Part shown: piece after piece, positions 1-64,000 of the stretch
Numbering within the stretch: the stretch's first letter is position 1
Layout: each line of letters opens with the position of its first letter
From: Cyanophora paradoxa CCMP329
Taxonomy: Eukaryota; Plantae; Glaucophyta
Assembly (NCBI GenBank): GCA_004431415.1
Contig: QPMI01000049.1
Coordinates: 62,001 to 126,000 of the forward strand
Direction of reading: 5' to 3'
DNA length: 64,000 nucleotides
The notes under the pieces: generated by a model
What the model was told of the DNA's origin: nothing
What the model saw: the letters and a program-made list of their open reading frames with translations, nothing else
The model's database searches: none
Position numbers and translations under genes: made by a program

Positions 1-40
1 TCTGACCCCCCTCCATGACGTGTTCCTCACGTGCACGGCT

Positions 41-117
41 TGCCGCAGAGCGCGTCGATGTCGTCCGCACCCGGCCGCGCTGCCGCAGAGCGCGTCGACG
101 TCTTCCGCACCCGGCCA
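41..117. repeat. Two tandem copies of a ~40-bp unit (tgccgcagagcgcgtcgaYgtcKtccgcacccggcc)
   Basis: Direct comparison of 41-80 with 81-117. Confidence 0.8.
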
Positions 118-2776
118 CGGCGCAGTCTACGTATACTCCCGGGCCCCCGCGGCATGGGCTTGAAGACGCCCGCCCAAACTCCTCTCCCCTGGGGCCATTG
201 CTGAAAAGAGCACACCCGGTCTCCCGGAGTCCTCCTCTCCGTGGCCTAAGCTAGACTAGGCTCGCCTGGATCCGGCCTCCGCGCCGGACCCCTTAACGTT
301 GCCACCCCGGAGGCGAAGGTTGCGTACCCCGCGGTCGCTTCTCCTCCGTCGCTCCTCTGCCCCGTGCTCCCGGCCCCCAACCGCCCTCCGGCGTCCCACG
401 CGCCCCGCCCCCGCCACCCTCCCCCTGCGCCCCGCCCCGATCGCCCCGTGCCCAGCTCGCAGCCGCCTTCTGGGGCTCTGCGCGCCCCGCCCCCGTCACC
501 CTCCCTTACGTCCTACCCCCGTCGCCCTCGGGCGCCCCGCCCCTGCTGCCCCGCCCCCCTGCGCCCCGCCCTATCACTCCCAAGCGCCCTGTGCGCCCTG
601 CTGCCCGCCACCCCCTCGTCGCCCTGCTCGCCTTGCCTTCATCGTCCCCCAACGCCCCGTGCGCCCCGCCTCCTACCACCTTACGGCGCCCCGCTTGTCC
701 CGTCCCCCGCCACCCTCAGCGCTCAGCGCCACTACCCCAGGCGCTCTACTTGGACCCGATCATCGAGAACGGCATCGTCCGCCACATCATCATCCCGCCC
801 CGCCCCGGCGTGGTCCCCTTCCTCCCGAACGTCGCCATCATCGGCCGTGAGATGGCGCCCCACCCCCCCCCCCCCCCCCCCTCCCCCGATGCCATCTACG
901 CTGATCGTGCAAGCGCAAGGCCACAGATCTAGAGGCCGTGGCGGACGGGGCAGCCCCCGCCGCCCCCGCCCCCGCCCCCGCCCGCGCGAACGCCGGTGCA
1001 GCAGTCCGGCTTCTCGACCTCCTCAAGCGCGAACCCGCCGCCATCGCGCGCTTCCCCGCCCTCCAGGCGGCCATGGCCGGGGCGCCACCATCGAGGACGA
1101 CGCGGCCGCAGCGTAGAGTCCCGGATCCCTCCGGCCGCCCGACCTAGTGCGGAACTAGGCAGCAAGCTCAAGTGCTTAACTGGGCAGCTAGCGGCAGCAC
1201 TTGGGCCGTTAGCTTTTCACCCTCCGAGATGCATTCCCCTCTCTCTTTTCCTCCCCCTTCTCCTACCCAGCCAGTGTCCTCCCCTCTCCCCCCTCTCCCC
1301 CCCCGTACAGGGCCAAGGACAACACCACTCCCAGACTCTAGATCTCCCACGCCCCAGACCAATATACTATGATAGCTATTAGCTAGCTATAGGGTATACG
1401 TAGAGCAGCAGGACGCCTTCCCGCTATGCTATCGCGATCGTGCTGTCGTGCTAGCTAGCCTAGTGGGTGCCCACCCAGTCGATGACAACGACGGGGCGGC
1501 TGTTGTTTGTCCTTAAATAAGAACGTTAACATTGCCCGGTTGGGCTTTTGCAAAAAGAAAAAAATCTAAATGATATCGATGTGGCCGAACTTCGGAATAT
1601 ACTAGCTTGCAATTGCCAAAAAAAAAGGTTGCCTGGACTCGTAGACTTATAATTAGAGCTCCGACTCGGCAAGGCTCCTGCTGTCATGCCATGATGATCA
1701 TGCACTGGCCCCGACTCAGATCGAGCTCTCAGAGTCTCGGCGGGCGCCGGGCGCCCCCAAGGCTTCAGACCCAACTGCAGCCTGGTCCTGGCAGCAGGCT
1801 CTGATCATGCCACGGCCATGATGAGACAGGTACCGGTCCCTGAGACTTGGACGTGGGAACTCGGAACTTCGGAACTTCGGAAGGGCGTAGGGCGTGCCGC
1901 ACGGTGAGCCGCTGAGCCGACTAGGCGATGTCACAGTACTATAGCTATAGCTAGCCTAGTAGTGTTCCCTCACTCAGTGACTGCTCAGCTGCAGATTAAT
2001 TTTTTATATTGTGGGGATCGCGCCCCGGCGCCGGCGCCGCGTGACTCGGCGAGGCTCATGATCAGCCTCAGGGCCTGGCAGGTCGGGCCGGGATGCGCAA
2101 TGACAGATCTCAGAGCCTAGATCCGATGATCTAGACTCTGAGACTCAGTGACTGGGGGCTCCGGGGCCGGGATACTATGATATCATTCGATCATTCATGA
2201 TCATCCCGAATATCGAATATCCGAGGCAGGTACCCATAAATATATAGGCTAGGCAGGCCGCCGGGCCGGGCCCCGAGGTGCACAGTGACAAATCCCTCAC
2301 CTCCCTATAACTGATTTGCATTAGCACAACCGTACAACAATGAAGTCGTAACGTCGACCATACCCTCACTGAAAACTATATCCAGGAAGAGAATATGAGG
2401 ACTCTCGTGTGCTGTGCCTACACATCTAGCTAATAAGAAAGTTAGCTACCCATCTAACTAGTTCTATGTAAATAAGTGGGGATGGGGCGAGGGTGGTAAA
2501 GTTGGTGGGGTGGTACTGCCTGAGTGGGAAGGTGAGGAGCTTGGTGCCTCCGGCCCCGCTAGGACCGGGGGTTCAGAGAGGATTAGGCCTCCACTTTGGC
2601 TGGGCACTCCCGCTCCGTTGCTCCCCGACTCCAACTGTCCCCCCCCTCCCAAGTCTACCCCCCTCTCCCCCCCCGGCAAGGGCCCGCCCTCCCCTGCCTG
2701 TCCACGCAAATTGCCAGTGTCCTTTACACTAGCAAACACAGCCCTTGAAGCTTCGAATTCTGCTCCTAGCCATCAG

Positions 2777-3560
2777 CTACATCGCCTGCGCCTGGCTCAT
2801 CTGCATCTGCTGTGTCATCTGCTGCGGCGTCTGCTGCATCGTAAAGCCCGGAAACCCCCCTGCAGCTGGGAGCTGGGGGGAGAAAATGGGGATCGGGGGC
2901 TGAGGCGCCGCCACCTCCTCCGGAATGTGCCCCTCGCGCTCGCCGCAGTGTCCGCCGCGTCCGCGTGTCCCTCGGCCCCGCGGGTTGCGGTCACGGGTAT
3001 TGCTGCTGCTGTGTGCCGGCGCCGCTGGCATCACCGCTGCCGGGTCCAAGCCCATGGCCAGCTGCAGTGGCGGCCAGGACGACATGGGGACGCCGGCCAC
3101 GGCCGCCAAGAGGGCAGCCGGCGTGGCGCTGTTGCCGCCCCAGGCTGGCGCTGGCAGGGCCGTGGGGGGTACGAATGGCTGCTGTACCCGTGGGCGCTTG
3201 GGCGCAGTGGGGAAGAAGGTCTCGCGGGGGTCCGCCTCTTCCTGGTCGCGCTTGCTCCCGCGCCCTCGCCCCACGCTCGCTGCTGCGCCGCCGCGGCCGT
3301 GGCCCCGGCTGCTGGCTGCCGAGCCCGGCGCCGGCTGCTGGCCTGCCGGCAACGATGATGCCGCCGCCAGGGGATCTTCCGCTGGCGCCGCAGCGTTTGC
3401 TTCGCCAGTCCTCGGCGCCCGGTTCTTTGGCTTCCAGTCATCGCCGGGGCACTTCGAGCTGCGATGCTCAAAATAGGCTTGAATGCGGTGGCGGCGGCAG
3501 CCGGCGGGGCTGAAGTTCTGGAGCGCCTTTGGGGTGAGGCTCGTCGGCGGACGGATCCGC
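2777..3560 (-). pseudogene. Start-less low-complexity ORF remnant with a Cys/His cluster; possible gag-like relic
   Basis: ORF 2777..3352 extends upstream in frame through AGCRRHRIQAYFEHRSSKCPGDDWKPKN and runs into the GC minisatellite. No recognisable domain. Confidence 0.25.
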
Positions 3561-3579
3561 CAGAGTGCACGTGCCGAAC

Positions 3580-4100
3580 TACCGCCCCCCCGAGCCCCTG
3601 CCCCGTGCGGCGAGCCACGCCGCTGCCCGCCAAGCCCCTGCCTCTGCCCGCCGAGCCCCTGCCGGCGCCGCCGCCCGCCGAGCCGCGCCGCCGCCTGCCG
3701 AGCCTCCGCCCCGTGCGGCGAGCCGCGCCGCCGCCCGCCGACCCTCCGCCCCGCGCGGCGTGCCCCGCCGCCGCCCGCCGGGCCGCTGCCTCCGCCCGCT
3801 GAGCCCCTGCTGCCGCCCGATGAGCCGCACCGCCGCCCGCCGAGCCTCCTTCCCGCGCGGCGAGCCGCGCCGCCACCTACCGAACCTCCGCCCCGTACGG
3901 CAAGCTTAAGCCTCGTCGCCGCCCGCCGAGCCGTGCCGCCGCCTGCCGAGCCTCCGCCCCTTACGGCAAGCCTCGTCGCCGCCCGCCGAGTTACGCCGCC
4001 GCCCGCCGACCCTCCGCCCTGTGCGGCGAGCCCCGCCGCCGCCCGCCGAGCCTCCGCCTCGTCAGCTGCCCGCCGAGCCTCGCCGCCGCCCGCCGAGCTT
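3580..4100. repeat. GC-rich minisatellite, 20-bp subunit / 40-bp unit (gagccgcgccgccgcctgccgagcctccgccccgtgcggc)
   Basis: Recurring gagcc...ccgccgcccgcc motifs at 20/40-nt spacing; explains the spurious Ala/Arg/Pro ORFs in several frames. Confidence 0.85.
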
Positions 4101-5788
4101 TGAGCCCCTGCGCCTCGAGCTCTCAGAGTCCGCCGTGTCCGGATCCAGCCTGGCAGCGAGCCGTGTCGACGTCCGCCGTGCCGCCGCCCGCCCGCCGCCC
4201 GCGCGCGGCCGCCAGAGGAAAGAGGGACCCACGAGGCGGGCTGGAATTAGAGGGGTATCACTGAGTCAGAGGGGGCGGCCTGGCTAACCGGCCACGGCCG
4301 CGGGCGCTTGGGTAGGGGCGGGGTGGGTGGCGAAGGCGGGGGCCTCCTACCCTCCTCGGGCCTCGCGAGTGAGACTGCGGGCCTCCTCGTCATCGCCGAC
4401 GGGGATTGCGCATCAAGGTACCGATGCACGCACCGGGTATCATAGTATGGCTCGGGGTGGCTTCAACTGCGGTTCTGTGATTCTGTGAGTACCCTAGTAC
4501 GTCTGCGCTTACAAGCGACGACGTACTCCCAGCTGATGTTCTGCTGATGTCCCACTGAGCGGCTGGGCCGAGGCGCGCAGCTCGAGCTTCAATGATGCGA
4601 CGGATGTGCCGGGCTGTTTATAAGTGTCGGGCCGGGAGAGAGAGAGAGAGCAAGTAAAAGACACAGGGTCGGGCCGGGAGCGAAGTACGCAGGCTCGCAG
4701 CCGGCCAGGGGGTACAACGTCTTCGCACTTGGGACTCGCGCGTTGCCATTTGTACCTTCGGCCGCGTTGCCTACTTATACAACCTCGCGAGACGGGTTTT
4801 CTATCCTTGCGCTCGGGCAAACAGTTCACAATGAGGGCAACCGAGTGGCTGTAATTGCTAGTTGAAAACTAAACCAATTCCCGTGAGAACGGCCCACGTG
4901 GCCGGACTCCAATTTATGCGAGGTCAATTAGACCTTTCCAACCCCATTTTGATACTGAAACAAATGAAAATAAACAGCTACCCCGGACCCGTGAGATCTA
5001 GAGTCGGGATATATCGATTCGCAATATTAATTCAAGCTCGAGAGTCGGGATCATATCATCTCGGATGCTCACGATTCACGACTCTGAACATATGCATGGC
5101 CCTCCCCCCCCAAGCAACAATGCCAGCAGATTGATTGATACGGCTTTGTCGACCCTCAGAATGCACTGTACAAGCATGCTACATTTTTAATAGTACTCGA
5201 GCTCGTCATCGTACTCCTCCTCATCCCATTGAGCAGCATCTGGCCACGTGCACTGCGGCTGCTGTGTATGTGTCAAACCGGTACCTGCACTAGTACTGCG
5301 GCGCCCGGCAGCTGGGTGCTGCATATGCATCGATATCTGCCAGCTGCAGGCTGTAGCGCTTGCAACATTCCGGAGGTTATCATAATTCAATGATTATAAT
5401 TAGCTTCTAGCTGCATCATACACTAGGGGGGCCCCCCCCAGTTCCAATGGCTCGGAATCACATAGTCTTACGGTATTGGAACAACGAACTTCCCAAATTC
5501 TCCATACTGGAAACATCGTAACTCTGGGAACTAATGATCAAGTTGCACTGAAAGTTTTGTAGCCCATGGAGATCCCAAGTCAGGAGTCCCGAGAGAAATG
5601 GCAATTGTTCAGATAGCAATAGCAATTGTTCCGACGACAAAGAGAAGAGTTCCCAGAGAAGCTATAAATAGCAGGCTCGCGCAGCCGGGCGCCCGCGCCC
5701 CCGCCCCGTGCACCCTGCCCTGCAGCGCCGGGGGTTGCCATGCATGAATACTGCAATTGCAACACAGCGCCGCCCTAGCGGCCGCACA

Positions 5789-6936
5789 CTATCTAGAGCT
5801 AGCACTGCGGAGGAGGGAAAGGAGGGCCTTGGGCCAGAAGACCACTCGGCCTTCCAGCCCACTGAAAGTAGTGAGCTCTTCGTTGCCAGGCAACTCCGTG
5901 ATATCCTCGGGGATCTGCACGCTAGACGTGAATGAACTGAATAAACCTCGAGGGAGTGACAGAGCTACCTTTCTGCCCAGCACGTCCTCGTCAGCTTTGC
6001 CTTCGGCAAGCACAACCAACTTGACGACGTCCGAGGGCTCCTCAGCTTCGCCCAACTGAAATGGAGTCAGTATGTGGCCCAACTGAAGAGGGGTACGGCG
6101 TTTAGCTATGAAGCTAGCGCCCCGACGCGGCCCGCGCGAGGGGGGTACGCCCTCACCAGCGCCTTCGGACCAAGGGACCCCAGCTACCGGGGGGTACCTT
6201 GTCCGAAGACGCCGGCGAAGGCGTACCCCCGTCGGGGGCTCGGAGGGGGCGGGTAAGTAGGGGCATCTAGAGCTAGTGCCCGATCGGGGCCCGCGCGAGG
6301 GGGGTACGCCCTCACCAGCGCCGTCGGACCAAGGGACCCCAGCTACCGGGGGGTACCTTGTCCGAAGACGCCGGCGAAGGCGTACCCCCACCGGGGGCCC
6401 GGAGGGGGCGGAGCGGAGGCGGGGCGGGGTAGGGCATCTAGATATAGCTAGGAGGGTGTACTGCGGGGGCGACGTGGGCGAGGGGGGGGGGGGAAGGGGA
6501 GGGGGAGGTTCATCTTGCCGCACCTTGGGCACTAGAATGCCGATGCCGACGAAGAAGAACCCTTCGTCGACGACGTAGACGTCGATCTTGGCAACGAAGA
6601 GCCGCACCTTGAGCCCGTCCTTGAGGAAGGGCAAGATGTGAGTGAATTTCAAGTAGCCCACAGGTTCCTGTGCGGAAGTCAGATTCAGATGGAGGGGAAG
6701 CGTTAAGGTGAGGACCGCACCGTTTCGCAACAGAGGAAGTCGGGTGCAGCAAGGGTCAAAGTCTGGGCCGTCGGACCGCCGCGTGCGGGTTGCGTCCTCC
6801 TGCGGCGCTTCCGCGCGGGCTAAAACTGCGTGTCAGACTCGTTGAGAAATAGGCGGGGCAGTACCTCGAGCTCCTTGAACACCGGCGCGGCTGTCGCCTC
6901 CGGAACCGCGGCCGCCGCCTCGCGCTTATCGCCCAT
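5789..6936 (-). CDS. Hypothetical protein, 4 exons, about 200 aa (MGDKREAAAAVPEA...EPVGYLKFTHILPFLKDGLKVRLFVAKIDVYVV...RVVFWPKALLSLLRSASSR)
   Basis: ATG at 6936; three GT-AG introns with this genome's donor and ctgac-type branch signals join the exons in frame; globular-looking sequence but no family recognised. Confidence 0.5.
6112..6441 (-). repeat. Two tandem ~159-bp units, each containing a ~90-nt inverted-repeat hairpin (6141-6230, 6300-6389), inside intron 6056-6523
   Basis: Arms gggggtacgcc...ggcgtaccccc are reverse complements around a short loop (agctacc); both units end in gggcatctag. Confidence 0.85.
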
Positions 6937-8639
6937 GTCCTGCGCAACGAAGATCACTCTTCGAGCGCGGAGACCACGACGCTCACTCAAGCGAGCGGAG
7001 ACCGCAGGGCTGGAGCGCTCACTCAAGCGAGCGGCCGGATGGACTCAACGGAACAGACGAGCGCACGTTCACCGACCGCTCCTGCGCAACATGTTCAGCG
7101 CAACGAGCACATAAAACGACCGCGGCGCCTCGCGAGGCAAGATTTACGCGAGGGTTGCCGGTCGAACCTTGCGAGACCGCGGAAAATGCCGCTCGGCGCT
7201 CGGCGAGGAAGCCGCCCGCTTCTAGGAGCGCTCTGGGAAGCAAAGAGCACATGAGCGCTCGGCAGCCCGCCGGGGACGGGCCGTCGGACCTGGGCTGTTC
7301 AAAACCCGGCTGCAGCCGACTGCCGCGGCTTCCCTGCGCGAGAGCAAGGCACAGCAGCTCGCTAGAGGTCCCTAGACGCTGCTCAAGACGCTGCTCAAGC
7401 GCGAGTTAGGTGCAGGTTGGCCCGCTGTTTGAAGCTGCTGGCCGTTAGCGAGGATCTACGTATACCCCGGACCAGCCGCCCCGGCTGCGAGCCGAGCTTA
7501 ACGAGCCGTTAGCGTTTACCATGCAGAGGGCCGCAGCAGCTGTAGCCGACTGTAGCAGCTGGGCCGCCTGGGCGTGCTTCCAGACAACAGCGCTTGCGTC
7601 CAACAGCCTGCCGTCGACGTCAGCCTGCCGTCAGCCTGACCTACAGCTAGCCGACGGCCGACTGAAGCCGGACGTCGCCGCCGCCGGACGTCAATCGGAC
7701 ACCGCGGCCGGCCGCGTTGAGAGCCCGGCCCACCGTCCGCCGGGGCGGGCGTGCGAGACTGCACTGACCACATACGCAGATTGCACGCACTGCAGGAGTT
7801 TGCGCTACTGTCGCGCGTCGCTGGCTCGGCCACGCGCCTTTGAACTGACCCCACCACACAGATTCCACGACGCGCTGCCGTGCGTGCCAGTGCGCCTGCG
7901 CCCGTATCGCAGCATTTTGCTCTCTTCTTCATAGAAGTGCTAATACGGTGCATAGATATACGCCTGCCTCGTCGTGGCCTTCGGGCGCTCGATTTGATCC
8001 GAGTCTGTCACGGACCCCACTGGAGAATCTCATGCGAGTGGACAGTTCAGGGCGCGCGCCGCTCTGTCTAGTGGCAGGATCTTGTATAATGTTTGAAAAT
8101 TGATTGTTTCGCTGTCTAGTATCGAGCCCAGGCCCTGCGCACACGCCACAGCACGGGCTCTCGAAGGGCTCGATCATCGGATGTTAGAGCAAGCCACCTG
8201 GCCGCATTCTCGCTGGACTCACTGAGTTAAATGAAAGTATAATGGATGTTCATCATGCTGTCCGATTTGCATCCTGCGCGAACGTGCGGCACGTTCAATC
8301 ATTGAATCTCGATCATGATCACTGATCATGAGTCCGACGGTCAGTGTGATGTTGAGAAGTTGAAGTCGTACTTTCGGCTTGTCAACTTAAAAGTGATAGT
8401 GCGGCACTATGTCACCCAGCACATCTCATATAATTATATGCTATAAACATCTCCCTTTCAATAAACTTAGTTATTTAAGCGTGAATCTTCTTCGAGGCTC
8501 TAGGATCCGGACACGAAGGGGGAAGGGGTGCATCTGATTCTGTTCTAGATCTGCAGTGCCACAGTGCGCATTCTCGCGCAGCCAGGCCATGAAGCAGTAC
8601 GTCAGAGCAACCTATTTTGACACGCGTGGTAACTAGCCT

Positions 8640-9875
8640 TGAAGCCGCAGAGCCCCCGCCCGTGCGGCAAGTCCTGCCGCGGAGCTGTTGCCCGCCGCGC
8701 CGCCGCCCCGTCCTGCGACCCGCGCCGCCGTCCGCAAAGCCGCCCGCCGCGCCGCCGCCCCGCCCGGCGAGCCGCGCCGCCACTCGCCGTGCCCTTGAGC
8801 TTTCCCCGCCCGGCGAGCCGTGCCGTCGCCCGTCGCGCCGCCGCCCCGCCCGTCGAGCTGCGCCGCCGCCCGACGAGTCTCCGCCCCGCCCGGCGAGCCC
8901 CGCCGTCGCCCGCCGGGCCGCCGCCCCGCCCGTCGAGCTGCGCCGCCGCCCGACGAGTCTCCGCCCCGCCCGGCGAGCCCCGCCGTCGCCCGCCGGGCCG
9001 CCGCCCCGCCCGGCGAGCCGCCCCGCCACCCGCCGCGTCCCCGCCCCGCCCGGCGTGCCGCGCCGCCGCCCGCCGCGTCCGCACCCCACCCGTCGAGCTG
9101 CGCCGCCGTCCGACGAGTCTCCGCCCCGCCCGGCGAGCCGCGCCGTCGCCCGCCGCGCCGCCGCCCTGCCCGAAGAGCCGCGCCGCCGCCCGCCGCGTCC
9201 CCGCCCCGCCCGGCGTACCGCGCCGCCGTCCGCCGCGCCCCCGCCCGGCCCGTCGAGCCGCGCCGCCGCCCGCCGAGTCTCCGCCCCGCCCGACGTGCCG
9301 CGCCGCCGCCCCCGCGCCCCCGCCCCGCCCGTCGAGCCGGGCCGCTGCCCGCCGCGTCCCCGCCCCGCCCGTCGAGCTGCGCCGCCGCCCGACGAGTCTC
9401 CGCCCCGCCCGGCGAGCCGCGCCGGCACTCGCCAAGCCTCCGCCTCGTGCGGTGAGCTGCGCCGCCGCCCGCCGAGCCCCCGCCCCGCCCGTCGAGCTGC
9501 GCCGCCGCCACGAGCTTCCGCCCCGTGCTGTGAGCCGCGCCGCCGCCCGCCGAGCCCCGGCGCCGTGCGGTGAGCCGCGCCGCCGCCCGCCGAGCCCCCG
9601 CCCTGTACGGCAAGCCGCGCTCCGTGCGGTGAGCCGCGCCGCCGCCCGCCGAGCCCCGGCGCCGTGCGGTGAGCCGCGCCGCCGCCCGCCGAGCCCCCGC
9701 CCCGTACGGCAAGCCGCGCCGCCGTCCGCCACGCCTCCTTCTCGCCCGACGAGCTGCGCCGCCATCCGCCACGCCTCCTTCTCGCCCGACGAGCTGCGCC
9801 GCCATCCGCCACGCCTCCGTCTCGCCGCGAGCTGCGCCGCCGCCCGCCGCACTTCCGCCCCGTCCCGTGAGCCGC
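8640..9875. repeat. GC-rich minisatellite, 40-bp unit with 80-bp higher-order dimers; same family as 3580-4100
   Basis: gagctgcgccgccgcccgacgagtctccgccccgcccggc alternates with gagccccgccgtcgcccgccgggccgccgccccgcccgtc; period of 80 between about 8855 and 8935. Confidence 0.9.
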
Positions 9876-9971
9876 GTCGTCTGGCAGCCTGTGAGCTCTG
9901 CGAGCCTGTGGTCGATGGCGAGGCTAGTCTCTCCCTCGACACGCGCTCGAGCCGGACGCGCTCTACAAACG

Positions 9972-10072
9972 AAAGCTTGACCAGGAGCACCATCGCTAGC
10001 TCGCCCGGAAGCTTTTGCATTCAATTGAAGAAAGCTTGACCAGGAGCACCATCGCTAGCTCGCCCGGAAGCT
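9972..10072. repeat. Direct repeat of a ~42-bp unit (aaagcttgaccaggagcaccatcgctagctcgcccggaagct), two copies
   Basis: Copies at about 9972 and 10031. Confidence 0.85.
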
Positions 10073-11059
10073 CTTGCGGCAGCTGGCGCCTCGTGGCAAT
10101 GCGCCTCATCCTCGGCGGGTCACTGGAACCTGCGCATTGTGAGCCAATCTGACCATTAAGGCCCGATTCAGCGCACTTTCTTCAGCCGGCTCCGCTTGTC
10201 AGCGCTTCGTAGCTTGGGGGTACTAGTACCACTTGCCAGCACGCAGTACCCCAACGAGCCACGGCACACCCGGAACCGCGGGCTCTAGCTGTGCGAACGC
10301 GGTCTCTATAGCATATAGGCCTTCCGTGCAAGGCGTTGGCACTGACGCGGCCCGCGTGCGCGCTTCCTACAAGGCGCGCGGTCGGCACCTCGATCGACAA
10401 GCCCGGCGCGGGCCGCACACGCATCAAACACGAATGCACAGCCATAGCTAGCGTTCGAAAGCACTCAGGAGGCCGCCGGCGCTGGTCGACTCGGCGACTG
10501 CAACCGAGCTCCGGAGCCGCGCCTGCGCTGCTAGTCGTAGCTATGACCCCTACTTAGCTGCCCTAGCGCACTGATAGTGCTCCCCGGGCGCCCTGTGCCG
10601 CGCCCCGGCCGCGCCTTGTTCTCTGTGGACAGCTCTGGATTGCTCTCGTTACAACTGACGCTGTCGGTACTACATGATCGTACGAGAGCTGTGCATAGTG
10701 CGAACGAAGTTGGGAACTTCGTTGTTCCGATTTACAATAGTCACAGTTTTGCCAGCAAACTTCATGATTCCGAACCATTGGAACTGGGGGGGGGCCCCCT
10801 AGTGATATCTGCTGCATGCAGCCTGGCATGCCGCTGAGCTGATCGATATCATGAGCCGCTGAGCTCGAGATTGATGTACCTGTAACGAAACGTATACGTA
10901 TACGTAGCTGAAGCTTAAGCGAACCGTTGAACCGTTGAACCGACCGTCGACGTCGGACCTGGCGATGCTGTGTATACGTACATGTTAAATTTAAAATCGT
11001 TGCCCGCATGCGCAACCTGCACTGCGGCAATTGGCAACCCTTGCAAATTGCGTGCCGCA

Positions 11060-11470
11060 AACATTGATATCGATATTTAATTATAAAGGCATGCCATGCA
11101 TATGATATCGATGCATATGATCATGATCATGATCATGACCGGTACGATACTATGCATATGATATATATATACGTAAACTGTCGGACTGCAGCATGATTCG
11201 CATCACGATCGATATAGCTATATATAGATATCTATATATACACTGATCATGATCATATGCATGACAGCAATTTATAATTAATTTAACTTTTTAGTAAGCT
11301 TAAGCTTAATTATAAGCTTGAAGCCGCACCTGCGCATGCATATGAGCATGCTGGCGCCGGCCGGCATGGCATATATACGTACTACGGTATACGTACGGGC
11401 CGCGGCGCCGGCCGGCCCGCGCGCGGGCGCATGCGCACGTTAACGAAATCTATATATATATATATATAGC
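11060..11470. repeat. Chained short-palindrome low-complexity DNA ending in a (TA)n microsatellite
   Basis: Overlapping gatatc, atcgat, atgcat, catatg, tgatca, aagctt, gccggc, cgtacg and gttaac motifs. Confidence 0.75.
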
Positions 11471-12657
11471 CTGACCTTTCTCCTGCTTCGCTGCCCTCTC
11501 TTCGGCGCCGGCAGCGATCCCCGTCACCTGTTCGCGGCCCTTCCCCTGCCTCCGGATCCGACCCTTCCTCGGCTCCCTCCTCGCCTCTTCCGTCTCGTAG
11601 GCCTCCGCCGCGTTCCCGTCGGCGGATCTCTCGATCGACCCTGGACTCTCCGCCTGGCACTGTCTGCGGGGTACCTTCGCCACCGTGTTCGGCGCCGGCT
11701 GTCAGTACTTTGCTCGGTAGCTCCCCCGTCGTGGCTCCTCGGGGGCCTCTTCGTCGTCGTCGTTCGCTGGGTTCCGGCTCCGGGTCAGATTTCTCGCCGG
11801 GCTTACCTTCTAGATCTCCTGGCTCTGCTCCTGGGCCCTCAGCTCCGGGACCGGCTTCCCCGATCTCCTCCCGGACTCGTGGTCGTACCCGTCGCCGGCT
11901 TGCCGTGCCTGCGTCTCCTTCTACTTCCCTCCGGCGGTTTGCCGGGCCGGACCCTCCGGCCTTTGTTCTTGATACCGGACCGCCGCCTTTGCCTTCGTCT
12001 TCTGCTTCGCTGGTCGTATCCCGCCGGCGCCGGCGTACTTCGTCTTATAGTTTAGTTCGGTCTAGTTCGGATTCTGATCGTAGTGTTGATGCTAGAGTTA
12101 GTTTCAATACTAGCTATAGTCCTCGTGCTCGACCTGTTGTTCACCGTCGTTTGCAGTTCGACTGCCCGCCTCGACCCCGGCCGGCTTTAGTGATTCCTTT
12201 GACTGTCCTTTTGCCTGCTCTTGATCCGCCTGCTCCGCCTCCTGTGTCCTCCTCGACCTCGTGCCGTAGCTCTGCCCTTTCGCGTCGTCCTGCTTCGCCT
12301 CCGCCTCCGCGTCGTCTTGTTGTTCCTCTTACTTGTCTGCTTCCTGTTATTTATCTTTCTCAAATTTGTCCTCCGCTTCTTAGTGATGTAATTCCTTCCG
12401 ATATTGATGGTATCTCTAGCTCTGGCTCTTCTTCGTGTCAGTCATCCTCTGTCCCTAGATCTGCTCGATTTCTCGTCTCTTCTCGATCTGTCTCGAGCTC
12501 CGTGTCTTTTCTTTTTTATTGTCGATTTTGGCTCTTTGTCTTATCTTTCTTCGTGCTCTTGTCTTAGTTATTTTGCTTTTTTGTCTTTATGCCCCCTGGG
12601 CAGCCCCCGCAGTGCTGGTGTCTAGAGACTGTGGCCGGTAATTTACCAAAAAAAAAT
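11470..12657 (+). mobile_element. Possible 5'-truncated non-LTR retroelement-like insertion
   Basis: Begins right after a (TA)n run; very A-poor intronless Ser/Pro/Arg ORF (frame open from about 11473 to 12567); T-rich tail ending taatttacc followed by an A-run. No RT motifs seen. Confidence 0.3.
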
Positions 12658-13827
12658 AAGTTAACGTTAATATTCGATCGAGATCGCGAAATCTAAGTTA
12701 TACGTACCCATGGCCAGATCCGGATTCCATGGGTACCGGCCCGGGCGCCAGCGCTCATACAGGCCGCTGGCTATAGCTATAGCCGCTGCTAGCTCAGCGG
12801 CTACAGCCTGCTAGCCGTACGTACGCGTCTCAAAAATGACAGCTTGCAAGTTGCCGGAGCTTGAACTCACGTGCAACTTGCATGGCAGTCGAAACGACCA
12901 TGGCAGCGCATTGGCGCCGATCCGCGTTCCTGAATGCGCGTAAGCGAATCGTCGGGAGTTGGAATTCATGCGTGTGCATCCGATCGAAGATGGACGTCAC
13001 GTCGTCACCTAGCCGTGGCGGCTAGGCATTGTAGGCAAGCAGCTATTCGCCAGCTGAGTTCGATCTTTTTTCATAGGCAGTTATCCGTCGCTTTGGCGGT
13101 TAGTCGTCGGTTAGTCGTCGGTTAGTCGCGCAAACAAGTCATGACGCATGCATATCGCAGTCCCGTCACCAGCCACCTGAACGTTAGAAGACTACCCAAG
13201 TGCACAACTACCCGCTCAACTTCCATGCCTTTCGCAATGCTCGAAAAAAGTTCTGCAGCGTACCGACGGTACCGCGTGACGGCGATATCTCTTGATCCTC
13301 AGAGCTGTAGGAACTTACTAGGAGTCAAGAAGGGCGCGGCCGTCGATCGTGGGCCGAAGCTTACTAAGGAAGGATCGATCCATACGTATACGTAGTACGT
13401 ACTGCCACGGTACTGGTATACCGGAAAGGCGTACATGCGCATGCATGCGCAGGGATCGCGCATCGACCAGGCGACATCGATATATCGATCGTTTACCGAA
13501 TACGCACCATCGGTCCGGTTGTGAAGAGCTGACAGCTGCGCGGCATCGCCACGAGGTGACCGGACCGTCGGACGGTCTGCCGCGCTTCCGAAGTTCGTGT
13601 CGGCGAGCACGCGGTGACAGTGACACGAACAACCGCAGCTCCCAATTGCAAGCAGATCGGCGAAGGCTTCCAAGCCTTCTCTCATCAGACGCGGCCTCGG
13701 GCCTGCTGCAGTTTGCCGCCATGTCTTTAGGTGCGCACGCGTACATATGCGCATGGAGTTGTCAAGCTTGCAATCGCGTTCCTCGCGATGCCATCGCCTT
13801 TCCTGATTCCAGCCTGCAATCGCAGAC

Positions 13828-15700
13828 ATGTCTCTTATCCTTCAGTTCGTGCAAGAGAACTGTTCCTTGCAGGACATGTCTTCGTACGGGTGCGCCGTCG
13901 AGGGCCGAATCCACTGGAGTAACCGGAGCGCCGCGCGGCCGGCGTCTCGCCCCGGCAGCACAGTTTCCACTGCTGGTGCGCGTCTTTCTCCTCCACATGT
14001 GGCCGGAGAGACGAGCTTGCGCGGCTCGGACCATCGACGCGCCGGGCTAGCCTCCTCTTCAAGAGCATTCTATGCACCTGTCACCCGTTTTCACCCCTGA
14101 TATTTGGTGCGGCCCGACAGATGGCGTCCCCAGGCGCGTCGCCTACGATGACTGGGCGGCCCGCTTCGCTGCGTGGTGCCGGCGGAGAGGTGCTCGCCCC
14201 GTCGAGTTACCTGTCACAGCTGAGGAGCGCGTCAACCTCTTCTGGAAGGCAGGCATCCCCTCCAAAACTTTTTCCATCCACTTTGGAATATTCCTTGTGA
14301 CCACACTCGCTGCGGCCGGCCCTGACCGTCGGGGCCTCCCTCGCGCAGTTTCGCACCCTCTACAATCACATTCCAGTGAGTCCTGCTTGAGCTTGTCAAT
14401 GTGCTCTGTCGCTCGTACTAAGACCCCAGCAGCCCGTGAAACTTGAAGATGGCACCTCGCGCCGCATCAGCCTCATCATTGGTCCGCAGCGAGCCCCCGC
14501 GCGGCATGTTCACCTCGCGTCTCAAGTTCCGTGACAGGCATGGACTGGAACGCGCTGGCGCCCAGGCCTGTGTCTTCTTCGCAACGAGCCTTCGCGAACT
14601 CTGCGGATAGCGGGACAAGCGAATTCGAAGCAAGCGAAGCCACGTATACGGAGGCACCGCGCGCGCCGGTGCCTGCACCGCGACAGGTGCCCGGTCTACG
14701 GCCGATCCTCGCGAAGCGCCCCTCGGAAGCTATCCATGGCCAATTGCAACCAAGTTCAAGCTCGATCGCGAGCCTGTCGAGCTCGCGACCAAGCTCGGGA
14801 TCGCGACCGCGGCCGCGGCCGCTGGCCCCGCGGCCAGAAACGGGCCCCAAGGCGCGGACATCACCCGCGCGGCCGGCCACCCCCGAGCCGCAGGCGCAGT
14901 CGGCCCCACCGCCGCAACGGCGCCGCATGGACGTCGCGTTCCTTTTGAATCCCCCGGACGTTCGCGAGGCCGGCCGCGCGGGCGAGCCCGGGCTTGCGTG
15001 CCAGCCGGGTTTTCCCATCGGGCCTCCGCGATCGGCGCCTCCGAGAAAGAGGCATCTTGACGCCCCGTCGGAGGCCCCCCGCCAGCACCGGCGGCTATCC
15101 CTCGCCTCGAACGGAGGCGGTGCCCCGGCCCTGGGAGAGGACTGGAGCGATTACAGCTCGCCGCCCGCCTCGCCGCTGTGCCCGCCCGAAGAATCCGCGG
15201 CCACACGAGGCGCCCGCATCGCCGCCCTTTACGGCTTCCAGGACGATGAGAACGCCGAGGTTCGAACTATTTTTGGGAATATATGTATTTTTCTATTCGA
15301 AGCGCGCTGACCTGTTTTGATCTCCGTAGGTCAACCTCGACCGTCGCGAGTCCTCTGACACGGTTTCGTTTGCTGACGTGCGTCCTGGGGCCCTGGGGCC
15401 GGCCGCGGAGTCCAAGCTTAATCGCCCATTCCGGAGATCGCCATTAGTGGAAGCTGGCAGCCGCGAGAGGCCGCGGGGCCCTGTGCTCCAGATCTCATCT
15501 GACCATGATTTCACCGCAGTTCTTGGCGCACCGCGAGACTGGCAAGTGGCGGCCAGCGATGTCCCTGGGCGGCATTCCCGAGGCCACGTCGGTCCTGCGT
15601 GCTGGCCCAGCCGTGGGGGCGCAGGAGGGAGCCCGGCTTCTCTTCTCCTTGGCCTCATCGTTTGGGCGCTGCTGAAATTGAAGGCCGTCCAAGAGAAAAA
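13828..15700 (+). CDS. Hypothetical multi-exon protein (boundaries uncertain)
   Basis: Coding-like segments 14072-14248 (VAYDDWAARFAAWCRRRG) and 14531-15259 (RRRMDVAFLLNPP), with splice-like GT-AG at 15260-15329. No family assigned. Confidence 0.3.
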
Positions 15701-16685
15701 GCGGCATGCCTTCATGCTTGTGAATAGTGAATATGATACTGTATTTGAGATTTCATGCATGCTCGCATTTGCAGTTTCCCTTGCTATCAAAGTAGTATAA
15801 ACGCTCGCAATTTCATAGAAATTAAGCTTGCTATTTTGTACTGTATAGCATTAATATTGCAGCGTAAGTACAGCTAGGTCTAGAGTAAGTCTATGTGCCA
15901 CGATGTTGTTATGAATGAGCCTGCCACTGGGCCAGGCTCTGAGCTCTGTCACGCAACATCATGGCTTTTGCCAGGCTAGCGCTGTTGATCATGAGCTGCT
16001 GCAGGGCCACTGGGCCCGGAGGCCAGGCTCGAGTCGAGCTCATCCGATCGCGGCTGATCAGCGGCCCGGCGGCTCCGATCGCGAGGCCCGGCGGCCCTGA
16101 TCATGATCCGATGATCATGAGGCTTACATGTACATTAATATTCCCATATGCATCGACATCACTGTGGCACTAGCTATAGCTATAGTACGTATACTGCGGC
16201 TAGCTGCAGTGCGATCCGATCCGATGATATCGATCTAAACGCATGATCATAAATAGTAATCAGGAATTAATAATATTGAGCTCTAGATCTAGAGCCTTGC
16301 TCAGTCGGACCGGAGCTGGACTCACCGTGGCACCCAACTGCATGTCTGAATGCTCGGTCAGTTTTGTCTGATCTTTGGATTCGAATTCTCATAATTTTAA
16401 GCTCAAAGCCAGCGAGCCTCGGCGTACTACAAAAGCATCTTATACTCGTATTCACTGGTGTCTGGCATCCAGAGTGCGCCAGAGGGTCCGAGTCCATGGG
16501 CATACGATCTTCTGATCATGTGCTCAATCAGGAGAGGACTTGGGGGTTGACCTTCCTACAGCCGCGGTGTCAACAATTGCGAGATCTCAATATTGGAGAA
16601 ATAAATGAATGAACACACCGGATGCACAAGCGAGCATGATGCGCGTGGTTTGGTGTGGACAGATAGCGAGATGGCAAAAAACGTC

Positions 16686-17123
16686 TCAAGGCCGATCCGA
16701 GGGCTGGACTATAGAGAACCCAGTAATGCTCGGTTGCTGAAGCGTCTCCAGTTGCTTCTTGCCCCGCCTCAACATGAACTCGATGCGGGTCACTTCACTG
16801 AGAAGCCGACTGTGAGGAGAGTGGCCATGACGAGCACGAGCAGGCACGCGTGAGCGAGGGAGGCGCGGCGCGCGTACGTCTTCGGAATGGATGCCTGTCT
16901 CCGGAACTCGCTGCGAATGAAGTCCTGCGGCGAAATTCGTCGCGCAGTGCCTTCGTCGCGCGCTCTGCAGCTGCAGCTGCCTTTCGCGCACCTTCAAAGC
17001 GCTCCGCGAGGACGCATCCTTGGCCTCGGCGGCACGGAGAGTTAGCCTGTAAAGCTGCAGGACTTGTTTCTGCAGGCCAGACAGCCGCCCCGGTGCAGCG
17101 CCCAGGCGGAGCGGTCCCGACAT
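16686..17123 (-). CDS. SDHAF1: Succinate dehydrogenase assembly factor 1 (LYR-motif protein, Sdh6-like)
   Basis: RLSGLQKQVLQLYRLTLRAA...FIRSEFRR...RIEFMLRRGKKQLETLQ matches the LYRM/SDHAF1 pattern; two short introns. Confidence 0.85.
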   Translation of the reverse strand: MSGPLRLGAAPGRLSGLQKQVLQLYRLTLRAAEAKDASSRSALKVRERQLQLQSARRRHCATNFAAGLHSQRVPETGIHSEDVRAPRLPRSRVPARARHGHSPHSRLLSEVTRIEFMLRRGKKQLETLQQPSITGFSIVQPSDRP

Positions 17124-17353
17124 CCAAGCGGGGCCCTTGCGACAATGCTGAGAGACTTCTTTGCTCTCGGTGGGCTCAAAAGAATGTCGCGGCCTGGTCG
17201 TAGAGCGGCTCGTGACGCCGCTCGTAACGCAGCTCGTTGAAGACGGGGGTACAGCTCGGGCAAAGCAGTTCAAAGCGGGGGGACACAGCTCGACGGCGAC
17301 GACGCCCTCAGCTGCGAGCCTCGCATCTGGAGACCGCGCTGTGAGCGGCAGCA

Positions 17354-20300
17354 ATGCCGACCTGCGCGGGATGCGAGGATGCCGAGGCGGCGGTGCGCTC
17401 CGAGCGGGCTTCCGGCGCGGATCTCTCTTGACAATCGTTCCCGCACAGGTGCAATGCTTGCAGTGCGAACAAGCATTCTGCGATGACTGCAACACGGTCA
17501 CGCACCGCGGCGCCAAGAAGGCGGCCCACACCCGTGTCCCGCTCGTGAAGCAGAGTGCGTGCGACGTGGATGCTTCAGCTTCGCAGTCTCATCGCCCCTA
17601 GAGCGCCGCTCGCCGTCGCTGCTGGGATGATTGACCTTGCCGCGCAGCGGTGATCTGCGACTCCTGTGAGGAGGCTCCGGCGACGCTGGAGTGTTCCGAA
17701 TGCAGCAAGCGCTTCTGTGAAGTCTGCGATGTGGCGCTGCATCGTTCGGCGAAGAAGTCCAGCCACTCCCGGCATCCGCTTGGGCCATCAAGTGCGCAAC
17801 CGCCCGCTGAGCGCTCCCTGCGCTGAATAGGCGCGATGCAGAACCGGCAGCGCTATCGATCCCCGCATCGCGGCTGCACGAAGGCCCCTTGTCGCCAGGC
17901 GCGCCCCCCGCTGCACGCGAATCGGTTCTCCCGCCAACACCGCCTGCAGCGTCAGATGCAGGCCGCTCCGTCGTGTCCTCATACTCTGGGGCTCCGCCTT
18001 CAAAGCATCACGGCGAGGACGCGCTCCATTCTGTCCCCGCTCGATCGGGCAGCATCGCCGCCCGCCATGCCTCACCGCCTCGCTCGGTCCGCTCCTCGCG
18101 CTCCATCCCGCAGGAGGTGCGAGGCGGCGCACTCCACTGCGCCGCACGGCGCTGACGCGCCCTCGAAGGACGACGAACCGCTCGACGAACCTCTGCCCCG
18201 GCCGCGCGCGGTGCCGCACATCGGAAGCCACGGGCCCGACGGCGTGCTCGCGTCGATCCCGGGCCTGTACGAGCTCATGTCGGTCAAGTTTGATGCTCAG
18301 GATTCGTCCTTGGGTGCGTTGGGCATGCCCGCCGCGGCGGCGCGGCTTACCGGCCGCCCCACGCGCAGTGGAGAAGGTCATCGTGACCAAGAGCGAGGTT
18401 CGGGACCAAAAATCGCGCGCAGGCCGCCGCGGCGCGTAATCGGGCGCAGGTCTACCGCCTCTGCAACGACTTCGCGCCTGGGAGCAGCCGCGAGCGGGAC
18501 GCCATCGTATCTTTCCCGACGCTGAACGAGGCCGCCGTGTTTCCCGTGCGTCCCACTGCCTGACGCCGTCGTGCAAGCCCTCTCAACCAACGCCGCCGCG
18601 CAGGTCGGGCTGTACGGGAACCGCGGCCTCATCCTGGAGTACCTCGCGCGCCACGCCAACTTTCCGCTCGACGGGTCCGCCTCCTGCCGCCGGCCGCCCC
18701 GCCCCCGCGGCGCGCGCCTCACGCCCCGTCCTCCGCAGCCGCCGCATTCTGATGGACGACCCGACGCGCCTGAACCCCGTGCGTGCGGGCCCCTGGCCCC
18801 CCCCCGCGCCCGCCGGCCGGCCTAGGCCTCTGACCGGCGGCCAGGGCCTCTACGTCTGGGTCGGCGAGCGCGAGTCCCCGCACGTCTTCTACTGGCAGGC
18901 GAGCCGCCCCGTCTCCGCCCGATCCCCGCTTGCGCGCGGCTCGAGCGCCGTCCGCGCAGGCGCCGAACGGCTTCCGCGACGTGAACCGCAAGAACGTGAC
19001 CTGCAATTTCATCCGGTGGGCCGCCTCCCCCGCCCCCCGCGTCCCGCCCTTCCTGAGCCGCCGCCGAAGGTACATGACCGAGCTCTGCGACCACACCGTA
19101 TGCCTCCTGGATTCCATGGAGGTGCCCTCGGCCCCTCTGCACTCGCCCCCGCCTCTGCAGAGCGCCCCGCAGGTGGACGGCGTCGAGCTGGGCTCGCGCC
19201 GCGAGCGCACCATCGAAGAGCGCGAGATCTTCGGCTCCGTCGCATTCCAACTCCAGGCGAGCCCGCCCGGGCTTCGCGCTCGGACTCCGCCTCCGCCTGC
19301 TCTCTAACCGCCGGCCCCGCAGACCGACGACGACGTGATCCTGTACCCCGGCTTCCAGCTGCCCCTGCCCCTGGCCCTCTTCGCAGACATCCAGCCCGTT
19401 GTGCGTTGCTCTTAGGCCCCGGACCGGCCCTCGGGCCTCACCGGGCGGCCGCAGGACGTGGATGAGGCGTTCGTCCGCTTCGCGCCGGGCCTCACCCGCC
19501 GCGCCATCCACACGCTGGGGACCGTCCCCGCCGCCCGCCAGTACAATCAGCGAGCCCAGCTCAAGCTCTCTTCCGTCCAGGCGCGCCCCGCTTCAAATTC
19601 GCCGCGTAGGCCGACGCTCGGTCGTTCTGATCCGCGCCGGTCTCTTCGCAACAGTTCTCGGACTGGGCGGAGAAGATCCTGGCGACCAAGAACGTCGAGT
19701 TCGAGCCGTCCGTCTCCTCAGACGACATCATCCTCTTCATCCAGTGCGGCCCGCGTCGAAAGCGACCAAAGGCGAGCGAGCGCTCGAGCGTGACGGGCGT
19801 GGGGCGGCAGGTACGCGGAGCCGGGCCTGTACGCGGAGTGGGACGACCTGCAGAAGAACCTCGCCCTCGAGCACGCCGAGGTCCGCGCCGGAATCCGCGC
19901 CGGAATCTACGCTCTCGGTCTCCGTGACGCGTCCTCGGTCGCCGTGACAGGTCCAGCGCCAGCTGGACGGCGGGCAGCTCGCGCAGCAGGTCAGCTCGCG
20001 CCGCGCCGCGCCGCCTCTGCCCGCTCTGATCTCGCGTCCAGCTCGGCTTCGAGCTCGAGGCCGACGTCCGCCGCGTCCGCAACGCGATGGCGGAGCACCT
20101 CCGCCGCGAGTTCCCGTGCGCGGCCGGCGCCCCGCCCCCCTCTCGACTTTAAAATTGCCTGGAAGATTTCCAGCCCGAGAAGCCTCTCTTGCCAGCTCTT
20201 AAGGCTTTGGCTAAGCCGAGGGCCTCTGCGCCGCCCTACGGCCTCTCCACCCCCCCACCCCCGGTCCGACCGCCCGCGCAGGGAGGAGGAGAAGCTGGTG

Positions 20301-23300
20301 GAGAAGACCGTCGACGAGGAGGGCGTCACCGAGGAGCAGCAGCGCGCCGACTACGGTGCGGCGCCACTCGAATTCATCCTCCTATCCCTCTCTTCTAAAC
20401 ATCAAACTCGCTCTCTCTTTCCGCCTCTCTCTTACGGAGCTCCGCCGGCAGAGTACTTCAAGGACAAGCTGGACTTCGCGGCGTGCTCGCCCAAGCGGGA
20501 CATGGACGAGTGCCTCCTTCGCTACCGCATCGGCCTCTTCATCTGGCTCGAGAAGCGTGTCCCCGGCACGCTCTCACCGGAGGACATCAACGAGGGCAAC
20601 GTCTTCATCGAGAAGGTCCCCATCCGACTCCCGTGCGCGCCATCGAATCCTTTCCGACGCTCGACGCGCCCGCAGGTCATGACGAAGAACAGCCTCAAGT
20701 ACTGGTTCACCCAGTTCTGCAGGCGCGTCCCTTGCCTCATTTTCTTCATTCTCGCTCCTCGGCGGGCCCCTGACGAGGCGGCGCGCGCGCAGCGACGAGC
20801 CGTCGCCGGCGACGGGCCGCCCGAGCGCCGTCGCGGGGGCCCTCGCGGCGCGGGGCAAGCGCCTCTCGCGGGAGGCGCTCGTCGCCGAGGTCGAGAAGCC
20901 GGCGATGACCAAGGCGAGTTCTCAGTCGAGCTAGGGCCCCGCTTCCAGCGGGGCGCACCCGAGCGGGCCCTGACGCGCGGCGCGCAGAAGCACCCGATGA
21001 CGGGGCGGAACGCGTCGGTGCGGCAGCGCTGGCTGGACAAGTACAAGCGCGAGCGCGTCCGCGCCATGGACCTCGCTGACGAGCAGGCCCGCAAGGTCCG
21101 CCCAGCTTGTACCCCCCTCCCCGTCCGCTCTCCCTCCCTCCCCCCGCTCAGCGCGGGCGCGCAGGGCGTGCTGGAGCCCCTGGAGGAGCGCATCCGGCGG
21201 CGGACGCAGCAGCTCCGCGGGCAGTACGGCGACCGGGCGCAGAAGCTCCGCTCCGAGTTCATCGCCAACGTCAAGCGCCGCCTCTCCCTCGTCCAGGTGC
21301 GGGCCCCGCGCGCGCCCGGCGCCCACGAGACGAGACGCCCGCGCCTGACTCGGTCTCACCCCGCCCGCCGGCCCGCCCGCAGGACGCGCGGTTCACGGTG
21401 AAGATCTACTCGTGCACGCTGGCGGCGAACGCGCCCCGGGCGGAGGGCCAGCGCGGCCCCGACTCGACGCCGGAGCCGGCGGCGCCGCAGTCGCAGCAGG
21501 TGGCCGTGACCTTCGCGGAGGAGTACATGTGCGAGGGGCGCGTCGCCCGCCGCTTCCGCCTGCTCGACGTCCTCAAGGAGGACATCCAGAAGCTCGAGGC
21601 GCGCCCGGGCGTCTAGTTCCCGTGTTGTACCCCCCTCGGAACCCGGCTTACCTTCCGGGGGGCAGGCGAGCCCGACGAAGCCGATCGCGCCGCACCTCTC
21701 GGACGTGCGCGGCTCGATCGAGCTCAACCCCGCCACCCAGGAGCTCAAGCGCGTACCCCCGTGGTCCCTTGGGCTTCTCCCCCCCTCTCACCCCTCTCTC
21801 GCAGGGCTGCCTTTATGCTGAAGAACAACCGGGCGCTTGTCTTCATTCAGAGCGCGGCGGAGGGCCAGACCGCCATGTGCATCGAGTCCCTGGGCTCCCG
21901 CGACCCCTGGGGCCTCTCCCCCCTCAAGGCCAGCAGCGCCCTTCCATCGCCCCCTCCTCCCCACCGCCCCCTGAGCGCGGCCGCAGGTGATGAAGAAGCC
22001 GATCGACCTGCTCGCCTTCGACGAGTCCACGCGTCTCCTCGCCCTCTACGACGCCTCCCGCGCCAGGGTGCGCCCGTAGCCCGTAGAGATCGCGGACGCC
22101 GCCGCCCCTCTGCTCCCTTGTTCTTCCTCTCCTTCTTCTTCGAGCCTCCGAGCGAGCGCCCGCTCAGGTGGACGTGTACAAGTTCGACGACGCGTACAAC
22201 CGCCTGGAGAAGACCAGCGACGAGGTCCGCGCGCCGCGCTCGGGCTCGCGCTGCGGCCCGCCGAGCGCGAAGGCCCGGCCCGCAGGTGCACCTGGACATC
22301 TACGCCGGCGAGTCGCGCCTCCGCGACATGTTCCTCGTCGCTGGCCAGGTCCGCCCGCCCCTTCCCTGCCCTCCCCGCCCGCCCGCCCGGTCGCCTCCGT
22401 TTCTCACGCGCCCGCAGTCGCGCATCGTCTTCGTGGACGCCGCGCACCGCTGCCGCCTCTACGACATCGCCACGCGCTCCATGAAGGCGTGTACCCCCCT
22501 CTGATCCCCTTCAGCTTCACTCGGCTGAGAGCGGGGCCGGCGCAGCCGCGCACGATCGACGTGGGGGAGCCGTACGACCGGTCGCTCATCTCCCCGGACG
22601 GGTCCTGCCTCTTCCTCTTTTTCGCGCAGTACCCCGGCGCCTCCCCGTCCCACCCGCACGTCAACTCGCGCCTCCGCCTCCCGGAGACGTGCGCCGTACC
22701 CCGCCCAGCACGCCCGGCCGGATCTCGGGCTGAAGGGGGCGGCAGGGAGGGGAGCGGGACGCCGGCGGGCTGGTCCTCGCGCTCGGTCAGCTCGGAGGTC
22801 GAGGGCTCCAGCGTCCCGGCGACCGTCGTCGGGGCCGCCGCCCTCGGCGTGGGCCCCTCCTCCTCGGGCTCCTTCCGCGGCGGCGCCTCCGAGTTCGGAG
22901 CCGAGGGGCCCCGCGGCGGCATCGAGGCCCGCATCTACCTCCTCTCCACCATGAAGGCCCGCCCCCCCCCCCCCCCCCCCCCCCTCCCTTCTCCTGCCCT
23001 GCCCTGATTGACGCGCGGGGGCAGGAGCTGAAGCGCCTGAAGCTCCCCGACACCTTCGTCCCGGAGCTGGCTCCGACCCTCGAGGCGCGCCCCGCCCCGC
23101 CTCGCCCCGCCCCGCGCCCCGCCCTTCTCACACTGCCGCCTGCGAACGCGCAGTTCGTCTCGTTCGGGCCGCAGATGAACCTCGTCGCTGTCGACGTCCG
23201 CAACCGCGAGATCGTCTCCCAGGCGCGCAGCCCCGCCCGCGCCCGCTCCGGCGCCTGCTCACGCCCGCCGCGTCCCCCTCAGATCGTCTCCATCACCACC

Positions 23301-26300
23301 CAGCAGAACGTCTGGTGCGAACGGGCTAAGGCTTTCTCCTTCTATCGATTTCCTGAGCCACCCCGCCCGCAGCAAAGTCCTCACGGAGACGAAGGACGAC
23401 ACTCCGGAGTCCCTCGCCGCGGAGAAGGCCCGCTCCCGCTCTCCGCTCCCGTTCCCGCGCCCCCCTCGCTCATCTTCACCGGCGCAGGTGCCCTCGACGC
23501 CGGGCGGCGGCGGCGAGACCACCGACATCGTGGCCCCTGGCGCCTACCTCGACTACCTGTACCGTGCGCCTTCCCTCCCCGCCCGCTCTTCATCGCTTCA
23601 GACAGTAGAATCTCGAGACCCTCCGTCCCTGCCTCCAACGCGAGCGAGTCTTGAGCCCCGCCCCGCCCCGCGCCGCCGCAGACGTCTTCGACAAGTTCTG
23701 CATCCGGAGTCTCCTGCAGGAGGAGCGGCGGCCCTTCAGCCTGCACGTCCTCTTGGACGTCCAGCCGGCGGCCTTCGCGCGGCGGCAGCTGCGCCGCCTC
23801 GCCGCCGACTACACCCGCGACATGATGCAGCGGCTCCAGGAGGAGACCCGCAAGAGCGTCGACGACCTCAGGATGACCACCAACGGCGCGCCCCCTCGCC
23901 TCGCCTCCCCGCGCCCTTCTTGTTCAAGCTCTGACGCGTCTGCCGCAGTGTGGACCTTCTGCGACTTCTCGCCGCGCGACTTCCGCTGGCCCCTGCCGCG
24001 CCGCCTCGGCGACTGGATCCGCGATGCGATCTGCCTCGTGCCCATCCAGGTGCCCTCGACCCCCGTCGCCCCCCGCCCCTCCTCTTCTTCCCCATCTGAC
24101 GCGCCGCAGATCGCGCGGGCGGAGGGCAACTCGTTCAAGCCGCTCTGCGATGGCCTCCAGACGGCCGTCGACTTCGCGCGGCAGGACGTCCTCGCCGTCG
24201 CCGCCTCCATCCGCTTCGGCCTGTGCGGCGCCCTTCCGCCCTTCTTCTTCTGGCTCGATTCTCTCTCTCGCTAATCGCGTGGCTCGCTGGCCAGGTACGA
24301 GCCGGTGCTGGAGTCGTGCAGCATGCCCATCCGCGTGGTCAGCAGCATGGGCAAGCAGAGCACGGGTGCGCGAACCATTCTCCTCCTCCTCCGCCTCTTC
24401 TTCCCAGCCGACGCGCCCCTCCCTCCAGGCAAGTCGTACCTCCTGAACCACCTGACGGGCTCCCTCTTCGACATCTCCGGCGGGCGCTGCACGGACGGCG
24501 TCTGGCTCACCTGCCGCCCCGGCAAGGACTGCATGTGCGCCCTGCCCTGGACTCGTGGAAGTTATCTAACCCCCGCCTGACTCGAACCATCGTCTCCCAG
24601 GTACGTCGTGCTGGACTTCGAGGGTCTGGGCTCCTTCGAGCGCTCGGAGCAGGAGGACATGCTCCTCTCTGTCTTCAACGCCGCCATCAGGTCCGAGCCT
24701 TCCTTCGAAGATTCAGTATTTGAGATGTCGCTGTGGCTGTTGCTGACGCCCCCCGTAGTAACCTCACGCTCTACAAGACGGACTTCCGCATCGACAAGGA
24801 CACGGCGGCGACCTTCGCGCGCTTCCAGTCCGGCGTCTCCCTCATCAAGGGCGACGACAAGCTCTTCACCGGCCGCTTCTACATCGTCGTCAAGGTCCGC
24901 TACGCGCGCCAGCCTTCTCCGTTGAATTTATCTGATGCGTTCTGTTAGGACGTGGACGCTCGGGACGTGCGGGACCTCCAGGCGGAGTTCCTCCAGAAGA
25001 TCACGCACATCTGCAAGGCGAACGACCAGGAGAACTTCATCTCCAAGTGTGTTATTTTGTGCTTATTTCTGAGAGTTCTCCGCTGCGCTTCTGATTTCCT
25101 ATTCTTCCTTCAGGATGTACCGCGGGCAGTTCGCCATGTCGACCTTCCCGCCACTCGGGCGCCGCGAGTTCTGTGCGCCGCGCCGCGCGAGTCGACTTCG
25201 CTTTTCGCCGGCGCTCACTCCCCGCAGACGAGCACATGCGGAAGGTGCACGGGGCGCTGATCAAGCAGGCGCCGGCGTTCGAGTCGGGCCGCACCTACAA
25301 GGCGGCGCTGCAGCTCCTCATGGCCAAGATCGGTATGAAGGACTGGACGCCGCTGGACCGCTCGCAGATCGCCGTCCGCGTCGGCCGCCTCCGCCGCCTC
25401 CTCGACGCCGCCGTCTCCACCGGCTCCGTCGCCGAGGCCGAGGCGGGCGCCGAGGGCGCCGCCTCCGTGCCCGCCCCCGTCCCCCGCGGCACTGCCGTCG
25501 CGGACGCCGACCGCTTCCAGGCGCGGCAGACCCGTTTCCCGCCGTGCCTCTGTCCGCCCTCCTTATATGTGCCGCGCAGTGCTTCGACTCGGGCGCGTTC
25601 ATCGACGACGGCGCCCTCGCACTGGTCCGCCCGCCCTGCCCCCGCCGGCTGGCTCTGCTGCGCCCGCGGCTCACGGGGCGCGCAGGAGGAGGAGGGCGTC
25701 GCGCCGGCGCCGTCGGCCCCGCTGCCGGACACGGGCCTCGTGCTGAAGCGGGACGAGGCGTCTGTCGTGGAGCTGATGGCGCCCCTGCGCCGCTACTTCG
25801 AGGAGAACGTCGAGCGGCGCGGGCACTCCAACTTCGGCGACTGGCACTCCCGCTTCCAGACCTTCCTCGGTGCCCTTGCTCCTCCTCCTCTTCCGTCCAC
25901 CGACCTCTTCCCTACTCACTCGCCTTCAGCGGCGGTGGTGGCGCGGCGGCGCGTGCGCGTGCTGGCGTGGATCGAGGCGAACGTGACCGCCTTCTCGACG
26001 GACGGCGACGTCCAGCTGCTCAAGCACGAGGCGAGCACGGCGCTCGTCGAGCTCGCGCGCATGTGGACCCTCTGCGGCATCAAGTGCGAGCGCTGCTACT
26101 ACCTCTGCACCCTCCCTAAGGTGCCGCCGCATCTCCCGCCAGCGAGCCCCCGGCCGCCTCTCACGCCCGTGCAGTACCACGCGGCGGACCACTCGTGCCT
26201 GGGGACGCACAAGTGCGAGGCGCTCTGCTCGTACTGCGCCCAGGACCGCGAGACGCAGGAGGCCGCCGACCGCGACGACGAGGTGCGGGCGGCCCGCTGC

Positions 26301-29291
26301 CCCGCTGCCCCGCCCCGCCCCTGCGGCCGCCTCCGAGCCGGGCGGCGCAGCACGCCGAGGACGCCGAGGCCGGCGATGGCGACCGGCACCACCACCTCCC
26401 GTGCGCCCGCCGCGTAGCCCGCCTCCGCGCGCCCCGCGACCCCTCGCGCAGGCAGGTGCGGTGTGGGGACCTGGCGGGTCACGCCGGCCACCACGACTGC
26501 CGCGTCGGTGCGGCCGGGCGGCCCCGCGGGAGGAGGGGCGCCCCAACTGACGGCCCCGGCAGGGATGCACACGTGCGGGGAGAAGTGCCACCTGGCGCAC
26601 CTCAACAGCTGCAACCGCGTCTGCGTCGGGCGCCCCGGGCACGACGGCCCGCACGTCTGCAACGCCGCCAAGCACCTCTGCGGGAGCGCCTGCTCGCTGC
26701 CGGGCTGCACGCACCCCTGCGTCATGCCCTTCGAGGTGCCCCACCAGCGCCACCAGTGCCACGAGAGCAAGTGCCCGCACCGCTGCCCCATGCCCGGCTG
26801 CAACAACGTCTGCGCCTCCGACGACCACTTCCACGGTCCGCTCCCCCCTCGACGTTCTCCCGCCACTCTTTTCTGATCGGGGGCCGCGCAGGGGCGGACT
26901 CGGCGAGGAACGTGGTGCACCTGTGCTCGCAGGCGCACCCGTGCGCGGACCTGTGCCAGCACCCGGGCGTCTGCGAGATCATGAGCCAGCTCGTCCGCGA
27001 GCGCCGCACCTTCCGCGTCCGTCCCCGCCCCGCCCCGCCCCGCGCCTCGCGCCGCGCGCCGCACCGAGTACGCGGGGCACGCAGGGCACGCGGGGCGACT
27101 TCGAGTACGACTGCTACACGGAGCAGAACAGCATCCGGCGGCGCTGCTGCAAGATGATCCCGCCGGGGGCCACCTCGCACGAGGGCGACCACGTCCACAC
27201 CGAGGACCCCCGGTGCGCCGCCCTCGGGCCTCGCGCCCCGGCCTCGGCTTTCGTTTTTAGGTCTCTGACGCGCGCGGCAGGGCGCTGCACTACTGCGACA
27301 CGAAGTGCCCCTCCTGCGGCTACGTGTGCCACCTCCCGTGGGCGCACCAGCAGGCGCTGCACAAGACGGACCACGGCAACATGCGCTACTGCTTCTTCGT
27401 CGCGGAGGACGAGACGATCGACATCGGGAACCGCAAGTACGTGCGCGGCGAGTCCGGCGAGGCCGAGATGTGCGGGCAGGTGCGCGGCTCTCAATCCCTT
27501 CCCCTCGACAAAGCTTCGCTCGCGCGCTCGGAGAGCCGACCGCCACGCGCCCGCGCAGTACTGCCGGACGCTGGGGCGCGGGCACACGCACCTCGTCTAC
27601 TGCCCGTACGCCGCCCGCGAGCAGTGCGTCGCGTCCGTCGCGGACGGCCGCCGCCACGAGACCTGCCGCTACGGGCCCGACGAGGGTGCGCCGCCTCTCC
27701 GCTTTCTCCCCTCGCTCTCTCTCCCGCCCCTCACCCCCCCCGCCAGACCGGCCGAAGGACGAGCTCACGCACGCGGCGTACTGGCGATCCCTGGGCTTCC
27801 AGGATCCCTGCACGGCCGAGGAGCAGGAGGAGTTCGCCCGCTGCCCCTTCGAGTGCGGCGCCGACGAGCACCAGCCGCGGCCGGGCCAGGCCCCCTCCGG
27901 TCCGCCGCCCTCGTAGCCTCGAAGCGCAGCCTCTGAGTCGCCGGCACCGCACTGCAGAGCGCCCGGAGCCATCCTACTGCGCGATGAAGCTGTGGCACGA
28001 CGCGCTGGACCCCAAGCTGCCGCCGCCCGACGGCTGCGGTCCGCGCTGCTTCTTCGTTGTGCGCGCCGGGGCGGCCCGCCTCACGCCCCGCGCCGGGCAG
28101 GCTTCGTCAGTTCGGCCGGCCACCACTTCCTCTGCACGCACACCCTCACGAATGCCTACCACACGTGCGCTGCCCCGTGTTCGCTAGAGGGCGCCCCGCC
28201 GCCGCTCACAGCCGTGGCGCAGGTACTTCGTGGTGGACCGCTCGTCGTCGATGAGCATCATGGACTGCAAGCCGACTATGGGCCTGATCAAGAAGAAGCA
28301 CGACACGCGCCTGGGCGCCGTCTACGAGTCCTGCCACCGGTGCTTGGCTCCCCGTCCTTGTTCTCCGCCGTTCTTCACTCGATTCTTGCGTCCGGCAGGT
28401 ACGTCATGAACCGAAAGGCGCAGGCGGCCGTCGAGGACCGCGTCTCCATGATCGTCTTCAACGAGAAGACGAACGTTCGCCCGCTCTCTTCCTCTTCTAG
28501 TTCGAAGCCCCGGCGCCGCCGCCGACGCGGGCGCCCCGCAGATCGTCTTCGCGAACGAGCCGCTCTCGGAGCAGCTCGTCGAGCGGATGCTCAACTTCGG
28601 TGCGCCGCGGCCCGCGCGCGCGCCGCTGCCTCGCTGCGGCTGCCTTGCCGATGCCCCCGGGCAGGCGCCGTCGGCAACACGAACTTCTCCGCGGGCCTCA
28701 AGCAGGCGGGGGAGCTCCTCGCAAAGTACCGCTCCGGTACCCCCCAAACTCTCATCCCCCCCTTCCGCGGTTTGCGAGCGTCTCCGCAGACAAGCACCGG
28801 CCGCTCTTCATCTTCCTCACGGACGGCACGGACGGCACGGGCCCCGACGTCGTCTCTCCATCCCTCAAGGCGCGCCCCGCCCTGTACCCCCGCGGCCCTC
28901 GTCCGGGCTCGAGCCTGTACCCCGCAGGTCATGGAGGCGCTCCTCCGGCGCGAGTCGGCCTACGAGTGCGCCCGCGCGCCGCTGGATGCTCAGTCGTCCG
29001 CCCGCCTGTCTGACGGCGGCGCCCCCGCAGGCACCGCCTCGTGATGCACACGATCAAATTCGGGTCGGAGACCGAGGGCAACGATGTGCTCGAAGAGCTC
29101 GCCAAGATGACCGGTGCCGCATGCCTCGCCTTCCCACCCCGCCGCCCCGCCCGCACGCACACTGACCGGCCCCCCCTCCAGGCGGCACGTTCTCCGTCTC
29201 CCTGGACGAGGTTGCGCTGCAGGAGACGTTCGAGTCCATTTCCGGCACCCTCCGCGTTCCCCGCGGCGGCCTCATCCGCTCCCGCAAGTGA
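17354..29291 (+). CDS. Giant multi-exon protein: 2x B-box zinc finger, large N-terminal/central region, VLIG/GBP(GB1-RHD3)-type P-loop GTPase, helical region, Cys/His zinc-finger repeats, C-terminal vWA domain
   Basis: ATG 17354 (MPTCAGCEDAEAA|VQCLQCEQAFCDDCNTVTH...H; ICDSCEEAPATLECSECSKRFCEVCDVALH...H); G1 GKQST|GKS, G2 RCTDG, G3 DFEG, G4-like VK|DV (about 24330-24960); Cys/His repeats about 26070-28160; vWA MIDAS DRSSS...NTNF...FLTDG (28223-29291); TGA at 29289-29291. Dozens of short introns; exons almost all C/G at codon position 3. Not every internal junction was traced. Confidence 0.85.
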
Positions 29292-29438
29292 TTGCATTGC
29301 CGATGCCCCGCGTCTTCCCTCTCTAGGATTCCCCTTCTCTCTAGGACGCCATTTTTCTCCGCTTTTTTTCGCGCTATTTTGTGGGTATTTTACCAGTTCG
29401 GTTCGAACGGAGCGCCAGCACAGCTCTCTACGAGAAGG

Positions 29439-30254
29439 CTAGCTGCGGGGGTGTTTCCTCCTGTCGGAGCTGTCTGCGTGGTGGCTACTGTGCCTGGGCC
29501 CGGGCGGCTTGATCTCGCCCTTCGGCTTCGAGTCGTCCTGTCTCTTTCCCTCCCCGTGCTTCTTCGGGCTTGGCGTGCCCCCGCTCCCTTGCTTCTGTTT
29601 CTTGGAAGGAGGGCCGGGCTCGTCTGAATGGCGTTCGCATGCTTAGAATTTCTGAATGACGGTGCGAGAGCGCAGTGAACGTTCACAGACCTTCCAGACT
29701 TTCGTCGCCGCCGTCCTCCTCATCCCCTCCGAACGATAGCTTGGACTTCTGCACTAGCTTCGCCGCTCGCTTCTGTGCCTCCTCTTTCCTCTTCTGCGCC
29801 GCAATCTTCTCGAGACGCTCCTGCTCCGCGCGTTCCTCAGCCTACCCGCCTGGGATTAGGCCCATTGCGCGTTTCCCATGGAACCTCTAACAGCGCCGGG
29901 AACCTCGATATCGGCAAGGGTCATATTCGACGCTGCAGCTCGCTTCTTCGCGAATTCCTCCTTTGTTTGCAGGCCCGTGGTTTGCTCTGTGAACTTGAGC
30001 TCGATCTTCTGCTCGGCGGCGTATTCGTGAGCTGGGGCGGGCGCGGGCGACGCGGCCCGAAAGCTGGGGACAGCTGCAGCTGCCAGTGCTTAGAGAGCCC
30101 AAGGAGCGCCTCGCACCGTGCTCGTTGCTGAGAATTTCGTGTTGATCGAGCCAACGAGGCTCTTCTCCTCCGCGGCCAGCCGCTCCTCCCGCTCTTTCTC
30201 AACCTTTTTCCAAGCGCCGGGCACGAATCGCCCCCCTGGTCTCTCGTGCACCAT
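29439..30254 (-). CDS. Short charged protein resembling the N-terminal part of XAP5/FAM50
   Basis: KFSATST|...ELKFTEQTTGLQTKEEFAKKR and KSKLSFGGDEED resemble FAM50/XAP5 N-terminal motifs; 4 exons; TAG at 29439-29441. Confidence 0.5.
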
Positions 30255-30600
30255 CTTGCGCACCAGCTGCAGCTAGCTCGCAGGCCGCGAGATGTAGTTC
30301 GCAGGCCGCGCTCTGCCGCTCTCTGCTAACAGCGTTCTGTTGCTCTCACCAGCACGCACTCCCTGCCGACGCTCTCCGCGCGCTGGCGTCGACAAGACAA
30401 CGCCGCCGACGCTCTTCGCGCGCTATCTATGACGGAAGCGGCACGCTTTCGATGCGCCCGACCTCAAGATTGGGCTGCCGACGCTCCGTGGGCGCTGGTT
30501 TTCGTCCGCTTTGCTCGCTTCGCGGGTACGCCCTCCGTTGGAGGGACGCCGTACCCGTGCCAGCAATAGCCGAAATCTGACGGAATCGCCCAGAGGAGCT

Positions 30601-31488
30601 ATGGCCGCGTTCGTTTGCACCGTTCCCGCTGTGCGGTCTGGCGCCTCGGCAGTCACCGCCAGCTCCTCCGTCGAGGTCCGCTGCGCCCGAGGTACCTGTT
30701 GAGTCACGGTGCTGACTGTCGCGTACATGGCAGAAGACCGCGATTCTGAGCTCCCGCCGCGAGACCGTCACCAAGAACGGTGAGCGTGATACCGCCAGCC
30801 CAAAAATCTTCGCCGCTTTGCTGCTCACCGGCGGCCTCCCCGCGCGGTTGCTTGCGTAGTGTTCCTGTCCGGCACTCCCGTCCGCCGCACGTTCGTCGCT
30901 GAGGCCCCTCGCGTTCTTCCCTTCATCTCCGCCGCCGCTGAGGGTGCGGATTTGATCCCCGCGCGTCGCGCGCTCGGCTGACCCGCAGAGCAGTGTTCGA
31001 CGTCGAAATCGCCCACAAGGGCAAGACCTACAACCTTAAGGTCCCCGCGGACAAGACCATCCTCGACGCTGGCATTGAGGCTGGGATCGACCTCCCGTCG
31101 TCCTGCCTTGCCGGCGTGTGCACCACTGTACGCAGGCCCCTCCGTTGTTGTTTGATCGCATGCAGCTAATAATGCGCAATGCCAGTGCTCCGCCCGCCGC
31201 ATCTCGGGCGAGATCGATGATACCGACGCCGTCCTGAGCCCGGAGGTCCAGGAGCAGGGCTTCGTGCTTCTGTGCTCTACCTATCCCCGCTCCGCATGCA
31301 AGTTCGAGACTGTGCGAACAACCCCTCGCTCCGTGTAACGCGCTGAGCTCACATTCTGGTGTCGCCTTCGCAGGTCAAGGAGGATGAGGTCTACGACCAG
31401 CAGGTATAGCAGCCCCTATTTCCGTACACGCATCGCCTGACGCGCATTTGCCTTCCCACAGTTCGGCAAGTACGAGTACGGCAAGTGA
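30601..31488 (+). CDS. Nucleus-encoded plastid [2Fe-2S] ferredoxin with C-terminal extension (FdC1 / cyanobacterial Fed3-like) and transit peptide
   Basis: DLPSSCLAGVCTT|CSAR...GFVLLCSTYPRS cluster motif; C-terminus EDEVYDQQ|FGKYEYGK; N-terminus MAAFVCTVPAVRSGASAVTASSS. Confidence 0.9.
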
Positions 31489-31902
31489 ATGGTCTCCTCA
31501 GATAGATAGAGTTAGATAGGAAAATCCCGTTAGTAGAGCGTTAGCGATACTACCCAAACGTTAACCGCGCACAGCTTGAAGCCCTCGCGCATAGAAATTA
31601 GCGCGTTATACCAGAGCTCGAGGCGCCGAATTCTTCGCATCCTGCGCATGCGGAAGATTGCGCGGCAAGCGTCGACGTGCGGGCCGCGCGGAAATAGCGC
31701 CGGCCTCCATTGCAATTGACATGGCCAGGTGCCGGCGCCCGGCCGCGGCCCTGCACTGCGCGGCAGCTGATGCCTGCCTGATGGGCTAGCTCCAGCCCTA
31801 GCCGCAGCAGCTTGGCGGCTAGCAACTCAAGCCGCCGCGACAGAGGCCGAGCGAGCTAAGCGCGCCGGCGGGCCCACGTCGCTTCCGCGTTAGCTACGCC
31901 GG

Positions 31903-33766
31903 ATGGCGAGCAAGGAAGCCGTGGCCGATCGCGCCGGCGCCCCAGATCCAACCCGCTGCGCGCTCTTCATCAAGGCCAAGCGCCGCACTTGCGGATTCCC
32001 TCCGGCGCCCGGGTCCACGTACTGCCATGTGCGCACGCACAATCGTGCACAGGCGGAGCCGAGCGCTGCTGACGCTGGCATCAGGCGCATTTACATCTCG
32101 ATCCGAACGCACCGCCGAAGCGCAAGCGCGTACCGTGCCCGGTGGACCCTAAGCACACAGTTTACGAGGATAAGCTGGAAGAGCACGTTCCGCGCTGCCC
32201 CGCCCTCGTTCAGCGGCAAGCCCGCGAAGCCGCGCCTTACTTCAACGCCGGAATCAACGCGGGCGGAGAGGAGACTGTCGAGGCCGCAGAGGATCGTGCG
32301 GAACCGTCTGCTTTCGCGGGCTCTGAAAAGGCCATGCCGTCGCGGAGCCCAGCCTTGTCGGCGTTGAGCCCAGATGCGTTGAAGAGGATCCTCTCGCTCA
32401 TCGACAAGGCATACGAGAAGGAGGTCGGGGAGATTAAGTTGGAGCCTGTAGCTGCAGAGGATGTAGTATTGCAGCCGCCCGTCCCGTCCTCGTTGGCCTC
32501 GCCATCTGGTTCTGGCTCCGAGGTCTCCTTGGGCCGGTCTGTCAAGCATCCACAGCAGCTTGAAGCCATTGTTGAGCACGCTTGGCGTCTGGGACTACTC
32601 TCTAAACCTGCCACGTCAGCATTTGTTGAATTCGGCGCGGGAAAGGGCACCCTTTCTCACAGCCTGAAACAAATGGCGTCAAAGAAGCTCAAGTTTGATG
32701 CTGCAGATCAACAGTCACCTTCAGCACTTCCCATCCACGTGCTTGTAGATCGAAGTTCATTCAGGCACAAGACGGGTTCGATCTCGCACCCTCTCCCTCA
32801 TTTCATGCTTTTCAAGCTCAACGGTTGCCTTTCGCAGACAAGGATCACAATGACGAGGGCTCAGGGTGGCACAGGATTCGTTGTGATATGTGTGTGGGGT
32901 TTTTATTTGCTTTGCAATTTTTTACCCAAAACATTTGTGATCCGGTGTCCTCGCCTTGCCTTAGAGTCGACTTGGACTTGAACTACGTGGAGGTTCTTAA
33001 GGATCGGCCGGATGTTGTTGCTGTTGGAAAGCACTGTTGTGGATGCGCTACAGGTCCATTTCTGTGTTGAGATGCTTTTCTGGCAGACATTCGCTGATGC
33101 CTGCTGTTGGGACAGATTTCTCCCTACGAGGGATCACAGGCGCTGAAAGGCGTGGAGCAGCACATTCAACCCAGACTCACGAGGGCAAGAGGCAGAAGCT
33201 TGATCAAGCAGTCAAAGTGCATGCGTTTGGTGTTGCCATTGCTACGTAAGTGCTTTCAAATACCTGTGGGTGTATCTTTGTGCTGAAGTCGATCCTGCAG
33301 ATGTTGCCACCACGCATGCAACTGGCAGTCCCTGTGTGGTAAGGAGCTATTTTTGAGGAACGGTTTTGAGAGGAGCGACTTCAAAGTCCTCACTGCCATG
33401 AGCTCATGGGCGGTCCGTATCTTTCTCTCTTGAGCTTATGCTGATGTCGACGGCTGAACCCCTGGAACAGACCTGTGGCCTGCGGCCGGACATGGATGCA
33501 GATGCCCCAGGCGGGGGCGCCCTGAATATGACACACGCAGAGAAGGAGCGCTATGGGATGAAGGTACGACCTGGAAATGGACGATGAGCCGCCCAACATT
33601 AATTCCAAACACCCGAATTCCTCTGCAGATAAAGAACCTTATAGATGCTGCTCGCCTTAACTTCCTCAAGGAGTTCGGGTTCGAGGTGACCAAGCTCGTG
33701 CGCTATGTGGAGTCTAGTGTAACTCCAGAGAATGTGCTGCTTCTTGCAATGCGAAAAGCAGTCTGA
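31903..33766 (+). CDS. TRM13: tRNA:m4X 2'-O-methyltransferase
   Basis: CCCH finger CALFIKAKRRTC...YCHV, CHHC finger CPVDPKHTVY...HVPRCP, FVEFGAGKG, KHCCGCATD, IAT|CCHH, VTPENVLL. Confidence 0.92.
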
Positions 33767-33858
33767 TCAAGTGTTTCTGATTCTGTGTTCAAAAATTGGG
33801 GCTAGTACCCCCAAGGCAACAAGCATCTACTTGCCGCTAATGACTCGAAGGCAACAAT

Positions 33859-36800
33859 CTACTTGCCCATCTGCCTCCGCAACGACGGCGGGACGTACTT
33901 GCCGCCAGTGGCGCCGGCACCCGCAGCTGGCCGCTCCTCCTCGCGGCGCGGCTCCTCCCGGCGGTCGTCGCGGTCGTCGCGGCGCAGATCCCGGTCGACT
34001 GGCCGCACCCACGACGAGCCGCGCGGCTCGCTGGCACGGGGCTCCTCCCGGCGGGGCTCCTCCCGGCGGGGCTCTTCCATCCTGCACACGCTTTAGCAGA
34101 GGCCGGCGTGCACCAGGTCTTGCTACGAACCGCTCGCGCTCGCGGTCGCGCCAAGAGCCGCCGCTCGCAGCACCCGCGCCGGCACGCCACGTGCCCCCGC
34201 GCTCTGCACGATTCCGGCGTCAGACGAAGCACGCGTGCAGATCGCCGTCGCCGAGGGGGGTTGCATGCCTTCCCGAGCCGGCTCACGAGTCGCCGCAACC
34301 TCGCGCTGCCGCGCCTCGGCCTCCTCCTCTCGCCGGCGGCGGCTGCAGCGGCAATCGGGTCGGGCGGCGGCGGAAAGCACGGGGGCGGTGCTTGGACGCA
34401 CGCTTCCACCAGGTCGACGTCGCGGCGGCGACGCTCCTCGTCTTCGGCGCGGCGGCGCGCGGCGGCCTCCTCGCGCTCGCGCTCCTCCTCCTCGCGGCGG
34501 CGGCGGCGCTCCTCCTCCTCGGCCTCGCGGCGCGCGTTCTCCTCCTCCTCGCGGCGCAGGCGCTCCTCCTCGGCGCGGCGGCGAGCCTCGGCCTCAACCG
34601 CCTTCTTAGCGCGGATGGCGGAGGCGCGCTCCTCGGCCTCGGCGCGGCGCCGCTGGTAGACCTCCATGCGGCGCGCGTTGAGTTGCGCCTCGAACGTGTC
34701 CTTGTCGCCCGCCACGCGCAGCAGGCGCTGCTTCTCCGCGAGGTCGTGCTCGTGCTGGCGCTTGTGCGTCTCGAGGAAGTGCTGGGAAGACCGGCGGGAT
34801 CAGTGCTCGTTGCGCGAGCGCGCGCGGCTGTGAGCGGCATGCAGCCGCACCTTGAGCTGCTCCTCGTAGAAGACGTAGTCGGCCTTCTTCTGCTCCTCGT
34901 AGGCCTGCTCGAGCAGCGGCCGCTCCTCCTCGCGGCGGGCACGCTCGATGTGGTCCATGCGCTTCGCCATGGAAATCATCTTGCGCTCCTGATCGATCTT
35001 GTCCTGGCTGAGGAGCTTCAGCTGCTCCTTGCGCAGCTGCTGCTTGTCCAGCTGCAGCAGCGGGTCCTGCGCGCGGGCGGCTCGAGCGTGCGGGGCGACG
35101 GGGCGCTCCCGGCGCGCTTCGCACCAGCTCGAGCTCCTTCTCCTGGCCGCCCTTGCCCTTCTTCGCCTGCTTCTTCGCGATCTCCTCGGCCAGCTGGCGC
35201 TTCTCCTCGAGCTCCGCCATCTCGCGCTCCTTCTGGATGCGCTCGAGCTCGCGCCGGCGCGACTCGGCCTCCAGGCGCTTCGCCTCGGCGTCCTCCATCA
35301 TCTTCGCCTGCACGAAGTTCGCCTTCTCCTCCTCCTCGCGCTGCACGAGCGTAGGGTCAGGGCGCGCCGGGCCACACCCTCCCCGATCCCTCGCGCGCGA
35401 CGCAGCGGACCATCATCATCTGGAGCTTCTCCATCTCCTCCTTGCGCTTCTCGATGATGGCCTTGCGCGTGAGCAGGCGGCGGTGCTCGGCGACGAGGCC
35501 GCGCAGGACCTCCGCGCAGGCGTCCTTGCGCTTGGCGGCCTTCTCCTTGGCCTGCTGCGCCGGCTGGATCAAGGCGACTGCTGTCTGCATGCTCTTGGCG
35601 AAGGAGACGAGCTGGCCCTTGAACTTGTCCGCCTCCATCGACTGCGGCGACGGCCGCGGTGAGCGGGGCCGGCGCCCCCGATCCCGCGCGAGGGCGCACC
35701 TCGTGCCCGAAGACGATGGTCCCGGCCTGGTGGTCGATGCGGAGGTGCAGGTGGTTGAGACGGACCGCCTCGACGACGAACTTCTCGACGTCCTGGAAGG
35801 ACACGAACGACGCGATCTTCTGGAACTCTGAGATCTTCATCGTCTCGTAGACTTGAGAAAGCTGCGGGGCGGGGGCCATTTGGACCCTCGCTGGCGGCGG
35901 GAGACAGCGGGAACTGGCGGACCTGGGTCAGGACGCGCATGAGCATGATCTTCTCGAGCGGCTGCAGGTAAGTCTTGAAGGTCGCGTGCTCGGACAGGAA
36001 GGTGAAAGTCGGCTTCATGCGCTGAGCGAGGTCCAGGGGGTGGAACTCGACCTGGGGGGCGCACACGGTCAGCGCCACCTTTGACATCCCCGCGCGCCCA
36101 GGCACCTCCAGAATGTTGTAGAGCTCGCGGAACTGGGGCGGCACGGAGCCAAGAATGTTCTTGCTGATCTGCGGGGCGGCGGCTCAGTGCATTTCGGCAG
36201 AGGGCGGCGGAGTGCGCACGAGCTCGGCGAGGATGTTCTCGCGCTTGGGCGTCAGGTTGGAGAAGCCCATCAGGGTCGCCATCTTCATGTTGCGCTGCTG
36301 CTCGACGTCGAACTCGAAGGTGACGCTGCTCGGCTTCTTCTCGGTGAGCGGGATGGACAGGGCCGCGAGAAGAACCTGCGACGCCATCCTGCGGAAGAGC
36401 GAATGAGTGAAGAGGTCCGCTGAGAAGCGACGCGAGGGATGTCGGAACGCACTGGGCGAGGTCCTCGGGCTTGGCCGTCTTCGACTGCGCCTTCTGCAGC
36501 GAGTACAGCTTGTAAAGAGCGTACGCATGGAAGAGAAGATTGTCCGAGACCCAGAAGATCTGAGGAGAGCGCTTAGGCACAAGAAAAGAAAAAAACGGGG
36601 CGGCTATCAAACCTGGACGAGCTTCTGATAGTAGTTCATCATCTGCTGCGGCTTGGGCGCCTTCTTAGCGAGGCTCATCAGGCCGTGGATGTCCTCAATC
36701 GAGCGGTACGCCTCCTGCGGCCGGGCTCGGAACCCGAAGGCGATCGCGTGTCCCTGTAACACAAACCTGCCACAGCTCAAGGTCGGTAGCGGTGTTGAGC

Positions 36801-37616
36801 TGCTCGAAGCGAGTCTCGAGGTGGGCTTGCATGCTCTCCGGCGACGTAAGGGCGATGTTCTGCGGCTGATTCGCGTACTTGCTGAGATTCGCCAGGTGCG
36901 TCCGGAGGATTTCGCAGAGACGACGGAACTCCGTGTTCCGTTTGTACTTCTTGCAGAATTCGAACGCCTGCTTGGCAGTATCCTGCAACACCACGGCGTT
37001 AGTCGGTGGAAAGAACCGGCAGTTGAAACTGCTCTCGCCGCACCTGGTAAACGCTCTCGAGCTTGACATTGTGCCGCAAGATCTCCAGGACTGTACGGTA
37101 CGTCTCCCACAGGAACTTGAGCCACGGGGTGACCAGCTCGCGATCCGAGCGGTCCTTCTGAGTCTCTCCGCTGATCGCGCTGAGCATGAGGCTCTCGGGG
37201 CTCTCCTCTGCCTCCAAATCTTCGATGTCAATGGTGGTTTGATCGGCCTTCGACTGCGCTTCCTTGGCGCGCTCGTTGGCGAGGTTGAGGAAATGGCGGA
37301 TCGCAAGCTCCAGCGAGGCCACGTTCGTTTGTTGGCAGATCATGCGGTACTGAATGAGCCCGTCCTTCGCCATCTTGCCCTTCCTGAGCTCGACGCACAG
37401 GTCGATGTACTTGACGATGATCTTCTCGAGGACCGCCTGCCAGTTCCGGTGCCGCTTCGATGTGATAACATCGTGCAGTGCCTGCAGCGCCGCCGGCTTT
37501 TGGCCGACGGCGATGAGCTCTGCGGCGCGTCAGCGGGGAGCGTTGATCGCGAGCGCGTGCTGCGCACCCTCAGCGCGCTTCAGCGCATTCTCTGGCTTCG
37601 CAAAGAAATGAGACAT
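33859..37616 (-). CDS. EIF3A: Eukaryotic translation initiation factor 3 subunit A
   Basis: [16 protein letters not shown]..., [35 protein letters not shown]...LELWQ, PCI region, charged coiled-coil, C-terminal KYVPPSLRR. Confidence 0.96.
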
Positions 37617-37825
37617 TCTGCCCGCGTTCGAAGCCGCCGCGTCAGCCGCCGCGCTCCGATTTCAGGCAGCCGGTCCGGCGAACTGCGCTCGACGTCAGCG
37701 AAACGAATGCGCCGCTCGTGCTGCCGGTAGCGCTCGTGAGACGCGCGGTGAGGGAGGCTGCAAACCGGAAACGATGGACCGTTTGGGGGTACAGGGCTTA
37801 GAGGGTGCGAGTCCGGAACTCTGAT

Positions 37826-39360
<1,535 letters not shown>

Positions 39361-39752
39361 TGATGATCTCTGGAAATTGGACGCGTTGGAAGGGTGAACT
39401 GTCTACGGGGTTGGGCGCGTACGGGGTTGTCTGCTCCGAGAGGGGTATCATACTACGGTAGTATCGTGCTCTGGCGCTGGCGCCGGCCGGCGCTGCGCAT
39501 GCACTACCCAGAGCCCCTCCCCTCCGGGACCCCAGCCCCTCGCGCAGGTTACTGTAGTACACTAGTACTCTTGATCCAGTCTCTCGGCCATTGTCTCCAA
39601 TCTGTGCGAATTCAGTTCGCACCAGTCTCTTGGCCGGCCTCTCACAGCCGGCAGAAAGCGTCGTTTCGTTCAAGCGCCCCCCGCGCACAGAGCCTAGAAA
39701 GAGCACTGGTTCTTCACGACATTTTTGTACAATCTCACAACTTTCGGAGTAT

Positions 39753-41202
39753 CTACGCATCCGTCATCTGGGCGCTCGCGTTGTACGCCTCGAGATCCTT
39801 GTCGAGGTCCTCTGCAGTGATGTTGGCACGGCCACCACGGCCACCACGGCCCCGACCGCCACCGCGGCCACCGCGACCCCGGCCGCGCCCACGCGTGCTG
39901 AAAAAATGATTAAGTGCGAATGTTTCCTCTGTGACACGCGAGGCGGTGCACGGACCCGCGCGCAGCGGAGGCACCCCCGCGGGCAGAAGAGACGGCTGCG
40001 CCACGACCACCGCGAGTGATGCGGCTATCGGACGAGGTCAGCAATGACATACATTTGAAGGCAAAGCACAGCCTCACCTCGGGTTCATGCGCCGGGGGGC
40101 GCCCGCCGAGAGGCGATCCAGAATCGGCCGGCGAACGCCAGCCGCGGGCGCGGCAGCCAGATTTGAGCCGACGATCCGCACAGTGAGGGGGACGCCGTCA
40201 AGGGCAACGCCATTGTATTGCGCAACGGCTTGCATGGCATCGGCTTTCCGAGAGAACACCACCTCGGCTGTACGCGATCGAGTGAGCGATGCTCTTTGAT
40301 CATTCAAATGACTTTCTTACCCTTGCCGATGCTCCGGCCAGCCGCATCATAGAAAATCTGATACCGCTTAATGTCGCCCACCTCCTCAAAAAGATCCTGC
40401 AGAAGAGAGGCCGGAAAGAGAAGAACGATTAGAAGCTCCAGAAATGGAATCCGTGCATCTCAAAGACCTTGATGTCATCTTCAGTGACGCCGTCGTGAAG
40501 CTGGGTGGCGCTCAGGAACGCCCAGCGTCCGCCGACAGGCCGAACTTACATTTGTTACCATGACGCGAGTGCCGGTCTCGATGTTCCGAATCCCGCCCGC
40601 AACACCGTGCGCCCGAGGACCCTCTGCAAATCGCTGAGCGTCGGGAGAGCACCGGGGGGTTTGAAAACGTGCCCTGGTACATGTCGTGAACCCACATCTC
40701 GTCCACATCAGCCCGAGGCTCAACGCGCTGATATGTCGGCGGTGCGAGTGGAAATGAGCGGCGCCCAGAACGCAAATGCCGAAGCCTCGTAGCTCGGTGG
40801 GCCCGAACACGATGCCTCGGCATCCATGCATGAAGAACTAACCCTCATCGGCCTTGCGTACGGAGCGGCTGCGGAGGAACGGACGGCAGTGCTGCGCGGC
40901 AACCCATTGTAAGACCAGGCCGGAGATTCCAAAATCTTAGAAGAGAGCAGGCTTTCGATTCTGCATCACGAGAACGCTCACCGGCGGGCCTGTGTGTCGC
41001 GCATCGCACCACCTCCGCGCTGGCCGCCACCACGACCGCGAGCGGCGCCCCGGCCGATTCCCCTGCCACCACGACCACCCCGGGACTTCGACTTGATGAT
41101 ATCTGGAAATCGGACGCGTCAGAACTGCGAGCCTTCGCGGCAACATGAAAGCTGGGGGTTCGGATTCCGCGAACCATCGAGGGACATGTCCAGCGTTGCC
41201 AT
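39753..41202 (-). CDS. ALYREF: THO complex subunit 4 / Yra1-type mRNA export adaptor
   Basis: N-terminal LDMSLD|DII, RGG boxes, WVHDMY, RRM (VMVTN|LHDGVTEDDIK|DLF...TAEVVF...YNGVALDG), C-terminal TAEDLDKDLEAY. Confidence 0.92.
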
Positions 41203-41851
41203 CTTGGAGTCTCTGGTGACTGGGACGAATTCGCGAACCACCAGCAGTCTCCTTCGCGCCAAGCTTCAGCTCAGTTTTCGATACGCGCACGTACCCGCAC
41301 AGACGGGGGGGGGGGGGGGATTGGAGCTCGCGAATCGCAATCCTTCAGCGCTAGCTAGCTATATAGAGCCAACGGGGTTGTTGCATGCGCCTGTATAGTA
41401 GCCAATTGCACTTGCAACGGGGTTGGACGCGTATACTGGACTCGATATAATTTCTGGTGCACTTTGTTTCGAATTCGGTTTCAAGTTCAATTTCAATTCA
41501 ATGATTCGGGGTTATTGGACAGACGTTGCGATTAAGTTCGTGTCCAAATGCAGATTTCAGGGGCCGGCAAATTTCAGAACCCGGCAAAGTCGGATCAGCA
41601 TTGACTTCCAAAATCGAAGCACAGTATTGAACTAAACTGCATGAAAAGCAAGTGGGATACAGCGTGAAACAAAGTACTGGTAGGGTATCGATAATGTACA
41701 GCGAAACCAAAATCACACAAGAAAAGCATCGTCAACCTGATGAAAATACAGCTGCGCATGCGTGTGATGCAATTCTGCTCTACAGCACAAAATTAACCTA
41801 GCGAATGCTTTTCCAGGTGCTGGATGATGGCCGCGAATGCACTAAATCAAC

Positions 41852-42905
41852 TCATGGTGGTGGTGTTTCGAATGGAGACAGTACGCAAGATGCCAACGAA
41901 GTACGCTGGTCCATGCGAAAGTATGTGCAGTCCCGCGCATCGCTGTACGGCGGCGCAAGGATGTCCAGAACAGCGCTATCTTCAAGGGCTTGGATTTCGT
42001 GGAGGTTCTTCCACTTGGGCAGAAGCTAAGCGTGTGCATGTGAGCTGGGCGTTGGAAAAAGATGGAGAAGGAAAAATCGCACGATATGAGCAGGATCTGC
42101 TCTGCCTAGCACTTCATCTGCCCTTAAAGAAGCCTGGCGACGCAGGTTAGAGAAAAGCGCGGGCGCTTGCGGATCAAGGATACCTGCAGGTGACCCCTGC
42201 GATGTCCAATGAGTTGGAGATGGGAAAGGAGTTGGAGCAGAATGCAAACCTGTATGGTCGATCGGCCACGGAGCCGTCCAAGAAGTCATAGCTGCGGACG
42301 TGGATGCGGCCCTCTACCACCTTGCTAACCACGCTCATTCCGGGGTGATCGTGCAAGCTATGCATGCCGCTTAAGCAAATAAAAGGAAAGGGCGAGAGCA
42401 GAATAGCGCGTACGGTATCGAGGACCCACGCGGCATCAAGAAGAGACCCTGCGAAGGAAGAAGATCAGATCAGAGCGTGCGCATGGCGGTTAGAGCAACA
42501 CGAGCGACGCACTACTGATATATAGCTATCCTCGTACAGCTGAACATAAGAGATTGCGCATCGTTCCCTGTCTGCTCGAGAATCAGGTTGCGGCACGAGA
42601 CACGAGGTGTTGAGCCTACCGAGGGCGTCGCGCCAGCGAGCATCCCCTCCCAACCCCAGATCATCCGCGTTGACTTCTCCTAGCTGCTGGCATAGCTCAT
42701 CCACTGCGAGGCTTCGCCTGCTGGCCACCATGGTCTCGTGCGTGTCATGCCCCAGATCGTGCGCTACAGCCGCGGCCGAGGCTGACAGATTCCGCAGGAA
42801 CAACTGCATTTTGGGGCCGAACTGGAGGGGCGCCGCTGCGGGGTGCGGTCGGCACTCCAGCTCGGCATGGGCGACCGCCCGAAAAGGTGGGTCCATCAAC
42901 ATCAT
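41852..42905 (-). CDS. Thiol dioxygenase of the plant cysteine oxidase / cysteamine dioxygenase (PCO/ADO) family
   Basis: YVQLYED..., FLMPRGSSIP|LHDHPGMSVVSKVVEGRIHVRSYD, NLHEIQA...VLDILAPPYSDARDCTYF cupin motifs. Start codon uncertain. Confidence 0.88.
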
Positions 42906-43200
42906 AGAGCCGAGTGATCGAGTCGTTGGATTGTTTGCAACCGCGAGCTGCGCATGTTGTGCGCAACCCTTGGCTTGACGTCGACGGAGGAAGGGTACGC
43001 CGCATCAGTCAAGTGTCGAAAATTAACGCAGCGCCCAGCTATAAGATCAACCAGCTAAGATCAAGCCGCGCACTGCGCCGCACACACAGTCAACACAGTC
43101 AGCGGACCTCGGGAATCTGCCGGCGCAATTTCCAACCCAGAATAGATCCTAGCTAGACTCGCGCGCGCACTTAGCTACAGCGGTTCAGTAGCGCAGGCCG

Positions 43201-43589
43201 ATGTCGGGAAAGAGCAGCAGCGCAGAGGAGCTTCGAAAGCTCCGGCAGGAAGTGGCCGCCGAGGAGCAGAAGGCGGCCGCACTGCATGCCTCCATCACCA
43301 ATGGGGGGCGCTTTGTGCCGCCGCCTCCGCCGTTCGATGCAACTGTCACAACGCTCAGCAAACTGTCCTCCTCGCTCGGCGCGACGAAACAGCTCGAGTA
43401 CATCCCTCGGCGCCCCCGAATCGTCACGTGTGCCTCTGCCCCATGCGCGTGCCTTGCTCCATGATTCGCTTATTCATTCGCAGACATCCTGCCGGGGCAA
43501 CGGGCAGCATTATTCCAGATGAGGCCCATCAAAGGCGAACAAACCCGGGCTATGTACGGGGAGGCGGGGGTCGTTTCTACACTCAGTAA
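43201..43589 (+). CDS. Small protein with a CFAP276/FAP276-like C-terminal motif; putative ciliary microtubule inner protein
   Basis: Two exons; ends DEAHQRRTNPGYVRGGGGRFYTQ, matching the H-x3-TN-x-G[YF]-x-R-x3-G-x-F[YF] tail recalled for CFAP276. Confidence 0.55.
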
Positions 43590-44869
43590 ATTCCTGTTCA
43601 ATATGGTTGGGCATCTGTAATATATGTGTCCGCCTGCATCTGTAACAATTACGATTAGGGGTTGGATGAAGCTAGGTCGGACGTCTCTGATTGTGTCCGC
43701 CTGCATATGTAAGATCAAATCTCCCATCCCTCGACCATCCTTCTTTTAATCTCGCTCGGTCCAATTTCACTCGTTCCCTTCTTTCCTCGTCGGTATGCCG
43801 AGCTATAGCTGGCAAGAGCCGGTGCCTGTCATTCCGAAATTCAGGACTTGGTGCCGTGCTCTTTCTAAGCTACGGGCGCGCGGGACCACTCCTAGACCGT
43901 CAACGCTTTAACTGTACCCGTGCTGTTAGGGAAAAATTGGTGCCATGGTGAAATTTTCCCACTGGGCCATGTCGACGTCGACATCGGGGACTAATCCATC
44001 GGCCACATTTGCCGAAATGCGGCAGCCTGTCAGTGCACTGCTCTGCAATTCTGTCACACAGGCTGTGCCACGGTGGGGAGTACTGGATGGCATCATGCTA
44101 GCCATTGCTAGGGCGTAGCTAGCCATATATATAGGGCCGGGGGGCCTGAGGGCTACTGCTAGGCTATATATGGCCGTGTCCTTACTTACTAAGTTGTGTT
44201 TGATCCGATATCGATCATCGGATGATCCGATGATCATAAGTGATCAGGAGTTATGATCATGGTACTCGGTATCACGTGCACACGTACGGTGTGGCACTCT
44301 GTGACGTGCACTGCGCGCGGCATCCTGGCGGGCGTCATGACCGTCGGACACTCACAGAGTCGAGCTGACTCAGTGAACAATTCGTGTCCAACTTGGCAAC
44401 TTGACTAGCCTAGTAGCCTAGTAGGTGACTAGTGGAGCCCGGGGCCCCGATGATCATGATGCGGCATGCCAGCATTCATGATTGGATGCGGATGATCACA
44501 TGTTCATCGAATGGCCCGCGGCTGGCGGCCTAAAAGCAGCTATAGCTAGCACTAGTACTGTTGAGTGTGAACACAGTGTGAATTCTAAAACTTTTGAAAG
44601 CAGCTAGCACTGTTTGGCTTTCAGTCGCTGAGCCATGGCGCTCAAAGGCTCTGCATGTCAATGCACATTCAAGCCATAGACAAGCCTTGAAGCTAGAACG
44701 ATTAGGGGTTGGACGAAACGGCCTCAGCCGGGAAACGGCTGGGTCGGAAACGGCGAGGGCCGCACCTTCCTATTTGTAGCCCACACAAGCGTATGTCACA
44801 GATGCAGCTAGCTAGCCGCTAGCGTGCATGACGTGTCTACACTGAACGCAGACAAGCGACAGACAGAAC

Positions 44870-47800
44870 TCAGCCACTCTTCCGGCTCCGCTTGTTCTTC
44901 ACATTGGCGGTTTCGTAGTAGTGCACCCCAGCTTTCTTTTTGTTGGTAGTCATGCGTTTCTCCTGATTCGAGAATAAAACTTCGAAAATGATGTGTTATA
45001 CCTGGTCCAGCAAGCATTACCTTTTTGCCCGCTCGCTTGCTGTCCTCATCTCCACTCCCATCACCCGTAACGTGCATGGCCTTCTTGCCCTTCTTCGTCT
45101 GCATGCCTGGTTTTGGCGGATGAACAAGCTTGCCCTTTGCTTTCTTCTCAATGGTCTTCTTCGCTGGAATTTCTGTGGAGCCTCGTGCTGCCTTGAGTTT
45201 TTGTGCTGCACCCTTTGATGTTGGCCCCTGTGCCTTCTCCTCATCTAGTGATTGTGAGTGGAAGAAGAGCTCGCATCGCATAAATGGGAGAAACAACGCA
45301 CCTCCTGAGGATGTTGTTTCTTCAACTCCGCTGTGCTCTTCTGCATCAGCCTCTGCTGCCTCGTCTTCATCCGTGACTGAAGAGTCTGCACGCACACAAG
45401 AAAAATCATGATTAGCATTGGCAATCAGGGTCTGACACTTGCGCACCCTCGCCTTCTGCAGTGGGCGCGTCGCTTTTGATGCTGGGTGTTTCTGGGCCTA
45501 TGCACACAAAGTGAGTGGGGTCTCGCTGTCTCGCTTATTCGAAAGACTCGCAAATTACCGTCATCACCACCATCCTCAATTTCTTCAGCTGTAACGTCTT
45601 TTGCGGAGATGTTCTTGAAGACTTCGTCCCAGTCTGGCTCATCTGCTTCAGTCGGTTGAACTTCTGAGGCTCCCGCTTCAGCGTCCTCCTCTGTAAATGC
45701 AGTCTGCACCCGAATCTTCTCGAACTGGAGAAGGAAGTTTTAGCAAGGACAATAGAATCAGCTGGAAAAACAAGCACCCGTTGCTTCAACTGGAACTTTT
45801 CGTTCTGGCTCTCAGTGGCGTCTCCCTCTTCGGCAATCTGAAAAACCAATTTGAGCATATATACCCAGGCACCATCATGGAAGGAGGCTACGGGGCATGA
45901 ACCTCGGACGAGGGTGCGTTCGGATCTGCAGGAGGTGGCACAAAGAATGGTATCTTCCCACGTTGCCAATCGTTCAAAATCATCCTTGCGCTCGTGTTCA
46001 GATCCGGCTCCCCTTTCTGAAACACGAATCTCAGTTAAATTCGGCCACTTCGTCTGTCGTTGGCAAGCAGACCTTCAGTAACCTGCCCGACTTTTTCGAA
46101 AACTGTGTCAAGAAGTCGATGTGATCCGTCCAGTCGGAGATCCCATAGGTTCGCACGATGTACTCCTGAGCAGGAATAAATGCTCTAACAAAAGAGAGTC
46201 CGAGGCAAGAGAGTCTGACCTTCTTGACACGTTTGAGAACCTCCACAATGTGCTCTGTCGCATCTCCAATGTTCTCGACGCGGACGACTCCCTTGAGGAC
46301 TGTGTCGGTCTCCGAGTCCCCAACATTGTAGACTACTCCAGGACAATCGACAAGGAAAATTTTCTTGAAAAGGGTGATGTACTGCCAAACCTGTACAAAG
46401 ACATTCCGCAATGTTTCAACGAACATATGAATTCTGCAAAGATACCTTCGTCTCGCCAGGAATGGGTGCAACATTGCAGACTTTTTTGCCCCGAAGTGTA
46501 TTAATAAGTGAGGACTTGCCCACGTTAGGGTAGCCCACAAATCCGACAGAGATGTTTTTCTTGTCCCGGTGCAGTCGAGAAAATTGGCGCAGAAGGTGGA
46601 TGAGCGAACCCTTGCCGAATGGATTCGTAATAGAAGCATGAAAAGCGAGAGTTGGATACTCCTCCGAGAGGATCTTGACCCAGCGAGACTGCTCAGAAGC
46701 ATAAGGGCGCAAGAAAACAAGAGAATGTCAACACGGCAAATAAATACCGTGACCCATGTAGGCACAAGGTCGCACTTGTTCAAAACAAGAAGAAGGTGCT
46801 TGTGCTGGCCCTTCTTTTTCAAAAAAGACTCCAGGTACTTGGATCGCGTCCCCATTGGATCACGAGCATCCAAGACTTGAACAATTACGTCAGAGCTGTC
46901 AATGACCTGTGGAAAACAAAAGGGATTAATTCGGCAAAAAATTACGAGATGCACTGCTCGCCTTATGAAGCTCGCCGAAGATGCGACGAGACTGGCCTTT
47001 TTCGAATACTGGCTCCTTCATTTGTGGAGTGTAGTCAAGCTCTTGCTTGATGTTGCTGTCCTTCTCGACGTCATACGAGTCTGCATAAAACCAATGAGCG
47101 ACGTGTTCGTCATGTTGGCTGAAAAGTGCACCAGTGCTCGTGTTGGCTTTCGAAGCAAGGGAGTCAAGATCACCCACACTGATCTTCGGCTTCTTCCTCT
47201 TCTGTCCGGGACCAAAAGTATCCGCGAAGCTCTCTACAGAGAGAAGATTCATTCTTGTCGTCTGCTCGATACACAGCGGTAAATCATCTAACTGGGTGCA
47301 TTTGCGACAGAGAAGTCCAGCTGCACCTTAGCAGAGTCCTTTAGGAGCGACAGAGGGAGGGCCTTTTGCTTGAGAACAACTGTGTAAGAGTCGTTCACTT
47401 TGGCTTTCATTTCATCTCGGAACTTTTCAAGCTCCTCTTGCCCTATCACACGGGTATTGCCTGCGGCGAGAATCGTCTGACCCGAGCGACCAAGGAATAG
47501 CGAATAGTTGCCTCACCAAACCAACGACGGTCAGGCGCCACGCGAGCGTGCTTGGGTGCCTCGCGCGACATGAGCTCCCCCTTGACGAGCTTTCCGTCTT
47601 TGTTGCGGATAGGCCTCTGCCTGTACATCTTGAGGCGCTTGACCTGCAGCGCGGTTTCAGCGGGGCTCTTGTCTTCGAAATGATAAACTGCTTACAGTCG
47701 AAGCGCTTCGGAAGCCATCTTTGACTTGATTGGAGCGCCGGGCGTTGTCGGAGCTGCCTTTCACCACCTGCTGCTTCGGAGCCTCCTTCTTCTTCCCCAT
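44870..47800 (-). CDS. NOG2: Nucleolar GTP-binding protein 2 (circularly permuted GTPase)
   Basis: NGP1NT region ([10 protein letters not shown]|NTRVI), [13 protein letters not shown]|[29 protein letters not shown]. Confidence 0.96.
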
Positions 47801-48058
47801 GGTTGATCAACCTGTAGAAAGCTTTAAACTTCGATCGCTCAAGCGCGCGTATGCAGAATGCGCGGCGCCAGAGGGTTCGCGGGCACCGGCGAACGAGTCT
47901 TCGCTGCTGCTGGGCCGCGGGCAGCCTCGAGAGCTAGGCGAAGTCTCGGAAAAGCTTACGGAAAAGCCGCGCACGCTGGCGACTTTCCCCCCGCTCGCCG
48001 GAGAACGGTGGCCGCGTCGCGAGCGGATAGATCAGAGTCAGCTGCGGCGTAGGCGCAC

Positions 48059-48266
48059 CCTAGCTACGCGCTCCGGCTGCGTCTACAAACGCTCCCTGAA
48101 AGGCGCGCTGCTGCCCTCCGAGGTTCTGTAGGCGGACGCGCAACGACGAGGTACCCCCGCTGAAAACTTCGAGGGCGCCGTAGTTTAGCTGCAGGCCCTG
48201 CGCGAGCGTGCGGTCGGCGTAGAGAGACGGGCGAGGTCTAGAGGAAGCGTTCGAGGTCGTCTTCAG
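48059..48266 (-). repeat. 208-bp element, copy A, in the NOG2/TIP41 divergent intergenic region
   Basis: Reverse complement aligns without gaps to 50368-50575, with about 18 substitutions by manual count. Confidence 0.92.
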
Positions 48267-48273
48267 GAAAGCG

Positions 48274-49544
48274 ATGCAGAGCACAGCGGCGCCCAGCGCC
48301 GTGGCTGCTGTCACGGCGCCGGTTGGAGCTCTCGATATTTGCGGCTGGAGAGTCTCGGCGAAGCGTGGGCCGATCCTGACAAGCGCCGAAGTCGAGAGGC
48401 GCGCCCCAAGCTACGCCGTTCCTCGTCGACACCACTGACGCGCGAACGGCCGCTAGGTGGCAGAAAGACCTCGACATGAACGCGCTTCCAGAAATGGTAA
48501 ACGCACCGCCGGCGCACATCCTCGCCGCCAACGCTCGCACGCAGGTGTTCGGGGCCAGCAGCCTCGCCTTCGAGCACGTCGCGACGAGCGCGCGCTTCAG
48601 TTTCAGCGCATTCGACGCATTACAGGCCGTGGGAAAGCCGGAACGCGACTTACAAGTGTGTGCCGCAGCGCTATGGTCGCAGAGAAAGTGCGTGTCCTTA
48701 TGATTATGTTATCCAAGCCGCATCATTCACGGTCTGCAGGAATCCAGAGAGCGTAAAGGAGAAACTACATCTGAATTTCGATTGGACTTTCTCGACCAAA
48801 TATAGGGGCACCGTTTCGAAGGTGAGACGTCTGCAAGCTGAATTGTTCGAAGAACCTGCTGAGGTTCTCTTGTTGGGTCAGCTTGAGTCGACGCCAACCC
48901 TGGAGAGGATCAATGTAGAACAACTGAAGGTCGGACCAATGGGTTTCATCCATCTTTTGTTCGCAATAAGTTTTCGCTGCATGCGCATGCAGGTTCCAGA
49001 CCCGATCCTCTTCTTTGAGGACATTGTGTTATTCGAAGATGAGCTGCATGATAACGGCATCTCACTGTTGACTGTCAAGACGGTGCGAATTGAATCAGCT
49101 GCGCTTATTTTCCAGATGCTATGATCTGACCCGTGCCACACAATGGCCGCAGAGAGTCATGCCCAAATACTTCCTAGCTCTGCTCCGATTCTACCTCCGT
49201 GTGGATGGCGTTCTAGTTCGAATTGCAGACACGCGGGTCTACCATGAATTTGGGGCTGCACATGTGCTTCGTGAGTATCGTCTTCAAGAAGCACAGGAGG
49301 CGGTTTGTAATTGGTTTCACTGCGACTTCTGTACACCGCATATCTGACTCTCGTTTAACGCTTTGAAGGCTCTAACAGAGGAACAACGTTCAGTACTCCG
49401 CGACCCCCAGGTTCGTGTTCGGGATCCCAATAACGGATTCAAATTATTCTTTCAACTCTCGGCTCATCGATTTCTGGGCAGGCCCTGTCAGAGCAGCTGC
49501 CCGTTGTTGCACATGAAGCAGAGAAATTTGAGCTGAAATTATAG
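48274..49544 (+). CDS. TIPRL: TIP41-like PP2A regulator
   Basis: GWRVSAKRGPILTS, LPEM|VFG, FDWTFSTKYRG, DPILFFEDIVLFEDELHDNGIS, RVMP...LLRFYLRVDGVLVRIADTRVYHEF. Confidence 0.94.
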
Positions 49545-49871
49545 CATTCCGGGCTACGTGCCCTTCACCTTCCACCAGCAAGCTGGCCATGGCCAGCCGG
49601 GCCCTGCATGGTCCCCTAAGGAGAGTAATATATAATGCGCTTCCGTGGACACATCTAGCTACAGGTGCCCGCACAGCGGGTGCGGAATCGCGTCTTGAGG
49701 CGGCAGGGGTCGTCTCGGGGCGGTGGCGGGGGCCCCTACGGTAAATCTATGCCCGGGGATCAACTGCGTCTAAATCGAAATCGAAAATCTATTGCTCTTC
49801 TGGGCCGAGGTTCGGCCCTGTCGCGAAGGCTCGGCCATTCCCGAGGAATCCAGTCTCCCCACCGCATCGCG

Positions 49872-50315
49872 TCAATGAAAGGCTGGGGTTGCCTTCAGCT
49901 CGATGCGCGCATCTGCGACTGCCACGCCATTGGCCTCGCATAGTACGTTGGCAGAGAAGGAGCCGGTAAGTGGGTCGGGCTGGTCGGAAATGCGCGCCGT
50001 GATCAAAACTTCGCCAGTGCCTAGCACTGGCGATCGAAACCGAGCTTCAACTATTTTCGCAATCCATATACAACCGGCTGAGCTCGTCGAACTGAGCAGC
50101 GCGGCCTGGGCGACGGATCGCGCTGCCCCCAACAGCGCCACCGCGGGGAGCACGGGCCGGTTCGGGAAGTGTCCCTGCACACAAAGCTGAGATCGGCAGG
50201 AAGAGCGTGGCGGCGCACGTACGCTATTTCTCTCCGCCACCGCGCGGAAGGCAGCTGTTGCGCAGCAGCTCGAGCGGGACACAACGCCGATTGGTTGAAG
50301 AAGAGCTCTTAGCAT
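49872..50315 (-). CDS. Hot-dog fold FabZ/FabA-like 3-hydroxyacyl-ACP dehydratase-like protein (5' structure uncertain)
   Basis: GHFPNRPVLPAV and IVEARFRSPV motifs; Arg/Ser-rich N-terminus resembles an organellar presequence. Confidence 0.7.
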   Translation of the reverse strand: MLRALLQPIGVVSRSSCCATAAFRAVAERNSVRAPPRSSCRSQLCVQGHFPNRPVLPAVALLGAARSVAQAALLSSTSSAGCIWIAKIVEARFRSPVLGTGEVLITARISDQPDPLTGSFSANVLCEANGVAVADARIELKATPAFH

Positions 50316-50367
50316 CCAGCTGGGAAGGCGCTCAGAGAGGCTGCAGATGCCAGCTGCCCCAGCTAAA

Positions 50368-50575
50368 CTGCAGACGACCTCGAACGTTTCCTCTAGGCCT
50401 CGACCCTCTCTCTACGGAGACCGCACGCTCGCGCGGGTCCTGCAGCTAAAGTACGGCGCCCTCCAAGTTCTCAGCGGGGGTACCTCGTCGTTGCGCGTCC
50501 GCCTCCGGAACCTCGGAGGGCAGCAGAGCGCCTTTCAGGGAGCGTTCGTTGACGCAGCCGGAGCGCTTAGCTAGG
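50368..50575 (+). repeat. 208-bp element, copy B, in the FabZ-like/RPAP3 divergent intergenic region
   Basis: Inverted copy of 48059-48266. Confidence 0.92.
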
Positions 50576-50646
50576 CTGCAAGGGCTTCTCGTTGCGGCCT
50601 GTCCTCTTGATCGAAAGTAGCTCGTCGCGCTAGCCATAGCACCAAC

Positions 50647-52667
50647 ATGAGCGCCCAAGTTCAGCTACAGATGAGGCAGAATGTGGAGGAGCTGCAGGTC
50701 TTTCGCGCACCAGCCGCTCGCGCGCCTGACGCTCACTCCAGAACATTCGCAGGACTTCCTCTCGGACCTTGCGACGTGGGAGAAGGACATCAAGAAGAAG
50801 GACGAGAAGTTGCGCACGGGAAGCAGCGCCTCATCAGCTTCCGGCGTGCGCAGCTTGAATTATCCGAGTGTACGTGCCGTGATGCTTGCGCAGATGCCGC
50901 CCGTCCGGGGTGCGAAGGCCCCAGTACGCACTGACGCAGGCGCACCGGCCGCCAAGCCTTCTAAACCCGCCAAGATCAAAGATAAGACTCAGCCTATCCG
51001 TCCGAAGAACTACATGTCCTACGGCGAATGGGACAAGTTCGACGCGGTGCGCGCGCAGTTTGTATACGGCCCGTTCTGGCAATCTTTGATTCCGCGTAGG
51101 ACAAAGCGCTTGAAGAAGCGAGCTCGGAATCCGAGGCGACGACGGACGAGGTCCCCATTCCTCCGCCAGCCCCCATCCCCCGACCAGCGTCGACGTCGCC
51201 GCCCGTGAAGCCGTCGTCTTCGTCGCCGACTCCGAAGCCATCTTTTTCAGAAATTAAAGCCTCACAGGCAGAGGCAGAAAAAGAAAAGGTGCGTCAGCCT
51301 CACAGGCGGAAACTGCTCAGGAACCCAAATGTGGGCCGCAGGGGAATAGTTTCTTCAAGCAGGGGAGCTATGTGGAGGCAATCGCGGCGTATACGGAGAG
51401 CCTCCGCCTTCAGCCCGACAACGCAATCGTCCACGCCAACCGCTCTATGGCCCTGATCAAACTGGAGAGGCAAGCTGTCTAAAATCCTACGTCCCATGTT
51501 TGTAACACTGGCCAAACAGGTGGGCGGAGGCTGAAGCCGATGCCTCAGCCTCGATAGCTCTGGATCCCAAGTATGTAAAAGCATACGTTCGGCGGGCCAC
51601 AGCAAGCTCCGCCCTTGGAAAGCACCTGGCTGCTGTGCATGGCAAGTCACTCATACACTCTCACCATCGAAGTTTCCTGATCCATGTCCTTCGCAGATTT
51701 CCAGAAAGCACTTGAACTCGATCCTCCAAACAAGGATGCCAAGGATGGGCTGGCGAAGGCACGGGTCCAAGTACTTGAGCAGGAGAAGTCTGCTGCTGCC
51801 AAGGTGCATGCAGTACTTGCAGCCCCCCCCCCCCCCCCCCCCCCTCCAAGCGATTTCTAATGTACTTCCTTTCCAGGCAAGCGCACCTGTGCGCAGAAAG
51901 CGGATGATCATTCGCGAGGTCGAGAGCGAGACAGCGCCTGAAGGATCTCAATCAACAGAAGATGCCCCCTTATCCACAGCCGATAAACAGCAGGTTTCAG
52001 CAAGCACTGTTTCCTACATCGCTGAAAGCAAACCAGCCCTTGTGAAGCCGCCCGTACAAGCCTTTTCAGCAAAAGAGGAGCAGGCCGCCTCCAGCAGCAC
52101 AGCCGCCGCCAGCAGCGCTGAGAAGCCCTCACCGGCCCCTGTGAAGCCTCCTGCGAATGCTCCAATAAAGAGCATTTCTCCAAAGCCGGTCGCTCAGGTG
52201 TCTCTAAAAGCACCCACATCTGCAATCGAGTTCGAACGTACATGGAACCAGCTCAAGAGTGCTTCAGCCCAGGCAGAATTCTTGAAGGTGCTCATGCTTT
52301 CGATATCTGTAATATATTGCTGAGCGCCTGCACAGCTCGTTCAGGTCGACGCGTTTCCGAAAGTCCTAAAGGAGTTTCTTGATGGCGAGCTCATCTCGTG
52401 CATAGTCGATGTGCTCAAACAATGTTTTACAGGGTATGTCTGCACCTGTTTGCAACCTCTTAAGTTGAAACTCATAGGGCATTTCTTGACAGCGATTCCG
52501 CCCTGGGGGCCCTCGACATCCTCGAAGGCCTCAGCAAGTGCCCCCGCTTCAAAACTGCGGTCGGGTTCCTCACCAAGCAAGAAAAGGCGGACATCCGGGC
52601 CGTTCTGGCTCCACTCGAAGCGCAGCACCCTGACCGTGTCCGGTCTGTAGTCGCCTTGTACTCCTGA
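50647..52667 (+). CDS. RPAP3: RNA polymerase II-associated protein 3 (R2TP co-chaperone; TPR and RPAP3_C domains)
   Basis: QLQMRQNVEELQ|DFLSDLATWEKDIKKKD, YGEWDKFD, TPRs (EKEK|GNSFFKQG...ANRSMALIKL...YVKAYVRRA), PTSAIEFERTW, LSKCPRF. Confidence 0.92.
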
Positions 52668-53061
52668 ATAATGAGCTCAAGAGAAGCAAAGAATGTGAAA
52701 AGCAGAGCCATGCAACGAGGGCTTCAAGTTGAGCAGCTGCCTTCCAATTCCAGCTGTCATGCAATGGCCATGGCGAGGTCTATAGCTAGGGCCGCACCGG
52801 TATACGTACCTATAGCTATAGCTAGGCCTATAGCTATATAGCTACCGTTTGGAATGAGCTGCATATGCATATGCATGCGGCAGGCAATGCGAATTCAAAA
52901 TACCACATTTTTGCGAACGGAGCGCAGCCGCTGAGTCACCTACCCCCCCCCCTCCCTAACAGCCCAGGGATACTCGTACGTGTCAGCCGCGCTAAGTCGC
53001 AGTTCGAATCGAAAGCAAGTGCGGGGTGCTGGAAGGCTGCGAATCGGCGAGACTGCCGAGG

Positions 53062-54168
53062 ATGGAGTCAGACGCCTGGTCGGCAGTAGGCAGCGTGCGG
53101 GCGGACCCGAGCTCTGCGGACCCCAGCTGTGCAGACGGCTCGCGCGTTGTTTACGACCGGTACGCGCTCTAGCTTCTCTGCACGGGCCAGGGCCGACGGC
53201 GGCCACGCCGGCGACGAGGCCAACGCTGTCTAGCTAAGGAGGCTAAGAAGCTAAGAAGGGCCGCTCAGCTCGCTGCGCATCTCTGAGCTGCAGACTGCTG
53301 TCTTAACTGATCCTTTGCCATGCAGCGAGGTTCCTTTCGAATTGAGGAGCCCGGTTAGTCGAGCGCTGAACTCGTGGCTTTTCAAATCGAGAAACGTGCT
53401 GATCTGACGCTGCACCCAGGAAACTCTCGACGGTACCAGCGACGTCGGCGCGCTTGAGGCGGTCCGGGTCAAGATCCTCATCAACGACAGCCCCAACACC
53501 TGCCGCATCGAGCTGACCTCCGAGAACGAGTTCGTCTTCTTGGAGTGCACACGCGCTTATCGCCTGTGCTGAATATGCAATCAGCCTCTTCTTCCACTTC
53601 ACCTCCAGCTACGATGAGGCGGCGTTCAGAGTCTTGTCAGAGCGGCAAAAACTGATGGTTGATTGGGTAGAGTTCCCCAACCTCCTCTTCAAGATGTTGA
53701 ACGGTCTGCTTATCTAGAGCAGACGACGTTCTCTCGCTGATCTTCCGTTCAGCATGCATCAAGGAGCCACACACGCATCTGGCAGTATTCGTCATTAGCC
53801 CCCAGGGTGGGGCTCGACTCGATTTTATTCAGGCCCGTGATCATGAGCGTGTCGATCCAAGGCCGCCCTGTTTTTTGTCTGAGGCGGCCACAGAATATGG
53901 AGTACAAGTTTGTTGAGCTGCTCTCGATGGACTTCTTTGCCAGCTCCGACGACATTGTAAGGGCAGCCGTGACATGGAGGTACAACACGCTCAAGAACAA
54001 ACTTGCAATTCTTCAAGCGCGCCTGCAGGATGTGCGAAATCTTGGCGCAGCTTATTTTTTGGTGGTCCTCTTCTAATGTTCTTGCAGGTGAACAACTTGG
54101 TGAAGATCAAGAGCCCTTCTTTACTTCTGCAGCTGCAGAAGACTCCGCCGAAGCTTCCCAAGAAATGA
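53062..54168 (+). CDS. SAS6L: SAS-6-like protein (SAS-6 head-domain paralogue)
   Basis: DPSCADGSRVVYDR|EVPFELR, RIELTSEND|LFFHF, QKLMVD, LDFIQ|NMEYKFVELLS, PSLLLQLQK; only a short coiled-coil. Confidence 0.85.
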
Positions 54169-54310
54169 TTCTCTTTTGACATGTTCATGTGTGCCATGCA
54201 AATGAGCAGCAAGCTCGCTCTGCCCTCCGTGCACTGTTTCTCAACTGTTAGGGAGGTATCGATCTTATCCGCATTTGGACACGTACTAAAACGCAGGTCC
54301 GGGCTACAAG

Positions 54311-54465
54311 TCATCAGATCAAAGCTAAGACGTCCTAATCACGATCGTAATCGCAGATCTCAGAGTCTAGATCTAGATCAAGGACGCCCCGGCCCAGCTA
54401 ATCGTAATCGCAGATCAAAGCTAGTAATTACGATCGTAATCGCAGATCTAGATCAAGGACGCCCG
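54311..54465. repeat. Patchwork of short local duplications (cagatcaaagcta x2, atcgtaatcgcagatc x3, agatctagatcaaggacgccc x2)
   Basis: Direct inspection. Confidence 0.75.
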
Positions 54466-54858
54466 TGTGACCTGCGCGGTGCGCACCTGGGGCGCGTCTT
54501 GGGAGGAAGCCCCTACAGGCCCTTGTATCCGGATATATTGCAATTGATCGACAGTTGTAAGATTAAAGCAGTGATTTGATCTCAGGGGTACGCAGCTACT
54601 GCGAGCTGCGCCGCGTCGACCGGCCGACGGACGCGGCAGTGCGCTTGCGATAGGCGCTTAGCGACTGGGCCGACTGAAAGCATCGCAATCTTCCGGTGCG
54701 CGCGGGACTCCTTGCGCGCCGAAGCCAGACCAACAGCCTCATCTTTTCAGGCTGTTGATGAAAGCTGCGATTGCCTCTCCTGTCTGATACCCGGTTCCTA
54801 TGCTCGCGCTGCGCAGGCCGTGCAGCGTCTGCCACAGGCAGCGCACCGCGACTTTGTA

Positions 54859-57519
54859 ATGCCGGCGTGGGAACTGCCCGGCGGGGTCGGCGTTGGACTT
54901 TCTGTCAACAACTCACTCACGCGCAGCAAGGCGCGCACGCCGCCGCGCCCGTGTCGTCCCCGCTGATGGTTGATCGTGACAGGTCGAGTTCCGGCCGAGG
55001 AACGGCCGCCGCGTGAAGTGGTACACGTGCGGGCCGACTGTTTACGATGCCTCGCACGTGGGTCACGCCCGGTGCGGTCTGCTTCGCCTGCAGCTAAACG
55101 CAGTTCTAACGCAGCTGCGTAGCAACTACGTGACCTTCGACATCCTGCGGCGCATCGTCGAGGATTACCTGAACTACGATGTCGTTCTGGTCATGAACGT
55201 GACGGATATTGACGATAAGATCATCATCCGGTCGCGGGAGCGTTCAATCCCGTTCACTCAGCTCGCTCGCCAGTACGAGCAGGAATTTTTCGAGGACATG
55301 AAGGCGCTCGGGGTGCGTGTGGCATGCGTAGGGAGCACGGAAGCGCACGGAGTCTAACGAAGGTCCTGCAGGTCCGGCCTCCCGATGTAATCACGCGTGT
55401 CAGCGAGTACATTCCCGAGATCGTAACATACATAGAGAAGATCATTTCGAACGGCTTCGCGTATGCCTCGAACGGGAGTGTGTACTTCGACACCGTCAAG
55501 TTCGCCTCCGACCCTACCCATCAATACGCAAAAATGCACGGCTGCTCCGAGCAATCGCTTGTTGACGAGGCCGAAGGTGCGGGTTTCACCTCTCACTCTC
55601 TCCCTCCTCCTCTCCTCCGATGATTAGTCTTTCTCGTGTGCCTCCTCCACTTTTTCAAAATACGCGCTCTGCAGGATCGCTCTCCCAGGACCGGCCTGAC
55701 GAGAAGCGGAACTCTGGAGATTTCGCCCTTTGGAAGCGATCGAAAGAGGGCGAGCCCTCCTGGGACTCGCCCTGGGGTCCAGGGCGCCCTGGCTGGCATA
55801 TTGAGTGCTCGGCAATGGCAAGGTTAGCTTCCTTTTTATCGATGTTGCTTGTAATCCCAACTCAGAGAATATGGCTGTGCAGTGACATCTTTGGAGAGAA
55901 CATGGATGTTCATGCAGGAGGCATCGACCTGCGCTTTCCCCATCATGACAACGAGCTGGCTCAGGCCGAGGTGATTGTGCATGTTTAGAAGAGAACTTTT
56001 CAATCTTGACTGTGTTTTTGTTTCAGGCGTATTACCAACACAATCAGTGGGTTAACTACTTCCTCCATTCCGGCCATCTCCACATTGAGGGTTGCAAAAT
56101 GTCGAAGTCTCTCAAAAATTTCATCACGATCAAGGCAGGCACAGTATCGCAACTTCGTGCTGTCGAGCTGTTGCTAACTTCCGTTTAGGGTGCTCTGAAT
56201 GGTGGCTTCACTGCTAGGCAGATGCGGTTGCTGTTCCTTCTCCATCGATATGACCAGCCCCTTGATTACTCTGATGGCACGGTGGAGCGGGCACGGGTGG
56301 CAGACCGTCTGTTCTCAGAGTTCTTCCTGAACGTCAAAGTCGCTCTCCGTTCAGCGGCGTCAGTGGCCAACACAAGCGAGAAGCTTCGTCCCGAGGACCG
56401 GACCCTTTATGACAAGTGCATTCCATTGGTTCAGTTTCTAGCGTGCTTTTAATTGGCCCTTTGCAGCCTGCTGCAGCGGAAGGCTGCCGTGCATGCTGCT
56501 ATTCTCGACAACTTCAACACGCCCCTGGTACCTGATTCTATAGAACAGAGGATGAAGCTTCACGTCTAATCCTCACCAGGCAATGAACGAGATGTCCGAG
56601 CTCGTGAGAGCAACGAACGTGTACCTTGCCGAAGTGAAGGATATCAACAGCACTGTTCTGTCAAGCATTGCATCTTTCATTACGACCATGTTTAAGGTCT
56701 GTGTCTCCTTGAACCTACTTGTAGGAAGGGGTGTGTGGGTGATGTGCCGCTTTTGCAGGTTTTCGGCTGCATCCCTGATGGCGAAATTGGCTTCCCGGCT
56801 GGCGACGGGACGCAAAATGTGCTTGTGGATTTTCCGAATTCTCTCATATTGCGTTAGCCTGAACGCTCTCCAGATTGAGCAGGCTCTGACGCCTTTCCTC
56901 AACTCATTTTCGCAATTCCGGGATAATGTCCGGGCGGCAGCTCGGCAAAAGGGTGCGCCCCTGCAGTGTTCTTTTTTCAAAATTGTCCGGGGCTAGTGCG
57001 ATAAAAATTTCCACAGATCTCGGCCAGGTCCTTCAGGCCTGTGACCAAGTTCGTGACGACACAATGCCAGAGCTCGGTGTACGCATGGAGGACACTCCTT
57101 CGGGCATCTCCATCTGGAAGCTCGATGACAAGGAGAAGCTGCTTCGTGAACGCGAAGCGAAGCGTGCTGTTCGTTTCTGCTGCAAAGTCTCGCAGTGGAT
57201 TTTGGTTTCTGATGCGTTCACACAGGAGGCTGCTCAGAAGCAGCAGGAGGCAGAGAGAAAGGCTGCTGAGAAGGCAAAGAAAGCCGAGGAGGCGCGGCTG
57301 AAGGCACTCGAGAAGGAGGCCAAGGCCGCCATCAAGCCCTCTGAGATGTTTAGATCGATGACGGACAAGTTCTCTCAGTTTGACGAGCAAGGCATCCCGA
57401 CCCACACAGCTGATGGCCAGCCTGTGAGCAAGAGCTCAAGGAAGCAGCTTGAGAAGGACTTCCAGAAGCAGGTAAAGGACCACGAGGAATACCTGAAGAA
57501 GAAGGAAGCACAGCCGTAG
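54859..57519 (+). CDS. CARS1: Cysteine--tRNA ligase, eukaryotic cytosolic type (start codon uncertain)
   Basis: NSLTRSK|, [68 protein letters not shown], eukaryote-type C-terminal extension. Confidence 0.96.
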
Positions 57520-58108
57520 TCCCAGAAACACAGCTAGTCCCAGGTATTGACCGATTCGAGCCGAATCCAAAACAAAAACTAGTGTGCCAAAAGGGCTTAG
57601 TGTTTGGACACGAACTAAATCACAAGGATCGGGCCGGAACTTAGAAGTAGTAACTTAGTAATTGGGGAAAGTGCAATTGCTTTGGCAACGTTAACAATGT
57701 TGCCACTGGCCCCTGCAACCAGTGCTAGCAAGCTACAGATGCCCAGATGGAACTCTGAACTGAGCTCGAGAAGTTTGATTTCGAATTCGTTTCCGTCTGG
57801 TTCGCTTCTGAATTCGTTTCCGAAGGCTGACACCAAGTGACGCGAATAAACGTTGAAAATCGCATCGTCCGGGCTACGAGCCACTGATCATGAGTGTGGG
57901 ATGTACAGTAGTATACGCACCACAGCACTGCGTCATGAAAAGTCATTTAATTTTCATGTCGTGGGCCCAGGGCCCATCAAAGACGCCCCACCTAGCTTCG
58001 CCAACACGTTAACTCCGAACTCCAATTTCGAGAGGTACATTTTTCGATTTCGAGAGCTACATCCGATGATCGTGCATTCGCTTGAAAGAAACCCAGAGAG
58101 GGTTATAC

Positions 58109-61701
<3,593 letters not shown>

Positions 61702-61892
61702 CGATCTCTTCCGCCTGATCCGCAGCGCTCGCCCGAGTGCGACCCTTCGATTTCGCCTTCAACGCCTTGTTCTCAGCGGGTACCGAGAATCGGTTCGCTG
61801 CGAGGACGAGCTTGCAGCGGCCTGCACCTTCGACCTCGTCCGTAGTTGCTTTGAGGCTGTGCGAAGCCGTGCGCGCCACTAGCGCCGTCGCT

Positions 61893-64000
61893 ATGGCGCC
61901 GGCGGAGGCGGAGGCGCCTCGCGCGGCCGCGGCGTCTCCCAGCGCAAAGGCAGACGATGCGCCAGCTTCGAGTCTTGATAAGGTCTCGTTCGGCCTGTCT
62001 ACGGCGGCGGGTCTCGTTGGGCTCAGCGTGTTCGTCCGCCTCGCCACCTTCGTGACGAACATCCTCATCGCCCGCGTTGTCGGGCCTGCCGTTTACGGGG
62101 TGCGCCTCGCGCTCAGATTGCGCGCGCGTGCTTAGAATGATGCGTACGCACAGCTGGCGCAAGTGCAGTTCCAGTTCATGCTGGCGTTCGTCATGCAGAT
62201 CAGCAAGGAGGGTGTTCGCAGGGCGACATCGACCGTCTCTCTGTCGTGAATTCCGTGAGGTTGCCTGATCCGTCTCCCCGCCCGACGAGCCCTTGCAGAC
62301 GCGAGGAGTGTTACAAGGGCACGAATCAGATGCGATCAATTGTCAACCTCGCATGGGGCGGCATGGGCATCAGCGGGGTAGCTGCCGTGACCATGGGTCT
62401 CATCTTCTTGGGGAATCATCGTTATGAAGAGGACTCCGATTTGTCAGCAGCGTCGTTCTGGCACGCAACCGTGATCTATGGTGCTCGTTTTCTTTGTGCA
62501 GGAGCAAGCACTGACGATACTAATATCGTGCCAGCCGCCGCGGCAGTGCTGGAAACGTCTGCAGAGCCCGCTTTTACTTTGGCCCAGGTTAGTTTTGATG
62601 GGGATTGTTTGCTTGCACCGCCAACAATGCGCCAGGCCAGAGCACAGCAGCATCTCCGGGTATCTGCCGAGGCATTTGCCACTGTTGCCCGCTGTATATC
62701 GACAGTGCTCTTTCTACGCAGCCGAATCGTTCGTCATGCTTTTACAGAGTGCCTTTAATAAACATTAACCCTTCAATAGGCACCTCTGGTCGCCCTTGCA
62801 GGAGCCCAGGCAGTATATGGCGCCTTCCTCTCCATCTCGCTCAGCTTTCGGGTTCTCCAGAGCAATGCACTCCAACTAAAGGCCATTTTACCAAGCTTTC
62901 AGTGAGCCACGTTCATCTTTCAGCCCTTTCCTCGGTCACTTACGTGTGCTCATAGTGTAGATGCAGTGGATCCCCCACTATTGTCGTTGGCGGGCACATT
63001 TTGCCTCCAGTCCATCTTTCGCTTCGGTCTTAGTGAAGGGGAGCGTGCCGTGCTCTCGTTCTCCAAAATCACCGAGCTTATACATAGAGGGGAGTACGCA
63101 CTTGTGAACAACCTCGGTCTGTACTTTCTTTGCTCTCTCTTCTGAAATCGTTTCCGGGGCATAACGCCAGCATTTGCATGCACCAGGATCGCTTGGAGTG
63201 CGTATGCTCTTGCAGCCAGTCGAGGAAGCCGCCGCGATCACATTTGCAAAGCTGTATGCTGGTGAGGTTTGGTGGATTTAAGCATATGCAGCACTTTGAT
63301 TGGTCCGCAGGCAAGTGGACTGCTGATGCCCAAGCTGCTGCTGCAATGTTTTTGCAGGTACTTCTCAAGACTGGACTTCTACTTGGTACGCATAATCTGC
63401 TGTTCTGGGGCTCTGCTCTTCATGAATGGACGCTGTGCAGGCATCTCAGCCGTAGCAATCGGGTACAATTCGGCAGGATTTGTCATCACCACTTTGTATG
63501 GGTCCAAGGTTTGCAGACATTCGTGTGCTCACGATGGAGCTGTGTTCTAATCTTCAAATAGTGGTCCACGGGGGATGCATCTGTACTCCTTGGCGATTTT
63601 TGCTTGCTGTTCGGCCTCCTGGCAGTAAATGGTGTCATGGAGGCTTTTCTCTCTTCAACGTCTTCCCCTTCCCAGCTTCGGAAGTTCCTCATGTGGCATG
63701 CAAGCGTCTCGGTCGTTTACTTGGTGTCTTGCTTCTTCGTGGTCCCTGTTGTTGGAATGCGGGGCCTCTTCTGGTCGAACGGCTTATGTGCATTTCCTCG
63801 TTACCAATTTTCTTCTGAATGTGGCTCATACGTGTATCAGGCATGTTGTGCCGTATTCTTTTCGCCTGGTTCATTAGCAGACGGTATTTAGAGGTGAGGT
63901 TTGTGTGCTTCCAGTCGTTTCCTTGCGGAAACCGTTGGTTGCAGGGAAGCTCCATCTCGTTTGCGGCCTGCATCCCTTCTCTTTCCTTCCTACTGGCCTC
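61893..64000 (+). CDS. RFT1: Man5GlcNAc2-PP-dolichol translocation protein RFT1 (probably runs off the window end)
   Basis: RLATFVTNILIAR, ISKEGVRRA, LETSAEP, QSIFRFGLSEGE, YALVNNL|GSL..R..LQPVEEA, LLAVNGVMEAF; many transmembrane segments. Confidence 0.9.

Follow-up and report, generated by a model that had tools for sequence, protein, structure and literature searches.

Large GTPases that build coats or fuse membranes are exemplified by the GBPs, GVIN1, the atlastins and Sey1, and RNF112, which has a GBP-like GTPase, is membrane-anchored. GVIN1 is an interferon-induced coat-forming GTPase and, like the GBPs, one of the coat-forming GTPases of immunity; as described, it has two large G domains but no propeller, zinc cluster or vWA domain (PMC11974893). 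RNF112 combines a RING with a GBP-like GTPase and shapes endosomes and mitochondria (PMC12012479). Here we describe a gene of the glaucophyte Cyanophora paradoxa in which the same engine is joined to a predicted propeller, a Cys/His cluster of 67 conserved candidate ligands and a vWA domain with MIDAS, a combination without a studied example. The protein that it encodes is a member of a family of soluble giant GTPases found across the eukaryotes, an undescribed branch of the GBP-like large GTPases.

The gene and its transcript

The window analysed is a stretch of 64,000 nucleotides from C. paradoxa CCMP329 (contig QPMI01000049.1, positions 62,001 to 126,000), and positions 17354-29291 of its plus strand are one expressed gene. 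The 2,429-aa product is identical to the EukProt protein EP00741_Cyanophora_paradoxa_P015292 (tig00000194_g14761.t1), of whose 2,429 residues 2,424 fall within exact 6-mer blocks of the window, the remainder being split codons. This existing gene model had been overlooked in an earlier, sequence-only reading of the locus. After junction refinement the 72 exons measure 29-293 nt and the 71 introns 50-166 nt (median 61), with 54 introns bordered by GT..AG and 17 by GC..AG. One of them (24366-24428) cuts through the P-loop codons, exon 44 ending at 24365 and exon 45 starting at 24429. The sequence-only reading had proposed one giant plus-strand gene of an estimated 2,300-2,600 aa, with dozens of tiny introns and a split P-loop, and was right on each of these points.

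The transcript was assembled in three RNA studies. In the part of the locus compared with RNA (17200-23199), contigs from two studies span the first 35 exons as a single spliced molecule: in the contigs of runs X1 (8,358 nt) and X5 (7,453 nt), all 15 of the 15 listed joints coincide with introns of the model, and the spliced length of 17449-22949 is, at 3,263 nt, exactly that of the model, while a DNA run (X12) retains the introns across 17200-20806. For 22950-29291 the model predicts another 37 introns and a single poly(A) site; the sequence that follows the stop codon measures 79 nt in one case and 990 nt in another. A relative of 2,492 aa, P0064, is collinear over its full length (aa 10 to 2467) with the same domain order. 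The exact mapping of the model, the RNA joints with the spliced length and this collinearity together are the grounds for a single gene, which is laid out as follows.

17354..29291, +: whole CDS, 72 exons, 71 introns, 2,429 codons and a TGA stop codon (29289-29291)
17357..17544, +: B-box 1, aa 2-45 (Pfam PF00643/PF22586; intron 17393-17448 inside)
17656..17766, +: B-box 2, aa 52-88 (PF00643 32.0 bits, PF22586 32.7 bits, searched in 17635-17823)
17767..18222, +: variable linker, aa 89-189 (63% A+P+G+R+S; sparsely occupied in the family alignment)
18223..19181, +: family-specific alpha/beta domain, aa 190-355 (AF2 block-mean pLDDT mostly 83-95; family alignment)
19233..19571, +: predicted beta-propeller, first strands, aa 373-445 (VIA-align propeller matches)
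19572..21287, +: helical insert, aa 446-751 (AF2 secondary structure; per-domain identities)
21392..23385, +: predicted beta-propeller, main body, aa 758-1161 (Foldseek, VIA-align; disordered loop aa 1024-1084)
24041..25334, +: large G domain, aa 1300-1562 (Pfam, PDB profile search, fold matches, homodimer prediction)
25353..26063, +: helical region following the G domain, aa 1569-1745 (AF2 model)
26064..28153, +: Cys/His-rich region, aa 1746-2215, 470 aa (family alignment; block-mean pLDDT mostly above 85)
28154..29288, +: vWA domain, aa 2216-2429 (Pfam VWA_2; VIA-align)

Domains of the protein

On raw exon translations Pfam matched the B-boxes (PF00643, 25.0 and 32.0 bits, cut-off 24.1) and one weak URGCP segment only; the exons of the vWA domain and the Cys/His region are too short for such a search. 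Both of the B-boxes, already named in the sequence-only reading, thus pass their cut-offs. Pfam detects no RING in the Cyanophora protein, so that in place of the RING/B-box/coiled coil order of TRIM (RBCC) proteins there are two B-boxes and a long helix known from the model. The alpha/beta domain that follows the linker is marked by the motifs VEK, LCN, GxYG, PGLY, YW and RYxxxLCD; it has no Pfam or PDB-sequence match, the best E-value of its PDB profile search is 1.2, and an ESM Atlas feature search with aa 190-470 gave no usable match.

The structural models give a whole-domain beta-propeller fold, split by the helical insert. Foldseek matches it to WD40/G-beta proteins and WDR61 (E about 1e-6) and VIA-align to NHL and WD40 domains at Z 13-15.4, including the NHL domain of Brat (Z 15.4 over 260 residues), with WD40 proteins tied; the VIA-align propeller matches cover model residues of about 190-967, and neither WD40 nor NHL is matched by Pfam. 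The insert varies more than any other part of the family and contains, in the AF2 model, a helix of 69 residues (aa 683-751) that may form a coiled coil. Both the propeller and its long insert had escaped the sequence-only reading. The VIA-align searches, made with two models of 1,000-1,200 residues, were dominated by the propeller, the vWA domain and the G domain and are silent on the Cys/His and alpha/beta folds.

In the G domain, the P-loop GKQSTGKS (aa 1359-1366; codons in 24295-24365 and from 24429, K1365 at 24431), RCTDGVW with the G2 threonine T1385 (24491) and LDFEG (aa 1403-1407; DFEG from 24614) are present, and the G1-G3 motifs (GKQSTGKS, T1385, DFEG) are nearly invariant in 78 relatives, so the motifs listed in advance as intact are also conserved in the family. 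At G4 the protein has KD (aa 1474-1475, 24892) instead of (T/V)RD, and in the alignment a Ser occupies the P-loop arginine-finger position (GBP1 R48) where GBP5, GBP1 and GBP2 have Arg. The Pfam GBP profile (PF02263) is matched above its cut-off (28.1-31.6 bits vs 21.1), over positions 15-122 of 264 only. URGCP_GTPase has the best Pfam E-value for the domain, with 75 of 78 family members matched (best 8.7e-15), yet it remains below its cut-off (32.3-35.8 bits vs 55) and covers only positions 188-263 of 396; RHD3_GTPase is likewise a partial match below cut-off (26.2-29.2 bits vs 42.4). Against the PDB, the family profile finds GBP5 at 1.4e-11, Sey1 at 5.7e-9 over the longest stretch, and also GBP2 and GBP1, and the single sequence finds GBP5 at 1.8e-9 and Sey1 at 2e-3, while a search with one G-domain exon returned noise only. 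The fold is matched by GBP, RNF112, atlastin and Sey1 structures (VIA-align Z 20.6 for Sey1p, 19.9 for GBP2, 19.5 for GBP1, 18.9 for atlastin-1; Foldseek E 2.8e-10 for RNF112, 9jjx, among the top matches), and the G domain and helical region align jointly with Sey1p and GBP1 over 320 residues. A domain of the GBP/RHD3/VLIG kind, as had been proposed, is what these searches return.

The protein has no TM segment, the highest 19-residue Kyte-Doolittle mean being 1.47 and not near the C-terminus, which agrees with the earlier remark that a C-terminal membrane hairpin is absent; nor does it have a CaaX box (the C-terminus is ...LIRSRK) or a Pfam match to the GBP C-terminal helical domain. Because RHD3_GTPase stays below cut-off, because there is no TM segment and because GBP5 has a better E-value than Sey1, the protein is not a Sey1/RHD3 orthologue, as the earlier remark had also argued. 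The G domain is predicted to pair head-to-head, with a homodimer score of 0.54 (best control 0.00), a mark that 21 of 30 proteins solved as pairs attain and none of 23 solved as single chains, although this pass may stem from the solved GBP and atlastin dimers being known to the predictor. Contacts agree between runs to at least 91%, the partner pLDDT is at least 65, and the predicted interface comprises aa 1360-1363, 1380-1383, 1409-1411 and 1474-1487.

The Cys/His-rich region is presumed to be a multi-zinc module: it holds 47 Cys and 43 His, 67 of which are kept in at least 90% of 75 relatives. It has no significant PDB profile match and no Pfam match at E<=0.1. The NF-X1-type pattern (PF01422), taken as C-x(1-6)-H-x-C-x3-C-[HC]-x(3-4)-[HC]-x(1-10)-C, has no strict and two relaxed matches, and the label of an NF-X1-type finger given by the sequence-only reading is not supported. 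The vWA domain scores 28.8 bits for VWA_2 (cut-off 27; vWA test PF13519/PF00092), superposes on 4fx5 over 176 residues with Z 22.6 and an rmsd of 2.2 A, and has a complete MIDAS (D2224 at 28236, S2226, S2228, T2308 at 28679, D2338 at 28822), as had been claimed.

A eukaryote-wide family and its possible function

At least 135 relatives were matched (the region HMMs matched 140-184 proteins), and among the 120 matches listed most have about 2,000-2,700 aa and the same domain set. They occur in red algae, non-flowering land plants, Mesostigma, fungi, amoebae, a malawimonad, dinoflagellates, an oomycete, sponges and other invertebrates, under the labels "hypothetical" or "VWFA domain-containing" throughout. 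The resemblance to fungal and protist proteins, named in the sequence-only reading, is borne out among the matches listed. The family spans most eukaryotic supergroups, whereas flowering plants, vertebrates, ascomycetes and yeast have no relative among the matches listed; a pattern search combined with tblastn across 185,579 prokaryote genomes and IMG/VR found none either, and PADLOC and NCBIfam gave no match. No paper on this family was found in the published literature searched, probably because yeast, flowering plants and vertebrates seem to lack it among the matches listed. Intronless relatives in ENA were considered as giant-virus genes and rejected: BEL/Pao and RVT_1 retroelements lie beside them, which gives them the look of animal DNA in which small ORFs were called spuriously.

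The constant core consists of the alpha/beta domain, the propeller with its helical insert, the G domain, the helical region, the Cys/His cluster and the MIDAS vWA domain. Two B-boxes precede it in glaucophytes and some animals, the animal relatives carry a RING, and the end domains vary among relatives (RING, C2, SAM, AAA+/helicase, kinase, exonuclease). In every lineage tested conservation falls from the G domain to the Cys/His and vWA regions, then the propeller and finally the helical insert, the N-terminal half being the variable part. The very conserved G domain shares 55% identity with land-plant members and 55-66% across Archaeplastida, and thus behaves like a conserved housekeeping engine. 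Tandem-numbered paralogues occur in Cryptomeria and several copies in Mesostigma and Agaricomycetes. The sequence-only reading had named a slow-evolving single-copy orthologue as the finding that would speak against defence, and part of that picture was found: one Cyanophora entry among the 120 listed of 135 matches, a family tree that mostly tracks species relationships, and the 55% identity.

The best overall explanation, to which we give a probability of roughly 0.55, is that of one expressed gene from an undescribed GTPase family encoding a nucleotide-driven assembly machine. GTP binding would pair two G domains head-to-head through the P-loop/switch face, as happens in GBPs, atlastins and Sey1; additional self-association would come from the B-boxes and the long helix, the variable propeller could bind a target or ligand, and the conserved putative zinc cluster and MIDAS vWA domain may grip a protein partner by metal-acidic contact. 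What such a machine would do in the cell is conjecture. It might, when triggered by its target, form a coat or scaffold in surveillance or defence, a tentative proposal favoured by the paralogue expansions and end-domain shuffling elsewhere in the family and by the likeness to immune GVIN1 and GBPs, and disfavoured by the apparent single copy, the species-like tree and the expression in three RNA studies. Somewhat more doubtful is the wider idea of an ancient surveillance GTPase that may date back to the last eukaryotic common ancestor. It would unite assembly parts of the TRIM kind (B-box, coiled coil and propeller, with a RING in animals), an engine like that of GBPs and a zinc/vWA output, and would coat or trap invaders or damaged structures, being older than interferon systems and not dependent on them; its loss from most model organisms would have left the family unstudied.

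The protein could instead be a peripheral membrane-tethering or organelle-remodelling GTPase like Sey1, atlastin or RNF112, recruited by partners bound to the propeller or vWA domain and without a hairpin of its own. We consider this unlikely: Sey1p as the best structural match of the G domain with its helical region (tied with GBP1, atlastin close), the presence of RNF112 among the top Foldseek matches (PMC12012479), the C2 domain of one relative and the high conservation and species-like tree, which suit a basic cell-biological role, are set against the absence of a TM segment, an amphipathic tail and a CaaX box, the sub-cut-off RHD3_GTPase match and an apparent lack in flowering plants, vertebrates and ascomycetes (among the matches listed) that would be odd for a core machine. 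Just as improbable is a scaffold linked to ubiquitin, proteostasis or nucleic acids, with a vWA-zinc module like that of TFIIH p44/Ssl1 or Rpn10 and B-boxes (RING in animal relatives) in an E3-ligase machine timed by the GTPase. The vWA domain does match TFIIH p44 (4wfq) at Z 22.5 and Rpn10 at Z 21.3, on a par with any other vWA, but its Z-scores are tied over dozens of unrelated vWA proteins; and although animal relatives carry a RING and the set of B-box, coiled coil and propeller recalls TRIM-NHL proteins, the Cyanophora protein has no RING by Pfam, and the search for domains turned up none that binds nucleic acids or is related to ubiquitin. An annotation artefact, by which the gene predictor merged adjacent genes or RNA contigs were chimeric, is close to refuted: chimeras are conceivable and the read comparison spanned 17200-23199, but the same contig structure recurs in two studies with exact spliced length, the X1 and X5 contigs are each long enough for the entire 7,290-nt CDS, intronless animal relatives keep the B-box-to-vWA order in one unbroken ORF, and an independent transcript-like contig of 7,684 nt (L001) codes for P0064.

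If the assembly machine serves defence or quality control, GTPase-based cell-autonomous surveillance would extend to algae, fungi, early land plants and sponges; if its work is housekeeping, it would still be a conserved cellular machine new to study. Tractable hosts with members are Schizophyllum, Ceratopteris, mosses and liverworts.

Comparison with known systems

The TRIM-NHL proteins (TRIM2, Brat, Mei-P26) have B-boxes, a long helix and a propeller in common with the Cyanophora protein as modelled, but they differ in their RING, absent here, and in domain order, the propeller scores are tied with WD40, and they have no counterpart of the C-terminal GTPase-zinc-vWA half. VLIG, GVIN1 and URGCP are likened to it by giant size and by the URGCP_GTPase match, the best in E-value yet below cut-off. 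RNF112 (ZNF179), a top structural match, likewise fuses a zinc-finger E3-type module to a GBP-like G domain, but it has about 630 aa, lacks the propeller, the Cys/His cluster and the vWA domain, and is unmatched by sequence. Sey1p/RHD3 and the atlastins are alike in fold (Z 20.6 for Sey1p, 18.9 for atlastin-1) but have the TM hairpin that is absent here, with RHD3_GTPase below cut-off and atlastin unmatched by sequence. Closest by sequence among solved structures are GBP1, GBP2 and GBP5 (E 1.4e-11 by family profile and 1.8e-9 by single sequence), which share the TGKSY(L/M)N context of the P-loop, the G2 threonine and the LD(T/F)EGL of G3, align in the G fold and following helices over 320 residues, and form a head-to-head dimer similar to the predicted one. 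They differ in the arginine finger (Ser in the Cyanophora protein), the C-terminal domain and the CaaX box, and the Cyanophora protein, four times longer, adds to the shared engine a predicted propeller, a presumed zinc cluster and a vWA domain.

A single gene of 72 exons

The window consists of eukaryotic, GC-rich DNA, and a search with one stop-free stretch of it (25095-26414) returned 63 relatives, many of them 2,100-2,650 aa long. A second search, with the closest full-length relative (P0064) as the query, recovered P0080, a 2,429-aa protein that maps exactly onto the plus strand. Since P0080 maps in this way and carries the source name EP00741_Cyanophora_paradoxa_P015292, tig00000194_g14761.t1, the locus is already annotated and its gene model is present in a public proteome. 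The giant gene and the other features recognized in the window are as follows.

4803-4933 (+): U4 spliceosomal snRNA gene (Rfam RF00015, 80.9 bits, full length)
17354-29291 (+): giant gene, ATG at 17354 with an in-frame stop just upstream, TGA stop at 29289-29291
30993-31169 (+): exon for a plant-type 2Fe-2S ferredoxin domain (Pfam Fer2, 27.8 bits, cut-off 21), some 1.7 kb past the end of the giant gene
32142-32981 (+): ORF piece with a TRM13 methyltransferase match (34.3 bits, cut-off 26)
46031-46954 (-): ORF with a weak MMR_HSR1 GTPase match (19.9 bits, below the Pfam cut-off of 21.9)

The exact mapping confirms the coordinates proposed in the sequence-only reading, whose length estimate, "dozens of tiny introns" and split P-loop also proved correct: placing the intron borders on the window gives 72 exons and 71 introns of 50-166 nt (median 61), one of which (24366-24428) interrupts the P-loop. 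The borders are GT..AG in 54 of the 71 introns and GC..AG in the other 17 (24%), a proportion unusually large for a eukaryote, and RNA joints show or fit GC..AG at four of these 17, e.g., 21749-21804 and 17899-17949.

RNA contigs indicate that the gene is transcribed as one unit. Window 17200-23199 was compared with contigs from four sequencing runs, three of them RNA-like and one of DNA. An 8,358-nt contig from X1 and a 7,453-nt contig from X5, RNA-like runs of different studies, both cover the stretch between the first B-box exons and position 22949, with all 15 listed joints coinciding with model introns and with 17449-22949 spliced to 3,263 nt, exactly the model figure. The run from a third study (X8) shows the same joints in fragments, whereas the DNA run is unbroken across the introns. 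By arithmetic, with joints compared as far as position 22949, both contigs are big enough for the full 7,290-nt CDS, leaving 78-84 nt of 5' UTR and, 3' of the stop at 29291, about 79 nt in the X5 contig and about 990 nt in the X1 contig, a difference that could reflect a long 3' UTR, alternative ends or read-through. Independent support for a single gene comes from P0064 (2,492 aa, from the 7,684-nt transcript-like contig L001), which is collinear with window 17345-28966, and from animal relatives with the identical domain order inside single unbroken ORFs.

Domain anatomy and affinities of the G domain

Pfam finds two B-boxes, a G domain (URGCP_GTPase, GBP and RHD3_GTPase matches) and a C-terminal vWA domain in P0080. 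Confident AlphaFold2 models built from family alignments (residues 190-1240, mean pLDDT 79.1, pTM 0.67; C-terminal 1,200 residues, mean pLDDT 86.8, pTM 0.71) complete the picture.

aa 190-355: N-terminal half, family-specific alpha/beta domain, unmatched in searches of Pfam, of the PDB by sequence profile and of the Atlas by features
aa 373-445 and 758-1161: N-terminal half, beta-propeller
aa 446-751: helical insert dividing the propeller, with a 69-residue helix at its end
aa 1300-1562: C-terminal half, G domain
aa 1569-1745: C-terminal half, helical region after the G domain
aa 1746-2215 (window 26064-28153): C-terminal half, Cys/His region
aa 2216-2429: vWA domain with complete MIDAS

In structure comparison of the model, the propeller matches NHL and WD40 propellers alike (Z 13-15.4, the two kinds tied). 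The Cys/His region holds 47 Cys and 43 His, of which 67 are kept in 90% or more of 75 relatives, ligands sufficient for roughly sixteen sites at which zinc would be bound. Within it lies an acidic, His-rich insertion (aa 1786-1815), in a stretch that has no family-wide conserved residue. Neither a transmembrane segment nor a CaaX box was found in P0080. The architecture first proposed was right in general; its NF-X1 label was not supported and the propeller had been missed.

The GTPase motifs are intact, G1 (GKQSTGKS), G2 (T1385) and G3 (DFEG) being nearly invariant in 78 relatives. In a PDB search, the family profile matched GBP5, GBP2 and GBP1 (E 1.4e-11 to 6e-9) and Sey1p (E 5.7e-9) and did not match atlastin, while fold comparison left Sey1p (Z 20.6), GBP2 (19.9), GBP1 (19.5) and atlastin-1 (18.9) effectively tied, with RNF112 among the best Foldseek matches. 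The Pfam GBP match is above its cut-off, but covers part of the profile only, and the URGCP and RHD3 scores fall below theirs. With P0080 as a single-sequence query, GBPs (1.8e-9) are closer than Sey1p (2e-3), in agreement with the earlier view that the protein is not a Sey1 orthologue. We take the G domain to form a branch of its own within the GBP/Sey1/VLIG group, outside every named family.

A pair of aa 1295-1750 chains was predicted, in the presence of GTP and Mg, to form a homodimer through the P-loop, switch and G4 face, with at least 91% contact agreement between runs and partner pLDDT of at least 65. The score was 0.54, against 0.00 for the best control; 21 of 30 proteins solved as pairs attained this level, and none of 23 solved as single chains did. 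This indicates likeness to known G-domain dimers and is not proof of binding.

Distribution and variation of the family

With the C-terminal half of P0064 as the query, at least 135 proteins are recovered at E<=0.001. The 120 listed matches include red algae (Galdieria), the green lineage (Mesostigma, liverworts, a moss, Selaginella, ferns, gymnosperms), fungi (Agaricomycetes, Glomeromycota, Endogone, Basidiobolus), Amoebozoa, a malawimonad, a dinoflagellate, an oomycete and animals (sponges, an acoel, an amphipod); flowering plants, vertebrates and ascomycetes do not occur among these 120, which is not proof of absence. No relative was found in prokaryote and viral sequence collections. The listed relatives all go by database labels of the kind "hypothetical protein" and "VWFA domain-containing protein", with "Sey1 homologue" assigned automatically to a few, and a literature search found no family-specific papers.

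In a FastTree phylogeny of the C-terminal half, the giant GTPase groups with P0064 and next with Galdieria, land plants and fungi form clades that each roughly track species relationships, and local expansions appear in Cryptomeria, Ceratopteris, Mesostigma and Agaricomycetes. Conservation is highest in the G domain in every lineage compared (identity to the giant GTPase 82% within glaucophytes, 66% in Galdieria, 55% in land plants) and lowest in the helical insert and propeller (10-28% against Galdieria and land plants). Protein ends differ by lineage, with B-boxes in glaucophytes, sponges and one further animal group (there also with RING), C2 and SAM in an amoeba, AAA+/helicase parts in Mesostigma, an exonuclease in Pelomyxa and a kinase in a single relative. 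The relatives with B-box and RING, probably from invertebrate animals, are unbroken ORFs of 7.5-8 kb (L002 3001-10473, L003 10001-18046, L004 10001-17476), in contrast to the 71 introns in Cyanophora; their contigs also bear BEL/Pao and RVT_1 retroelements.

Possible cellular role

The G domains probably pair head-to-head in a GTP-dependent manner, with the B-boxes and long helix providing extra self-association; the variable propeller would bind a target, and the putative zinc cluster and vWA domain a partner. A role in surveillance or defence is a conjecture to which we give a probability of roughly 0.3. It is attractive because such a role is known for GBPs and GVIN1 (PMC11974893), because the N-terminal parts echo TRIM-NHL proteins, and because the family shows expansions and end-domain shuffling. 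However, we count against it that the gene is apparently single-copy in Cyanophora, that the tree has a vertical appearance, that the engine is very conserved and that expression occurs in three RNA studies, of unrecorded conditions. Membrane or organelle remodelling is an unlikely role, and a ubiquitin/proteostasis-type scaffold is equally doubtful.

The family represents an undescribed variant of GBP-like large GTPases, though the Cyanophora locus itself was already annotated; the Cyanophora protein differs from the GBPs in carrying Ser at the P-loop position of their arginine finger.
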